DNA from: Nitrospiraceae bacterium | GTDB taxonomy: Bacteria > Nitrospirota > Nitrospiria > Nitrospirales > Nitrospiraceae | DNA length: 57,743 nt | Assembly (NCBI GenBank): GCA_050246315.1 | Contig: JBFWWG010000018.1 | Coordinates: forward strand, 1-57,743 | Reading direction: 5' to 3' | Part shown: positions 1 to 57,743 of the stretch, piece by piece | Numbering within the stretch: the stretch's first letter is position 1 | Layout: the number at the start of each line of letters is the position of its first letter | Program-made: the position numbers and the translations under genes | The notes under the pieces: model-generated | Seen by the model: only the letters and a program-made list of their open reading frames with translations | What the model was told of the DNA's origin: nothing | Database searches by the model: none

Positions 1-127
1 GGACCAATCGAACTGCTTCCGCCTTAAACTCTTCTGTGTACTGCCGTCTGGTCTTGGTGCTCATACCGTCCTCCAATTTCATCAAACTCCTCCTTATACA
101 GGTGTCTGTGAAATCGGGGGAAGGTCA
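1..127 (-). mobile_element. Left end of an IS3-family element running off the window (IRL plus start of orfA)
   Basis: Minus strand from 127 reads TGACCTTCCCCCGATTTCACAGACACC (IS3-type TG end). ATG at 64 gives MSTKTRRQYTEEFKAEAVRLV, a typical IS3 OrfA HTH start. Confidence 0.85.
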
Positions 128-416
128 TTGATGACTCAGGAACCTTTTGGAAAACGCATTCCCGCTCGACAAGCAATTTTGAGATAGGTTCTAGTGTTGC
201 GTCCAAGAAGTAAGTGGTAGTGGTATATGTCTTGCATCTTCCGAGAACATCTCGTACAAGGATGTGTCCTGATGAAGACCGGACTGTAGTGCTCCCCCGA
301 AATCAAGCCACCGATGTGAGTTATTGGGGTCGGTGTGAGGCCGACCCATCGGTCGCGTCGTGGTGCGATCGTCGTTCCTGGGACGAATACGTGCGTCATT
401 GTTGGGATGACTTCGC

Positions 417-1250
417 TCACGACGCCACTTGCGTGACCGTGCGCGTCCGAAACTGCACGGGGCTCCGATAGCCAAGGGCCTGGTGCGGCCGCTCCTGGTT
501 GTACCACTTGACCCAGCCTCGAATGATCCGACGCGCCTCCTCAAATGTCTGGAACGTGTGTTGCTAGACACACTCTTCTTTGAGGCTGCGAAAGAATCGT
601 TCAATGATCCCGTTCTGCTCCGGCGTATAGGGCGTAATGAATTCCTGTTGCAAGCGATAGTCTCGACAGGCTTGTCGAAACTGACGGCTCTGGAAGATCA
701 GGCCGTTGTCGCTGCGCAGGACCGGCGCCCCGACAGGACATAGCGTGCCAAACCGGGCCAGGCACGCGGCTTCGACTGCTCGTTCCGCCTCCTTCGCCCG
801 ACTGCGCAGCGCAAACTCGTACCCGATGATCTCCCGATCGTGGCAATCGATCACCGCCGCCAAATGCCCCCAGCCATCTTGCCCACAGGCAATAGGCGTC
901 ACATCCATGGCCCATCGTTCGTTGCTCCGGCTGGCCCGACTCACCCAGCCTCGTACGCGAGGGCGAGGCGTGGAGACTCGTTGATGCACGAACCACCCCT
1001 TCTGCTTGAGTACGCGATACACCGCTTTGCGATTCACGACCATCCCGTTCTGGCATCGCACCAGGACCCACAGCCGCCGGTATCCGAACGTCGGATGCTG
1101 TTGGATCAGCTGGCGTAGCCGCTCCGTCCATGGCGGATCCGCACCACTACGTCTCGTCCGGGTCCCTCCCGTCCGATGCAAGCTGGCACGGCCGACACCC
1201 AGCACCCGGCAACTCCGTCGCTCCGAGACACCCGACACGCCCGCTCTCAC
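417..1250 (-). pseudogene. IS3 OrfB transposase (rve/DDE) with a premature TAG
   Basis: Motifs WAMDVT, LRSDNG and PEQNGIIERFFRSLKEECV. TAG at 564-566 replaces a Trp, and the frame continues QHTFQTFEEARRIIRGWVKWYNQERPHQALGYRSP to a stop at 417. Confidence 0.85.
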
Positions 1251-1573
1251 GCGTCGGATGTCTTCCGGTCCAAAGGGTAGGGTTTCAACGCCTCCCGTAA
1301 AATGTCGTTGTCCAGGACCAGATCACCAATCTTCTGTTTCAGGTTTTTGGGCTGCTCATCCTTGAGGGCCTCTTCGTCGCGTGGCCGACTCCGTAGGGCA
1401 TTCTCGGCTCCCATCAGAAACTTCTCGCGCCAGTCCTCTACCTCTGCCACGGTCAAGCCGTGCTGGCGCGCGGCCTCGGCGGCGGAGGTCTCGCCCTTCA
1501 GGATGCTGACCACCAGCGCCATGCGCCGCTTGGCCGTCCATCGTTCAATCGGTTCTGCTGATTCTGCTGCCAT
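1247..1573 (-). CDS. IS3 OrfA (DUF1153-like HTH)
   Basis: MAAESAEPIERWTAKRRMALVVSILKGETSAAEAARQHGLTVAEVEDW. GGAGG-type RBS upstream; overlaps the orfB start. Confidence 0.8.
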   Translation of the reverse strand: MAAESAEPIERWTAKRRMALVVSILKGETSAAEAARQHGLTVAEVEDWREKFLMGAENALRSRPRDEEALKDEQPKNLKQKIGDLVLDNDILREALKPYPLDRKTSDA

Positions 1574-2416
1574 CTCCACCTCCTCGGTCCATACAGGACC
1601 ATGTCGTAGAGGTGGTCTCAATTTCAAGGGGAGCAGGATAGGACGACCGAAAGCCGCGTTGGCGTTGACGACAGACGAACGCGCGCAGTTGCACAGCCTG
1701 ACCGCCTCGCGATCGATGCCGCAAGGGATCACGGCCCGGGCGCGCATGATCCTGTTGTCGCACGAGGGGCACAGTAACGTGGCCATTGCCAACCAGTTGG
1801 GTGTGACGAAGGCAACCGTGGGCAAGTGGCGCCGGCGGTTTCTGCGGCATCGCATGGCCGGTCTGCATGACGAGCTGCGTCCGGGCCGGCCACGCTCGCG
1901 GGCTGACGAACAGATTGCCACACTGGTGCAAAAGACATTGCGCACGAAGCCGGTGGTCAGCACTCAGTGGAGTTGTCGGACGATGGAGGAGGCCACCGGA
2001 ATCTCCAAATCCACCATCCATCGCGTGTGGCAAGTGTTTGGACTCCAGCCCCATCGGCAACGCACGTTCAAGCTCTCCACGGATCTCTTCTTTGTGTAAA
2101 AGGTCCGGGACATCGTCGGCCTCTACCTCAATCCGCCCGACAAGGCGCTGGTGCTCTGTGTGGATGAAAAAACACAGGTCCAGGCTCTCAATCGCACACA
2201 ACCGGTGCTGCCGCTCGGGCTGGGCTACGTCGGAGGAAAACGGCCGACAAGGTTCTGGCCAGCGTGGCGCGATTTTGTCATCGGACTTCAGACTCAGGAC
2301 ACTAGAGACAGAAGCCATAATTATTGTTAACAATAGGTTTGTGTGACAGATTCTGTCAACTCCCTGGGGTTACGGATCGTGTGGGAGCGTATACCTGAAC
2401 GCGGAGGGAAGCTGCT

Positions 2417-2746
2417 GTGCGGCAAAATAATAGTGAAGTCATAGTTCTTGTTACAACCAAGACCGCCAACGAGGCGAAGAAGCTGGGGAAAACGGTGGTG
2501 AGCGAGCAACTGGCCGCTTGTGTCAATATCATCGGCACGTGTAAGTCTCTCTATCGGTGGAATGGGAAAGTGGAGGAAAGTGCTGAGTCACTCCTGATAA
2601 TCAAGACCACCCGTCGTCGTTATCAAGACTTGCAGAAAAGAATCAAGAGCCTCCATAGCTATACCGTTCCAGAGGTCATTGCGATATCCATCGTGCAGGG
2701 TCTTCCCGACTACCTTGCTTGGATCAGAAAATCGGTTCATAAGTAG
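2417..2746 (+). CDS. cutA: Divalent-cation tolerance protein CutA
   Basis: LAACVNI...SLYRWNGKVEE...LLIIKT...HSYTVPEVI motifs. Confidence 0.92.
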   Translation: MRQNNSEVIVLVTTKTANEAKKLGKTVVSEQLAACVNIIGTCKSLYRWNGKVEESAESLLIIKTTRRRYQDLQKRIKSLHSYTVPEVIAISIVQGLPDYLAWIRKSVHK

Positions 2747-2782
2747 CCGGTTTTAAAGACGAAAAAATCGTAAAATTTTACA

Positions 2783-2811
2783 TTGACCGGTTGAACTTGG
2801 TTAGCTAGACT
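2783..2811 (+). promoter_or_regulatory. Putative sigma70 promoter for the M23 gene
   Basis: TTGACC-N17-TAGACT with an A/T-rich tract upstream. Confidence 0.55.
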
Positions 2812-2859
2812 CGACAAAGGATGTGAAGAGTTCCCAGGGAAGCAATTAGGGTTTGACTT

Positions 2860-3888
2860 ATGGCGTACACCAACGATCAGAGCGACTCTTACACGGTAGT
2901 CATTTTTCGAGGATCAACCGCGAAGCCGCTGCGGTTTAATTTCCCGAAGAAATTCGTCCAGAAGGCCTTGATTGTCGGGCTGATCCTCCTAGTGGCAGAT
3001 CTGCTTGTTATCTCCCACTATATCGTTAGGACCGGAGAGGTCTGGGAACTTGCGGCATTCCGGTCGGAGGCACTGAGTGCTCGGGCCCAAACCTCGGCGT
3101 TCTCCACGGCCGTGGACGATCTAAAGCGTCGATTGACGGCGATGAGGGAAATCAATCAAAGGCTTCGTGTGATGTTGGGTATTGAAGAAGTGAAGCCAGG
3201 CGATCTGCTAAATGGTCAGGGCGGCGATGCCGAACCCACGAGTGAATCTACCGATGGGGAGGTGGAGGATCCTAATCTGGCGCTGGGAGGGAGGGTGTTC
3301 CCGAATCCTGCGCTGGATAATGGAGAATTGGAATCTGATGCGGCTCGGGTTTCCTCAATACCTGAAGATACTCCGCAAGTGCTGTTGGTAAGTCGCGTAA
3401 AGGAAGAGATTGAGCGGCTTGCCACAGAGGCAACCGTTCAAGAAAAGACGCTACAAGAACTATCACAGGCGGCGGAGCAGCGATCTTCTCGCTGGGCCTC
3501 AACTCCTTCCATCTGGCCGGTCCGTGGATGGGTCACCTCTGGGTTTGGTCCTCGAATCTCTCCGTTCACCGAGAAACCTGGATGGCACGACGGGCTTGAC
3601 ATCGGCGCAGCCCCCAATGCTCCTATACAGGCTCCGGCCGCCGGTCGTGTCACGATGACTGGGCATGATGGGAAAATGGGAAATTTGGTTCGCCTTGACC
3701 ATGGGTATGGGGTCGAAACGGTCTACGGGCATCTGGCAAAATCCTTAGTTAAGGAAGGTCAACGTGTGAAGCGAGGGGATGTGATCGCGCTCGTTGGCAG
3801 TACGGGGTTATCAACGGGGCCTCATTTGCATTACATGGTAAAGGTTAACGGTCAGGCGATTGACCCTAACAAGTATATTCTGGATTAG
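2860..3888 (+). CDS. M23 family metallopeptidase with N-terminal TM and coiled coil
   Basis: HDGLD and STGPHLHY zinc motifs, TPSIWPVRGWVTSGFG. Confidence 0.92.
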   Translation: MAYTNDQSDSYTVVIFRGSTAKPLRFNFPKKFVQKALIVGLILLVADLLVISHYIVRTGEVWELAAFRSEALSARAQTSAFSTAVDDLKRRLTAMREINQRLRVMLGIEEVKPGDLLNGQGGDAEPTSESTDGEVEDPNLALGGRVFPNPALDNGELESDAARVSSIPEDTPQVLLVSRVKEEIERLATEATVQEKTLQELSQAAEQRSSRWASTPSIWPVRGWVTSGFGPRISPFTEKPGWHDGLDIGAAPNAPIQAPAAGRVTMTGHDGKMGNLVRLDHGYGVETVYGHLAKSLVKEGQRVKRGDVIALVGSTGLSTGPHLHYMVKVNGQAIDPNKYILD

Positions 3889-4116
3889 GCCACTCTCTCC
3901 TCTGGTTCCCTTCTCCTACTGACAGTGTAGAAGCTCCTTCAACACTTCTCCTGGGTGAACGTATTCTGACCCTTCGCTCGCATAGGATGCGTGCGCGACA
4001 AGGAGTTCATGTCATCATGCTCCCTCTGTTGTGGCTGGATCCGGCTCACAGAAATCCTTGGTGCATTTCTCAGATGCAGTTCTTACAATCCCGTGGCTCA
4101 TTCGTCCGGCGAGGAG

Positions 4117-5790
4117 ATGGCAATGTCTCGTATCCTAAGAGAGATTTCTGAAGTTGCCCATGATCTGGGGCTCCACCAGGGAGATTGGATTCCATATGGA
4201 ATGGGGAAGGCCAAAGTTCGCTTAGAGATTTTGCAGCGACGGCCGCGTTACTCTGCTGCTCGATATATCCTGGTGACAGCGATCAATCCGACTCCGTTGG
4301 GCGAAGGAAAGACCACAACGGCGATCGGATTGGCTATGGGGCTTTGTGGCATGGGTCGACGAGCCGTGGTGACGCTTCGCCAACCGTCGCTGGGGCCGGT
4401 TTTTGGGATAAAGGGAGGCGGTACCGGAGGAGGGAAGGCTCAGCTCGAACCCATGAATGATATCAATCTCCATTTGACCGGCGATGCATACGCGGTCGCT
4501 GCAAGCCACAATCTCCTCGCTGCTTTCGTCGACAATCATCTCTTCCATGGCAATGAACTGTCAATTCGCCCCGCCTCAATAACCTGGCCAAGGGCGATGG
4601 CGATCAGCGATCGTGCTCTTCGACGGATCGCACTTTGTGGGCAAGAACAGGCTGCGGGGAGAGAGGTGCAGTTCGTCATTACGGAAGCGTCCGAGGTCAT
4701 GGCGATCTTGGCGCTTGCCCGTGATCGATCGAACCTTCATCAACGGCTGGGCCGCATCCTGGTTGGAATGACGACCCACGGGAAGCCCGTATTTGCCGAG
4801 GACCTGCGCTGTGACGGTGCCATGGAAGCGCTTCTACAAGAGGCGATTCTCCCGAACCTTGTCCAAACCTCGGAAGGAACTCCCGCGCTGGTCCATACCG
4901 GACCGTTCGGCAACATCGCACACGGAAACTGCTCGGTGCTGGCTGATGAAATCGCATTGCGCTGTGCAGATTATGTGGTGACCGAAGCAGGATTCGGAAG
5001 CGAGTTAGGCGCAGAAAAATTCTTCAATATCAAATGCAGGGTCTCCGGGCTTGCCCCCAACCTAGCGGTGATGGTCGTGACCCTGCGGGCACTGAAGCTG
5101 CATGGAGGCGGAGGCCCAGTGAAGCCCGGTCGTCCGTTGCCGTCGAGTCTCACGGGTCCTAATCACCATGCTCTGGAAAGAGGTTTGGCCAACCTCGCTC
5201 AACACATCGCCAACGTGCGTGTGTACGGGGTTCCCGTTGTGGTGGCGGTGAACGCCTTCGCGGAAGATCCGGAAGACGAATTGGAGTGGGTAAGAGCGCG
5301 TGCACTCGATCTGGGCGCGGCCGGAGCGTGTGTGTCGACCCACTTCCAGGAAGGTGGGAAAGGCGCGTCGGAGCTCGCCCGGACCGTTATCGAGGCCGCT
5401 GATGAACCAGTCCACTATACACCGCTCTATAAGGAAACCGATTCCATCAAGGACAAGATTGAAACCATTGCGAAGCGTATGTATGGAGCAGGCCTGGTTG
5501 CCTACGATGCGCAGGCGGAGCGGGACATTGAGCGCGCGATGCAGTTGGGATTTGGCCATATGCCCATCTGCATGGCCAAAACGCCGCTTTCACTGTCCCA
5601 CGATCCCATACTGAAGGGTCGACCCACCGGATTTACGATTCCGATTAGAGAGGTGCGTATTCTCTCCGGCGCCGGCTTCTTGACCGCGGTCTGTTCAGGG
5701 ATGCAACTCATGCCCGGGTTGCCGAAGGTGCCGGCTGGCGAGGGGATCAGTCTCGATCGCGAAACGGGCGAGATTCGGGGGGTGAAATGA
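4117..5790 (+). CDS. fhs: Formate--tetrahydrofolate ligase
   Basis: TAINPTPLGEGKTT, GIKGGGTGGG, GPFGNIAHG and CMAKT motifs. Start placed after GAGGAG; ATG 4123 is an alternative. Confidence 0.95.
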   Translation: MAMSRILREISEVAHDLGLHQGDWIPYGMGKAKVRLEILQRRPRYSAARYILVTAINPTPLGEGKTTTAIGLAMGLCGMGRRAVVTLRQPSLGPVFGIKGGGTGGGKAQLEPMNDINLHLTGDAYAVAASHNLLAAFVDNHLFHGNELSIRPASITWPRAMAISDRALRRIALCGQEQAAGREVQFVITEASEVMAILALARDRSNLHQRLGRILVGMTTHGKPVFAEDLRCDGAMEALLQEAILPNLVQTSEGTPALVHTGPFGNIAHGNCSVLADEIALRCADYVVTEAGFGSELGAEKFFNIKCRVSGLAPNLAVMVVTLRALKLHGGGGPVKPGRPLPSSLTGPNHHALERGLANLAQHIANVRVYGVPVVVAVNAFAEDPEDELEWVRARALDLGAAGACVSTHFQEGGKGASELARTVIEAADEPVHYTPLYKETDSIKDKIETIAKRMYGAGLVAYDAQAERDIERAMQLGFGHMPICMAKTPLSLSHDPILKGRPTGFTIPIREVRILSGAGFLTAVCSGMQLMPGLPKVPAGEGISLDRETGEIRGVK

Positions 5791-5795
5791 TTGTA

Positions 5796-6650
5796 TCAGG
5801 GTTGCCGGAATAGCCGAAGGAATTCAGAGTCAGGACTGAGGACGACGGACGTGTCCTTAGCGAGGCTCTTCTTGTACGCTTCCATGTACCGGGTCAGTTC
5901 AAAAAATTTCGGGTCTTGCCGATACGCGTTGGCATAGATGCGAAAGGCTTCAGCATCACCACCGCCTCGCAGCTGTTCGGCTGCTTTGTACGCCTCCGCC
6001 AGGATGATTTCTCGGTCGCGTTCAGCTTCGGAGCGTATTTTCTGGGCTTCTTCATCACCCTCTGCACGGTATTGCTTGGCCTGTCGTTCGCGTTCGGCCT
6101 GCATGCGCGCAAAGACATTCTTCTCGTTCTGCTCCGGAAGGTCCGCACGCTTGATCCGCACATCGTCGATCGCAATGCCATAGGCCGATGCCTTTTCATT
6201 GGCGCGCTCGGTGACGACGTGCATGATATCAGACCGGGTCTGGGAGACAATCTCTGATAGGTCGTGCCGGCCGACTTCAACCCGTAGTTCCGAGTAAATG
6301 ATATCATCCAGGCGTCGAAGCGCACCGGCCTGAGACTGGAAGGCCTGATACACCTTGAGAGGGTCGGTAATCCTCCATTTAGCGAAGTTGTCGATCACTA
6401 GGGTTTTCTTGTCTTGAGTAATCACGTCTTGCGGAGCCGAGTCGTAATCGAGAAGCCGCTTGTCGAAATACGTGACGTCCTGGATGAACGGAGTCTTGAC
6501 ATAGAGACCGGGCGTTGTGACGGTTCGGACCGGCTTGCCCAATTCCACGACAATGGCACTTTGAGTCACATCCACCACGTACAGCGGCGAAGCGCCGAAG
6601 AGAAACAACAGAACCAGGACTGCGAGCATCCCCACGATCAGGTTTTTCAT
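5796..6650 (-). CDS. hflC: Protease modulator HflC
   Basis: SPFH domain; DVRIKRADLP, RMQAERER, DPKFFE; downstream of hflK. Confidence 0.93.
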   Translation of the reverse strand: MKNLIVGMLAVLVLLFLFGASPLYVVDVTQSAIVVELGKPVRTVTTPGLYVKTPFIQDVTYFDKRLLDYDSAPQDVITQDKKTLVIDNFAKWRITDPLKVYQAFQSQAGALRRLDDIIYSELRVEVGRHDLSEIVSQTRSDIMHVVTERANEKASAYGIAIDDVRIKRADLPEQNEKNVFARMQAERERQAKQYRAEGDEEAQKIRSEAERDREIILAEAYKAAEQLRGGGDAEAFRIYANAYRQDPKFFELTRYMEAYKKSLAKDTSVVLSPDSEFLRLFRQP

Positions 6651-6652
6651 CG

Positions 6653-7702
6653 TCAGGGACCTCCCCGTTCGGCCGCGGCTTCCGAGCCGGTTGGACGGGC
6701 CCGCTTTTGGAGGCGATCAAGCGGCAAATAGGGCAGCACTCGGTCGCCGGCCTTGCTATCCAAGATAATCTTGTCCACACCGGACAGCACCTGTTCCATC
6801 GACTCGATGTAAATGCGCTTTGCAATGACGTCCTTCGCCTGTTGGTATTCTTTCAATGTCTTCACGAAACGAGCCGCCTCACCCTCTGCACGGGCGACTC
6901 TCGCCTGAGCTTGCCCGTTGGCTTCGTTGACCACCTGAGCCGCCTGTCCCTTTGCGCGCGGAATAATGTCGTTGCGATAGCCTTGCGCCTGGTTGATCAA
7001 TCGCTCGCGGTCCTCCTTCGCGCTGGCGACATCCTTGAAGGCGGCCACCACAGCTTCCGGAGGATCGACGTCTTGGAGTTGCACGGCCGCAATATGCACG
7101 CCGGCATGGTAGCGATCGAGAATGCTCTGCAACAGTTGCTGTGTGTCCTGTTGAATCTGGGCCTTGCCGGTCGTCAGAGCATCATCGATCTTGGTCTTGC
7201 CCAACACCTCACGCATGGAAGCCTCCGCCGCTTCGGCCACCGTGTCCTCTACGTCATCGACCTCGAAGAGGTATTGCCGCGCCTCCTTGATCTTGTATTG
7301 GACGATGAATTCCACCGCAATAATGTTTTCGTCGCCGGTTAACATCAACGCCTCGCGGGGAATCATCACGGACTGTCCGCGAGCATCCTTCCGAAAGCCC
7401 ACCTCAAACCGGTGCAGCTTGGCGACCTTGGGATGCAGGACCGACTCGATGAACGGCAACTTCAAATGAGGACCGGGGCCAACCGTGCGGACGACGTCTC
7501 CGAAGCGTTTGACGACTCCCTCTTCATCCGGCGCAACAATGAAGGCGCTTTGGAAGGCGAGAATGACGACCAGGATGACGAGCCCAATTGCACGCGCCCC
7601 GCGCCGGGGCATCATCTCCCGGAACTGGGCCGAAGCTTTGCGCAGGGCCTCGTCCATGCCCGGGTCATTTCGGCTCCAAGGATCTTTGGGATTCCAGACC
7701 AT
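6653..7702 (-). CDS. hflK: FtsH protease modulator HflK
   Basis: MVWNPKDPW, MLTGDENI, VQLQDVDPP, IPRAKGQA motifs. Confidence 0.93.
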   Translation of the reverse strand: MVWNPKDPWSRNDPGMDEALRKASAQFREMMPRRGARAIGLVILVVILAFQSAFIVAPDEEGVVKRFGDVVRTVGPGPHLKLPFIESVLHPKVAKLHRFEVGFRKDARGQSVMIPREALMLTGDENIIAVEFIVQYKIKEARQYLFEVDDVEDTVAEAAEASMREVLGKTKIDDALTTGKAQIQQDTQQLLQSILDRYHAGVHIAAVQLQDVDPPEAVVAAFKDVASAKEDRERLINQAQGYRNDIIPRAKGQAAQVVNEANGQAQARVARAEGEAARFVKTLKEYQQAKDVIAKRIYIESMEQVLSGVDKIILDSKAGDRVLPYLPLDRLQKRARPTGSEAAAERGGP

Positions 7703-8160
7703 TCAGCAGATTCGTGTAAGGAAGGAGGACAGACCACGTAATCTGCTCACATTAGCAGGTTGAGACGGGTAGGGCAAGGCATCACGGGCGAAGATGGAAG
7801 ATGATTGATAGCAGACTCCCCTTCCTCTCCGATGGCGAGAGTGAATTGAATCGCCACTCAAGTTGTCTCCTAGCCTGCCTTGTTTATCATGATTCATCGC
7901 GAGGAGACGCAGTCGCCGGGCGACCACGCCGTCCGTCAGGCTCCGTCGCGGCGATAAACTGCCCATTTTATTTATAGCAGAAGGGTTCATGAAAAGGGCA
8001 GGCTCGATCGCAAGCAGGAAGCGGATGAGATACGACGGTTGACGGCGTCGAAGTAGGCTGGCGATGAGGAGACTACGAAGGCGCTCAACCGGCGCATCGC
8101 GGACCAGATGAAGGCCCCGCCGGCGAATCTAACGAGGACGCAATCAGTAAGGGTCTCGGA

Positions 8161-8480
8161 GACCTGGTGAGTGGCGGAGCTGGGAAGGCCGGTGCGTGAG
8201 GCGAACAGCACCCAGGTCATCGCGTCGAGCAACACAGTCGGGGCAGCGGTCGGCTGAACCATCTCGCGCGGTCGAACGAGACCGTGACTGAACGTGCGGA
8301 CCATGGCGGTTGCGAGAAATGCCGAGGCGCCGGCGATGGCCCAGTCTGTTCCCTATAGGATCGCGGTCCGATAATTCGTGACGCCGCTGACGACCTGCGT
8401 GGCATTGACTCTTGACACGCCATCGGTCCTGTCGGCGAAGGCGAGCGCCAGGACAAGGAGAAGTGCGAAAACCGAGATGT
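8161..8480 (-). pseudogene. Truncated PiT-family inorganic phosphate transporter remnant
   Basis: One frame reads LLLVLALAFADRTDGVSRVNATQVVSGVTNYRTAIL*GTDWAIAGASAFLATAMVRTFSHG...WVLFASRTGLPSSATH. This is a decayed GxND...GLPVSTTH PiT signature with an in-frame TAG at 8353-8355. Boundaries approximate. Confidence 0.7.
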
Positions 8481-8489
8481 CCCTGCGGC

Positions 8490-9539
8490 TTAGCCCGTCA
8501 CGGCGCCACCGCATGATGAGCCGGAACCGGCCGTGCATCCGTAACAATGGTTGCGTGTGACAATTCGCCGGCGATGGAGTTGAGAAGGATCAAAGTCGCG
8601 GATGTGACGGGGAATGCCGTCGTCCAACGGCAGCTCCAGCATCTGGTTGAAATCGCAATCGTAGAGGATGCCGTCCCAGCCGACCGAGAGCGTATAGCGA
8701 CACATGACGCCTGCTGCCGCCGCCGGGTTGAATGAATTGGCAAGCCGTTCCATATATCCTTCGTAATTGCCGCTCTCCAGCAAGAACTCCAAAAACCGGC
8801 TGATCGGCATGTTGGTGATTGTGTAGAGGTGGGTGAAGGTCACTCCGTAACGCCCAGCCAGCTCTTTTCTGAACTGGGCTTCAATCGCCTCTTGTCTCGG
8901 CGGCAGAAAGGCTCCGACGGGATTGTAGACCAGGTTGAGGAGCAGCCCGCTTCCATCACGGCCGTAGCCCAGCTCATTCAGCAACCGGAGGCCTTGAATC
9001 GATTTGTCGAACACGCCCTCGCCGCGTTGCGCATCCGTCTGGCCGACTCGGTAATAGGGAAGCGACGCGACCACCTCCACGCGATGGCGGGCGAGAAACG
9101 AGCCGAGATCCGCTTGCGAGGGCAGTAGCAGGACCGTCAGATTGCAACGATCCATTACGTGCCGGCCGAATGAACGGGCTTGCTCAACCAGCCAGCGAAA
9201 ATTCGGATTCAACTCAGGCGCCCCACCCGTGATATCGACGATTGGGATCTCGGTCTTTGCCAAGGCCGCCATGCACTGTTCCGCCGTCTCTCGGGACATC
9301 GACTCCCTCCGGTCGGGGCCGGCGTCGACGTGACAGTGACGACAGGTCTGGTTACAGAGCTTGCCGACGTTGATTTGAAAAACCGTAATGCCCGTGGCGT
9401 GCAAGGGGTACAAACCCGCTCGTTCAAGCTGTGCGTCAAAGGCTGAGCAAGCGGTCGTCTGAGCCAACATCTGGAGCTGCCGGCCTGTGGACGCCAAGGG
9501 GCTGGAACGGGCCACTAAGGTTGAGGCGATAGGGGACAT
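8490..9539 (-). CDS. arsS: Arsenosugar biosynthesis radical SAM protein ArsS (DUF3641)
   Basis: CNQTCRHCHVDAGP (CxxxCxxC), YDCDFNQML, HCYGCTAGSGSSCGG; adjacent to an ArsM-like gene. Confidence 0.88.
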   Translation of the reverse strand: MSPIASTLVARSSPLASTGRQLQMLAQTTACSAFDAQLERAGLYPLHATGITVFQINVGKLCNQTCRHCHVDAGPDRRESMSRETAEQCMAALAKTEIPIVDITGGAPELNPNFRWLVEQARSFGRHVMDRCNLTVLLLPSQADLGSFLARHRVEVVASLPYYRVGQTDAQRGEGVFDKSIQGLRLLNELGYGRDGSGLLLNLVYNPVGAFLPPRQEAIEAQFRKELAGRYGVTFTHLYTITNMPISRFLEFLLESGNYEGYMERLANSFNPAAAAGVMCRYTLSVGWDGILYDCDFNQMLELPLDDGIPRHIRDFDPSQLHRRRIVTRNHCYGCTAGSGSSCGGAVTG

Positions 9540-9542
9540 GGC

Positions 9543-10748
9543 TCAACAGCAGGTGTCGTTCGGATCGCAGGACACAGCCGTGCCGGAAACGGTCTGCCCA
9601 GCCCGATTGATGATTGCGAAATGGCGCCGATAGGGGGGCCTGTCTAGTACCGCGAGCGTTTTGGAACAAATTTCCAGTGGCACCCCGCGCCGGTATACAT
9701 GATGATCATCGTCGCACACTTCCTGAAACGGTCCGGTCAACAGGGCAAAGTGCCCCTTCCAGACGCAGGATAACGGCTCGGGCACGATTCCCGTGAGTCT
9801 CGAGTCCGGAGGGACGAGCGTGACCGGCTCCCCTGAAAGCAGAAAGCACGACTCGAAGGGAGCGGCGCGAAGCATCGCCCAGGTCGTCTCATCAATCGCC
9901 CGTGGAACACCGCGCATGAACGTTTGCCCGTGCTCGTCGATCACCTGCTTGAACGGTCCTCGAAGCGTGGCAAATCGAGAGATCTCGGAGCCTTGCCCGT
10001 GGGCCAGCTTGTAGCCGGTGAGCGTCAGCGAAAGAAAGTGAAGGCCATCGATAACCCGCCAGGGTGTGAAGGTGAGTTGATGCACGCCCACAAAGCCCGC
10101 CTCGACCAACCCGCCCAGGTAATCGGCAACGGTGAGCGCGCCAGACAGGCAGTCTCCCCATTTGGCTGTATCGTGGATCAGGTATTGCGGCACGACCTGA
10201 TCCGAAACGATATCGGAGATCGTGAATCGTCCTCCAGGCTTGATCACCCGGAACATTTCCCGGAACACCGTTCGTTTGTCCGGTGTGAGGTTGATCACGC
10301 AATTCGAAATGACCAGATCGACGGTGGCGTCTTCAACCGGCATCGCATCCGCCATGCCCTTGCGGAATTCCACGTTCGGCGCGGCATAACCCAAATTCTT
10401 CGCGACGATCGGCGCGTTTCGCCTGGCGATCTCCAGCATCTGGTCGGTCATGTCGAGGCCAACCACGTGGCCGGATGGTCCGACCAATCGCGAGGCTTCG
10501 AAGCAATCGATCCCACCGCCGGAGCCGATGTCCAAGACGGTTTCCCCGGGGGCGACCGTCTTGAGGCCGGCGGGAGTTCCGCAACCATAAGAGATGTTCA
10601 GCACGTCTTCCGGGATGAAGGTCTTAAGATCGGCAAAATCGTAGCCGGTGGGGCAGCACATTTGTTCACCCGCCACCACCGCCCGTGCGTATCGCTCATT
10701 GACCTGTTGGGTGATATCGTCTGTCGGCATGGCTGTCCTTGTCATCAC
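9543..10748 (-). CDS. arsM: Arsenite methyltransferase-like SAM-dependent methyltransferase with C-terminal extension
   Basis: SYGCGTP, LDIGSGGGIDC, VISNCVINL, WGDCLSGA motifs; Cys-rich C-terminus. Confidence 0.8.
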   Translation of the reverse strand: MMTRTAMPTDDITQQVNERYARAVVAGEQMCCPTGYDFADLKTFIPEDVLNISYGCGTPAGLKTVAPGETVLDIGSGGGIDCFEASRLVGPSGHVVGLDMTDQMLEIARRNAPIVAKNLGYAAPNVEFRKGMADAMPVEDATVDLVISNCVINLTPDKRTVFREMFRVIKPGGRFTISDIVSDQVVPQYLIHDTAKWGDCLSGALTVADYLGGLVEAGFVGVHQLTFTPWRVIDGLHFLSLTLTGYKLAHGQGSEISRFATLRGPFKQVIDEHGQTFMRGVPRAIDETTWAMLRAAPFESCFLLSGEPVTLVPPDSRLTGIVPEPLSCVWKGHFALLTGPFQEVCDDDHHVYRRGVPLEICSKTLAVLDRPPYRRHFAIINRAGQTVSGTAVSCDPNDTCC

Positions 10749-11203
10749 ATAGAGGAAGGGATCTGTGTCTATGTATCAACCGCCTGCCGCTCCGTCAAGC
10801 TGTCGGTCTGAGACTGTACGAGCAGGCTGTTTCTATGGACTCCCGAAAAAGTCTTCGAGTACCCGTGAATGCCGATACGATGAGGGACCACGGATGATCT
10901 CAGAACCCCGTGCAGGATGGTCAATAAGCCCGCCATCTCACCCGCCCACCCCGTCGTCTTTGTCTCATCCGCCCGCCCCTCAATCGCTCCGCAATCGATC
11001 TCCAAGAACGCGCCTCTCCGCGGGCGCGGCCGCAACAAGTGAAGAGGCGAAGAGCTACATCCTAAGCTTCGCTTGATCCGCTGGCCTCTTTTTCGTCGAC
11101 TCCTATTTGTGGCCAGCGGAAAAAGTCGGCCGTCGTCTTCATGTCCAATACACACGAAGTGTGGCATGGCGGGCGGGCTCGCCGCGCCTGGATTGGATTA
11201 CTG

Positions 11204-11280
11204 GGCGACAGCCAGGTACCCATTACGGCTAGACTGCCATGGGTGGAGCGCGACGAACCGTCATGAACCATACGTGCTGA
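11204..11280 (+). repeat. Partial copy of a MITE-like repeat (family also at 52886-53045 and 48338-48363)
   Basis: GGCGACAGCCAGGTACCC...ATGGGTGGAGCGCGACGAACCGTCATGAA aligns with 52969-53045. Confidence 0.7.
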
Positions 11281-11434
11281 GGCATGGCGACTGAGGCCGG
11301 TGATCGAATAGGACCATTCCGTGCCAGGCGATTCACGTCCGCAGTTGGCCCACGCAATAGCATATAGGTTGAACACCCTCCTATCCATCTCCAATCCAGC
11401 AATTCTATAATCCCGCTCCGAGGAGTAGTCGGAC

Positions 11435-12364
11435 ATGGGCGGCGAGCCGATAGCCGGGGTGATCGGGGCCATCGAGGAAGCTGTCGAGGAGTACTGCGAG
11501 TCCTGTCGCAGGCGCGTCGAACCGTTCGTTGAACGCCAGTTCTCACTTGGCGCCGTCGTGGCGCGGCAACGCGCCTCGCTCTTCGCCGACCTGCTGTGCT
11601 ATCCGCTCAACGCGCTATGGGCGGTCCCCTATCTCGCTGCCAGAAAAGCGATCGAATCACTCGACAAGGTCGGGTGGAGCGTCTGCACGCCGCTCTTCGA
11701 GCGTGTGCCTTCCGGGCTGAAGACCCGCTACCAACGAGAAACCGAACGACTGATCTATCAGGAGCTGCTCCAGTGGCCGTATGACATGGACTCTCGGCAG
11801 GACGGAACGCACGCCTTCGCGGAAGCACTGAACGCACGACCCTCGCTCCAGCCTCTCGCCCAGGCGATCCGAACGAGCCCAACGGCCGACGGGGTCCATC
11901 GCGAGGTGCGTCGTCTGGTAGATGGGTACTCGTCGGCGCGCGCATTGGTCTCCGATCTGGCCGGGTCCGTCGGGACCGTCGTGGTCGGGTGGATGTTGTT
12001 CAAGGATCGGACCCTGGGGCTCCTCGGGATCGGCGAGCGATTGGCCCGCGAGCGGGCCCGGGACACCGCCGTCTCGCAGTTTGTGTTCGGAAAGAGCTTG
12101 GGGGCGACCTGGTACCGATTGTTTCCGCCTGAGCCCTCCGCATCCGACGTCGCCATGGCCACCGTGCTGATCGGTGCGATGATAACGGCACTCTGTTTGG
12201 TGGCCGGTGTGGGCAGTGATCCGCTCGGCAAGGCGGTCGGCCTTCAGAAAGGGAAACTGCACAGCCTGATCAATGACCTGGAGCACCGTCTGCGGGCGAC
12301 CCTGATCAGAACGCTCAAGGAAACCGGGCAAGGGCCAGGCGCGCCGGCTCGGATGGATCGATGA
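11435..12364 (+). CDS. Hypothetical membrane protein (DUF6635-like)
   Basis: 309-aa ORF with RBS GAGGAG, hydrophobic segments and SDPLG motif; ATGA overlap with the next gene. Confidence 0.65.
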   Translation: MGGEPIAGVIGAIEEAVEEYCESCRRRVEPFVERQFSLGAVVARQRASLFADLLCYPLNALWAVPYLAARKAIESLDKVGWSVCTPLFERVPSGLKTRYQRETERLIYQELLQWPYDMDSRQDGTHAFAEALNARPSLQPLAQAIRTSPTADGVHREVRRLVDGYSSARALVSDLAGSVGTVVVGWMLFKDRTLGLLGIGERLARERARDTAVSQFVFGKSLGATWYRLFPPEPSASDVAMATVLIGAMITALCLVAGVGSDPLGKAVGLQKGKLHSLINDLEHRLRATLIRTLKETGQGPGAPARMDR

Positions 12365-13593
12365 GCCTGTTGATGTCGTACAGACTGAGGGCATTGTTGG
12401 GCGGAGTCGCGCGTGGTGCCGGGGTAGTCGCCGTGCTGTTGGTAAGCGGCAGTTGCGAAACCATGCGGCAGGTGGGGAAGTCGATCGACCGAGTGGCCAA
12501 GGGGCGGGCCGTCGACACGAAAAGCATCGGGTCGGCCATGTCGCGCGACGCGAATCAAATCGGCAAGGAGTTGCAGAGGCTGAAGCGGGAGTTCGACAAG
12601 ACCGTGGCCAAGTTGAAGGGCGACATCCAGCAGAAGTGGGGACAGCAGGAAGTGAAGGTGGCGAATCGGACGGTCTACGTGAAGTACACGGAGAACTATC
12701 GCAGCCGGGCGGTCGTGGACTTCGACAAGGGGACCGTGACGGTCGAGTCGTTGGATGAAAAGGATCCGCAGGGCAGCCTGAAGGCCGCCATCGTCTCGAC
12801 GCTGCTGACCACGAGCGATCCGCAGGGCGTCGACCTGTTTTCAGATCGAGACGTGGCGCTGGCTAATGGGCGCCAGCCCTATCTCTATGGATTGATTCTG
12901 GACGACGACGCGAAGCCGGTGCAGACGCGGGAGCAGGCGGAACGATTGGCGGCCTCACTGGTGCGGACACAGATGAAGACGCGCACCGTCCAGACCGAGA
13001 AGGGGAGCAAGTCCGCCCATTACGTGAAGGTGCCGATGGTGTCGAATTTCGAGACGAAGAAAGCCGAGCGATACCGCGTGTATGTGATGCGCTATGCGGA
13101 GCAATACAAGATCAGTCCCAGCCTGGTCTACGCCATCATTCGCACGGAGAGCAACTTCAATCCGTTCGCGGTCAGTTCGGCGCCTGCCTACGGATTGATG
13201 CAGTTGGTCCCGAGCAGCGGCGGCCGGGCTGCATACAAGCGCGCCAAAGGGAGCGACCAGATGCCCACTCCGGATTACCTCTTTGATCCGGAGCGCAATA
13301 TCGAGCTGGGCACGGCGTACCTGAACGTGTTGAGCTACAACGAGATGGAGAAGATCGCAAACCCCGTCTCTCGGGACTATTGCGTCATCTCGGCCTATAA
13401 CACCGGTCCGGGGAACGTGCTCAGGACATTTTCCAAAAACCAGGTGACGGCGGTTAATGAGATCAACGCGATGGAGCCGCCGGCCCTTTACGAACGGTTG
13501 CGCAGCTCGCTGCCCTACGACGAAACCCGCCAGTACCTGACCAAGGTCGTCGGCTATCGCAAACAGTTCGTGGCCGTCGCGCCTGAGCGGTGA
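12361..13593 (+). CDS. mltC: Membrane-bound lytic murein transglycosylase C-like (DUF3393 plus SLT)
   Basis: YVKYTENYRSRAVVDF, IIRTESNFNPFAVS, GLMQL, AYNTG, ETRQY; lipoprotein-like signal. Confidence 0.85.
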   Translation: MSLLMSYRLRALLGGVARGAGVVAVLLVSGSCETMRQVGKSIDRVAKGRAVDTKSIGSAMSRDANQIGKELQRLKREFDKTVAKLKGDIQQKWGQQEVKVANRTVYVKYTENYRSRAVVDFDKGTVTVESLDEKDPQGSLKAAIVSTLLTTSDPQGVDLFSDRDVALANGRQPYLYGLILDDDAKPVQTREQAERLAASLVRTQMKTRTVQTEKGSKSAHYVKVPMVSNFETKKAERYRVYVMRYAEQYKISPSLVYAIIRTESNFNPFAVSSAPAYGLMQLVPSSGGRAAYKRAKGSDQMPTPDYLFDPERNIELGTAYLNVLSYNEMEKIANPVSRDYCVISAYNTGPGNVLRTFSKNQVTAVNEINAMEPPALYERLRSSLPYDETRQYLTKVVGYRKQFVAVAPER

Positions 13594-13773
13594 TGCCGGG
13601 CGACCGCCACGGTGTCGGGTCTGTTCCCGCCTATCTCTCTTGTCGAACCTTCGGCATGAAGCCGCCGGCGCCCGGCTGCGCCGGACTGTCCCCGTGCTGC
13701 AAGACGTGTCCAGGCCAAGTCAACGATCCGTTGCCGCAGCAGGTCGCGGACCGAGTACCGAATCGTGTCTCGC

Positions 13774-13875
13774 AACGCGATGCTCGGCCAGTTTCGAGAG
13801 CAGGGCTGGATTGAGACAGGCAGTCGTACCATCACGATCCTCAAGTCGGAAGCGCTGCCTCGGCTGGTGTCGTAA
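13774..13875 (+). pseudogene. Stranded C-terminal fragment of a Crp/Fnr-family regulator
   Basis: NAMLGQFREQGWIETGSRTITILKSEALPRLVS* resembles the Crp HTH/wing end; no upstream body. Confidence 0.5.
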
Positions 13876-14081
13876 TCCTGGTCCGTCGCGACGACGACCC
13901 TTGCGGGTGGTGGGCGCCCAAAGATGTGATCGGCGGCACGACCGGTTGACCGTAGCGCGCCCCCGATGAGAAGAAATGAGCTCTGAAGTCGCCGCCGTCC
14001 CTTGCTCTTGACAGGCAACAAGCCGTCCAAGGAAACTAGCCCTCGACCAGCCTCACCTTCCGACCCTCACCGGGACGTGGA

Positions 14082-15422
14082 ATGGCCACTCAGGATTCGC
14101 ACAGCGGCCCTGCGGCCTCCGATCCCTCGTCTTCCGGGCGCGAGGTGCTTCTCACCTGCATTGCCGGCCCTGACCGTGGCAAACGCTTCGTCATTCGGCC
14201 CCAGCCGGTGCTGCTCGGACAGTCGGCGCAATGCGATGTGCTGAGCGACGATCCCGATGTCGGCCAACGGCATGCCAGATTTTGGGCGGAGGGCCACCAG
14301 GCCCGCTTCCAACCCGTAGACGAAGCGTCGGTGTTTGTCGATGGGCACCGCGTCCAAGACGCCTTGGTGCTGCCCCAACAACAGATCAGAATCGGCCGTT
14401 CCATCTGGCAATGTGGAGACGGCCGTCCCCAGACCGGCATGCGATTCGACGGCTGGCTCGACGACCTCAGCGGCCGCATCAGTTCCGTGGCCGGCGTCGA
14501 GCGGATCGAGGGCTTCAGCGCGCGGGACATGTTCTCCGAGGTGCTCCGGTCGAGGACCGACGAGGAGGTGGAAGAATACTTCACGGTCGGCACACCGGCC
14601 ACGACCCCGCCGCTCGAACAGGTAGAGACCAACTGGCCCAAGCCTTGGGTGTTCTTCAAGACGTTCACCCTGTCGGTCATGGTGTATCTGGCCTTTGTAT
14701 TTGCGATGAAGGAATTCAACAATCCGAAATTGATCCCGGGCCTCATCATGACCGGTGCCTTTCTCATCCCGGTCTCCGTGTTGATTTTCTTCTTCGAGAT
14801 GAACGTGGTGCGCAACGTCTCGCTCTACCAGGTCGTCAAGCTGGTGTTGCTGGGCGGCGTGATCTCGTTGATTCTCTCCCTCTTCCTGTTCAAATGGACG
14901 GACCTCAGCAGTTGGCTCGGCGCGATGAGCGCCGGCATCGTGGAGGAAGTCGGCAAGGCGGCGGCCCTCTTGCTGGTGGTGAACAACCTTAAGTATCGCT
15001 GGACGCTCAACGGCCTCCTGTTCGGGGCAGCCGTCGGCACGGGGTTCTCGGCATTCGAATCGGCGGGCTACGCGCTCCTGTCCGGCCTCAATTACGGCCA
15101 AGAGGCCATGCTGGACATCATTACCCTGCGGGGGCTGCTGAGCATGCTGGGCCTCCATGTCATCTGGACCTCGATGGTCGGAGGCGCCCTGTGGCGCGTG
15201 CGCGGGGCAACGGCCTTCAGCGTCGAGATGGTACGCGATCCGCGCTTTGTGCGAATTGTCGCTCTGGCAATGGTGTTGCACATGATCTGGAACGCGCCGT
15301 TCACCCTGCCGTTTTATCTGAAGTACCTCGCGCTCGGATTCGTGGCCTGGGTCGTGAACCTCGGACTAATCCAGGTGGGGCTCAAGGAAGTGCGCGCCGC
15401 GCAGGGCCGGGTGGCGGGCTAG
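14082..15422 (+). CDS. FHA-domain PrsW-family intramembrane glutamic protease
   Basis: N-terminal FHA-like region (GPDRGKRF...RHARF...IRIG); PrsW motifs EEVGK, GFSAFES, HVIWT, HMIWN; multiple TMs. Confidence 0.85.
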   Translation: MATQDSHSGPAASDPSSSGREVLLTCIAGPDRGKRFVIRPQPVLLGQSAQCDVLSDDPDVGQRHARFWAEGHQARFQPVDEASVFVDGHRVQDALVLPQQQIRIGRSIWQCGDGRPQTGMRFDGWLDDLSGRISSVAGVERIEGFSARDMFSEVLRSRTDEEVEEYFTVGTPATTPPLEQVETNWPKPWVFFKTFTLSVMVYLAFVFAMKEFNNPKLIPGLIMTGAFLIPVSVLIFFFEMNVVRNVSLYQVVKLVLLGGVISLILSLFLFKWTDLSSWLGAMSAGIVEEVGKAAALLLVVNNLKYRWTLNGLLFGAAVGTGFSAFESAGYALLSGLNYGQEAMLDIITLRGLLSMLGLHVIWTSMVGGALWRVRGATAFSVEMVRDPRFVRIVALAMVLHMIWNAPFTLPFYLKYLALGFVAWVVNLGLIQVGLKEVRAAQGRVAG

Positions 15423-15552
15423 GGAAAATAGCAGGCCCGAGCACTCATGCACGATGACGACCAGAGCCATCCGCTTTCCCCGTTTTCAGGGCACGGCATG
15501 GCCAGGCGACCGTCACCTACGCGCTGGCCAATACGAACCGATACGAAACGAG

Positions 15553-16794
15553 TCAATGACAACTCGCGTCGTACCACCTTCCCCCCGCGACGCTGCATGA
15601 GTCCGGGGTACGGGCGTCGTCCTTTGCTCTCTGCGCTGCGGCTTGCGCTGCAAGGAATTCCGCCTCGTTCCTGTCAAACTCTTTGGCCTTCTGTCGGATA
15701 TACGCGATGCGTTCGCCACTATTGCGGAACACGACGCCGACCGGATCAGCCGGACATCTGAGCCCGCGTATTTCATTCCGTTCATACTGGTCCCGAAACC
15801 CGATGCAATTCGTCCAGTCGCTGAGCCAACGAGCCCAGTACGCACCCTTGGGATGACCCAACCGGTCGGCTTTCTTGAACCACTCGATAGCGGTTGCGCG
15901 ATTTTGCGGTACCGCCATGCCGAACTCGTACATGCGGCCCACCGCGAATGCCGAGTCTTGATAGGTCTCGGCTCCTTTGGAATAGAGACGAAACGCTTCA
16001 GCCCAATTTTCCGGAACGCCCTTTCCGAGTTCGTAGAGCAATCCAAGGGTTTTCTGGCCGATGGGATTGCCCTGGTCGGCAGATTTCTTGTACCAGTAGG
16101 CCGCCTGTTTCTCGTTCTTGGGCACACCTTCGCCGAACTCGTAGAGTTGACCGATAGCAAGCTGGCAATCGTCGTTCCCCATATCCGCGCATTGTTGATA
16201 CAGTTTCGCTGCCTTGTCGAATTGCTTTTGCTTGTACAGCCGGTAGGCTTCCGCCTTGATGGTCATTCCAGGCCTGCTGTCGGTCCGATCCTTCTCTCGC
16301 TTCTCGATAAAGGCGGGAGCAGCCTTGTCGCCCATCTCCACCGCTTTCTTGAGAAGCTCGTCCGACTTGGCTTCATCGTGCGGCACGCCGGTTCCGAGGT
16401 GATACAGATTCGCCAGTCGGCGCGCCGCGGCCGCGTTGCCGTTGTCGATGCCCTTTTGATACCACTTGGCGGCGGCCGTCGCATCCTCCTTCACGCCGCT
16501 TCCCTGTTCATAGAGAATCCCGAGCACGAGCGGGGCGCGCATGTGGCCGGCATTGGCCGCCTGTTCCAACCACGGAATCGCTTCCTTGTACTGGCGCGAC
16601 ACGTAGAGTTTGATCGCCCCGGCGCAGAACATGGATTGCACATCGCCGGCCTTGGCCTTGGCGATATGGTCCGTGAGGGCGATGCCGGCCGGCGCCTTGT
16701 GCAGGCACTCCGTGTCAAGAAAACTCTCGGCTGCATGGACGAGGTTCGCAGACAGTCCCAACAAGGGGAGAATGACCAGTAGAAACATACGCAT
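15553..16794 (-). CDS. Secreted Sel1-like repeat (SLR) protein
   Basis: Signal peptide MRMFLLVILPLLG; repeated LGxLYExGxGVxxxxxxAxxWYxKxADxG. Confidence 0.9.
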   Translation of the reverse strand: MRMFLLVILPLLGLSANLVHAAESFLDTECLHKAPAGIALTDHIAKAKAGDVQSMFCAGAIKLYVSRQYKEAIPWLEQAANAGHMRAPLVLGILYEQGSGVKEDATAAAKWYQKGIDNGNAAAARRLANLYHLGTGVPHDEAKSDELLKKAVEMGDKAAPAFIEKREKDRTDSRPGMTIKAEAYRLYKQKQFDKAAKLYQQCADMGNDDCQLAIGQLYEFGEGVPKNEKQAAYWYKKSADQGNPIGQKTLGLLYELGKGVPENWAEAFRLYSKGAETYQDSAFAVGRMYEFGMAVPQNRATAIEWFKKADRLGHPKGAYWARWLSDWTNCIGFRDQYERNEIRGLRCPADPVGVVFRNSGERIAYIRQKAKEFDRNEAEFLAAQAAAQRAKDDARTPDSCSVAGGRWYDASCH

Positions 16795-17211
16795 GTCGAA
16801 TAGGCGCAGAGCGTCAATGGATAGGCGGCGAAAAGCATTCTGATCCGCGGAGAACACCTTGGTCAAATCATTCCTTGCCGGGATAGACTTGACCGGCCGC
16901 CGCTTCAATTCGCGAAACCCCTCCAAAGTATTGGTTTGTAGTCTGTAGTTGTAGGTACTATATTGTAATCGACTCGGACCGGAAAGCATACTTCACGCCA
17001 CTTTTCCATGAAACCCTGCCGAGGTGAGAGGTGGCCCTCATGCATCTCGATCACATCCACTGCTTGTTCAACCTCCTTTCTTCCGGACGACGATCCTCGA
17101 AGGTTTCGGCAGCAGTACTCGTGGGATGATGCCTGAACCTGTGGACCGGAAATACGGCATCCGACTCGCGTTCAATCACCCGAGTCGATTTCAATCAGGA
17201 GGTATTCAATC

Positions 17212-18969
17212 ATGAACTGCGTACGGCTTGCAGCTTCTCTGATCGCGATGACCGTAATGCCGTTCTTGTGCATTGGGAAAGCAGACGCCAGATTTGATCC
17301 CTATTTCAGCGACCCGAATACCACCTTCTTTGGCAAATTGATCATTCTGAACGATGAACTAAACGCTGCCGGCGGGGAGGAGCGCGGGATTCAACAAACC
17401 CTGTTCCTTGAAGCAGCTCTGCAGCCTTTTGATCTACGTGGCAGTCGGCCAACTCCCACCAATCGTGTTTCACTACAACCGTCCAACCTTCCAACAGCGA
17501 GTGGGAGCGGCACAAACTTAAGCCGTGGTGGGTCTTGCGCCGTCGGGTATCAAGACAGCGGCTTCTTCACGGTTATTCACGCCTTTCGCTGGACGCAGGC
17601 GACCGGGCCAGTCGACCTGGGCACGCTCGATCTGCCGAACAACGCCAGCCGCAGTTCCTTCGCCATTGATACAAACCAGGATTGCTCCGTGGTCGTCGGC
17701 TATTCGGATATCACCGCAGGCGGCCCCACACAGCATGCGTTCCGGTGGACGTCGGGCGGCATGGTGGACCTTGGCGTGCCGAGCGGCGGCGGTCCGATCT
17801 CCCGCGCCTTGGGCGTCAGCAGTAACGGCACGGTGATCGTGGGCGATGCGGATTTTCCCGGAGCCGGCGGATTTCCCCGTCGAGGAGCATTTCGGTGGAC
17901 CACCGGCGGCTTCCAGGATCTTGGCTCTCTGCAACCGAACCAGCTTGCCTTGGCCACCGCCCTGTCGGGTGACGGTGCAGTCGTTGTGGGTTGGAGCGGC
18001 AGCACGACCAGCTCACGCGCCTTTCGATGGACAACCCAGACGCAAACTATGGCGCCGATCGGGCCGCTCCCGGGCCATGCCACTGCGGCTGCCACCGGCG
18101 TCAGCGATAACGGCAAGATCGTCGTCGGCATCTCCCATCAGGATTTTCTTCAGTATCGGGGAGTCACCCTCGGGTGGAACAATGGCACCGCCTTCCGCTG
18201 GACCCAGGCCAAAGGCATCCAGGACTTGCGGCAAATTCTTATCGACAACGGGGCGGACATGACCGGGATCGCGTTGGTCTCCGTCACCGGTATGTCTCCG
18301 GACGGACAATGGATTCAAGGGAAGGCGACGACGCCTCAAACCGGCCCGAACGAAACCGTGGCCTTCATCGCCCAAGTCTGCGACGACGACCTCGGCGGTC
18401 CATGCAAGGCCCCTGGCGGTGGGACTGTGCCGTTCAGGCTCGGTGCCTCGCCCAATCAATTGACCGTGGCAGCCGGCCAAAGCGGGACGACGACCATCAC
18501 CGTCACGCCGGATGCCGGATTCACTCAGCCGGTGACGTTCGGTTGCGGCAACTTGCCGGTCGGCGCCAGTTGTGCGTTCAATCCCGCCACGGTGACGCCG
18601 GCGGGCGGACCGGTGAACACGACGCTCACGATCACGACCAACGGCGGAGCGGTGGCGCTGCTGTCGCCCGGCTCCTCGTCGACGATGTTTGCCTGGCTCC
18701 TGGCGCCGATTGGTCTGATCCCGATCGGCCTCCTTGCTCGCCGGCGCGGGACCGATCGCCGCCTCCTGAGCATCGCGGCAGCCGGTGTGATCACGTTGGC
18801 CCTGGTCGGCACCATGAGTTGCAGCAGCAGCGATTCGCCGCCGGCAACCAATTCCGGTGGAGGGACGCCAGCCACCGGAACCCCGGCCGGCACCTCGAAC
18901 GTAACCGTGACGGGCATGTCCGGCTCCAGTAGCACCGGCGTGCCGGTGACCTTGACCGTGACACGCTGA
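17212..18969 (+). CDS. HAF-repeat extracellular protein with Ig-like domain and C-terminal membrane anchor
   Basis: Repeated HAFRWT/xAFRWT...DLG...SxDGxVVVG units; C-terminal GFTQPVTFGCGNLPVGASCAFNP, two TM helices, TPAGTSNVTVT. Confidence 0.82.
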   Translation: MNCVRLAASLIAMTVMPFLCIGKADARFDPYFSDPNTTFFGKLIILNDELNAAGGEERGIQQTLFLEAALQPFDLRGSRPTPTNRVSLQPSNLPTASGSGTNLSRGGSCAVGYQDSGFFTVIHAFRWTQATGPVDLGTLDLPNNASRSSFAIDTNQDCSVVVGYSDITAGGPTQHAFRWTSGGMVDLGVPSGGGPISRALGVSSNGTVIVGDADFPGAGGFPRRGAFRWTTGGFQDLGSLQPNQLALATALSGDGAVVVGWSGSTTSSRAFRWTTQTQTMAPIGPLPGHATAAATGVSDNGKIVVGISHQDFLQYRGVTLGWNNGTAFRWTQAKGIQDLRQILIDNGADMTGIALVSVTGMSPDGQWIQGKATTPQTGPNETVAFIAQVCDDDLGGPCKAPGGGTVPFRLGASPNQLTVAAGQSGTTTITVTPDAGFTQPVTFGCGNLPVGASCAFNPATVTPAGGPVNTTLTITTNGGAVALLSPGSSSTMFAWLLAPIGLIPIGLLARRRGTDRRLLSIAAAGVITLALVGTMSCSSSDSPPATNSGGGTPATGTPAGTSNVTVTGMSGSSSTGVPVTLTVTR

Positions 18970-18978
18970 AAAAGGTGT

Positions 18979-19848
18979 GTGATGGGCGGACGGGCCGTGC
19001 AAACGCCCAATCGGACGACGGCTGGTGGGCTTCTCGTCCTCATCACGTTCGCCTGTTGGCTTGTGGCGCTCGAACAGACGTTCGGCGCTACGCCCACCGT
19101 CAGCGTGGAACCTTGCTCGCTCCTGACATTGGAAGAAATCGGGGCGGTTATTCATGGGACGGCCACGCAGGATCGTCCGCACGTCGTCGCCATCAACAAA
19201 GTGCCGGTTGGCGGAAACTGCGTGTACCGCTCCGCCCAGAACCGCCTCCTCGTCATCAATCTGATGGTGGATGCGTATCCCGGTGATAAGCAGAAGGCCT
19301 TCGAGAATGCACGACGGCGGCCTCATGTGACGGACCTGCCGGGTTTGGGGGATCGGGCTTTTACCGTCACAAACCCGCACGGTCCATCGAGCGTGACCTT
19401 CCTCCGGGGAATGATCCTCGTGACCATCAACGTGGAAGGTCTCAGCATCGATGCAGCCAAGCAGCTTGCCGCACTGGTCGCCGGCCGGCTTCCGGCATCG
19501 ACCGCACCTCCACCTGCCTCATCACGCTCTGCCCAACCGAGCCCTCCCGTCACTCAGGGAAGCGGAAAGCTGGATACAGCCCTCGTCGGCTCGTGGTTTC
19601 TCAGGCATCCGAGCGGCCGATCCATCGCGAATCTCGACATCACTCGCCACGGCACATTTTCCATGACGGTGCTTGCCGGAGGGAAGATGACACAGGGCCA
19701 TGTCGATGGCGAGAACGGCGTGCTCCATCTCTATCCAGATCGCGGAGGCCATTCTCAGGAGATCAAGTACAAGATCGTGGACAAGAATCAGATGGAATGG
19801 ACCGACCAGAAGGGCAACGTCACCATCGCACGCCGGCAGTTCCGCTGA
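18979..19848 (+). CDS. Hypothetical exported two-domain protein (DUF3558-like N domain, beta-rich C domain)
   Basis: Signal/TM; PCSLLTLEEI...CVY...LPGLGDRAF; Pro/Ser linker; LVGSW-starting C-terminal domain. Confidence 0.6.
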   Translation: MMGGRAVQTPNRTTAGGLLVLITFACWLVALEQTFGATPTVSVEPCSLLTLEEIGAVIHGTATQDRPHVVAINKVPVGGNCVYRSAQNRLLVINLMVDAYPGDKQKAFENARRRPHVTDLPGLGDRAFTVTNPHGPSSVTFLRGMILVTINVEGLSIDAAKQLAALVAGRLPASTAPPPASSRSAQPSPPVTQGSGKLDTALVGSWFLRHPSGRSIANLDITRHGTFSMTVLAGGKMTQGHVDGENGVLHLYPDRGGHSQEIKYKIVDKNQMEWTDQKGNVTIARRQFR

Positions 19849-19868
19849 CCGTCGCAGTGGCTCCGACT

Positions 19869-20258
19869 TCAGAATGACCGAAGAGTCCGGCCGCTTTGAC
19901 GAGACAGTTGTCGCCACAGCCAACCGTACACAACCAGATTCACGATCACCACGGCCAGCCCGAGGGCAAGCTGGATATTGCGCGTGAGGGGCGACGGATA
20001 GAGCACCGGCATCAGATAGTGCTCGAGAAAATCCCCCTGGTAGCCCTCCTCGCCGGCCTTCGTGCGGAGCCAAACCTCAAGCGGCGTCAGCGGACAGATC
20101 CATCCACCAAATTCCATGATTGCTCCCCATATCGCAGCGGGTAGATGCAGCCAGATGATGCGCGGCCGGCGCAGGACCAAGAGGCCCCCAAAGACAACAA
20201 AGAGCACGAAGGCGAGATGGAGAAATACAACGAAGTCGGCAAGGAGGCCATAGAGCAT
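19869..20258 (-). CDS. DUF2784 family membrane protein
   Basis: LHLAFVLFV...WLHLPA...GWICPLTPLE...FLEHYL. Confidence 0.85.
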   Translation of the reverse strand: MLYGLLADFVVFLHLAFVLFVVFGGLLVLRRPRIIWLHLPAAIWGAIMEFGGWICPLTPLEVWLRTKAGEEGYQGDFLEHYLMPVLYPSPLTRNIQLALGLAVVIVNLVVYGWLWRQLSRQSGRTLRSF

Positions 20259-20262
20259 TGGG

Positions 20263-20967
20263 CTATCTGTTTGGAGGGCGATAACGTTGCGACAGTTCAG
20301 TGGCGAAAGGAAGGAGGAAGGCCTGGAGTTGCTCGACTGAAACCAGTTTCAAAATTCTGGGCTGGAGTTCCCCCATGAGCTCCGAGTTTTGGATGGTGAG
20401 AAGATTGGCAGCAAATAACAGAACGCCTTCCTCAGAATCCAATAGTGCCTCTTTTTCGCGAGCACGACTGATCAAATATTCGAGAGTGAATTGCGACTCT
20501 TTCAAGATGAAGTACAGGTCGTAAAAGTCCTTCGGTTCCGGAGGCTGGCGACCGAGGATCGCACATATCTTATTTGTTGCAATGTCTTCGAAGGAATCAA
20601 CAATCACTCCTTCGTGCACCGTCGGCTGTGCCATCTGTGCCGGTACGTCCCGGGCGAACTCGATCTTGAGTTTGTCTCGGTGACTGTCAGTACTGACGAA
20701 CAAGACCAGGTGCTCGGCGGACTTGGGATTCTTTGATGTGATGGTTAATCCGAGGGAAGGAGTGAGGTCCAGAATGTGCTGGAAGTCTTGGTCAAGTGGA
20801 CCCTGCTTCCGAGTGAAAAAGTCGAGATCATCTGAATATCGATGGCGCAGGTAAAACTCAGCAAGTGCGGTCCCACCCGTCAAATAGAACCCACGTTCGC
20901 CGAGACCTTTGCGAAAGAACGAGGTCAGAGCCAGACGCTGTAGCGGTGTGAGAATGCTATCCGGCAT
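20263..20967 (-). CDS. AbiEii/AbiGii-family nucleotidyltransferase toxin
   Basis: LTGGTALAEFYLRHRYSDDLDFF and NKICAILGR...KDFYDLY motifs; start overlaps the upstream stop by 11 nt. Confidence 0.9.
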   Translation of the reverse strand: MPDSILTPLQRLALTSFFRKGLGERGFYLTGGTALAEFYLRHRYSDDLDFFTRKQGPLDQDFQHILDLTPSLGLTITSKNPKSAEHLVLFVSTDSHRDKLKIEFARDVPAQMAQPTVHEGVIVDSFEDIATNKICAILGRQPPEPKDFYDLYFILKESQFTLEYLISRAREKEALLDSEEGVLLFAANLLTIQNSELMGELQPRILKLVSVEQLQAFLLPFATELSQRYRPPNR

Positions 20968-23900
20968 GCTTCCAGGTCGGTAAGAGGCGTTCGATCATGG
21001 TTCGTCTGCGGTCTGGTAGGTCTATATGGGGCAAGGCTTCCTCGATATCCTCCACGGACAGCAGTTTTCTTACATCGGACCATTCAGCATATTTTAGAAT
21101 TCTGCCGACGGCCCATCTCTTCTGCTCCAAATTCTCCCCTCGGATGTAACGCTTGAGATCGTTCACTTCACGATCATACTCCCATACCAGGTGGGTGGCG
21201 ACATGCAAGCCGAGTGCATCAGCCACATCACGGAGCCATGCCCGGGCCTCGGGGAGCGTGGAAGGAGATTCCATATGCTTTTGGATTTCTTGCTTTCGCC
21301 CCTCATAGAACTTAGAGGCCGGGCCTCTGATCATTGCGCCCATGTCCATTGCAGAAGCGGTCAGTGCTGCCTGCAAAGCAGGGTCATGAGGGAATTTCTT
21401 GATGAACCGGAACGCTAGATTCCAGAAGTTCGGCTTGCTTCCGACGAGCCATTTCGCGGCAATGCGGGCATGCTCGCGCTCGGTGCCAATTGCTTCGATT
21501 AAATCCTCAGCGTCTTGTTCCTGATCAATCAAGTCCGTCAGTCTCCAAGAAAGAACTTCTTGGGTCGTGTCGTTCGTGCGGGAAGCTCCGAGTAACGTCC
21601 GGAACAAACGCGCTCGGTCTTTCTGCCGCAGTGCCTCCCACCATTGGGTTCCTCCATCCATATCTAGAGGAAACCGCTCCAATGAGTGTGGTGCCCCGAC
21701 CATGAGCATGTGTTGGAACTTCCTGAATCCTAGGTCTGGGTTCAGCTCGGTCAATTTGGCAGCCAGTTCGTCATAATGCCAGACCGAAGAGCGAGTAGGA
21801 CTCTTGGAAGGGCCATGCTCGAGACATCGCCACGCAAACCGGCTCAATTCGTCATCGAAGGGTTTCTGGTGATAGATCCAGCTCCCTAATAAATCGACGG
21901 CGGCAGATGTTCGCTGTAAATCATCTCCCGCGATGATCTGAAGCAGTTCCTTAAACACTCCCAAGTCCAGGCGATCGATCCATCGGCCAAGTCTTGCGGC
22001 AGCATATTCGGGGTCTTCTGGGGCGACTTGCTTAATTCGATTGAGCCCACGCGGTGTCGGGTCTAGCCAACTTGTCGTTTCCAGAAGGGAAGTGGCAGAA
22101 ACGGCGTGCAACTCGGCGAGCTGATCGAGTCGGCTTTCAGCCCCTTCAAGATCACTTTTAGCCCAGCCGGCAAAATAAGGAGAAAAAGCCCTGCTTCCAA
22201 TGGCATTCTTGCCGAGAATCTCGATCGTTTCTCGGAAATGCAGGCCTTGATCCTCTTGGCCGAGGGCGTAGAAAAAGCTTCGAGCTTCTTTTGCAGAAGC
22301 AGTTAACAACCACTGTATAAGGTCGGATGTAAGATTTGAGGGAGATCGCACGACTTCCTTTGCAAGAAGAGTTAACTGCTCCTCTACCTCTTTCCAGTCT
22401 TCCGACACGCCATAGCGTCCTCCGCCGGCCCAGAGTTTGAGCCTGATCGAAAACCCAGATCGATTCAGTGAGGCTTGCCATCCGGTCAGCTTTGAAATGA
22501 ACTCGGTGTGCTCTGCTTTCCGGCCATCGGGCAAATCCAGCTTGGCTATCTGATCAGTACAGAAGTCTCGAACTCGGCGCATGACGCCGGACAGATGTGA
22601 CACATCCAGCCCTTTACGCTCAACCAGAGCCCAATCAGTTAGTAATTGGAAGTAGTGCTCGCTTTCCTCGATCAGCCCGTGAAAAGCCAGCTCGGCGATT
22701 GATTGCGGCAGTACATCCAGCGCAGCCTGAGAACCTTCGCCGTGATCCTCACCGAGTGATACAAGGATCTTCGCAAGATTTCGGAGATAATCGAAAACAT
22801 CACCCCAAGTTAGAGGAGGGCGAGTATCCAATGGTGAAGGTCCGACACTGCGCCGGAGACGAATGGAAGAGTGACCCTTGAGACCGCCTTGGATGGCTTT
22901 GATTGCGAGGAGTCTTGTCTTAGTTGTAGGGCTCGATGAAAGCCGCTCTTTGATTAGAGCGATCCTCTCGTCAAGAGGTAACGGCATTTGAGAATGGAGC
23001 GGGTGAAGGCTTTCTTGCAGCACGCCCGTCGCATTGTTTCCCCATGTCTCATTTTCTGCTTCCGCCAGGAGCCAGATAAGCCGAAGGGCATTCTTGCTGG
23101 TCTTGGATCGGAAAAGGAGCTGTTCGAGAGCCCACATCAATTCTCTACGAGAATCTTCAGTAATAGCCAGGCGAGTCTCTAGAGTGCTGGCGAGTAAGTG
23201 GCGTTCGAGGATCTGCAACATGCGGGGAGGGGTGGTCCCTGCCACAAGTTTGAGCAGGTAAGGTCGTTGAAGAATTGTCTCAAGGGTGCCAAGCGGTCCA
23301 TCAGGAGAAAACAATTCGTCTCGAAATTGTTCGGCCTCAGGGCCTTTGACTTGCCCAAGCCGCTTGATGAATCTGATTTGCCCTGCCTCGTCTAGGTTTG
23401 CAAACAGGGCGAACATCTCCTTTCCGCGTCCTTGGATGAGTTGTTGAGCCAAGTGGTTCGCAAGAAGTGGGAGGGATATCTCGACAAAATAGCCAGCCCG
23501 CTTTACCACGCCGGACCTTTCTAATTCCGGTAGGTTGGCAAGCGTTTCATGAAACGATTGATCGTCGCCGAATATCTGGCAAATTGTTTGGATTTCGGCT
23601 TCGTGCGGAGCGGCTATTCCAACATGCGTGAACACAGATAGCAGGCGAGCCGAACGCAATGCCGCCTCGCCAAGTTCCCGAGCGATACGACGTTCAAACT
23701 CTTTTCCCACTGCGGTGCTAAAGGTCGTATGATCCAGGCGAAGAGTGCCTGCGATGCTGGCCGCCGCCAGGATGATGCCGGGAACTCCTCCGGCCTGGCT
23801 GAGAATCCAATCCTCAATCCCGTAATCAAGAAGCTGTCCTGTCGCCTGGAGTAGCTTCCTTGCGCTTTCACCGCTCAGGGAGGAAAGATGAAGCGACGCG

Positions 23901-24880
23901 ACTCGATTATCGAACCCATAGGTCAAATCCGGCGCTTCCTCGACCATCGGGAGTGTGATGAGAAGTTTTAAGCCAGGAACCGACAGTGCCTCGCCGATGA
24001 GGGGTTGTAGCGTATCGAATTCGGGGTCTTCGATAAGGCAGATCGTCTGTAAGCGATCCGTGCAGAGGTTGCGATAGTCCGCCAAGTCTATTGAGCGAGG
24101 GGCTAGCGCAACGGCCACGTCATACGGTTTGTGTTTCGTCGCTTCCAGGGCGAGGCGGGTTTTTCCCATATCATGGGGGCCGCTCACTATGACCGCGCGA
24201 ATCGCAGGGTTATCGATAAGGGCGCGCAGCCGATTGAGTTCGGATTCTCGACCAACAAGCTCCGCTTGAGACCCAAAACGTTTCTTGTCGCGGTGAGCCT
24301 GGTAGGTACCTTCCCAAGTCTCGAAAGCCAACGGGGAAAAGAAACCTGCCCGTAGGTGAGGATGGTCGTTCAAAAGGGCGGCAAGCTCTGCGGCTCCGAT
24401 AATGTGAATTTGGCTCTTGTCTTCTTCCTCCCCTGCCAGGATGCTCTTCTTAAGAGAGGCCTTTTCGTGAGGAGTGAGATGAATATTGACGAAGAGAGTG
24501 TATTGATCCGGCTTCCTGCCGAAGTTCTTTTCGACCTCCTTTAGGGCTCCGGAAAGAGATTTTCGAAGCTCAGCAACAAGCGATTGGCGTTTGCGAGCCA
24601 GTACGTCCCGTTGTTTATACTGGAAGACGTTCCACCCAGGAGCCAGAATAGGCGTCGGAACCTGTGTGTTGCCTTCCTGGATTTCCACATCCCATTCTGC
24701 ATCCACTCCACCGTCCTTCACGTTAACGCGGCTTGTGAACGCGGGAAATGTCTGGAACGCTCGCCCGGATGCGGCCCAACCCACAGTATTACACAGTGTG
24801 GCGAACCGTTTCGGTGGCCAGCTACTGGTCACCTTTTCTAGTTCGTCAGCGTCAATGTGTTGTCCGATTAACAAGGCCAT
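20957..24880 (-). CDS. Large STAND-like NTPase: N-terminal PD-(D/E)xK/Mrr-like nuclease, P-loop, helical repeats, C-terminal antitoxin-like domain
   Basis: DGGVDA...FQYK; Walker A VIVSGPHDMGKTRLALEA; Walker B-like ICLIEDPE; long helical region; tail LVWEYD...WAVGRILKYAEW. Confidence 0.75.
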   Translation of the reverse strand: MALLIGQHIDADELEKVTSSWPPKRFATLCNTVGWAASGRAFQTFPAFTSRVNVKDGGVDAEWDVEIQEGNTQVPTPILAPGWNVFQYKQRDVLARKRQSLVAELRKSLSGALKEVEKNFGRKPDQYTLFVNIHLTPHEKASLKKSILAGEEEDKSQIHIIGAAELAALLNDHPHLRAGFFSPLAFETWEGTYQAHRDKKRFGSQAELVGRESELNRLRALIDNPAIRAVIVSGPHDMGKTRLALEATKHKPYDVAVALAPRSIDLADYRNLCTDRLQTICLIEDPEFDTLQPLIGEALSVPGLKLLITLPMVEEAPDLTYGFDNRVASLHLSSLSGESARKLLQATGQLLDYGIEDWILSQAGGVPGIILAAASIAGTLRLDHTTFSTAVGKEFERRIARELGEAALRSARLLSVFTHVGIAAPHEAEIQTICQIFGDDQSFHETLANLPELERSGVVKRAGYFVEISLPLLANHLAQQLIQGRGKEMFALFANLDEAGQIRFIKRLGQVKGPEAEQFRDELFSPDGPLGTLETILQRPYLLKLVAGTTPPRMLQILERHLLASTLETRLAITEDSRRELMWALEQLLFRSKTSKNALRLIWLLAEAENETWGNNATGVLQESLHPLHSQMPLPLDERIALIKERLSSSPTTKTRLLAIKAIQGGLKGHSSIRLRRSVGPSPLDTRPPLTWGDVFDYLRNLAKILVSLGEDHGEGSQAALDVLPQSIAELAFHGLIEESEHYFQLLTDWALVERKGLDVSHLSGVMRRVRDFCTDQIAKLDLPDGRKAEHTEFISKLTGWQASLNRSGFSIRLKLWAGGGRYGVSEDWKEVEEQLTLLAKEVVRSPSNLTSDLIQWLLTASAKEARSFFYALGQEDQGLHFRETIEILGKNAIGSRAFSPYFAGWAKSDLEGAESRLDQLAELHAVSATSLLETTSWLDPTPRGLNRIKQVAPEDPEYAAARLGRWIDRLDLGVFKELLQIIAGDDLQRTSAAVDLLGSWIYHQKPFDDELSRFAWRCLEHGPSKSPTRSSVWHYDELAAKLTELNPDLGFRKFQHMLMVGAPHSLERFPLDMDGGTQWWEALRQKDRARLFRTLLGASRTNDTTQEVLSWRLTDLIDQEQDAEDLIEAIGTEREHARIAAKWLVGSKPNFWNLAFRFIKKFPHDPALQAALTASAMDMGAMIRGPASKFYEGRKQEIQKHMESPSTLPEARAWLRDVADALGLHVATHLVWEYDREVNDLKRYIRGENLEQKRWAVGRILKYAEWSDVRKLLSVEDIEEALPHIDLPDRRRTMIERLLPTWKHAG

Positions 24881-25042
24881 GGGTAGCCAGTGACAGCGGT
24901 TCCGTCTCGCTGTACGAGGATTATAGCGCTTTCCCGCTGGTTTGTACCTATCGTCATGAGCCCGCCATCATTGCCCAGGGAAGGACAGGCTGTTCACTGT
25001 CTTTTTGTCTCAGCCTGATGGAACACACGGCTTCTCTGGTGG

Positions 25043-25594
25043 TCAGAACAGCCGCGGCGCGTCGTCATCTGCGGGAGCTGGATAGGACAGGCGCGATCCT
25101 TCGATTTTGGCAAACGAAGTGAGCCGGTGCTCGTCCGCCCGGTCCGGTGTCATGATGTGTCGAACCCCACAACCTCGTGTCAGCAGCGCATCCGCAATCA
25201 GCGACCGGTGGCAGCGCCAGGGTACCGCCTCGGCGCACATGATGGCCGTGGGTTGTTCCCTGCCGGTCGCCATCAATTCATCAAGCGCGTTCCAGAACGC
25301 CGCGGTCTGCATATAGTCGGCATAGCCACGGAAGCTCGCGTTCTTCCATCCGAGGTTGAAGGAATCTCTTGTCGGCTTGCGCAGGCCGCCGAGTTCGCCG
25401 GCATGCACGTATCCAAGCCCCGCTAACTTCAAACTCCGGCGAAGCGCTTCCGTGTTGAACTGCGGATTATGGCGGGAGCGAGGGATCGTCCGCACGTCCA
25501 TCAGGTGGCGGATGCCGTGGGCTTGCAGCAGGGCCAGGAAGTCCTGGATCGGCCTGGTCGAGTGGCCGATCGTCCAGATGATGCGAGAGGGCAT
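25043..25594 (-). CDS. DUF488 family protein
   Basis: WTIGHSTR, DVRTIPRSRHNPQFN, MCAEAVPWRCHRSLIAD. Confidence 0.9.
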   Translation of the reverse strand: MPSRIIWTIGHSTRPIQDFLALLQAHGIRHLMDVRTIPRSRHNPQFNTEALRRSLKLAGLGYVHAGELGGLRKPTRDSFNLGWKNASFRGYADYMQTAAFWNALDELMATGREQPTAIMCAEAVPWRCHRSLIADALLTRGCGVRHIMTPDRADEHRLTSFAKIEGSRLSYPAPADDDAPRLF

Positions 25595-25912
25595 CACGGC
25601 TATTCTGCCAGACCTTGAAGTCGACGGCCAGTTGTCACCGGTGGGTTCTCTCTGCCCAGGAGCCTGTCCGACATTGCCGTTCGTGACGAGGTGAAGCAGG
25701 CGCTGGCAGATGCCAGGCCACAGGCTGCGAAAAACCGGAGGCGTATTCGCTGGAATACGTTGAGGATTTTTTGAGGCCGAGAACGAAGCAGATGCCGGTG
25801 CATCCTTCGCCGCAGTAGAAAGGTCAATGTCGGACAGGCTCCTAGGGTGATAGGATAGCGCGGGCCGACGGTTCGGATTCGAGCGGAGGTCATCTGACGA
25901 TCGAGGTGGGGC

Positions 25913-26767
25913 ATGAATCGATTGAAGACCGTCATGCTGTTGGCGACGCTCACGGCGTTGATGTTGTGGATCGGCTTTTCGCTCGGTGGTCAACAAGGAC
26001 TCATGATCGCTTTGGTCCTGGCGGGGTTGATGAACGTGGTTTCCTACTGGTGGTCGGACAAGATCGCCTTGCGGATGCACCGAGCACAGCCGCTTTCAGA
26101 GGAAGAGGCTCCCGAACTGCACGACATCCTGCGAACCCTCGCGCAGCGCGCGAACATTCCCACGCCCGCACTGTATCTGATTCCCGAGCAGGCCCCCAAT
26201 GCCTTCGCGACCGGCCGCAACCCCAGCCATGCCGCCGTGGCGGTGACGGCCGGATTGACGCAACTACTGTCCCGCGACGAGATCGCGGGCGTGATGGCCC
26301 ATGAACTCGGACACGTCAAAAATCGAGACACGTTGATCATGACGGTCGCCGCCACGCTGGCTGGAGCTCTCACCATGTTGGCGCGATTCGGGATGCTGAC
26401 GGGAGGGTCCCATCAACAGGACGGTCGCAGGCGAGTGGGCAATCCGCTGATTACCATGCTCGCCGTCATGCTGGCGCCGGTAGGCGCGGCGTTGATTCAG
26501 ATGGCCATCTCGCGATCCCGGGAATTCCTCGCGGACGACGCGGGCGCCGAGTTCTCCCAGAACCCGCTGGCTCTGGCGCAGGCGTTGCGCAAGATCTCCG
26601 GCGCGAGCCACCAAATTCCGATGCGGTCCGGCTCGCCGGCCACGGCTCATCTGTTCATCATGAATCCCTTGACCGGAGGGGGGTGGACTGCTTTGTTCAG
26701 CACCCATCCGCCGGTGGAAGTGAGAATCGCCAGGCTGGAAGCGATGGCGGGCCAGCGCAGTTCTTAA
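25913..26767 (+). CDS. htpX: Zinc metalloprotease HtpX
   Basis: PNAFATGRNP, HELGH, SREFLAD, FSTHPP. Confidence 0.93.
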   Translation: MNRLKTVMLLATLTALMLWIGFSLGGQQGLMIALVLAGLMNVVSYWWSDKIALRMHRAQPLSEEEAPELHDILRTLAQRANIPTPALYLIPEQAPNAFATGRNPSHAAVAVTAGLTQLLSRDEIAGVMAHELGHVKNRDTLIMTVAATLAGALTMLARFGMLTGGSHQQDGRRRVGNPLITMLAVMLAPVGAALIQMAISRSREFLADDAGAEFSQNPLALAQALRKISGASHQIPMRSGSPATAHLFIMNPLTGGGWTALFSTHPPVEVRIARLEAMAGQRSS

Positions 26768-26785
26768 CGTACGAATGAGGGGTGC

Positions 26786-27577
26786 ATGAGGCCTTTTGTG
26801 CGGATGATATCGGCTCTGGTGCTTGTTGCTGTATCCGGCGGATGTGCCGAGAAACCGACCATACAGCCACCACAGCCTGTCCGTTCTGGCTCCATGCCCA
26901 CGGTCTCGCCAAAGGTCCCGTCTGGATTCCAACTGCCGGCCTCGTTTGTGGGAACGCTTCCCTGCGCAGACTGTCCGGGAATCCGCTACCAACTCAACCT
27001 GTGGCCGGATGGTCTGTTCTTTCTCAGGATGACCTACCTGGAAAAGCCGGTTGCGGCAGGAGAAACTAACACGTTCGACGACATCGGCCTCTGGTCCTTC
27101 TCGGCGGACCGCCGCAAGCTCCACGTACGAGGCAGTCGCGAACCCAGGCAGAGCTTTGCCGTCGTCCGCCCGGATCTGCTCCGTCTGTTGGATCGCAAGG
27201 GGCGCCAAATCGAATCGGAGCTGAATTACGACCTCTCGCGCCAGAAGCAGGTCGAGCTGTTAGAGCCGAGGCTACTGCTGCGAGGGCTGTACTCGTACTA
27301 TGCGGATGCCGGACGGCTGAAGGAATGTTTCACAGGCCGCACGTTTCCGGTTGCGATGGAGGAGGCGAACGCGGTGCTCGAAGATGCCTACCTCAAGCTG
27401 CAACAGGAGCCGGCTCAATGGTTGCTGGCGAACCTGGAGGCTCGCCTCGTCCGGCGTCCTCAAATGGAAGGAGCCGGCGAGCAACCGGTCATCGTGGTGG
27501 AGCGGTTCATCGCAATCCGTCCCGGCGAGACCTGTGAAACCTCCGCGTCCACGAAAGAATTGGAGAACGCGAATTGA
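26786..27577 (+). CDS. NlpE-like lipoprotein (copper-resistance NlpE N domain plus second domain)
   Basis: Lipobox VSGGC; FVGTLPCADCPGI; GLYSYYADAG...EC. Confidence 0.8.
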   Translation: MRPFVRMISALVLVAVSGGCAEKPTIQPPQPVRSGSMPTVSPKVPSGFQLPASFVGTLPCADCPGIRYQLNLWPDGLFFLRMTYLEKPVAAGETNTFDDIGLWSFSADRRKLHVRGSREPRQSFAVVRPDLLRLLDRKGRQIESELNYDLSRQKQVELLEPRLLLRGLYSYYADAGRLKECFTGRTFPVAMEEANAVLEDAYLKLQQEPAQWLLANLEARLVRRPQMEGAGEQPVIVVERFIAIRPGETCETSASTKELENAN

Positions 27578-27650
27578 GCCAGGTGCTTTTGAACTCGATC
27601 CTTCCCGCGACCTCGTCCGTGGACCTCCTCATGCAAGTCGTCCGAGCCAG

Positions 27651-27709
27651 GAAATACAAGTATTTCTGCTCCTGCGCCGGTTGACAGGCTCACGCGGAAC
27701 CCGTAGCCT
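27651..27709 (+). promoter_or_regulatory. Putative sigma70 promoter with upstream palindrome for the DUF4062-nSTAND-FGE gene
   Basis: GAAATAC-AA-GTATTTC (27651-27666), then TTGACA-N17-TAGCCT (27681-27709). Confidence 0.45.
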
Positions 27710-27876
27710 TGTCGCCGATCTCTACGCAGTTATCCACCCCGCATCTGCGCCATGGCGACAAGTGATCCATCCACTCAGAGCCTGGGACGTGAAGGGCAAG
27801 CAGAGACGCGCGATGTGTGCTCCGACAAGGAACGATAGCCGTCGTTCTTCGATCGATCGTTGATGTGAGCGGAAAG

Positions 27877-30534
27877 ATGAGTCCGATCCGCCGCGTATTC
27901 ATCAGCCACACCTCCGAGTTCACTAAGTATCCGGAGAAGAAATCCTTTATCGATGCCGCGGTTGCGGCAGTAAATCGGGCAAGCTGCGTTCCTTGCGATA
28001 TGGGGTATTTCCCAGCGCGGGACGAGAAGCCAGCCCAATATTGTTACGATCGTGTCCGCGAGTGCGACGTCTATATCGGGGTGATCGGACTTCGCTACGG
28101 CTCTCCGGTTCGTGACCGGCCCGACCTCTCCTATACCGAGCTTGAATTCGAGGCCGCCTCCCAATCGCCCTCGAAAACCCGGTTGGTCTTTCTCCTTGAT
28201 CCTGCTTCAAGAGTGCCACTGGACCTATTCTCGGATACGGAATATGGCCGCCGCCAAAAAGAATTCCGTAAGCGATTGAACGAGTCTGGTGTGATGTGCA
28301 AACCGTTTGGCGACGTTCATGAACTTGAAAAACTCATTTTCCAGGCGTTGATCGAAGGGGCCGCAGGATTTGAGGGGCGGAGTCGGGAACTGGAGCGGAT
28401 CGAGTGGCCGGACGGGAAATCGCCGTATCCAGGTCTCCTGTCGTTCGACGAAGGGTATGCCAAGCTGTTCTTTGGGCGTGACCGCGAAACGAACGAGCTA
28501 CTGGCCAAGATGAGCGAACCGGAGGGCCGTGTCCTGTTCGTCAGTGGAGCCTCAGGCTCGGGCAAGTCTTCCTTGGTCGCGGCGGGCGTCTGGCGCGCGT
28601 TGCTCAACGAGGGGCGGCTTGCAGGGAGTGAGCAATGGCGCTGGCTCCGTATCCAACCTGGTGACGGTCGGAGTCCCTTTGATCCGCTGGCTTGGGGCCT
28701 GAAGCAGGCCTTTCCGAGAATTGCCCAACGTCCCCAAGATCTTGCTAACGAGTTGGCGGCGAACAAGAGGCCGCTGAGGGAATTGCTGGTTGGACAAATA
28801 GCTCAGGGTCAGGAGTTGGTGGTGTTCATCGATCAATTGGAAGAACTGTTCACTCGGGATTTCAAGGACGAGGAGATCAGAACCTTTCTTGAGCATCTCA
28901 TCACAAACGCCCGGGACACAAAGCGCCAGCTCCGCGTCGTGGCCACGGTGCGCAGCGAGTTCATTGCGCGATTAGAGGAATTGGAGGTCATCCTCCGCAT
29001 ATTCAACGCCGGCTACAATTACCATCTTGGGCCAGTGTCACCGAGAACCTTGCAAGACATGATCGAACAGCCGGCCCAGGCCACGGGATACGAGTTCGAA
29101 CCTGAATTGGTGGAGCAGATGTTACGCGACGCCGCACAAGAGCCTGGGAACCTGCCGCTGGTTGCCTATGCCTTGAAGCAATTATTTGAGCGGCGGCGAA
29201 GGCAGACCTTCACCCACGAGGCCTACAAGGTCATAGGTGGTGTGGCAGGCGCCATCGGCACCGAGGCTGAAAAGGTGATGGGCGGATTAGGCAAAGAAGC
29301 GCAGGATGCGTTCGATCGAGTGTTCGCCGAGCTGGTGCACCTCGAGCGCGAGCGTCCACCGACGAGAAAGCGCACAGCTCTCTCTCGCTTCAATTCGGAT
29401 AAGGCCGCCGTCCAACTCATCGATGCGCTGGCCGGTCAAGACTGTCGGGTCTTGGTCAGGGGAGGTGAGGGGCCGGAGGCCACAATCGAGGTCGCCCATG
29501 AAAAGCTCTTCACGGCCTGGCCAATGTTCAAAGACTGGATCGAGAATAGCGATCGGGATTTGCGGTTGATCGATTTCGAGGAGGAGTGTGCAACGCGATG
29601 GCATGAGAAAGGTTGCCACGTCCATCATTTATGGAGTTATGAGCAGGCCGTAGCCGTCCAGCGCGCACTGACCCGATTCAAGAAGGCTCCCTCTTCCCGC
29701 CTTCAAGCGTTCTTGCATCCACAGCAACTGCTCATTGAGAGACTCGATGATGCATCCCTGTCACATCAAGACCGTTTCCTGATCGGTCAGAAGTTGGCCG
29801 AGTTTGGCGATACCCGCGAGGGGGTCGGCGTGACGCCGGACGGAGTCCCGGCGATCGCGTGGGTCGCGATCCCGCCGGGCCGGATCCGGCTTGAGGGAAT
29901 CGACCATGTGTTCGAGGTCAAGCCCTTTCGCATGGCCAAATATCCCGTCACAAATGCGCAGTTTCAATGGTTCATCGATGACGGAGGCGACGAAGACGAT
30001 TCTTGGTGGGAAGGGATCGACAAGCAAACGCCCACGCCGTCTTCGTGGCAGGAGGCCAACTGCCCTCGGGAGACTGTGTCTTGGTATGAGGCGGTGGCCT
30101 TCTGCCGCTGGCTCAGCGCGCGGACTGGCACAACGATTCGTCTGCCGACTGAGTGGGAGTGGCAGCAGGCGGCCACAGGGGGAGATCCAGCCCGCCAATA
30201 TCCGTGGCCTGGTGGATGGGACGCCGCCCGCTGTAACAGTGTCGAGAGCCGGCTGTCTCGCACGACCGCCGTCGGCCTGTATCCCGGCGGAGCGACCAAG
30301 CAGGGCCTGCTCGATATGGCGGGGAATGTCTGGGAGTGGTGCCTGAATACGTACCATCAACCTGCCCACGCCGAAGCGGTTCGCCTGAGTGACGATCAGA
30401 GAAAGTCGCGTGTGATCCGTGGCGGGTGCTGGGACGACTACCCGGAGGACCTGCGTGCTTCACTCCGGATCAGGAACTCCCCGGAGTACCGGCTCAACCT
30501 CATTGGTTTCCGTCTCGTCCAGGACATTCCGTAA
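27877..30534 (+). CDS. DUF4062 plus nSTAND1 NTPase plus FGE-sulfatase (CLec-fold) protein; candidate DGR target
   Basis: RVFIS...CDVYIGVIGLRYGS...SYTELEFEAA (DUF4062); PYPGLLSF...FFGR...GASGSGKSSL...IDQLEELFT...LPL...VAHEKL (nSTAND1); YPVTNAQF, RLPTEWEW, DMAGNVWEWC, RGGxW...IGFRL (FGE). Confidence 0.9.
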   Translation: MSPIRRVFISHTSEFTKYPEKKSFIDAAVAAVNRASCVPCDMGYFPARDEKPAQYCYDRVRECDVYIGVIGLRYGSPVRDRPDLSYTELEFEAASQSPSKTRLVFLLDPASRVPLDLFSDTEYGRRQKEFRKRLNESGVMCKPFGDVHELEKLIFQALIEGAAGFEGRSRELERIEWPDGKSPYPGLLSFDEGYAKLFFGRDRETNELLAKMSEPEGRVLFVSGASGSGKSSLVAAGVWRALLNEGRLAGSEQWRWLRIQPGDGRSPFDPLAWGLKQAFPRIAQRPQDLANELAANKRPLRELLVGQIAQGQELVVFIDQLEELFTRDFKDEEIRTFLEHLITNARDTKRQLRVVATVRSEFIARLEELEVILRIFNAGYNYHLGPVSPRTLQDMIEQPAQATGYEFEPELVEQMLRDAAQEPGNLPLVAYALKQLFERRRRQTFTHEAYKVIGGVAGAIGTEAEKVMGGLGKEAQDAFDRVFAELVHLERERPPTRKRTALSRFNSDKAAVQLIDALAGQDCRVLVRGGEGPEATIEVAHEKLFTAWPMFKDWIENSDRDLRLIDFEEECATRWHEKGCHVHHLWSYEQAVAVQRALTRFKKAPSSRLQAFLHPQQLLIERLDDASLSHQDRFLIGQKLAEFGDTREGVGVTPDGVPAIAWVAIPPGRIRLEGIDHVFEVKPFRMAKYPVTNAQFQWFIDDGGDEDDSWWEGIDKQTPTPSSWQEANCPRETVSWYEAVAFCRWLSARTGTTIRLPTEWEWQQAATGGDPARQYPWPGGWDAARCNSVESRLSRTTAVGLYPGGATKQGLLDMAGNVWEWCLNTYHQPAHAEAVRLSDDQRKSRVIRGGCWDDYPEDLRASLRIRNSPEYRLNLIGFRLVQDIP

Positions 30535-30570
30535 CCCTGTGCCCTTTGGGCTTTGACCCTTTGCCCCTCG
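30409..30570 (+). other. Putative DGR variable region with downstream IMH-like pyrimidine repeats
   Basis: All 12 positions that are Asn in the canonical template consensus are NNC codons; CCCTGTGCCCTTTGGGCTTTGACCCTTTGCCC follows the stop. Confidence 0.65.
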
Positions 30571-30580
30571 AGAAAAAACT

Positions 30581-31137
30581 CCCTCGCCCGATTTCTCATC
30601 GGGAGAGGGTAGGGTGAGGGGAGATGGCTGCGAGCGTTCCGCAGGCCGTGCAATCGTGCCATAAATACTGCCGGGTCTGATTCGTAGATCCTCTCCCTAA
30701 CAGGGAGAGGGAAGGGGTGAGGGTTGTTTCATGCAGCCTTGGAAGGAGAGTCCGCGACGGCAAGGAGCGGAGAAGACTAAAAGGGCGAGGGGTCTGCGCC
30801 AACAGATGACCGATGCAGAGCGAGCGTTATGGCGTCTCCTAAAGAATCGGAACTTGGCAGGCGTCAAGTTTCGCAGACAGGTTCCCCTGGGGCCCTATTA
30901 CTTGGATTTTTACTCAGCGGCAGCGAAACTGGTGATCGAGCTTGATGGTGGGCAGCACTATGTTCCGGAAGGCCGAAAAAGGGATGAACGACGGGATGCC
31001 TATCTTCGGTCTTGGGGACTGACCGTCATTCGTTTTTCTGATCGTGAGGTGCTGTTGCAGTTTGATGGAGTGCTGGTGCAGATCCACGAGGCCCTTCAGC
31101 AATCCTCACCCTCACCCTCTCCTTTTCAAGGAGAGGG
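30581..31137. repeat. Three REP-like CCCTCTCCC...GGGAGAGGG hairpins flanking the DUF559 gene (30581-30620, 30690-30723, 31104-31137)
   Basis: Directly visible stem-loops with GGTGAGGG/CCTCACC tails; the upstream two are inverted relative to the third. Confidence 0.75.
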
Positions 31138-31150
31138 GATGCTGGCTTGA
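30731..31150 (+). CDS. DUF559 (Vsr-like) endonuclease
   Basis: RARGLRQQMTDAERALW, KFRRQVPLGPYYLDF, IELDGGQH, RDERRD. Confidence 0.92.
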   Translation: MQPWKESPRRQGAEKTKRARGLRQQMTDAERALWRLLKNRNLAGVKFRRQVPLGPYYLDFYSAAAKLVIELDGGQHYVPEGRKRDERRDAYLRSWGLTVIRFSDREVLLQFDGVLVQIHEALQQSSPSPSPFQGEGMLA

Positions 31151-31173
31151 ACGTAGACACTCGGGATTCAAAA

Positions 31174-31363
31174 GGCAATTCCTGCGTTCACGGAGGACGA
31201 AGCTTGCCGCGTCCAGGCGACGAGCTGCTCCGTGTCCTCAATCACCTCCACCGGCACTTCGTAATAGCATCGTCAGTGTCTGCTTGGTACTGGGGCGAAA
31301 GGGCTTCATGCCGTGGCCGACGTAGGTCGCGCGCGTGCGCTCGTCGGTTTTGAAGTAGAGCCG
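31174..31363 (-). pseudogene. Stranded diverged copy of the tfoX 3' half
   Basis: Aligns with 32124-32314; RLYFKTDERTRATYVGHGMKPFRP, a frameshift, then YYEVPVEVIEDTEQLVAW. Confidence 0.85.
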
Positions 31364-31392
31364 TCGTGGTGTTGGCGTCGGCGATTAAGCCA

Positions 31393-31434
31393 TTGACCGC
31401 TCTGTGAAGCGCAAGTAGACTAAACTTAGTTTAG
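31393..31434 (+). promoter_or_regulatory. TA promoter and operator palindrome
   Basis: TTGACC-N17-TAGACT; perfect palindrome CTAAACT-T-AGTTTAG (31420-31434) overlapping the -10 element. Confidence 0.7.
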
Positions 31435-31449
31435 CCGGAGGTGTGGACC

Positions 31450-31701
31450 ATGGCTCGAGGTGTGCAGACCGTTAACATCCATCAGGCAAAGACGCAACTC
31501 TCCCGTTTGGTCGATGAAGTGGCCGAGGGGAAGGAGGTGCTCATCGCGAAGGCTGGGAAGCCGCTGGCAAAGCTTATTCCGCTCCGCGTGCAGAAACGCC
31601 GCCGCACGCCCGGGTTCCTGAAAGGGAAGCTGAGCATTGCCGCCGATTTTGATGCGCCTCTTCCAGGAGATGTGCAGAAAATCTTTGAGGGGGAGGCATG
31701 A
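31450..31701 (+). CDS. Phd/YefM antitoxin
   Basis: VNIHQAKTQLSRLVD...IAKAGKPLAKL...DFDAPLP. Confidence 0.92.
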   Translation: MARGVQTVNIHQAKTQLSRLVDEVAEGKEVLIAKAGKPLAKLIPLRVQKRRRTPGFLKGKLSIAADFDAPLPGDVQKIFEGEA

Positions 31702-32075
31702 GACTGTTGCTCGACACCCATGTGTATCTGTGGTACTTGGCCGATTCGCCCAAGCTATCGGCTACCGCAAGGGCGACGATCGCGTCTGCCGAAGAGATCT
31801 TCGTGAGTGCCGCCTCCATCTGGGAAGCCACGATCAAGGCAGGGCTTGGAAAGGTCAAGGCTGATCTGCCCCGGTTGGTAGAGGGGATCGAAGCCAGCGG
31901 GTTCAGCGAGCTTCCGGTGACCGCGGCTCATGCGGCGGCGGTGGCGCACCTTCGGCCGTTGCACCGCGATCCGTTCGATCGGCTCCTGGTCGCACAGGCC
32001 ATCTTCGAGCCACTCCGTTTGCTCACAGCAGATCCTGCGTTGGTGCAATACTCCGACCTTGTTCAGCTCGTCTAG
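31698..32075 (+). CDS. vapC: VapC PIN-domain toxin
   Basis: LLLDTH, SAASIWE, HRDPFDRLLVAQA, LTAD; ATGA overlap with the antitoxin. Confidence 0.92.
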   Translation: MRLLLDTHVYLWYLADSPKLSATARATIASAEEIFVSAASIWEATIKAGLGKVKADLPRLVEGIEASGFSELPVTAAHAAAVAHLRPLHRDPFDRLLVAQAIFEPLRLLTADPALVQYSDLVQLV

Positions 32076-32137
32076 CCGGGATCGACCGCCTCAAGTTAAA
32101 AGGAAGCTCGTCAGGGGTCGAACGGCAATTCCCGCCT

Positions 32138-32560
32138 TCACGGCTGTGACGAAGCCCGTCGCGCCCAGGCGACGAGCTGCTCCGCGTCCTCAATCACCTC
32201 CACCGGCACCTCGTAATAGCTTTTGAGCGTCTGCTTCGAATTCGGCCTGAATGGTTTCATGCCTCGAACAACGTAGGCCGCGCGCGTGCGATCGTCGGTT
32301 TTGAAGTAGAGCCGCCCTCGGTGGATGATGCCAAAGAAGGTCGCTCCTCGATACAGGCCATGCCCTCCGAACATCGGGACGCAACGCAGGCCGTGCACCT
32401 CCGCCAGTTGGTCCAGCACGAACTCCGCGAAACCGGCAGGTTGACGGGTAGAACTGCGCGCGGCTTTTGCGACGGATTGGCGAGTCGAAACTCGTCGGGC
32501 CGGACCGGTAGACTTACAGGCTGATCTGCCGGCCGGCTTGCGAGGCATGACGGCCTTCAC
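32138..32560 (-). CDS. TfoX/Sxy N-terminal-domain protein
   Basis: PMFGGHGLY...FFGII...LYFKTD...SYYEVP. Confidence 0.85.
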   Translation of the reverse strand: MKAVMPRKPAGRSACKSTGPARRVSTRQSVAKAARSSTRQPAGFAEFVLDQLAEVHGLRCVPMFGGHGLYRGATFFGIIHRGRLYFKTDDRTRAAYVVRGMKPFRPNSKQTLKSYYEVPVEVIEDAEQLVAWARRASSQP

Positions 32561-33411
32561 ACCGGTTTCGCTGCCGCAATGAATCGAACGGCGATCGGCA
32601 GCGACACGGTCCCTCCGCGCCGGTACTGTTCTACCGACTGAACGATCAGCTTTTCCGCTTCGGTCTGTTGCGACGGAGATAGTTTGGCGAACAGGTTCTG
32701 GATCGGTGCGGCGATCTCTATCAGGCTCGAAAAGTATTCACGCCCCGACGCCAATTGCACGTCCGCCACGAATTCTTCTTCCGACAGGCCAGAGAGCCCC
32801 GCCTGCTGGACCATGCCCATCAGATCGCCTGGTTTCGCAAGCCGAAAGATCCCAGGAGCCTGAGGATCGGGCGGAGGCAGTTCGATCAATTGCTTGATGA
32901 CATCCATCGGAATGCGAAGATAGGGATTCTTGTCCGGCGTCGACCAGACCGCCGCGGCCAGATAGGCTCCCGGTTTCAACACGCGAGCGATCTCTGCCAC
33001 CGCCTTCGGGATTTCGGGAAGGAACATCAGGCAGAAGCGCGAGGTCACGGCGTCGAACGAACCAGACGGAAACGGCAGCGTCGTTACGTCGCCGGTGCGA
33101 AACTCCACGTTGGAGAGCCCAAGCCTCGTAGCTTTGCGTCTGGCGGCCGCCAGCATGTCGTCCGCGAGGTCGATACCGGCGACCTTCCCCTGAGGTCCAA
33201 CCACCTGCGCGGCCAGCAGGGCCGGATAGCCGGTGCCAGACCCCAGATCCAAGATCTGCTGTCCCTGCCGCAACCGGGCATCCGCGACCAGCCGATGGTT
33301 GAGAAAGGCCATGCTGCGGTCGAACATCTCATCCCATTTCTCCCACCCGGCTGCCACCCGGTTCCAATCCTGGCGCTGTGTCTCGATGACCTGTTTGGGA
33401 TCTTGCGGCAT
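32557..33411 (-). CDS. Class I SAM-dependent methyltransferase (UbiE-like)
   Basis: LDLGSGTG, FDAVTSRFCLMF, LKPG; RBS AAGGAG before ATG 33411. Confidence 0.88.
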   Translation of the reverse strand: MPQDPKQVIETQRQDWNRVAAGWEKWDEMFDRSMAFLNHRLVADARLRQGQQILDLGSGTGYPALLAAQVVGPQGKVAGIDLADDMLAAARRKATRLGLSNVEFRTGDVTTLPFPSGSFDAVTSRFCLMFLPEIPKAVAEIARVLKPGAYLAAAVWSTPDKNPYLRIPMDVIKQLIELPPPDPQAPGIFRLAKPGDLMGMVQQAGLSGLSEEEFVADVQLASGREYFSSLIEIAAPIQNLFAKLSPSQQTEAEKLIVQSVEQYRRGGTVSLPIAVRFIAAAKPV

Positions 33412-33545
33412 GGCGACTCCTTTATAGATGAGAGATGAAGTTCCGTCGGTCCGGCACCGCTCAATGCGTCTCGCCAATGCGGTGTGTGCGCTAGAGAAAA
33501 CGGACCGCCTATGGCGCCAAATCCTACCGGGATTAAAGGTTCGGC

Positions 33546-34457
33546 TCAAGGTGTTCGTGTTGCCGATTTGTGCTGTTCCAGTTGCTCCACCGATTTCGGC
33601 CAGTCCGATCCGAGCAGCCGGGAGAGACCGCGATCCGCCAACAGTCGTCCTCCCGTTTGGCAGGTCGCGCAGTAGTTGCACTCATTCTCTGCGTAACGAA
33701 TGCGTTGGATCGGCGCGCCGCAGACGGGGCAGGGTTGCCGATAGCGACCATGGACGGTCATTCCTCGACGAAAGGCGGTCACATGTTCGGGAAAGCGGTC
33801 GCCGGTCTCCTCGCGCAGCCGCTCGATCCACTCACGCAAGGTCGATTGGGTGGCCTCGAATAGGCGGAGGGTTTCATCCGGCAAGAGCGACGTGGTGAGC
33901 TTGGCCGGAGAGAGGCGGCCTCGATGGAGAATCTCATCCGAATAAGCATTGCCGATGCCGCTGAAGAGTCGTGGATCGGTCAAGGCTCGCTTCAGCGTAT
34001 GGTTCTCGCGGGCAAGAGTCGCCTGAAACGACGCGAGATCCGCCTCCAGCGGAGCAATCCCGCCGGAGCGAAACTGGTCCAATCCACCCGAGCCGCGAAC
34101 TATGTGTAGCGATGCGCGCTTCTTGCTGCCGGCCTCAGTCAGCAGCAACGACCCCTCGGCAAACTCAAATGTCGCCAATCCGACCTTGCCGGGGATCCTG
34201 GCCCCGGCCGGTTTCCAATGCAGGCGCCCGGCGATCATCAAATGGAGCAGGAGAAAGCAATCGTTCTCCAAATGGAACACGAGTCGTTTGCCGATCAGCC
34301 CGACGGCGCGCAGGAGCTTGCCCTCGATTTCCGCCAGTGGCGGCTCGACGGTGCGGAGCAAGAAGGGGCTCACCAGGGAAACGCGCAAAAGTCGCCCTCC
34401 CACCACGACTCGCTCCAAGGCGTCGCAATAGATGGTCAGGTCAGGCAGTTCCGGCAT
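33546..34457 (-). CDS. Fpg/Nei-family DNA glycosylase/AP lyase
   Basis: MPELPD start, HLMIAG, GIGNAYSDEIL (H2TH), CPVC...CATC zinc finger. Confidence 0.9.
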   Translation of the reverse strand: MPELPDLTIYCDALERVVVGGRLLRVSLVSPFLLRTVEPPLAEIEGKLLRAVGLIGKRLVFHLENDCFLLLHLMIAGRLHWKPAGARIPGKVGLATFEFAEGSLLLTEAGSKKRASLHIVRGSGGLDQFRSGGIAPLEADLASFQATLARENHTLKRALTDPRLFSGIGNAYSDEILHRGRLSPAKLTTSLLPDETLRLFEATQSTLREWIERLREETGDRFPEHVTAFRRGMTVHGRYRQPCPVCGAPIQRIRYAENECNYCATCQTGGRLLADRGLSRLLGSDWPKSVEQLEQHKSATRTP

Positions 34458-34589
34458 GGCAGATCTGCACCGGTGCCAGGTGACCAATCCTCGCAGTCCG
34501 GCCCTTCAAGCCTGTTCGTCATGCATCTGCGCCAGATGGTCCAGGCGGTCGGTCCAGCCGGCCCGCGTCGGTCGCGCCGAAAGTCCGGA

Positions 34590-35024
34590 CTATTTCAACA
34601 TCTGGAGCGTGTCGCGCAGCTCTTTGACCTCCGCGGCGAACAGATCCAAGTGTTGCTCGCGCTGCGGTTGATCGTCTTTGAACTTCCAGACCCGCTTGAA
34701 AATAGCCCACAGTTCCTTGTTGTGCGTCACTGCCAGCGCGTAGGCCGGTCGGGCTTGCACCTCCTTCTCCACGCAACAGAGGTTGTTATCGAACGCATGG
34801 AACTGGTTATGGAGATCGTCCAGCGCCTGATCGCGCCCCTTGCCGGTCCTTGCGGCCATCGCGCTTGCTTCCATCATGTCGGTCAGGTTGATCAGCGTCT
34901 CCACGACGGTCGTTCCCTTCGCCTTCGCCGCAAACTCTTTCGCGTGAGGATAGAACAGGTAGCTGCATCCGCTGAGTCCCATCAACACCGCGGAAAGGAC
35001 GCACAATTGAATCAGCCGTCGCAT
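34590..35024 (-). CDS. Hypothetical lipoprotein
   Basis: Lipobox LSGC; GGAGG RBS; helical. Confidence 0.75.
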   Translation of the reverse strand: MRRLIQLCVLSAVLMGLSGCSYLFYPHAKEFAAKAKGTTVVETLINLTDMMEASAMAARTGKGRDQALDDLHNQFHAFDNNLCCVEKEVQARPAYALAVTHNKELWAIFKRVWKFKDDQPQREQHLDLFAAEVKELRDTLQMLK

Positions 35025-35190
35025 AGATACCTCCCTGTTAATGTGACCGGCCATTTACCAGGTCGTTTGTCCGGGATGTCCGACTCATGGAGAAGCCTTG
35101 CTTGCGTGATGCTCGCGTACACGTGGCCCGGACAGACCACTATATGATTAATGGCGACTGGCTTGCCAGATCCCGCTTGTGATACGGCGC

Positions 35191-35218
35191 TGTAACCTTT
35201 TTCTCCTGGAAAACGACT
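35191..35218 (+). promoter_or_regulatory. Putative ECF-sigma promoter
   Basis: TGTAAC-N17-CGAC upstream of an operon that encodes an ECF sigma factor. Confidence 0.55.
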
Positions 35219-35258
35219 TGATGGATGAGGGGTGAAGAGGGTCAGTCCACCGTAGTAG

Positions 35259-35915
35259 ATGGAGGTTGTCATGAGAGCGGGAAGGAAACGAATCGTGATT
35301 GGCATCGCGACGGCGGTCGTGCTCGGAGGCCTAGTCTCCGTTGCCACGGCGGACGGGGGAGGCGGGTACTCGAGAGTCGGGACGCACGGCATTGGTATGA
35401 CAAACTATGGCCATGGGTTCGGTCCCGCTCTTCATGGGATGGCCGGGCATGGAGGGAGTGCTCATCGCGCAGCCCATTGGCTGCTCAGACATCAACAGGA
35501 CCTTGGTCTGACCGAACAGCAGGTGGCGAAGATCAAAGCCCTGTCGCTGGAGCAGGACCTGGCAAGGATTCGGGCTAAGGCAGACGTCAAGGTGGCCGAA
35601 CGGGAGCTCCGGGCTCTGGTCTCGGACGAGAAATCCGACCTCACGGCGATTGAGGCGAAAGTGAAGGAAGAGGCGATGCTCGGCGTCAACCTGCATATGA
35701 TCGCGATCAAGGGCAGGCGCGACCTCTTCGCAGTCCTCACGTCTGAGCAGCGCGAGAAGCAGAAAGCGATCTTGGAACGGATGCATCGTGCCCATAGGGG
35801 CCATCCGATGAAGGCCGAATCACAATCAGAGCAAGAGCATCAGCGCTCGGCACAGTCGGAGACTGAACAGGCACAAGAGACCGAGACTGATGCGGTAATG
35901 ATTGATGAAGGTTAG
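35259..35915 (+). CDS. Spy/CpxP/ZraP-like periplasmic protein
   Basis: Signal peptide, Gly/His-rich segment, LGLTEQQ and VLTSEQ (LTxxQ) motifs. Confidence 0.82.
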   Translation: MEVVMRAGRKRIVIGIATAVVLGGLVSVATADGGGGYSRVGTHGIGMTNYGHGFGPALHGMAGHGGSAHRAAHWLLRHQQDLGLTEQQVAKIKALSLEQDLARIRAKADVKVAERELRALVSDEKSDLTAIEAKVKEEAMLGVNLHMIAIKGRRDLFAVLTSEQREKQKAILERMHRAHRGHPMKAESQSEQEHQRSAQSETEQAQETETDAVMIDEG

Positions 35916-35956
35916 CGCCGTGTCCAAATGATACGGTTCACAAGTCTGGTGGCCTG

Positions 35957-36005
35957 CCCCCTCACCGCCCCCTCTCCCCTCGGGGGAGAGGGTAAGGGAG
36001 AGGGG
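35957..36005. repeat. REP-like hairpin of the same family as the DUF559 flanks
   Basis: CCCCCTCACC...CCTCTCCCC-TC-GGGGGAGAGGG...GAGGGG. Confidence 0.65.
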
Positions 36006-36184
36006 AGAGCGCGATGGCTGGTCTGTACAACGAACTTCCTGGGCGCAACACTCGATACCGTCAGATACCTTCGGTCGTCAGCACCGTGCTGTGGTCCAAC
36101 CGGCGAGTCAGGTATGATGAGGGTGCAATTCCTCCGATCGCCCAGGCTGCGGATCGCTTCGACCTTACGGGAGTGCAGACACCG

Positions 36185-36769
36185 GTGCACCATGATCAGG
36201 AGAACGATCAGGAGCTTGTCCACCGGATTCTGCAGGGGGAGACGGACCGCTTCGCCGAACTGATCGATCGCTATCGACGGCACGTGGCCGGAATCGTCTC
36301 CGGCCACGTGCCCTACGACCAGGTGGAGGAGGTGGCGCAGGATGTGTTCGTCCGAGCCTTTACCGGTCTAGGCGGCTACTCCGGGCAAACCCCGTTTGAG
36401 CACTGGCTGTCCGGCATCGCGGTGCGGACGTGCTACGATTTCTGGCGCGCGAGGCGCCGGAGGGAACAGCCGGTCAGTTCGTTGGCGTCCGAGCACGAGG
36501 CCTGGATCGAGCAAACGCTGGCGGCCGAGTCCGATGCGCAATTCCGCGAACAGGCGGACCGCCGGGAAGCGCGGGACCTGTTGGATTGGGCCTTGGGCCG
36601 CTTGTCCGCGGAGGACCGGATGGTTCTGACGTTGGTCTATCTTGAAGGGCGGTCGGTGCGCGAGGCGGCAGGTCTGTTGGGCTGGAGTGTCGTCAATGTG
36701 AAAGTCCGGGCGCATCGCGCCAAGCGAGCAATCCGCAAGATCTTGTCCGAAGAGGAGTCGGCATCATGA
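36185..36769 (+). CDS. ECF RNA polymerase sigma factor (start uncertain; ORF open from 36014)
   Basis: DQELVHRILQG, EEVAQDVFVRA, WLSGIAVRTCYD, NVKVRAHRA. Confidence 0.88.
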   Translation: MHHDQENDQELVHRILQGETDRFAELIDRYRRHVAGIVSGHVPYDQVEEVAQDVFVRAFTGLGGYSGQTPFEHWLSGIAVRTCYDFWRARRRREQPVSSLASEHEAWIEQTLAAESDAQFREQADRREARDLLDWALGRLSAEDRMVLTLVYLEGRSVREAAGLLGWSVVNVKVRAHRAKRAIRKILSEEESAS

Positions 36770-37089
36770 CCGAACGCAAGAAGGGTGATCTCGACAAGCT
36801 GAGGCGCGTCTGGTCCGTTGCGCATCGTCATCGGCCGGTGCCTCCGCTGGGTCGTGAATGGACCGACCGCCTGATGCGCCGCATCCGGAGAGAGGCAGGC
36901 GGCCGAACGGTTCGAACGCCGGTCTGGATCGATCAATTGGTCTGGCGGACCGCTGCGGCGGCTCTTGCCTTCGCTCTGTTTTTTACCGGGTCCGCACTGC
37001 TCTATACGGAGCCGCACCGAGTCGAGGTCGTCTCGTTCTTATCTGACGAACTCGATGCGGGAGCGCCGCTCGGCGACTGGTCGAGGTAA
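36766..37089 (+). CDS. Putative single-TM anti-sigma factor
   Basis: ATGA overlap with the ECF sigma gene; one TM helix. Confidence 0.6.
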   Translation: MTERKKGDLDKLRRVWSVAHRHRPVPPLGREWTDRLMRRIRREAGGRTVRTPVWIDQLVWRTAAAALAFALFFTGSALLYTEPHRVEVVSFLSDELDAGAPLGDWSR

Positions 37090-37119
37090 CCCTCTCCCGG
37101 CCGAGAAAATTCGGAGAAC

Positions 37120-37593
37120 ATGCCCATGACACAAGGCAAACTCTGGGGCGGTCTGCTGGTCTTGTTTCTCGCCGGCGTGTTGACCGGCGTCGGGGGGACG
37201 ATCCTCTACCAGCATTACCAACAAGAACAACGCTGGCAGCGCGGACCTGCCGGCCGACAGGAACGTCTCATGAAACGCCTGACGGACGAACTGTCCTTGA
37301 CGCCGGCGCAATCGGCGGCGATCGAGCCGATCGTGAGCCGGACGCATGTGCAGATCTTGGAGCTGCGTGTCAAGCATCAACCGGAGGTTGATCGGATTCT
37401 GGCCGACGGCATCACCGAGGCGAAGACGAAACTATCCGGCGAGCAGGGTGCCAAGCTGGAGACGCTCTATGCGAAGCTGAAACAGCGGTGGCAAGTGTCG
37501 CGCGATTATCTCGCCACGGCACGGGAGCGTCTGTCTCGACCGAACCAAGCCGCTCAGCCGGAGCCGAGCACTGAACAGGGATCGAGACCATGA
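37120..37593 (+). CDS. Periplasmic LTxxQ-motif protein
   Basis: N-terminal TM, LSLTPAQ, LSGEQ. Confidence 0.7.
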   Translation: MPMTQGKLWGGLLVLFLAGVLTGVGGTILYQHYQQEQRWQRGPAGRQERLMKRLTDELSLTPAQSAAIEPIVSRTHVQILELRVKHQPEVDRILADGITEAKTKLSGEQGAKLETLYAKLKQRWQVSRDYLATARERLSRPNQAAQPEPSTEQGSRP

Positions 37594-38891
37594 GTCACAG
37601 CCAGCCGCCGCTTCAACCTCCCCCATCGCCGCAGGCGGTGCCCGAACGGGTCAGTGTCGCCCGTTTGGTCAAGCGCTGGTCGATCGGGTTGGTGATTCTC
37701 TCCGTCATTGCGTTCGGCGCGTACGTCTTGGTCACCAAGTCCGGCGAAGGGCAGTTGCGCGCAGGACAGAGTCGCAATGCCGGGGCTCGCAGCGTACCGG
37801 TCGTCGCCGCCACGACCAGAACCGGCGAGATCGGCATCTACCTGAATGGACTCGGCACGGTCGTCCCCTTCAACACGGTCACGGTGCGCAGTCGGGTCGA
37901 TGGGCAACTGATGCAGGTGTTGTTTCAAGAAGGCCAGATGGTCCGCCAGGGCGACCTCCTGGCACAGATCGATCCGCGCCCCTTCGAGGTGCAGTTGACG
38001 CAGGCGCAGGGACAGATGGCCCGGGATCTGGCGCAACTCAAGAACGCGCAACTCGACCTCGAACGGTATCGCGGTTTGGTCAAGCAAGGGTTTGTGCCCA
38101 AACAGCAGCTCGACACGCAGGAAGCGTTGGTGCGCCAATACGAGGGCATCGTCAAGGCCGATCAGGGCCAGATCGATAATGCGAAGTTGCAACTCACCTA
38201 TTGCCGTATCACCGCGCCGATCGATGGACGGGTGGGGTTGCGTCTGGTGGATGTCGGCAACATGGTTCGAGCCAACGATCCCAACGGCCTGTTGGTCATC
38301 ACGCAGCTCCAACCGATCACGGTGGTCTTTACGATCCCGGAAGACAGCCTTCCGCCGGTGTTGGAGAAATTGAAGGCCGGGGAGCGGCTGCCGGTGGACG
38401 CGTTCGATCGCGAGCACAAGCAGCGGCTGGCGAGCGGTTCGCTGCTGACCGTGGACAACCAGATCGATCCCAACACCGGGACGGTCCGGCTCAAGGCCGT
38501 CTTTTCGAACGAGCAGAACGAGCTGTTCCCCAATCAATTCGTCAACGCGCGGTTACTCTTGGATACCAAGCGCGGCGTCACGATCGTGCCGTCCGTGGCG
38601 GTCCAACGGGGACCGCAAGGGACCTTTGTCTATGTGGTGAAGCGAGATCAGGGCACCGAGCCGGCCGTGGAGGTTCGCCCCGTTGATGTCGGTGTCACGC
38701 ATGCCGAGGATGCCTCGATCGAGAAAGGCGTGGTCCCTGACGAACTGGTCGTCGTGGAAGGGACCGAGAAGCTGCGCGACGGGACCAAGGTGGAACTGCG
38801 GTCACCGACGGGTACCTCCGAACAATCGCATGCCAATCCCGAAGCGGCGCCGCCACCAGGACTTGCCGGTTCGACGAGGAACCCGTCGTGA
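37590..38891 (+). CDS. mdtA: RND membrane fusion protein MdtA/MuxA
   Basis: [46 protein letters not shown]. Confidence 0.9.
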
Positions 38892-41800
38892 ATCCTTCCC
38901 GCCTCTTCATCCTGCGACCGGTCGCCACGGCCCTGACGATGGTGGCGCTGCTGTTGGCCGGCCTCGTCGCCTACCGCCACCTGCCGGTCTCGGCCCTCCC
39001 CCAAGTGGACTATCCGACGATTCAGGTCCTGACGCTGTACCCCGGCGCCAGCCCCGATGTGATGACCTCGTCCGTCACGGCTCCGTTGGAACGCCAGTTC
39101 GGCCAGATGCCGGGATTGAAACAGATGACCTCGACCAGCTCCGGCGGCAGCTCGGTCGTGACCCTGCAATTCAGCCTCGATTTGGATTTGGACGTGGCCG
39201 AGCAGCAAGTGCAGGCCGCCATCAATACGGCCACCACCTTCTTGCCGCGGGATCTGCCGAATCCGCCTGTCTATAGCAAAGTGAACCCGGCGGATGCGCC
39301 GATCCTCACCCTGGCCCTCACTTCCAACGAATTGCCCCTGTCCCAGGTCGAGGACCTGGCCGAGACCCGTCTGGCGCAGAAGATTTCCCAATTGTCGGGA
39401 GTTGGGTTGGTCAGCATCGGCGGAGGGCAGCGGCCGGCCGTGCGGATCAGGGCCAACCCGCGGGCGCTCTCGGCCTATGGGTTGACGCTGGAAGACCTGC
39501 GCCGCGTCGTGGCGGAGGCCAACGTCAACCAGGCCAAGGGGTCCTTCGACGGGCCACGGCGGGCTTCGATCATCAACGCCACAGACCAGCTCCTGTCGAG
39601 CAAAGAATACAAGCCGCTGATCGTAGCCTATCGCAACAACGCGCCGGTGCATCTGTCCGATGTGGCCGAGGCCGTCGATGACGTCGAGAACGTGAAGCAG
39701 GCGGCCTGGATGAACGACCAGCCGGCCGTGATCGTGAACATCCAGCGGCAGCCGGGCGCGAACGTCATCGAGGTGGCGGACCGGGTCAAGCAGTTACTCC
39801 CACAACTGGAGCGGGCGCTCCCGTCCTCCGTCCACGTCACGGTCCTGACGGACAGGACTACCTCAATCAGGGCCTCGATCCGGGATGTGCAATTCGAGCT
39901 GATGCTGGCGGTGGCCCTCGTCATCATGGTGATCTTTCTCTTTCTGCGAACGCTGTCCGCCACCGGCATCCCCGCCGCTGCCGTGCCTCTGTCGTTGATC
40001 GGGACGTTCGGCGCCATGTATCTCCTGGGATTCAGCCTGAACAATCTCACGCTGATGGCGCTGACGATCGCGACCGGGTTCGTGGTGGACGATGCCATCG
40101 TCATGATCGAGAACATCGCCCGGTATCTCGAACGGGGCGACTCGCCGTTGCAGGCGGCGCTTGCCGGCTCCAAACAAATCGCCTTTACGATTTTGTCGCT
40201 GACCATCTCGCTCGTCGCGGTCTTGATTCCGCTGCTGTTCATGGGCGACGTGGTCGGGCGGTTGTTCCGGGAATTCGCCGTCACGTTGAGTGTGACCATT
40301 CTCATCTCGGCCGTCGTCTCGCTGACCTTGACGCCGATGATGTGTGCGCGGCTGCTTCGGCATGGTGCGGACGAGAAGCAGGGATCGCTTTCCGGGACGT
40401 TACAACGCCTGTTCGATCGCACCCTGGCGGAATACGACCGTTCCTTGCGGCTGGTGCTGGCCCATCAACCGCTAACCTTGGCGGTCGCGATCGGGACGTT
40501 GGTCCTGACGGTCATGCTGTACCTCCTCGTGCCGAAGGGCTTCTTCCCCGTGCAAGACACGGGAGTGATCCTCGGCATGACCCAGGCGGCGGAAACCGTG
40601 TCCTTTCCGGCGATGGCCGAACGGCAACAGGAGCTGGCGAAGGTTGTCTTGGAGGATCCTGCGGTCGAGAGCCTCTCGTCGTTCATCGGTGTGGACGGCA
40701 TCAATACGACGCTCAACAGCGGGCGTATGCAGATCAATCTCAAAGCTCTCTCGGAACGGGACGCGAGCGCGAGCGAGATCATTCGGCGCCTACAGGGTCG
40801 CGCGGCCGCGGTGCAGGGCATCACCCTGTTCATGCAGCCAGTGCAGGATCTCACGGTCGAGGACCGGGTCAGCCGCACGCAGTATCAGTACACGCTCGAA
40901 GATGCGGACCCGGAGGAACTCGCCCGCTGGGCGCCGAAATTGATGAGCGCGTTGCAGGCCTTGCCGGAGCTGCGTGACGTGAGCAGCGACCAGCAGGACT
41001 ATGGATTGGCCGCCCTGGTGACGATCGACCGGAACACAGCCTCGCGGCTGGGTATCACGCCGCAACTGATCGCCGACACGCTCTACAACGCCTTCGGCCA
41101 ACGACAGGTCTCTACGATGTTCACCCAGTTGAACCAGTACCGGGTGATTCTCGAAGTGATGCCGGAGTTTCAGCGGGGGCCGCAGGCCTTGCAGTTTCTG
41201 GACGTCCGGTCTTCGGCGGGCGGGCAGGTGCCGCTCAGCGTGTTTGCACAGGTCGCCGAGACGACCGCGCCGCTGCTGATCAGCCGGCAGGGTCAGTTCC
41301 CGGCCGTCACCCTGTCATTCAATGTGGCGCCGCACACGTCCCTCGGCGACGCCGTGACGGCGATCGAGCAGACCGCGCTGGAGATCGGGTTGCCCGCCAG
41401 CATCCGCAGCAGGTTCCAGGGTACGGCCCAGGCGTTTCAAGTCGCGCTGGTCAATCAACCCTGGCTGATCCTCGCGGCGCTGGTGACGGTTTACATCGTG
41501 CTGGGAATTCTCTACGAGAGCTATATCCATCCGCTGACGATCCTCTCGACGTTGCCCTCTGCCGGAGTCGGCGCGCTGCTGGCCTTGATGCTGGCGGGCA
41601 CGGACTTCAGCGTCATGGCGCTGATCGGCGTCATTCTGTTGATCGGCATCGTCAAGAAGAACGCAATCATGATGATCGACTTCGCGCTGGATGCGGAGCG
41701 CAAAGAGGGCAAGCGGCCGGAGGAGGCGATCTACGAAGCCTGTCTGTTGCGGTTCCGTCCGATCATGATGACCACGATGGCCGCGCTGCTGGCCGCGTTG

Positions 41801-42004
41801 CCGCTCGCCTTGGGTACGGGCGTCGGGTCAGAGTTGCGACGGCCCTTGGGGCTCTCGATCGTCGGCGGGTTGATCCTCAGCCAACTGCTCACGCTCTACA
41901 CGACGCCCGTCGTTTATTTGGCGTTCGACCGGCTGGCCCGCCGGGTGCGGGCCGGTCGCATCCCGGTCACCTCCGAGGAGGCCTTCGGTTCAGGACCGGC
42001 ATGA
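38888..42004 (+). CDS. mdtB: RND permease MdtB
   Basis: [45 protein letters not shown]. Confidence 0.92.
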
Positions 42005-45000
42005 ACCTCTCTGCGCCCTTCATCAGACGGCCGGTGGCCACGACGTTGTTGACGATCGGTGTCACGTTGGTCGGCGCCGTGGCTTTCCGCTTCCTCCCCG
42101 TCGCGTCGCTCCCTCAAGTGGAGTTCCCGACGATTCAAGTCTCGGCGGAACTCCCGGGCGCCAGCCCGGAGGTCATGGCGACCGCCGTGGCGGCGCCGTT
42201 GGAGCGCCAATTTGCCCGGATCGCCGGCGTGACCGAGATGACCTCGACCAGTTCTCTCGGCTCGACCGGGATCACGCTGCAATTCGATCTCAATCGGAAT
42301 ATCGACGGGGCTGCGCGGGACGTACAGGCGGCGATCGCCGCGGCGCGGGCGGACCTCCCGGCCAACCTGCCGCGGAACCCTCGCTATTACAAGATCAATC
42401 CGGCCGATGCGCCGATCATGATCATGGCGCTGACGTCGGACGTGGTCGGCCGCGGCAGAATGTATGACGTCGCCTCCAGCATCGTGCAGCAGAAACTGTC
42501 GCAGGTCGACGGTGTGGGACAGGTCTATGTGGGAGGCGGCTCCCTGCCGGCCGTGCGCGTGGATCTGAACCTCGCCGCGTTGAACAAATATGGGATCGGG
42601 CTGGGCGATGTCCGGCAGGTCTTGAGCGCCACCAACGTCAATCGTCCGAAAGGGCACTTGGGGGACGAGTCCCGCGCTTGGCAGATCCGGGCCAACGATC
42701 AGCTTCATGCGGCCGACGACTACCTGCCGTTGATCGTGTCCTATCGGGATGGACGGGCCGTGCGGCTCATGGACGTGGGGACGGTGCAGGACTCGGTCGA
42801 GGACGTACGCACGATCGGGCTCTCCAACGCCACGCCCGCCGTGATCATGATTATCAGCCGCCAGCCAGGCGCCAACGTGATCGAAACGGTGGAGCGCATT
42901 CAGGCGCGCTTTCATGAGATCCAGGCGGCCGTTCCCGGGAATATGACGCTCGCCATCGTGATGGACCGCACCCCTGTGATCCGAGCCTCGTTACATGATG
43001 TGGAACGCACGCTGGTGATTTCCGTCCTGCTGGTGATCTTGGTGGTGTTCGTGTTTCTTCGGAGCCCACGGGCGACGCTCATCCCCAGCGTGGCCGTGCC
43101 GGTCTCGCTGGTCAGTACCTTCGGGGTCATGTATCTTTTCGACTATAGCCTCGACAATCTCTCGCTGATGGCGCTGGCGATTGCCACGGGGTTTGTGGTC
43201 GATGACGCCATCGTGGTCGTCGAGAACATCAGCCGGTACCGCGAGCAGGGGATGCCGTCGTTGCAGGCCGCGCTCCGCGGCGCGCAGGAGATCGCGTTCA
43301 CCGTCCTCTCGATCACCCTCTCGCTGGTCGCGGTCTTTCTTCCGCTCCTGTTGCTGGGCGGCATGATCGGCCGATTGTTCCGGGAATTCGCGGTGACCCT
43401 GTCGAGCGCCATCCTGATCTCGCTCGCCGTCTCGCTGACCTTGACGCCGATGATGTGCGCGCGCCTCCTGAAACCCGAGCGGCACGAGCAGCACGGATGG
43501 TGTCATCGAACCAGCGAGCGTCTGTTTGAATCGCTGCGGACGGGCTATGCCGGGAGCCTGGCCTGGGTGCTGCGGCATCCGGCGCCGATGCTCCTGCTCA
43601 CGCTTGCCACCATGGGATTGAGCGTGTACCTCTACGGCATCGTCCCCAAAGGGTTCTTTCCTCAACAGGACACCGGGCGGCTGTTCGGAACGATCCAGGC
43701 ATCACAGGACATCTCGTTTCAAGCCATGCGCCGGAAGCTGGAGCAGGTCGTGGCGATCGTCCAACGCGATCCGGCCGTCGAGACCGTCGATGCCTTCGCC
43801 GGGTCGAGCGGCAGTTCGAACACGGGCCGAATGTTCATCGTCCTGAAACCGCAATGGGAACGGAACATCAACTCGGATCAGGTCATCGCCAGGCTGCGCG
43901 GACAACTGGCGGGTTTGCCCGGTGCCCCGACGTATCTGCAGGTCATCCAAGATCTACGGATCGGTGGTCGCGCCAGCAGCGCCCAATATCAGTACACGCT
44001 CCAGAGCGTGGACCTGGCCGAGCTCAATACCTGGGCACCGCGGATCGAGCGCGTCTTGCGGACTCTGCCGGAGATTGCCGATGTGAACAGCGACCAGCAG
44101 GATAAGGGGCTGCAATCCCTGGTCGTGTACGACCGGGGAACGGCCTCGCGCCTTGGGCTCACGCCGCAGCTCATCGATGAGACGCTCTACGACGCCTTCG
44201 GCCAGCGACAGGTGTCGATTATGTACACCCCGCTGAACCAATACCATGTGGTGATGGGAGTGGCGCCGGAGTATTGGCAGGACCCGGCGGCGTTGCACGA
44301 TATCTACGTGCGGTCTCCCACCGGGGCGCAGGTGCCGCTGAGTGCCGTGGCCCGGTACGAAACGAGATCGACCTTGCTCTCGGTCAATCACCAGGGACAG
44401 TTCCCGGGCGTGACCCTGTCGTTCAACATGACGCCGGGGGTGTCGCTCGGACAGGCCTTGCAATCCATCGAGCGGGCGATGAGGGACATCGGCGTACCCG
44501 GAACCATCCGTGGGAACTTCCAGGGGACCGCGCGCGCGTTTCAGTCCTCGCTGAATACGGCGCCCTGGCTGATCTTTGCCGCGCTCGCGACGGTCTACAT
44601 CGTGCTTGGTATTCTCTATGAGAGCTACATCCACCCGCTCACGATCCTGTCAACCTTGCCCTCCGCCGGCGTCGGCGCACTGTTGGCCCTTCTGCTGCTC
44701 AAAACGGAACTCAGCATGGTTGCCATCATCGGCATTATCCTGTTGATCGGCATCGTGAAGAAGAACGCGATTCTCATGATCGACTTCGCGCTGGATGCGG
44801 AACGCAAAGACGGGAAGCGGCCGGCCGAAGCGATCTATGAAGCCTGCCTGTTGCGGTTCCGGCCGATCCTGATGACCACCCTGGCTGCGCTGTTGGGAGC
44901 GCTGCCGCTGGCCGTGGGGATGGGCACGGGCTCGGAGCTTCGGCGGCCCCTCGGCATCGCGATCGTAGGCGGCCTGCTCGTCAGCCAGTTGCTCACGCTC

Positions 45001-45090
45001 TACACGACGCCGGTCGTCTATCTCTATCTCGACCGGGTGAGGCTCTGGTTCCTTCGTCAGAGGACGAGATCCGAAGCACGGACGGCGTAG
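42001..45090 (+). CDS. mdtC: RND permease MdtC
   Basis: [41 protein letters not shown]. Confidence 0.92.
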
Positions 45091-45228
45091 GGAGAAGGAT
45101 TTGGGAGAGACGCGGCCCCCCCTTGATGCGATGGTGCGCGCGGGCGAGGAGAGGGGAGGATGGATGTGGTTCGCGATTGACACAAGAGAACGGCAAACGT
45201 AGGCTGTCTCCCGTTTGGAGCGCATACA

Positions 45229-45570
45229 ATGGGAACGATCTCCTCGCAGGGCACATCACGATCCACCAACGGTTCCAGGCGACGTCTGTTGCGACACATG
45301 GCCATGCTGCGTCGGCAATTGCCGATGCTCAGGACTAAGTATCACGTAAAGACACTTGGTGTGTTCGGTTCGTATGTGCGTGGCACGTCTCGGCGGGGAA
45401 GCGACCTCGATCTGCTCGTTGAATTTACCGAGACCCCGAGCTTGTTTGAGTTCGTTGAGTTCGAACAGCGGTTGTCGGGATTGCTCGGCGTCAAAGTCGA
45501 TTTGGTCATGAAAGACACCCTCAAGCCAATGATCGGCCGACACATCCTCGATGAGGTTGTGGGCCTATGA
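45229..45570 (+). CDS. Minimal nucleotidyltransferase (MNT) antitoxin (start may be 45298)
   Basis: GVFGSYVRG...SDLDLLVEF...KVDLV. Confidence 0.9.
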   Translation: MGTISSQGTSRSTNGSRRRLLRHMAMLRRQLPMLRTKYHVKTLGVFGSYVRGTSRRGSDLDLLVEFTETPSLFEFVEFEQRLSGLLGVKVDLVMKDTLKPMIGRHILDEVVGL

Positions 45571-45935
45571 CCGCGAAGCGAGAGTACCTCGACTACCTGT
45601 CAGACATTCAGGAGGCGGTGAGCCACATTCTCGCGTTTACAGAGGGGGTGACCGAGGAGCAGTTTGCGACGGATCGGAAGACGCTCTATGCGGTGGTGCG
45701 GGCCTTCGAGATTATCGGTGAAGCCACCAAGAAGATTCCGATGCCGGTTCGGAAACGGCATGCCAAGGTGCCTTGGAAACAGATGGCGGGCATGCGCGAT
45801 AAGCTCATCCATGAATACTTTGGTGTGAACTATCAAGTGCTCTGGAAGTCAATTCAGACGGATATTCCTCCTCTGCAACCACGCATGGCCAAGGTCATGG
45901 AACAGGAAGCGAAGAAGGCCCGTCGAATTGAGTGA
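45567..45935 (+). CDS. HepT-like HEPN (DUF86) toxin
   Basis: EIIGEA, WKQMAGMRDKLIHEYFGV (Rx4H); ATGA overlap with MNT. Confidence 0.92.
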   Translation: MTAKREYLDYLSDIQEAVSHILAFTEGVTEEQFATDRKTLYAVVRAFEIIGEATKKIPMPVRKRHAKVPWKQMAGMRDKLIHEYFGVNYQVLWKSIQTDIPPLQPRMAKVMEQEAKKARRIE

Positions 45936-45977
45936 TGTAAGCCTACAGTAACTGGCCTACCCTCTTTCTTTGCCTCT

Positions 45978-46203
45978 CGGCCGATTCTGATCGACCCTGG
46001 CCGCGCTGTTGGGAGCGCTGCCGCTGGCCGTGGGGATGGGCGTGGGCTCGGAGCTTCGGAGGCCGCTCGGCATTGCGATCGTGGGCGGCCTGCTCGTCAG
46101 CCAGTTGCTCACGCTCTACGCGACCTCGGTCGTCTATCTCTATCTCGATCGGGTGAGATTCCGGTTCCTGCGCCGGCGGACGAGATCCGAAGCCCGGACG
46201 GCG
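45978..46203 (+). pseudogene. Stranded diverged copy of the mdtC 3' end
   Basis: Aligns with 44860-45087; [27 protein letters not shown]...RTRSEARTA. Confidence 0.9.
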
Positions 46204-46262
46204 ACCAATATAAATGGGGTCCGACCTCTATGGACCGACCCCTATGGACCATTGATGGGGGA

Positions 46263-47126
46263 TCATTTCTTGTAATCGTCAAAGAACTTCTCATCGATGT
46301 CGTACGTACGCTTTGGAGTGAGGCCCAATTCATGACGCTCGAACATTTCAACCAGCATGTCGCCGTCCACGAGTTCGATCGGTGGGACGCCATCACGTCT
46401 TGCTTCCTTCTTGGCGTCGAGTGTGAATGTTCCTGTCGTAACGATCAGGCCCTTATCAGCGCGACCCATCATTGCACCGCGGAAATCACGAACCTGAGAT
46501 GGAGTGACCGCACCTTGGTATCGTTTGCATTGGAAAAGCACATTGAAACTAACGAACGGATTGACCTGCAAGGTGCCGACTCCGTCGATTCCCCCGTCCC
46601 CGCTCTTGCCCGTGACAGGCACATGCTGGAAACCGGATTCTCGGAGAAGCCTTTGCGTTAGCCTCTCGAATCCGCTCGGGGGAAGCGACTTGATAAGCTC
46701 GAGGAGTGTTGTTCTGTGATCCTTGGGCTCCTCCTCACCTGGAAGAGTGTCGTCAGTCCGCGGTGCCCCTGCTTCTTTGGACTTCCGATATTGAAATCGC
46801 TTGCTGTGTATGGTCTTGAACGTTTCGAGCGCATTGAACGTTGACAGATTCACGGATGAGCCCTCGTCCGTGAGATTCCACACGCCCCATTTTGATGAAC
46901 CGAGGTATCCAGCCCATACAGGGTACTGGCGAGCCCAATGCACCTGATTCTTTACTCGGGATAACCCGTTCTTGTTGACGGCTTGTTGCTCTTCTTCGGT
47001 GACCTTCGCAAGTTCGATGGAGCGGTCAACGATCTCAGAAGCAGTTCCGGAACCGCCCAGACCCATCATGACCTCGAGGATGGGCCTGAAGAAGCGAATG
47101 AACTCGGGTCCCTTGCTTTGTCTCAT
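46263..47126 (-). CDS. mrr: Mrr-family type IV restriction endonuclease
   Basis: Mrr_N (NQVHWAR...GVWNLT) and catalytic FE...DGGIDG...QCKRY...IELVDG. Confidence 0.9.
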
Positions 47127-47506
47127 ATTGCTATCACCTAACTATTGAGCGAACCGCCAAGGCGCTGCACATTCTAGCGGCCTACCTCGTTATGGTTCCT
47201 CATCCCGAACCGCGCAAAACCTGCCGGATTGTCGGAGAAATCTAATAGGGTGTCAACGTGGTCCTTGCCAATAAATCCCGCCGCTCCGGCGGCCTATCTT
47301 CCGTTGGCCCGCAGCCTATTTCCGCCTGACGAGCGGCTCAGGGAGGCTCATCCGAGCGAATCTGCGGGGCTGCACACACCGCGGCAAAAAGAAAGGGAAG
47401 TTGTCTTGTGCAAACCCGGATGTTGAAGCGATGCGGACAGATTGGGGCCTGGTTCAGTCTGACTCCTTTGTTTTACACCCGCTCAATCGGTACGCTTGGC
47501 TCAGGC

Positions 47507-48091
47507 CTACAAATTGTCCACGATTCTGCGCTGCGTCGTTCGGACGCGCTCCTTTAACCTGTTCAGCTCGGTCACTTGGTTTTCTATAGTTTCGAAAAGG
47601 GCAGCTCGTTCTCGTAATGCCTTCTTCCCGTCTGATGAGACTGCGTCAAGTCTTTTGGCAACGGACTCAACCTTGTCGAACAGCCCTGACAATTCGTCAA
47701 GAATCCCTCGTTCTCCGGTGGCCAGAGCGTCAATCAGTTTGGTGATTTGTGTCAATTTGCCTATTCGAATCGAGTAACGAGCTGGATCGAACAGTTGCTG
47801 AAGACGATCGCGCATCTCGTAGAGGCCCTGGCATATGCGAAATTCATGGTACGTTTGTAGAAGCTTCGACCGCGCCGCAAGCAAATACGAGGCGAGTTCC
47901 TTGGGAGAATCAATTGTGCGAGCATTCTGGAGGTATGAGGTAACCATCACGATAGAGGTTTCAAGCTGATCAGCTAAGGAACCAACGGTGCCGATGATCT
48001 CCTTTCGTGCCGTACGGTTGACATTTCCGCCGAACATTACAATGTTCCTCACTGCGTTCCAGAAACCGTCAATCATGCCGCCTGTTGACAT
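47507..48091 (-). CDS. Hypothetical all-helical/coiled-coil protein
   Basis: 194-aa ORF with AGGAGG RBS; locally AT-richer DNA; no motif recognised. Confidence 0.7.
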   Translation of the reverse strand: MSTGGMIDGFWNAVRNIVMFGGNVNRTARKEIIGTVGSLADQLETSIVMVTSYLQNARTIDSPKELASYLLAARSKLLQTYHEFRICQGLYEMRDRLQQLFDPARYSIRIGKLTQITKLIDALATGERGILDELSGLFDKVESVAKRLDAVSSDGKKALRERAALFETIENQVTELNRLKERVRTTQRRIVDNL

Positions 48092-48359
48092 TAGGGTCCT
48101 CCTGGCGTGCTACTTCATTAAATAAATCGGCTCATTTGAGGGCGTGTCTATCTTATGTGCAGCCCTTGCATCACTGTGATCCGCGGATAGCGAGTGTAAG
48201 AACCGCGCGATGAATTCTCGGCCGATTCGCCGACCCCGTCAAGGGCCACTCACACGGCCGGCCTACGAAATGCTCCTATTTCGGCATCACGCTCCGAGAT
48301 CGAGGGCGCTGTAGCCTAAGGAGAGCGGGGACGAAACGAACCGTCATGAATAATGTGGG

Positions 48360-48491
48360 CTAGTGTTGTGTCCCGTAAGTTCCGGTAATTATCCGTTCGC
48401 ACTGAGCGTGTCGAGGGGCGCCCACTTTCAAGGAGTTCCGTTCATGGTTCGACAGGCTCACCACGAACGAACTTCTGGGACGCAACACTAG
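48360..48491. mobile_element. 132-bp MITE with IS630-like ends
   Basis: CTAGTGTTGTGTCCCGTAAGTT...AACTTCTGGGACGCAACACTAG; IR nearly identical to the IS630 left end at 191; internal imperfect palindrome. Confidence 0.8.
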
Positions 48492-48605
48492 GTCATCGTC
48501 TGCATTGCCATTGTACTGCTGTTAGCGCGGGCTCATGCCTTCTTGTTAATGCGTGAAATAATGCGCTATATTACACGTACTATTAGACGCAGAGGAGGCT
48601 GTGAC

Positions 48606-48899
48606 ATGTCAGTGGCATTCAAGAAGGAAGAAATTCTCAGCGCGTCGCTGGTGGCCCGGTCTTTTGGAAAAGTGTTGACCGACCTGAAGGGCCAGCACCG
48701 CCGCCGGGTGGTGGTGCTCAAGAACAATCAGGTGGAAGCCGTGATTGTGCCGGTGGACGAATACGAATTGATGGCGGAGGCGCTCGCCTTGCTGGAGCAC
48801 ATGGAGATTTATCGGACGGTCAAACAGCGAGCTCGAAAGCAGAGGAAGAAACCCATCTCATTGGAGGCGTTGCTGAAGGAACAGCGCCTTGCGATATAG
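48606..48899 (+). CDS. Phd/YefM-like antitoxin
   Basis: VARSFGKVL...VVLKNNQVEAVIVPVDEYE...ISLEALL; GAGGAGG RBS. Confidence 0.82.
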   Translation: MSVAFKKEEILSASLVARSFGKVLTDLKGQHRRRVVVLKNNQVEAVIVPVDEYELMAEALALLEHMEIYRTVKQRARKQRKKPISLEALLKEQRLAI

Positions 48900-49200
48900 C
48901 GTCGTCCTGACCGATGCGGCGGCCGATGATTTTCGACGTCTTGACGGTTCATTGAAGGAACCGATAGCGAAACAGCTCCGGAAACTCGAAAATGCCCCTC
49001 GGCTCGGCGAGCATCTCGGCAACCGAGCGGGGTTCGACCTCACCGGCTACTACAAACTCTACGCGGCAAAGAAGGCCATCCGCATCGTCTACCGAATTAT
49101 CGAGCAGGAGATCCTCGTGGAAGTCGTCGCCATCGGAAAACGCGAGGACCTCGCAGTCTATCAGAAGGCCCTCAAGCGATTGCGGGGAATGCCGCGCTAG
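48889..49200 (+). CDS. RelE/ParE-family toxin
   Basis: YSVVLTDAAADDFRRLD...LTGYYKL...RIVYRI...VAIGKREDLAVY; overlaps the antitoxin. Confidence 0.88.
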   Translation: MRYSVVLTDAAADDFRRLDGSLKEPIAKQLRKLENAPRLGEHLGNRAGFDLTGYYKLYAAKKAIRIVYRIIEQEILVEVVAIGKREDLAVYQKALKRLRGMPR

Positions 49201-49364
49201 AACACCACTCGATCGCGACTACCGCTCGTGGACGGGCTCAACGGCTGGCTCGCTCTTCTGTCATGGGCGGGACAGCTCCAGCGCGGCGCCCGGCGACACG
49301 GCGCAAACCCCTCACGAAAATTCAAACTGTCCCCTCTTCATCTCTGCCGCTGGAGTTCGCCACG

Positions 49365-50069
49365 TCATTTCAAGACTTCAAGCCGCAGATCGTCGAAGTA
49401 GGTCACGGCGTCGGATTTCGTCCAGAGGCCGATTCTCCCCGACGTAAAGGTCCGATCGCAGAGGTCAAAGACCGAGACCTCGTCGTAGAACACCTGAATG
49501 CGGCAGCCTTGTGTGATCACTCGTAACGTGTGCCACCCTTTCACATCGATGATCTGGTCAACGTTCTTCAACATCTGCCGGACTCCCATGACGACCCGAT
49601 AGATGCGAATGTTCTGCTCCAGCGGATTCGCGCGAGTCAGATAGTAGTTTCGATCATCGGCTGCCCGCCACATGAGCCCGCCGCCCATGTCCGCCTTGCC
49701 GTCGAGGGCCAGAAACGAGACGGACAGATCGAGGTCGGAGGGCTCGGCCCCGGTAGCCAGGATGACCTTGTAGGCGTGCTCCGCGCCTTTGCCTTGTACC
49801 TGGCCGAGCACCTGCGGAGGACTTTTAGCCTTCTCGGCGACCAGCACCTTCCATTCCCCTGCGGGCCGCCCATCGAACAGCGTGCCGACCTCGAAGTCGT
49901 GAGGCGGCGCATTGGACGGATCCGCGTCGAAATTCCAGGATCGCGATGCCGGCGTCCCTGACGACAGGCTGCACAGGGCCAACAGTACCAATGCGACAAT
50001 GCTGAGCTGTAGCATCCAGAGCCATCGTGTAGAACCGAGAGGGGGCATCCTGCCGGTATTTACCGCCAC
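49365..50069 (-). CDS. Hypothetical exported ConA-like/DUF1080-like protein
   Basis: Signal/TM, WHTLRV, GRIGLWTKSDAVTYFDDL. Confidence 0.7.
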   Translation of the reverse strand: MAVNTGRMPPLGSTRWLWMLQLSIVALVLLALCSLSSGTPASRSWNFDADPSNAPPHDFEVGTLFDGRPAGEWKVLVAEKAKSPPQVLGQVQGKGAEHAYKVILATGAEPSDLDLSVSFLALDGKADMGGGLMWRAADDRNYYLTRANPLEQNIRIYRVVMGVRQMLKNVDQIIDVKGWHTLRVITQGCRIQVFYDEVSVFDLCDRTFTSGRIGLWTKSDAVTYFDDLRLEVLK

Positions 50070-50803
50070 GTCACTTCCTCCCAGTAGAGATGGACGAAGG
50101 TGTCAAAGGGAGGAAAATTCTGAGGGTTCTGCTCTTTGGATCGGACCCACAGATCGATTTCCATTCCAGCCGGATCGGTCTCGCCGCCGGGGAGGGTGCG
50201 TGCGACCGGGTAGCGGACTTCGTGAGTCTTGGGATCGCGGGACCGTTCCATCACCATGAAGTGTGCGTCGTAGTCCTTGTAGAGAATCTGGTCGTTCTTC
50301 TGCATCGTGGCGGTGCCCCATCCGGCGAGGTACAGCCAGGTCTTCGGATACAAGGGATCGCCGTTGTTCGAATCGCCATGCTCGTACACTCTGGTCGCGA
50401 TGCCCCCATCGTGAAACGAGGCCTTGGCCGCGAAACGGTCGAACAGGATCCGGTAGCGATCGGAGCCTTCGACAAACTCGGCGACGACGCTGCCGCTGTT
50501 GGTGATCTCGTTCACATCGATCTCGATTGTCCCCTGCACCCGGGTGAGGCGCTTGCCGGCATAATCCAGGTGATCCCACGGCGACCGATCCTGCACGCTG
50601 CCGACCAAGGTGGCTCGGTCTCCTTTGAGGCGAAACGCGCCGCCGTAGAACGGATGCTCTGTGGCTTTGAAGATCCTGGTGCCTTCGTCGCCCTTCGGTG
50701 TTCCGAACCTGGGCTCCTCTGCGGTGGCCCGGAGCGAGACCGTCATGGCGAGTGAAATGCCTACGGCCACTAGCCATCCTGTGCGATGGATTGTTGGCGA
50801 CAC
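50060..50803 (-). CDS. Hypothetical exported protein
   Basis: Signal peptide, GGAGG RBS, 247-aa beta-rich ORF. Confidence 0.7.
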   Translation of the reverse strand: MSPTIHRTGWLVAVGISLAMTVSLRATAEEPRFGTPKGDEGTRIFKATEHPFYGGAFRLKGDRATLVGSVQDRSPWDHLDYAGKRLTRVQGTIEIDVNEITNSGSVVAEFVEGSDRYRILFDRFAAKASFHDGGIATRVYEHGDSNNGDPLYPKTWLYLAGWGTATMQKNDQILYKDYDAHFMVMERSRDPKTHEVRYPVARTLPGGETDPAGMEIDLWVRSKEQNPQNFPPFDTFVHLYWEEVTWR

Positions 50804-51083
50804 GATCAGCCTCCTGTCTCGATGAACGATGGGTTCAACGCACCGAAGTTATGATGGACTCCTGACGTCCGATACGCAATGGAGTTGCGTGGAGACCGGC
50901 TCAACAGTGAGTGAACACGAAAGCCGTTGTTGCAGAAAGTGGCAATCCAAGTCGGACCGCCGATCCCTTGCGGCAACCACAGCCTCTCGGTAGAGTGTAG
51001 GCAGCCTTGGAGGCTCAGGCCAGGGCAGAGTGTCCATCGCCCCTGGGTATTCGAGACGCGTGCGGACCACGCAAGGAGGCTCC

Positions 51084-51779
51084 GTGATTGCCCGCAACAA
51101 ACTGTTGATCGGCCTGGTGGCTTGGTATGGGGTGCTGTCGGCCTGGACGGCCTACTCGCCGGTGGACCGGCAATTTTGGGCCTTGGCCAGTATTCTCCCG
51201 GCCGTCTTCGTGATGGGGCTGATCGCGGCCTATCGGTATCTACCGCTGTCGCCCCTGTCCTATGTGCTGATCACCGTGTTTCTGACCTTGCACTCGATCG
51301 GCGTCCACTACACCTATGCACAGACGCCCGTGGGGAACTGGCTGGAGCAGGCGCTGCACCTGGGGCGTAACCACTTCGACCGCGTCGTTCATTTCAGCTT
51401 CGGATTTCTTTTGGCCTACCCCATGGAAGAGGCCTTTCGCCTGCTCGGTCACGCGCGCGGTTGGGTTCTGTATTATCTGCCGGTGATCACGGTGCTCGGT
51501 TTGAGCGGTCTCTGGGAAATCATCGAGTCTTGGGTCGCACGGGCCGTGCATCCCGAACTCGGTATCACCTATCTCGGCTCACAAGGCGATATCTGGGATG
51601 CGCAAAAGGACATGGCTGCGGCCTTCTACGGATCGCTCCTCTGCATGGCACTGTTGTTGGGCGTGCGGGTTCTCCGCCGCGTGCGGGTCGATGCTTCTCG
51701 CGAGGATGGCACAATGCCTCTGCTCGATCCGGCTGAGCCGATCGCAACAAATAGTGCCATAGCCCAGCGCCCATTGTGA
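51084..51779 (+). CDS. DUF2238 (YjdF-like) membrane protein, copy 1
   Basis: HYTYA, RNHFDRVVHF, LGSQGDIWDAQKDM. Confidence 0.88.
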   Translation: MIARNKLLIGLVAWYGVLSAWTAYSPVDRQFWALASILPAVFVMGLIAAYRYLPLSPLSYVLITVFLTLHSIGVHYTYAQTPVGNWLEQALHLGRNHFDRVVHFSFGFLLAYPMEEAFRLLGHARGWVLYYLPVITVLGLSGLWEIIESWVARAVHPELGITYLGSQGDIWDAQKDMAAAFYGSLLCMALLLGVRVLRRVRVDASREDGTMPLLDPAEPIATNSAIAQRPL

Positions 51780-51783
51780 CCGG

Positions 51784-52458
51784 ATGGGCGACCTCCCCTC
51801 CAAGGCGTCGGCAACAGAAGCAAATCCGTACCTGCCTCACGCACTGCTTGCCGGGTATGCCGTGATCTGGACGTGGCTGGCGATCGCGCCGATCGACCGG
51901 CAGGATTGGCTGCTGGAAAATCTGTTGGCGGTGACGCTGGTCGCGATACTCGTCCTGACCTACCGGCGCTTTCAGTTTTCCAATCTCTCCTATGTGCTCA
52001 TCGCCCTGTTCCTGGCGTTGCATGCCGTCGGCGCGCACTACACCTATGCGAAGGTGCCGGCGGGGTTTTGGCTGCAAGACACCTTCGGCTTGAGCCGCAA
52101 TCCCTTCGACCGCATCGTTCACTTTTCATACGGACTTCTGCTCGTCCTGCCGATCAGGGAGTTGCTCATGCGGCTTGCCGGTATACGGGGTTTCTGGTCT
52201 TACTACCTCCCGATCAGCGCCGTACTCGCGCAAAGCGGATTCTTCGAGGTAGTGGAAGGGGTCGTCGCGGCGATCGTGAACCCTGAGCTCGGGTCCGCCT
52301 ATTTGGGTACGCAGGGCGATGAATGGGATGCGCAGAAGGACATGACCGCGGCCTTCACCGGCGCGCTGCTGATGACGGGGCTGGCGGCAGTCCTGCCGAG
52401 TGGATCATCCGTTCGAGCCGGCTCCGAACCTTTCAACTCTGTTCCGCCTCGGAAATAA
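51784..52458 (+). CDS. DUF2238 (YjdF-like) membrane protein, copy 2
   Basis: DWLLEN, HYTYAKVP, FDRIVHF, LGTQGDEWDAQKDM. Confidence 0.88.
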   Translation: MGDLPSKASATEANPYLPHALLAGYAVIWTWLAIAPIDRQDWLLENLLAVTLVAILVLTYRRFQFSNLSYVLIALFLALHAVGAHYTYAKVPAGFWLQDTFGLSRNPFDRIVHFSYGLLLVLPIRELLMRLAGIRGFWSYYLPISAVLAQSGFFEVVEGVVAAIVNPELGSAYLGTQGDEWDAQKDMTAAFTGALLMTGLAAVLPSGSSVRAGSEPFNSVPPRK

Positions 52459-52531
52459 TGAGGTGGAAGGGGAAGGCCGACGTTTCTTCCGCCTTGAGCC
52501 GTGCGTGGCTGTCCAGTAAGATTGACCACCG

Positions 52532-52753
52532 ATGAAATTTACACGCAAACCGGGCGAGCCGATTTATCTGCGCAAGCACATGTTGGCTCTGGTATTGGCT
52601 GTGCTGGCTACGATCGTGCTGCCTCGGCTGTATGAAGTCCTTGTCGGCCCGCTCAGCTTTATGGGCCGGTTCCTCTCCGGCATGGTCATTGCCGTTGCCG
52701 CCGGCATCGGGCTCTATTTCCTGTTCCGATCCTCCGCGCAGAATCAGCCGTAA
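52532..52753 (+). CDS. Small two-TM hypothetical protein
   Basis: 73-aa ORF with two hydrophobic helices. Confidence 0.55.
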   Translation: MKFTRKPGEPIYLRKHMLALVLAVLATIVLPRLYEVLVGPLSFMGRFLSGMVIAVAAGIGLYFLFRSSAQNQP

Positions 52754-52885
52754 GGACGAGTGCAAGAGAATGTTCTCGCCGGGTCAGCCATTCCATATCG
52801 GGGCCTCTCCGCCAATGCTTCATCGTTTCTGCCGAAGAGGGCTCCCCCTGCGAGACATCCGTGTACATCACGGCGATCGTGCATA

Positions 52886-53045
52886 TTAACCCGTATCATT
52901 CCTGAACGCCTCTCCTGCAATCGCGGATTTGACGCACTCCTTCGCGGCGGTACTTGCCCCTCTCGTTTGGCGACCGCCGGGTACCCGTTGCGCTCTCGCT
53001 GCAATGGGTGGAGCGCGATGAACCGTCATGAATGATGCGGGCTAA
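52886..53045. repeat. About 160-bp MITE-like element with terminal inverted repeats
   Basis: TTAACCCGTATCATTCCTGA versus reverse complement of the end TTAGCCCGCATCATTCATGA; partial copies at 11204-11280 and 48338-48363. Confidence 0.7.
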
Positions 53046-53266
53046 GGACAATCCTCATGCGTAGTATGGATCAGGACACAATCGTCGCCGGAATTCTGAT
53101 AGGCTCTCAATCGGGATTCTCATCTCCGGTCGATTGGCGGACCCGCGAGCTGATTTCCACCGTCAAATTTAACAGTGGTGTGTCATCACGATAGGCTGCA
53201 TAATGCAACCGTCCTCCTGTTTCGGAACTGCGTTACGGTGTTGCACAGGTCACGGGAGATATTGCG

Positions 53267-53815
53267 ATGTCAAAAGAGAACAGAGACCACAGCGAATCGG
53301 AAGGAATCATCACGTGGGAAGGTTCGCGCCGCCGTTTCTTTGAGTGGGTCACAAGAGCGGTGATGGCAGTGATCGGCGTGGGGTTAGCCGTTCCGTTGGT
53401 CGGGTATGTCGTGTCTCCGGCCTTGAAGCGCCGTAAGCAAACATGGGTCGATATCGGGAGCGTGGACGAGCTGCCGAGTGGCGAACCCGCGCAGCGTGAC
53501 TATGTCGCGACGATTCGCGACGGATATGTGGAGACCAAGACGCATAAAGCCGTCTGGGCGGTGAAGCAACCGGATGGACAGGTGATCGCATTTTCACCGA
53601 TGTGTACGCATCTGGGGTGCGGGTATACGTGGGATTCGGGCGAGAAGAAATTCAAGTGTCCCTGTCATGGCAGCGTGTTTGATGTGTCGGGCCAGGTGTT
53701 GGGCGGTCCGGCGCCTCGTCCTCTCGATCGGCTGCCGTTAAAGGTGGAGAACGGCCGCGTGCTCGTGACCTACAAGGAGTTTAAGTCCGGCGTTCGAGAG
53801 CAAGCGGAGTTGTAA
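53267..53815 (+). CDS. Rieske iron-sulfur subunit of a bc-type complex (QcrA-like)
   Basis: Tat-like SRRRFF, CTHLGC, CPCHGS, GPAPRPL. Confidence 0.92.
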   Translation: MSKENRDHSESEGIITWEGSRRRFFEWVTRAVMAVIGVGLAVPLVGYVVSPALKRRKQTWVDIGSVDELPSGEPAQRDYVATIRDGYVETKTHKAVWAVKQPDGQVIAFSPMCTHLGCGYTWDSGEKKFKCPCHGSVFDVSGQVLGGPAPRPLDRLPLKVENGRVLVTYKEFKSGVREQAEL

Positions 53816-53989
53816 CTCACCGGACAATGGGGCAGCCGATCCCGTCTGGACGGCAGAGGTGGCTGCGGTGCGGGCCAACACCTTGCGATTGAAGGTTGGT
53901 GAAGGCTGGTGCTGCTTTCGCGGTGGCGCGGCGAGGATACGGCGATGATCAGCGTGATCGAGAAGACATCGGCATCCTGGAGGGCATGA

Positions 53990-55321
53990 ATGGCATCCCG
54001 ACTTTATCAATGGCTGGACAGTCGCTTGAATCTGAGGCCGATCGGGAAGACGTTGCTCGATGAACCGATTCCCGGCGGCGCCAGTTGGGTCTACGTGTTC
54101 GGGTCCGCAACGCTCTTTCTCTTCGGCATGCAAGCCATCACCGGAATGTTCCTGGCTCTCTATTATGCGCCGACCCCCGACCATGCTTATGACAGCGTGC
54201 AATTCATTGAAAGCCAAGTCTCGTTCGGCTGGTTCATCCGAGGGCTCCACCATTGGGGCGCTTCGGGGATGGTCATCGCGGTCGGGCTGCATATGCTCCA
54301 AGTCTTTCTGTATGGCGCTTTCAAGCCACCACGCGAATTGATGTGGATGGTCGGCGTGGTCCTGCTGTTGATCGTGCTGGCCTTTGCCTTTACCGGCTAT
54401 CTGCTGCCGTGGGATCAAACGGCCTACTGGGCCACGCAGGTGGGCATCAATATGGCCGGGACGATCCCGTTCGTCGGCGACTTCCTGGTCAAGGTCTTGC
54501 GCGGAGGCGAAACGCTGGGCGCGCTGACTCTCTCCCGGTTCTTCGCCGTCCATGTGCTGTTTCTTCCGGCGGTGATCATCACCGGGGTCGTGCTACATCT
54601 GTTTATCCTCCGGCGAGTCGGTCCGGCCGGCCCATGGGACGAACAGAAGGCGGCAGCTCATCGCGAGGCCTTTTTCCCCCGACAGGTGTATATGGATGCC
54701 GTGGTGATGCTCGGCATCTTCCTCACGCTCGTGGCCCTTGCGTCATGGGTGCCGTTCCCGCTCGCCGATAAGGCTGATCCGTCCGATACCAGTTTTGTGC
54801 CGGTTCCGGAATGGTACTTTCTCTTCTATTATGAATTGCTGAAGCACGTCCACGGGCCGCTGGAGCCGTTGGTCACCTGGGTCTTACCGGTCGTGTTCGT
54901 GATGATCATTCTGCTTTGGCCGTTTCTGGATTGGCAGAAAACGATCCGCGCTCCTGCCTCCCGCCCAATCGGCATGGCGCTCGGCGCCCTCTTCTTGCTG
55001 ATCGTGTTCTCCTTGCTGGGCGTATCGCTGCACCAGCTCTATGCGGTGAAGCGCCCGGATCCCGAGATTGCTCACGGTAAGGCGCTCTACGTTCAATTCG
55101 GCTGCGCGGGATGCCATCGAGTGCATGGGGAAGGAGGAGCGTTGGCGCCGGACCTGTCCTACGTCGGCGACGCACGGCCCGAGCGGGAATGGCATCTGAA
55201 GCATTTCCGCGACCCACAGTCCGTTTCAGCCGGCAGTTTCATGCCGAAGTTTCCGCTGACCGAATCGGAATTGAACGATCTGACAAGCTATATGTTGAGT
55301 CTGAAGCGCCCATCCTCTTGA
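53990..55321 (+). CDS. Cytochrome b with fused C-terminal cytochrome c (QcrB/C-like)
   Basis: RGLHHWGAS, GYLLPWDQ, PEWYF, CAGCH heme-c motif. Confidence 0.92.
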   Translation: MASRLYQWLDSRLNLRPIGKTLLDEPIPGGASWVYVFGSATLFLFGMQAITGMFLALYYAPTPDHAYDSVQFIESQVSFGWFIRGLHHWGASGMVIAVGLHMLQVFLYGAFKPPRELMWMVGVVLLLIVLAFAFTGYLLPWDQTAYWATQVGINMAGTIPFVGDFLVKVLRGGETLGALTLSRFFAVHVLFLPAVIITGVVLHLFILRRVGPAGPWDEQKAAAHREAFFPRQVYMDAVVMLGIFLTLVALASWVPFPLADKADPSDTSFVPVPEWYFLFYYELLKHVHGPLEPLVTWVLPVVFVMIILLWPFLDWQKTIRAPASRPIGMALGALFLLIVFSLLGVSLHQLYAVKRPDPEIAHGKALYVQFGCAGCHRVHGEGGALAPDLSYVGDARPEREWHLKHFRDPQSVSAGSFMPKFPLTESELNDLTSYMLSLKRPSS

Positions 55322-55542
55322 TGGTCAGGCACGGCTTCGCGCACAGGATCTCCGACCGCGCGAACCGCCTCCTTTCGTTGCGTCTCCAAGCAGCACACTT
55401 AAGACGGGCGAGCGCTGTTCGTTGCGCCGAATCTGACGGACAGAGTAGAGTGATGGCCTTGTTTGGGTGTTGGCGGCGCAGGGCGCAGATCAACGGGCTG
55501 CATGGCACGGGACCCTGGACCGCATGACGAGGGAGTGCCCTG

Positions 55543-56496
55543 ATGATGTGGTTCCTCATGATCTTCACAACCTTCCTCTTGCCTCCTCTGGCCTGGGCTC
55601 TGCCGGATACGCGGTGGTATCCCGTGTCGTCCGTCCGGACTTTGACGGGCGATGAGCTGCTTCGGATCGGGCAACTCCATGATGCGCAGGACCATCACCA
55701 AGAGGCGCTGAACTATTACCAGCTTGCCCTCTCGGCTTATCGGAAGGCGGAGCAGAAGGGCGGACAGGCTGCCGTGTTGGTGAGGATGGCCGGGGTTCAG
55801 GAACGGCGGGAGCATGTGCGCGAGGCCTATGCGTCGCTCCAGGAGGCGATGAAACTTCTGGGAGGCAAGGGTTCTCCCCGTGTGCGCGCCGATGCGGCCT
55901 TGGCAACCGGACGGTTGGCGGCGCGGCTGGAGCATGACAAGGAAGCCGAGCAGCACCTCGGAGAGGCTGTGACGTTGAACGAGCGGCTGCAAGACCAGAA
56001 TGGACGCCACACGGCCATTCTGCAATTAGCTCTGTTGCACGTACAGCAGGGTCGTCTTGAAGAAGGACTGGCGATGCTGGAGCGGGAGCAGAAAGAGGCG
56101 CGGGCACGGCATGCCGGCGGGCACGAAGCGGATGCGCTGCTCGCCCTGGGCGATGTGTATTGGCTGCTGGATCGGTACGACGAGGCGCAGCGGTACTATG
56201 CAGAGAGTCTCCGCATGAGCGAGGCGGAACGAGACGAACGGCGGGAAGCGAAGCTGCGGCTCCGGTTGGCTCAGTCGGCCGACGAACTGGGTCGGCTGGA
56301 CGAGGGAATTGAGTTCGGGCGGCAGGCGGCGTCCCTCTACCAAGTCATGCGGAGGAACGGGGACGAGGCCGCGGCGCACGCGACGCTGGCTGACCTCTAC
56401 CGCAAGGTCGGCAAGAACCGCGAGGCGGAAGAGGCGGGGCTGAACGCACGGAGGCTCTATCGGAGCCGGCAGATGCAGGTACACGGATCGGGGTAG
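55543..56496 (+). CDS. Exported TPR-repeat protein
   Basis: Signal peptide; repeated EA...LG..Y...A..YY..AL helices. Confidence 0.78.
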   Translation: MMWFLMIFTTFLLPPLAWALPDTRWYPVSSVRTLTGDELLRIGQLHDAQDHHQEALNYYQLALSAYRKAEQKGGQAAVLVRMAGVQERREHVREAYASLQEAMKLLGGKGSPRVRADAALATGRLAARLEHDKEAEQHLGEAVTLNERLQDQNGRHTAILQLALLHVQQGRLEEGLAMLEREQKEARARHAGGHEADALLALGDVYWLLDRYDEAQRYYAESLRMSEAERDERREAKLRLRLAQSADELGRLDEGIEFGRQAASLYQVMRRNGDEAAAHATLADLYRKVGKNREAEEAGLNARRLYRSRQMQVHGSG

Positions 56497-56569
56497 AGCT
56501 GGCCAGAGGAAAGTCGCGTATCGGTCAGGAGATGTTCACGGTCAGAGATGCTCAGAGGAGGTTTCCGAG

Positions 56570-57253
56570 ATGCACAGTGACAGAGGCGAGAACTGGCAAC
56601 GACTGATGGGCTTGATGTTCAAAGCGCACCCCTGGCACGGAGTGCCGATCGGCGAGAAAGCCCCCGAGGTCGTGACGGCCTATATCGAGATTGTGCCCAC
56701 CGACACGGTGAAGTACGAAGTGGACAAGGCCAGCGGCTTCCTGAAGGTGGATCGACCGCAGCGATTTTCCAATTTCTGCCCAGTCTATTATGGACTCGTC
56801 CCCCAGACCTTTTGCGGAGAGCGGGTGGCGGAGATTTTTGCCAAGCGGGCGAAACGCAAGCAGATGATTGGAGATGGAGATCCGCTGGACATCTGCGTCC
56901 TCACGGAAAAAACCATCCCTCACAGCGATATTCTCCTCACGGCACTGCCGATCGGCGGCCTCAGCATGGCCGACGGCGGCGAAGCGGACGACAAGATCAT
57001 CGCGGTGATGAAGGAGGATGCCGTCTATGGCAGGTATACCGACATCGCGGATTGTCCGCTGACCTTGATCGACCGCCTCCAGCATTATTTCTTGACCTAC
57101 AAGAGCGCACCCGGCACGACGCAACATAAGGTGGAGATCACCAGCGTGTACGGCCGCGAGGAGGCGCTCAAGGTCATCCAGGCCAGTCACGCGGACTATC
57201 GCGAGAAATTCCCCGAGCTCGAAACCTTCTGGTCCAAAGGGGCCGGCAATTAG
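56570..57253 (+). CDS. ppa: Family I inorganic pyrophosphatase
   Basis: AHPWHG, KYEVDK, DGDPLDI, DDKII, YFLTYK. Confidence 0.93.
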   Translation: MHSDRGENWQRLMGLMFKAHPWHGVPIGEKAPEVVTAYIEIVPTDTVKYEVDKASGFLKVDRPQRFSNFCPVYYGLVPQTFCGERVAEIFAKRAKRKQMIGDGDPLDICVLTEKTIPHSDILLTALPIGGLSMADGGEADDKIIAVMKEDAVYGRYTDIADCPLTLIDRLQHYFLTYKSAPGTTQHKVEITSVYGREEALKVIQASHADYREKFPELETFWSKGAGN

Positions 57254-57258
57254 ACAAC

Positions 57259-57283
57259 AAGGGGGCAGGCTCCTTGCCCCTTT
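57259..57283 (+). terminator. Possible intrinsic terminator after ppa
   Basis: AAGGGGGCAGG-CT-CCTTGCCCCTTT imperfect hairpin; short U tract. Confidence 0.4.
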
Positions 57284-57623
57284 CCGACCCCTCTATTCTC
57301 AAATCCCAGTCTGTCTCGGAAGGCCGACCTGCCGCAATGCAGTCATCGGCCCCTGTGACTTCAGGATCTCCAGTTGAGTTCAGTCCTTCAGTAATAATCG
57401 GGGGGCCTGATGCACGCTGATGGGGGCAGGTCTTGTGATCACACAGAGGACAGTCTCCGTGGGTGCGTGTGTTTTCATGGCCCGTCGTCTCATCTGCCTT
57501 TGCCCCTTTCGAGCGATCGTCGTCGCTGATTTCTCGTTGTATTCGTTGTCGAATCGAGAAAGATTCGCGAGCGAGTCACTTAGTCGGCATATGCAGAAAA
57601 GGAGGAAGTATCATTGCACGACC

Positions 57624-57743
57624 TGAGGTGGCCCGGATTTGACAGACACCTTGAAACGGGGACAGGATTCCCCGAGGAGGTGTCCGATGGGTACACGCAC
57701 ACCGTTCACACCCGAGTTTAAGCGCGAAGCGGTCCAGTTGCTC
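57624..57743 (+). mobile_element. Left end of an IS3-family element running off the window
   Basis: TGAGGTGGCCCGGATTTGACAGACACC IRL; RBS GAGGAGG; ATG 57687 gives MGTRTPFTPEFKREAVQLL. Confidence 0.85.

Follow-up and report, generated by a model that had tools for sequence, protein, structure and literature searches.

Among the closest described systems are STAND NTPase-FGS proteins of the architecture 'DrHyd+nSTAND1+FGS', listed by Kaur, Iyer, Burroughs and Aravind (2021, eLife, PMC8195603), which, in the portions of that work available to us, combine in one chain the same three domains as the target protein of the present window, a 57,743-nucleotide stretch of a Nitrospiraceae contig. The Figure 2 source data of that study include two Nitrospira 'DUF4062 domain-containing' proteins (THI90736.1 and TKB62458.1) in clusters homologous to the target, and the notion that the DUF4062 fusion was unreported was rejected on this basis; searches with the keywords 'DUF4062' and 'diversity-generating' found no paper because Kaur et al. 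name the domain DRHyd. The same authors stated that a DGR may adjoin such genes or lie elsewhere in the genome, and proposed an analogy with adaptive receptors. The target agrees with that statement, having an adjacent avd stub and full cassettes on contigs C5 and C3 of its genome. Receptors of this type were thus already predicted in 2021, and their architecture is known, including Nitrospira members. The available portions of the paper give architectures and neighbourhoods rather than template-variable repeat pairs or alleles. The present locus extends that record by a template, an alternative allele and an avd remnant, and an enzyme activity has since been assigned to its effector.

Clade 5D DGRs diversify nSTAND1/NACHT-CLec sensors, as in DGR 1, 3 and 6 of Thiohalocapsa PB-PSB1 (Dore et al., 2024, PNAS, PMC10907252), a study whose RT set includes Nitrospira marina. 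Our genome resembles Thiohalocapsa PB-PSB1 in having several cassettes per genome, degenerate loci and trans-served targets, and both have cytoplasmic and membrane versions and domain shuffling. Thiohalocapsa DGR 6 has an EAD8 adapter and a separate protease, whereas the target protein has a fused NADase; DUF4062 is mentioned nowhere in the main text and nine supplements of Dore et al. (2024). According to that paper, CLec domains joined to STAND proteins were without experimental characterisation, and we found none in the later literature. Targets served in trans and loss of the machinery have also been published before. Vallota-Eastman et al. (2020; PMC7517822) described CLec paralogues, remote and orphan, of cyanobacterial DGRs; in the available parts of that paper, kinase and caspase N-termini dominate, unlike the DUF4062 found here, and re-editing of an orphan at the level of alleles, shown below, is not seen.

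DUF4062 was reported in 2026 to be a TIR-like NADase domain, and the DUF4062/NIR NADase defence proteins comprise PsAvs2, Vulcan and Vesta (bioRxiv 10.64898/2026.09.04.749371), Swarozyc (10.64898/2026.05.01.722283) and Evangelion (10.64898/2026.06.25.731849), all sharing with the target effector a conserved aromatic residue and a SYT-Glu motif. PsAvs2 is likewise a DUF4062-STAND-sensor protein and depletes NAD+. The sensors of these proteins are fixed TPR, HEAT or AUX modules, whereas that of the target is a DGR-served FGE/CLec domain; neither FGE nor DGR is mentioned in the main texts of the 2026 DUF4062 preprints.

Architecture of the target protein

The preliminary description of this DNA proposed a DUF4062-nSTAND1-CLec protein with a TIR/SLOG-like effector, and Pfam matches on the 885-aa product bear out this architecture:

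27877..30534, + strand: target gene, 885 aa, DUF4062(NIR)-nSTAND1-helical linker-FGE/CLec, no transmembrane segment
27892..28158, + strand: DUF4062/NIR TIR-like NADase domain, residues 6-94 (Pfam E 4.5e-17)
28423..29613, + strand: nSTAND1 NTPase, residues 183-579 (Pfam E 1.9e-94)
29893..30519, + strand: FGE-type C-type-lectin domain, residues 673-881 (Pfam FGE-sulfatase E 1.4e-46)

The reading frame extends from the ATG at 27877 to the TAA at 30534, and the exact 885-aa protein is present in a public collection from which a version 20 codons longer with a GTG start is absent. The DUF4062 domain carries F8 and a SYTELE motif whose glutamate, E90, is invariant in all 94 aligned proteins and aligns with an alanine of the KpSwz structure 10wc. 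The available part of the preprint describes this structure as an E97A construct, the alanine being matched to the E97A site by inferred residue numbering. E90 is thus the predicted catalytic glutamate of the NADase domain, and the effector class first suggested agrees with the TIR-like NADase activity now reported for DUF4062. The nSTAND1 domain has a Walker A motif at G224-S232 and Walker B residues D319/E322, with G224, G229, K230, S231, D319, Q320 and E322 invariant in the same 94 proteins.

In fold searches with a predicted model (mean pLDDT 87.1), nSTAND1 was ORC/Cdc6-like (Z 18.4, rmsd 3.0, 260 aligned residues) and the CLec domain matched TvpA (Z 24.6, rmsd 2.6, 210 aligned), Mtd-P1 (Z 13.5) and TaqVP (Z 13.2). 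The DUF4062 fold probably extends to about residue 164; this domain was not among the matches listed for the whole-model search, which is evidence neither way. The highest 19-residue hydropathy is 1.03, compared with 2.0-2.3 in four membrane paralogues. PADLOC gave weak partial matches only, with no model covering the protein. The gene has a defence-like neighbourhood with AbiEii, Phd/PIN and DUF488 genes and another large gene of STAND-like type.

The variable repeat and a template on another contig

The 3' end of the CLec fold (FGE-sulfatase 673-881) is formed by a variable repeat (VR), in which the 3' sequence first singled out was located at 30421-30513:

30408..30522, + strand: variable repeat, 115 nt, copy of the template at G000:C5:68724-68838

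A genome-wide ungapped scan with this template showed that 15 of 32 template adenines but only 4 of 83 other bases are changed in the VR (Fisher p = 4.5e-7), with 14 of the 15 adenine changes at codon positions 1-2, in agreement with the adenine-specific mutagenesis originally inferred from codon pattern. The variable codons are 853-855, 858, 863, 865, 867, 868, 871 and 873-875. All 12 end in C, as had been noted, but the claim that all 12 derive from asparagine codons holds for 11, which face template AAC; Y855 (TAC) faces AAA. Across the 94 aligned proteins the mean entropy is 3.40 bits in the 12 variable columns, 1.15 bits in the fixed VR columns and 1.36 bits in the rest of the protein.

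No RT or template occurs on this contig, in line with the preliminary description, which noted none nearby, and the predicted repeat beside an RT and avd gene was found on another contig, C5. This cassette is an intact avd-RT-TR unit, one of two complete cassettes in the genome; both it and that of C3 have RVT_1 and bAvd matches, YVDD and GNLTSQ motifs and zero stops. RTs in genomes G193 and G268 are not of the DGR type, having PQG/YADD motifs. The C5 template is the best match to the VR among 13 template-like sequences (4 non-adenine mismatches; next best 8). Four such mismatches are more than expected from the 0.3-1.6% per base reported for the BPP-1 RT, and suggest that an earlier version of the template wrote the assembled allele, or that it has drifted. 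The cis target of C5 itself has 8 non-adenine mismatches to its adjoining template. A search of one-per-species genomes for a 'GGCW' template from which the assembled allele would follow without mismatch gave 6 matches, none of them template-like and none with an RT or Avd match, and the C5 template remains the best candidate.

Remains of a cassette behind the variable repeat

The pyrimidine repeats and GC hairpin originally described after the stop codon are both present, and are followed by a short reading frame that went unmentioned in that description and by a nuclease-fold gene:

30523..30569, + strand: VR/template divergence point, stop codon and pyrimidine tract, IMH-like by analogy with BPP-1
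30581..30609, + strand: GC-rich inverted repeat (stem-loop/cruciform), 12-bp arms, one G.A mismatch, 5-nt loop
30624..30662, + strand: avd stub of 13 codons in a frame that closes after 18, left over from an earlier cis DGR cassette
30731..31150, + strand: DUF559 nuclease-fold gene between palindromic repeats (Pfam E 4.1e-36)

Tracts comparable to that at about 30535-30569 occur 3' of other VRs in this genome and its relatives and are absent after templates, and the same hairpin motif lies 3' of four other VRs in this genome. By analogy, tract and hairpin are putative cis homing signals (IMH and stem-loop). The G.A mismatch of the hairpin also occurs in L017 and in G001 L005, and is thus a lineage feature; we rejected both its interpretation as a mark of decay and that of a repeat invading the hairpin, as the same mismatch and tail precede avd in G001 and L017 and a full G001 cassette also carries this tail.

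The stub matches C5 Avd at 10 of 13 amino acids and the avd start behind a G001 target at 12 of 13 (36 of 39 nucleotides), while unrelated sites in the genome match at most 8 of 13. Its position after the hairpin identifies the locus as a decayed cis cassette, which formerly had its own avd-RT-TR and has lost all but 13 avd codons. The initial reading of a remote target was right as to service in trans, the target being a decayed former cis cassette and not one that arose de novo. The DUF559 gene occupies the place expected for avd-RT-TR and is probably a replacing passenger; the remote target on C4 has a deleted DUF559 copy between its hairpin and an RT remnant. As VR, tract and hairpin are retained, a compatible cassette elsewhere may still be able to rewrite the locus.

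A second natural allele

The proteins P0002 and P0003 share one sequence over residues 1-850, whereas 13 of their VR residues are different. Adenine changes in the C5 template suffice to produce every one of the 38 VR codons of P0002; the window allele has two codons that cannot be obtained in this way. At the DNA level, we compared contig differences in Logan contigs, in which rare variants are lost and chimeras can occur, of four runs from four studies (X14, X15, X19 and X20), leaving aside four runs with a word share of 0.00. Runs X14 and X19 contain a 140-nt bubble at 30390-30529 with the template base at all four non-adenine mismatches. From P0002 we predicted a first difference at 30420, a last at 30499 and 17-19 substitutions outside codon 855; the contigs have 18 substitutions and a gap pair at codon 855, and the bubble ends exactly 30 nt beyond 30420/30499. 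Matching positions and counts suggest that this second DNA allele encodes P0002. Its changes are confined to 30420-30499, with the flanks of the locus itself on both sides at full depth, and tract and hairpin are common to both alleles in X14. In X19 the VR is split 3.8/3.8 and an upstream strain bubble (28688-28830) is not seen, while X15 and X20 have the upstream bubble without the VR split; the split is therefore not merely a marker of two strains.

The overwritten non-adenine mismatches and adenine-only reachability are a footprint of trans rewriting: at the level of alleles, this locus has been rewritten at least once in nature by the C5 cassette or one with an identical template. Comparison of strains thus bears out the expected variation at template-adenine positions, and the proposed service by a DGR elsewhere in the genome is matched by C5, of whose template the natural allele is a clean product. 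The sensor had also been called hypervariable, which goes beyond the data. Among the differences listed, the contigs of the four studies hold two alleles, apparently the same two in two studies, with the VR bubble in two of four runs and none among the differences listed for the other two; tips are mostly fixed inside homologue clusters, although the clusters P0069 and P0121 each hold two, and most relatives are without DGR machinery. A metagenome scan for further alleles gave three matches, two by chance (L015 and L016); the tip of L017, on a stretch with 92% identity, is a third one and derives from another template type. The tip thus looks rarely redrawn rather than hypervariable. In a search for a syntenic orthologue, DNA of 40 relatives matched the 3' end or short pieces only, and three same-genus genomes had no target match at E 1e-100.

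Proposed function and alternative explanations

We consider it probable that the gene encodes a soluble STAND-FGS receptor for ligand-triggered NAD loss, whose tip is rewritten in trans, episodically, by C5 or an identical template. The CLec tip would bind a ligand, probably a molecule from a phage or a mobile element, upon which the nSTAND1 switch may oligomerise, by comparison with Avs proteins and NLRs, and the clustered DUF4062 domains would hydrolyse NAD+ via E90, arresting the cell, as the 2026 DUF4062 work suggests. A tip, once drawn, would persist across strains and sites and seldom be redrawn. An immune role is likewise inferred. It is possible, although doubtful, that the system forms a one-protein adaptive receptor with memory, in which cassettes redraw the tip, good tips are locked by loss of avd-RT-TR and spread, and a later, compatible cassette makes the locus editable again, so that the signature left by the previous template can be overwritten.

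An alternative to rewriting in trans is that the VR was written by the locus's own former cassette and is now an unserved, frozen relic, its second allele stemming from gene conversion with a paralogous VR (for example that of C4) or from strain recombination. The four non-adenine mismatches of the assembled allele, the avd stub and the fixed tips of most clusters are consistent with this, as is the mobility of the 3' module between genes (P0028/L017, with 27% identity in DUF4062 and 94% just before the VR). Also in its favour, none of the 22 family genomes with a close homologue is among the 14 with a cognate RT, an overlap that we do not take as depletion, since chance alone would give about one and related genomes are not independent. 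However, the second-allele changes are bounded on both sides by the locus's own flanks at full depth, and the allele is exactly what a template of this genome could yield and differs from the assembled C4 allele; any VR acting as donor must in turn have come from the C5 template. We therefore regard a frozen relic as unlikely. An ordinary FGE-family enzyme domain, resembling the template by chance or plain paralogy, is suggested by the best sequence and fold matches (ToxD, EgtB and FGE), but is extremely improbable given the adenine bias, and is refuted by the allele comparison, in which the same codons are redrawn. Furthermore, the alignment to 6muj is without the Cys-bearing insert (the Cys pair after the RGG motif), and the sole cysteine there, C851, is alanine in the other allele.

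A rewritten tip might instead read a host or community ligand, with the NAD-processing domain signalling or slowing growth in a signalling or kin/partner-recognition switch. Similar cyanobacterial targets are read as regulatory in the available parts of Vallota-Eastman et al. (2020; PMC7517822), long-lived fixed tips would fit a stable ligand, and the characterisation gap noted by Dore et al. (2024) leaves room for such a role. Against it, the bacterial DUF4062 proteins reportedly tested, in the parts of that literature available to us, all acted in phage defence by NAD depletion, NIR genes lie near defence genes in 20.0% of cases versus 3.9% expected, and the neighbourhood here is defence-like; we judge this switch improbable.

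Under the favoured reading of an episodically rewritten receptor, the target bears on the question of the binding partners and immune role of cellular DGR targets. The protein is unusually simple, a single soluble gene with no partner and no membrane span; its predicted output, NAD+ loss, is readily measured, with E90Q as a clean control, its template is known, and nature supplies two tips on one and the same backbone. The alleles indicate that a cassette-less locus is re-editable in trans despite non-adenine mismatches and an imperfect hairpin. If the memory reading is true, a locked tip would be one able to bind a prevalent phage protein while not triggering the receptor by itself, and the fixed tips shared across Nitrospira clusters would represent naturally selected anti-phage specificities, a library that NAD+ collapse could read out.

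The variable gene and its template

The gene under study encodes a protein of 885 amino acids with three domains assigned by Pfam, and has a 115-nt variable repeat (VR) close to its 3′ end.

27877-30534, plus strand: target open reading frame, ATG to TAA, 885 aa
Residues 6-94: DUF4062
Residues 183-579: nSTAND1
Residues 673-881: FGE-sulfatase
30408-30522, plus strand: VR

An AlphaFold2 model using an alignment of 94 sequences as input has a mean pLDDT of 87.1. In fold searches, its C-terminal domain matches the variable proteins of diversity-generating retroelements (DGRs) TvpA (Z 24.6, rmsd 2.6, 210 residues aligned), Mtd-P1 (Z 13.5) and TaqVP (Z 13.2), while the central part resembles ORC/Cdc6-type NTPases (Z 18.4). 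Walker and Glu residues are invariant in the 94-protein alignment. The N-terminal domain aligns with the KpSwz structure 10wc (E 2.3e-7), where E90 faces an Ala; because the structures in the preprint on KpSwz are E97A constructs, E90 is the predicted catalytic residue. No hydrophobic span was found in the target protein (peak hydropathy 1.03) and none of the 94 aligned proteins reaches 1.8, whereas four other VR-bearing genes of the genome do have such spans (2.0-2.3). Named homologues are mostly from Nitrospira or other Nitrospirota, and the stretch is present in 20 of 24 listed runs (three of the 24 rows may be the source sample itself) from wastewater, bioreactor, sludge and landfill metagenomes in eight studies.

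The genome comprises 30 contigs, the window being C18, and has a complete cassette (target, hairpin, avd, RT and template) on each of C5 and C3. An ungapped scan of the whole genome with both templates located the counterpart of the window VR on C5 (68724-68838), as anticipated in the preliminary description, which had called for a template repeat near RT and avd genes.

Differences between templates and VRs of the genome (adenine positions; non-adenine positions)
C5 template, window VR: 15/32; 4/83
C5 template, C4 remote target: 14/32; 1/83
C5 template, C5 cis target (C5:67038-67152): 17/32; 8/83
C3 template, C3 cis target: 16/31; 0/84
C3 template, C14 target: 17/31; 0/84

The C3 template has 12/84 non-adenine mismatches to the window VR. 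A comparison of 13 template-like sequences, taken from the genome and from relatives, puts the C5 template first, with four such mismatches against eight for the next. The adenine bias is strong (Fisher p = 4.5e-7), with 14 of the 15 adenine changes at codon positions 1-2. Eleven of the variable codons lie opposite AAC and one opposite AAA, so that the proposed set of twelve Asn template positions holds for eleven and fails for the twelfth. We consider it nearly certain that the window gene is a genuine DGR target. The C5 template itself seems newer than the adjacent cis tip, judging by the eight non-adenine mismatches there versus one at the remote C4 target.

A second allele, very probably rewritten in trans

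The 90% identity cluster of the window protein has three members. Relative to the window protein, the other two (P0002 and P0003) have an identical set of 19 differences within residues 1-850. The tip of P0003 equals that of the window protein and the tip of P0002 differs at 13 residues. Adenine changes alone suffice to derive all 38 VR codons of P0002 from the C5 template, also at residues 851 and 870, whose codons in the window allele cannot be so derived. By parsimony, the window tip would be the older and the P0002 tip derived.

We compared alleles in assembled contigs from four of the 20 runs holding the stretch, representing four studies (X14, X15, X19 and X20). X14 and X19 each contain a 140-nt bubble at 30390-30529 with one branch identical to the window, at depths of 27.8 (window) and 23.3 (other branch) in X14 and 3.8 on both branches in X19. 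The non-window branch has 18 substituted letters and two gaps and, among the listed differences, carries the template base at all four non-adenine mismatches (30420, 30427, 30428 and 30486). P0002 predicts that the differences start at 30420 and end at 30499, with 17-19 substitutions apart from codon 855; the bubble ends exactly 30 nt outside 30420 and 30499, and the gap pair falls at codon 855. From these matching positions we infer that the non-window branch represents P0002. X19 has a split VR, and the upstream strain bubble was not seen there; X15 and X20 have that bubble, and in both a single contig spans the VR. Only two alleles were seen, apparently the same pair in two studies, and they come from contigs, which mask rare variants and may be chimeras. 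Re-editing of the window locus in trans from the C5 template is very probable, and the earlier proposal of service by a DGR elsewhere in the genome is supported by the P0002 allele with its fully template-reachable VR.

A bubble of seven differences at window 28688-28830, within the nSTAND1 domain, occurs in three of the four runs, the fourth being fixed for the other allele; it is either a recombined patch or a strain marker. A stretch with 92% identity carries a third tip (locus L017, matching protein P0028), for which every one of the 13 templates is a poor fit (at best seven non-adenine mismatches). P0028 is 27% identical to the window protein in DUF4062 and 94% identical just before the VR, and therefore the 3′ module moves between genes.

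Decayed cassettes

The window stop codon is followed by a pyrimidine tract, a hairpin, an avd stub and a DUF559 gene between palindromes, in that order, and the locus is a decayed cis cassette.

Window 30581-30609: hairpin
Window 30624-30662: avd stub of 13 codons (10/13 aa to C5 Avd; 36/39 nt to the avd start behind the target of a relative, G001)
C4:24618-21481, minus strand: remote target, TIR-like-STAND-TM-CLec (N-terminus judged by eye)
C14:43200-40478 and C14:20004-18558, minus strand: two decayed cassettes

The mismatch in the window hairpin occurs in relatives too. Behind the C4 target, a hairpin is separated from an RT remnant of 32 aa by a deleted copy of DUF559, and both remote targets of the C5 template are followed by the same palindrome-flanked DUF559 element. 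The first of the two C14 cassettes (43200-40478) retains a perfect C3-template target and, 1.3 kb downstream, a relic template without RT; the second (20004-18558) comprises a diverged target and a 31-aa avd stub. In a reconstituted system, the stem-loop is reported to help without being strictly required, and non-adenine changes programmed into the template to be incorporated at 100% efficiency (PLoS Genetics 2026). Overwriting of the four non-adenine mismatches at the window VR fits the latter result. A dispersed palindrome ending GGGAGAGGG...GGGTGAGGG has ten copies on the strands scanned (window 30675-31140, where it flanks DUF559, and C1, C3, C4, C6, C9 and C16); its sequence is similar to the 3′ arm and tail found in the window-type DGR hairpin.

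Homologues and their machinery

A protein search gave 1161 matches among 8000 scored candidates, and most of the best 120 matches have all three domains. The 12 VR columns of the 94-protein alignment have a mean entropy of 3.40 bits, compared with 1.15 bits in VR columns that are fixed and 1.36 bits over the rest of the alignment. In ten other clusters (at most 15 listed members each, possibly including repeat samples of one population), counts from tips alone show wholesale replacement (13 differences) in two, and in the other eight tips that are identical or differ at no more than six positions among those of equal length. Of 21 readable members of the P0074 and P0068 clusters (loci L062-L065), 11 have one and the same tip, a candidate for a long-selected specificity; L062-L064 also have another FGE gene immediately upstream.

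Close homologues (E 1e-100) occur in 22 of 300 family genomes, none of which is among the 14 genomes whose RT shares 65% identity or more with the C5 RT (these 14 include the unpublished G009, and no claim depends on that genome alone). Of the 22 carriers, two encode an RT ~52% identical to the C5 RT with avd adjacent. Avd fragments of 26-52 aa follow seven of 26 homologue loci. Stubs lie near the homologue in G193 (one contig, 99% complete), G082 and G268; a full bAvd was not found in these three genomes, two of which yielded RTs of non-DGR type. On this genomic evidence the family appears to live mostly without DGR machinery of its own, which was not found in the genomes searched, many of them incomplete.

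A putative adaptive receptor

DUF4062 is described in recent preprints as a TIR-like NADase in phage defence, including as a fusion to STAND in PsAvs2 (bioRxiv 10.64898/2026.09.04.749371). Ligand binding at the CLec tip would be followed by nSTAND1 oligomerisation, then NAD+ depletion and abortive infection; we consider this defence model as a whole reasonably likely. We conjecture that most random tips on a suicide enzyme would either have no use or set the enzyme off by themselves, a possible reason for the long life of tips. Neighbouring genes encode AbiEii, Phd/PIN and DUF488 proteins. A further neighbour (20957-24880, minus strand, 53.5% GC), directly upstream of the AbiEii-like gene, is a possible defence gene; its 1307-aa product contains an AAA_16/STAND-like ATPase and matches PD-Lambda-4_A weakly. 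A direct repeat of ~200 nt (82% identity; 31168-31363 and 32118-32314) brackets the Phd/PIN toxin-antitoxin pair.

The architecture DrHyd+nSTAND1+FGS is listed in the Figure 2 source data of Kaur 2021 (PMC8195603), whose Nitrospira entries THI90736.1 and TKB62458.1 fall in clusters homologous to the window protein, and the text already proposes a DGR and adaptive-receptor reading. Trans service and degenerate DGR loci were shown by Dore 2024 (PMC10907252), removal of machinery after selection was proposed by Vallota-Eastman 2020 (PMC7517822), diversification alternating with purifying selection was described in a Roux 2020 preprint, and non-adenine error rates come from a NAR 2020 adenine-mutagenesis paper. 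FGE and DGR are absent from the main texts of three DUF4062 preprints, whose figures or tables could list this architecture, and our literature searches found no published test of such a receptor, which belongs to a catalogued but untested class. New here are evidence, at the level of alleles, for re-editing of an orphaned locus in trans, a picture of tips that vary in episodes rather than constantly, and a system made up of one gene whose output can be measured. In the boldest reading, which we advance only tentatively, this would be a one-protein adaptive immune receptor with memory.
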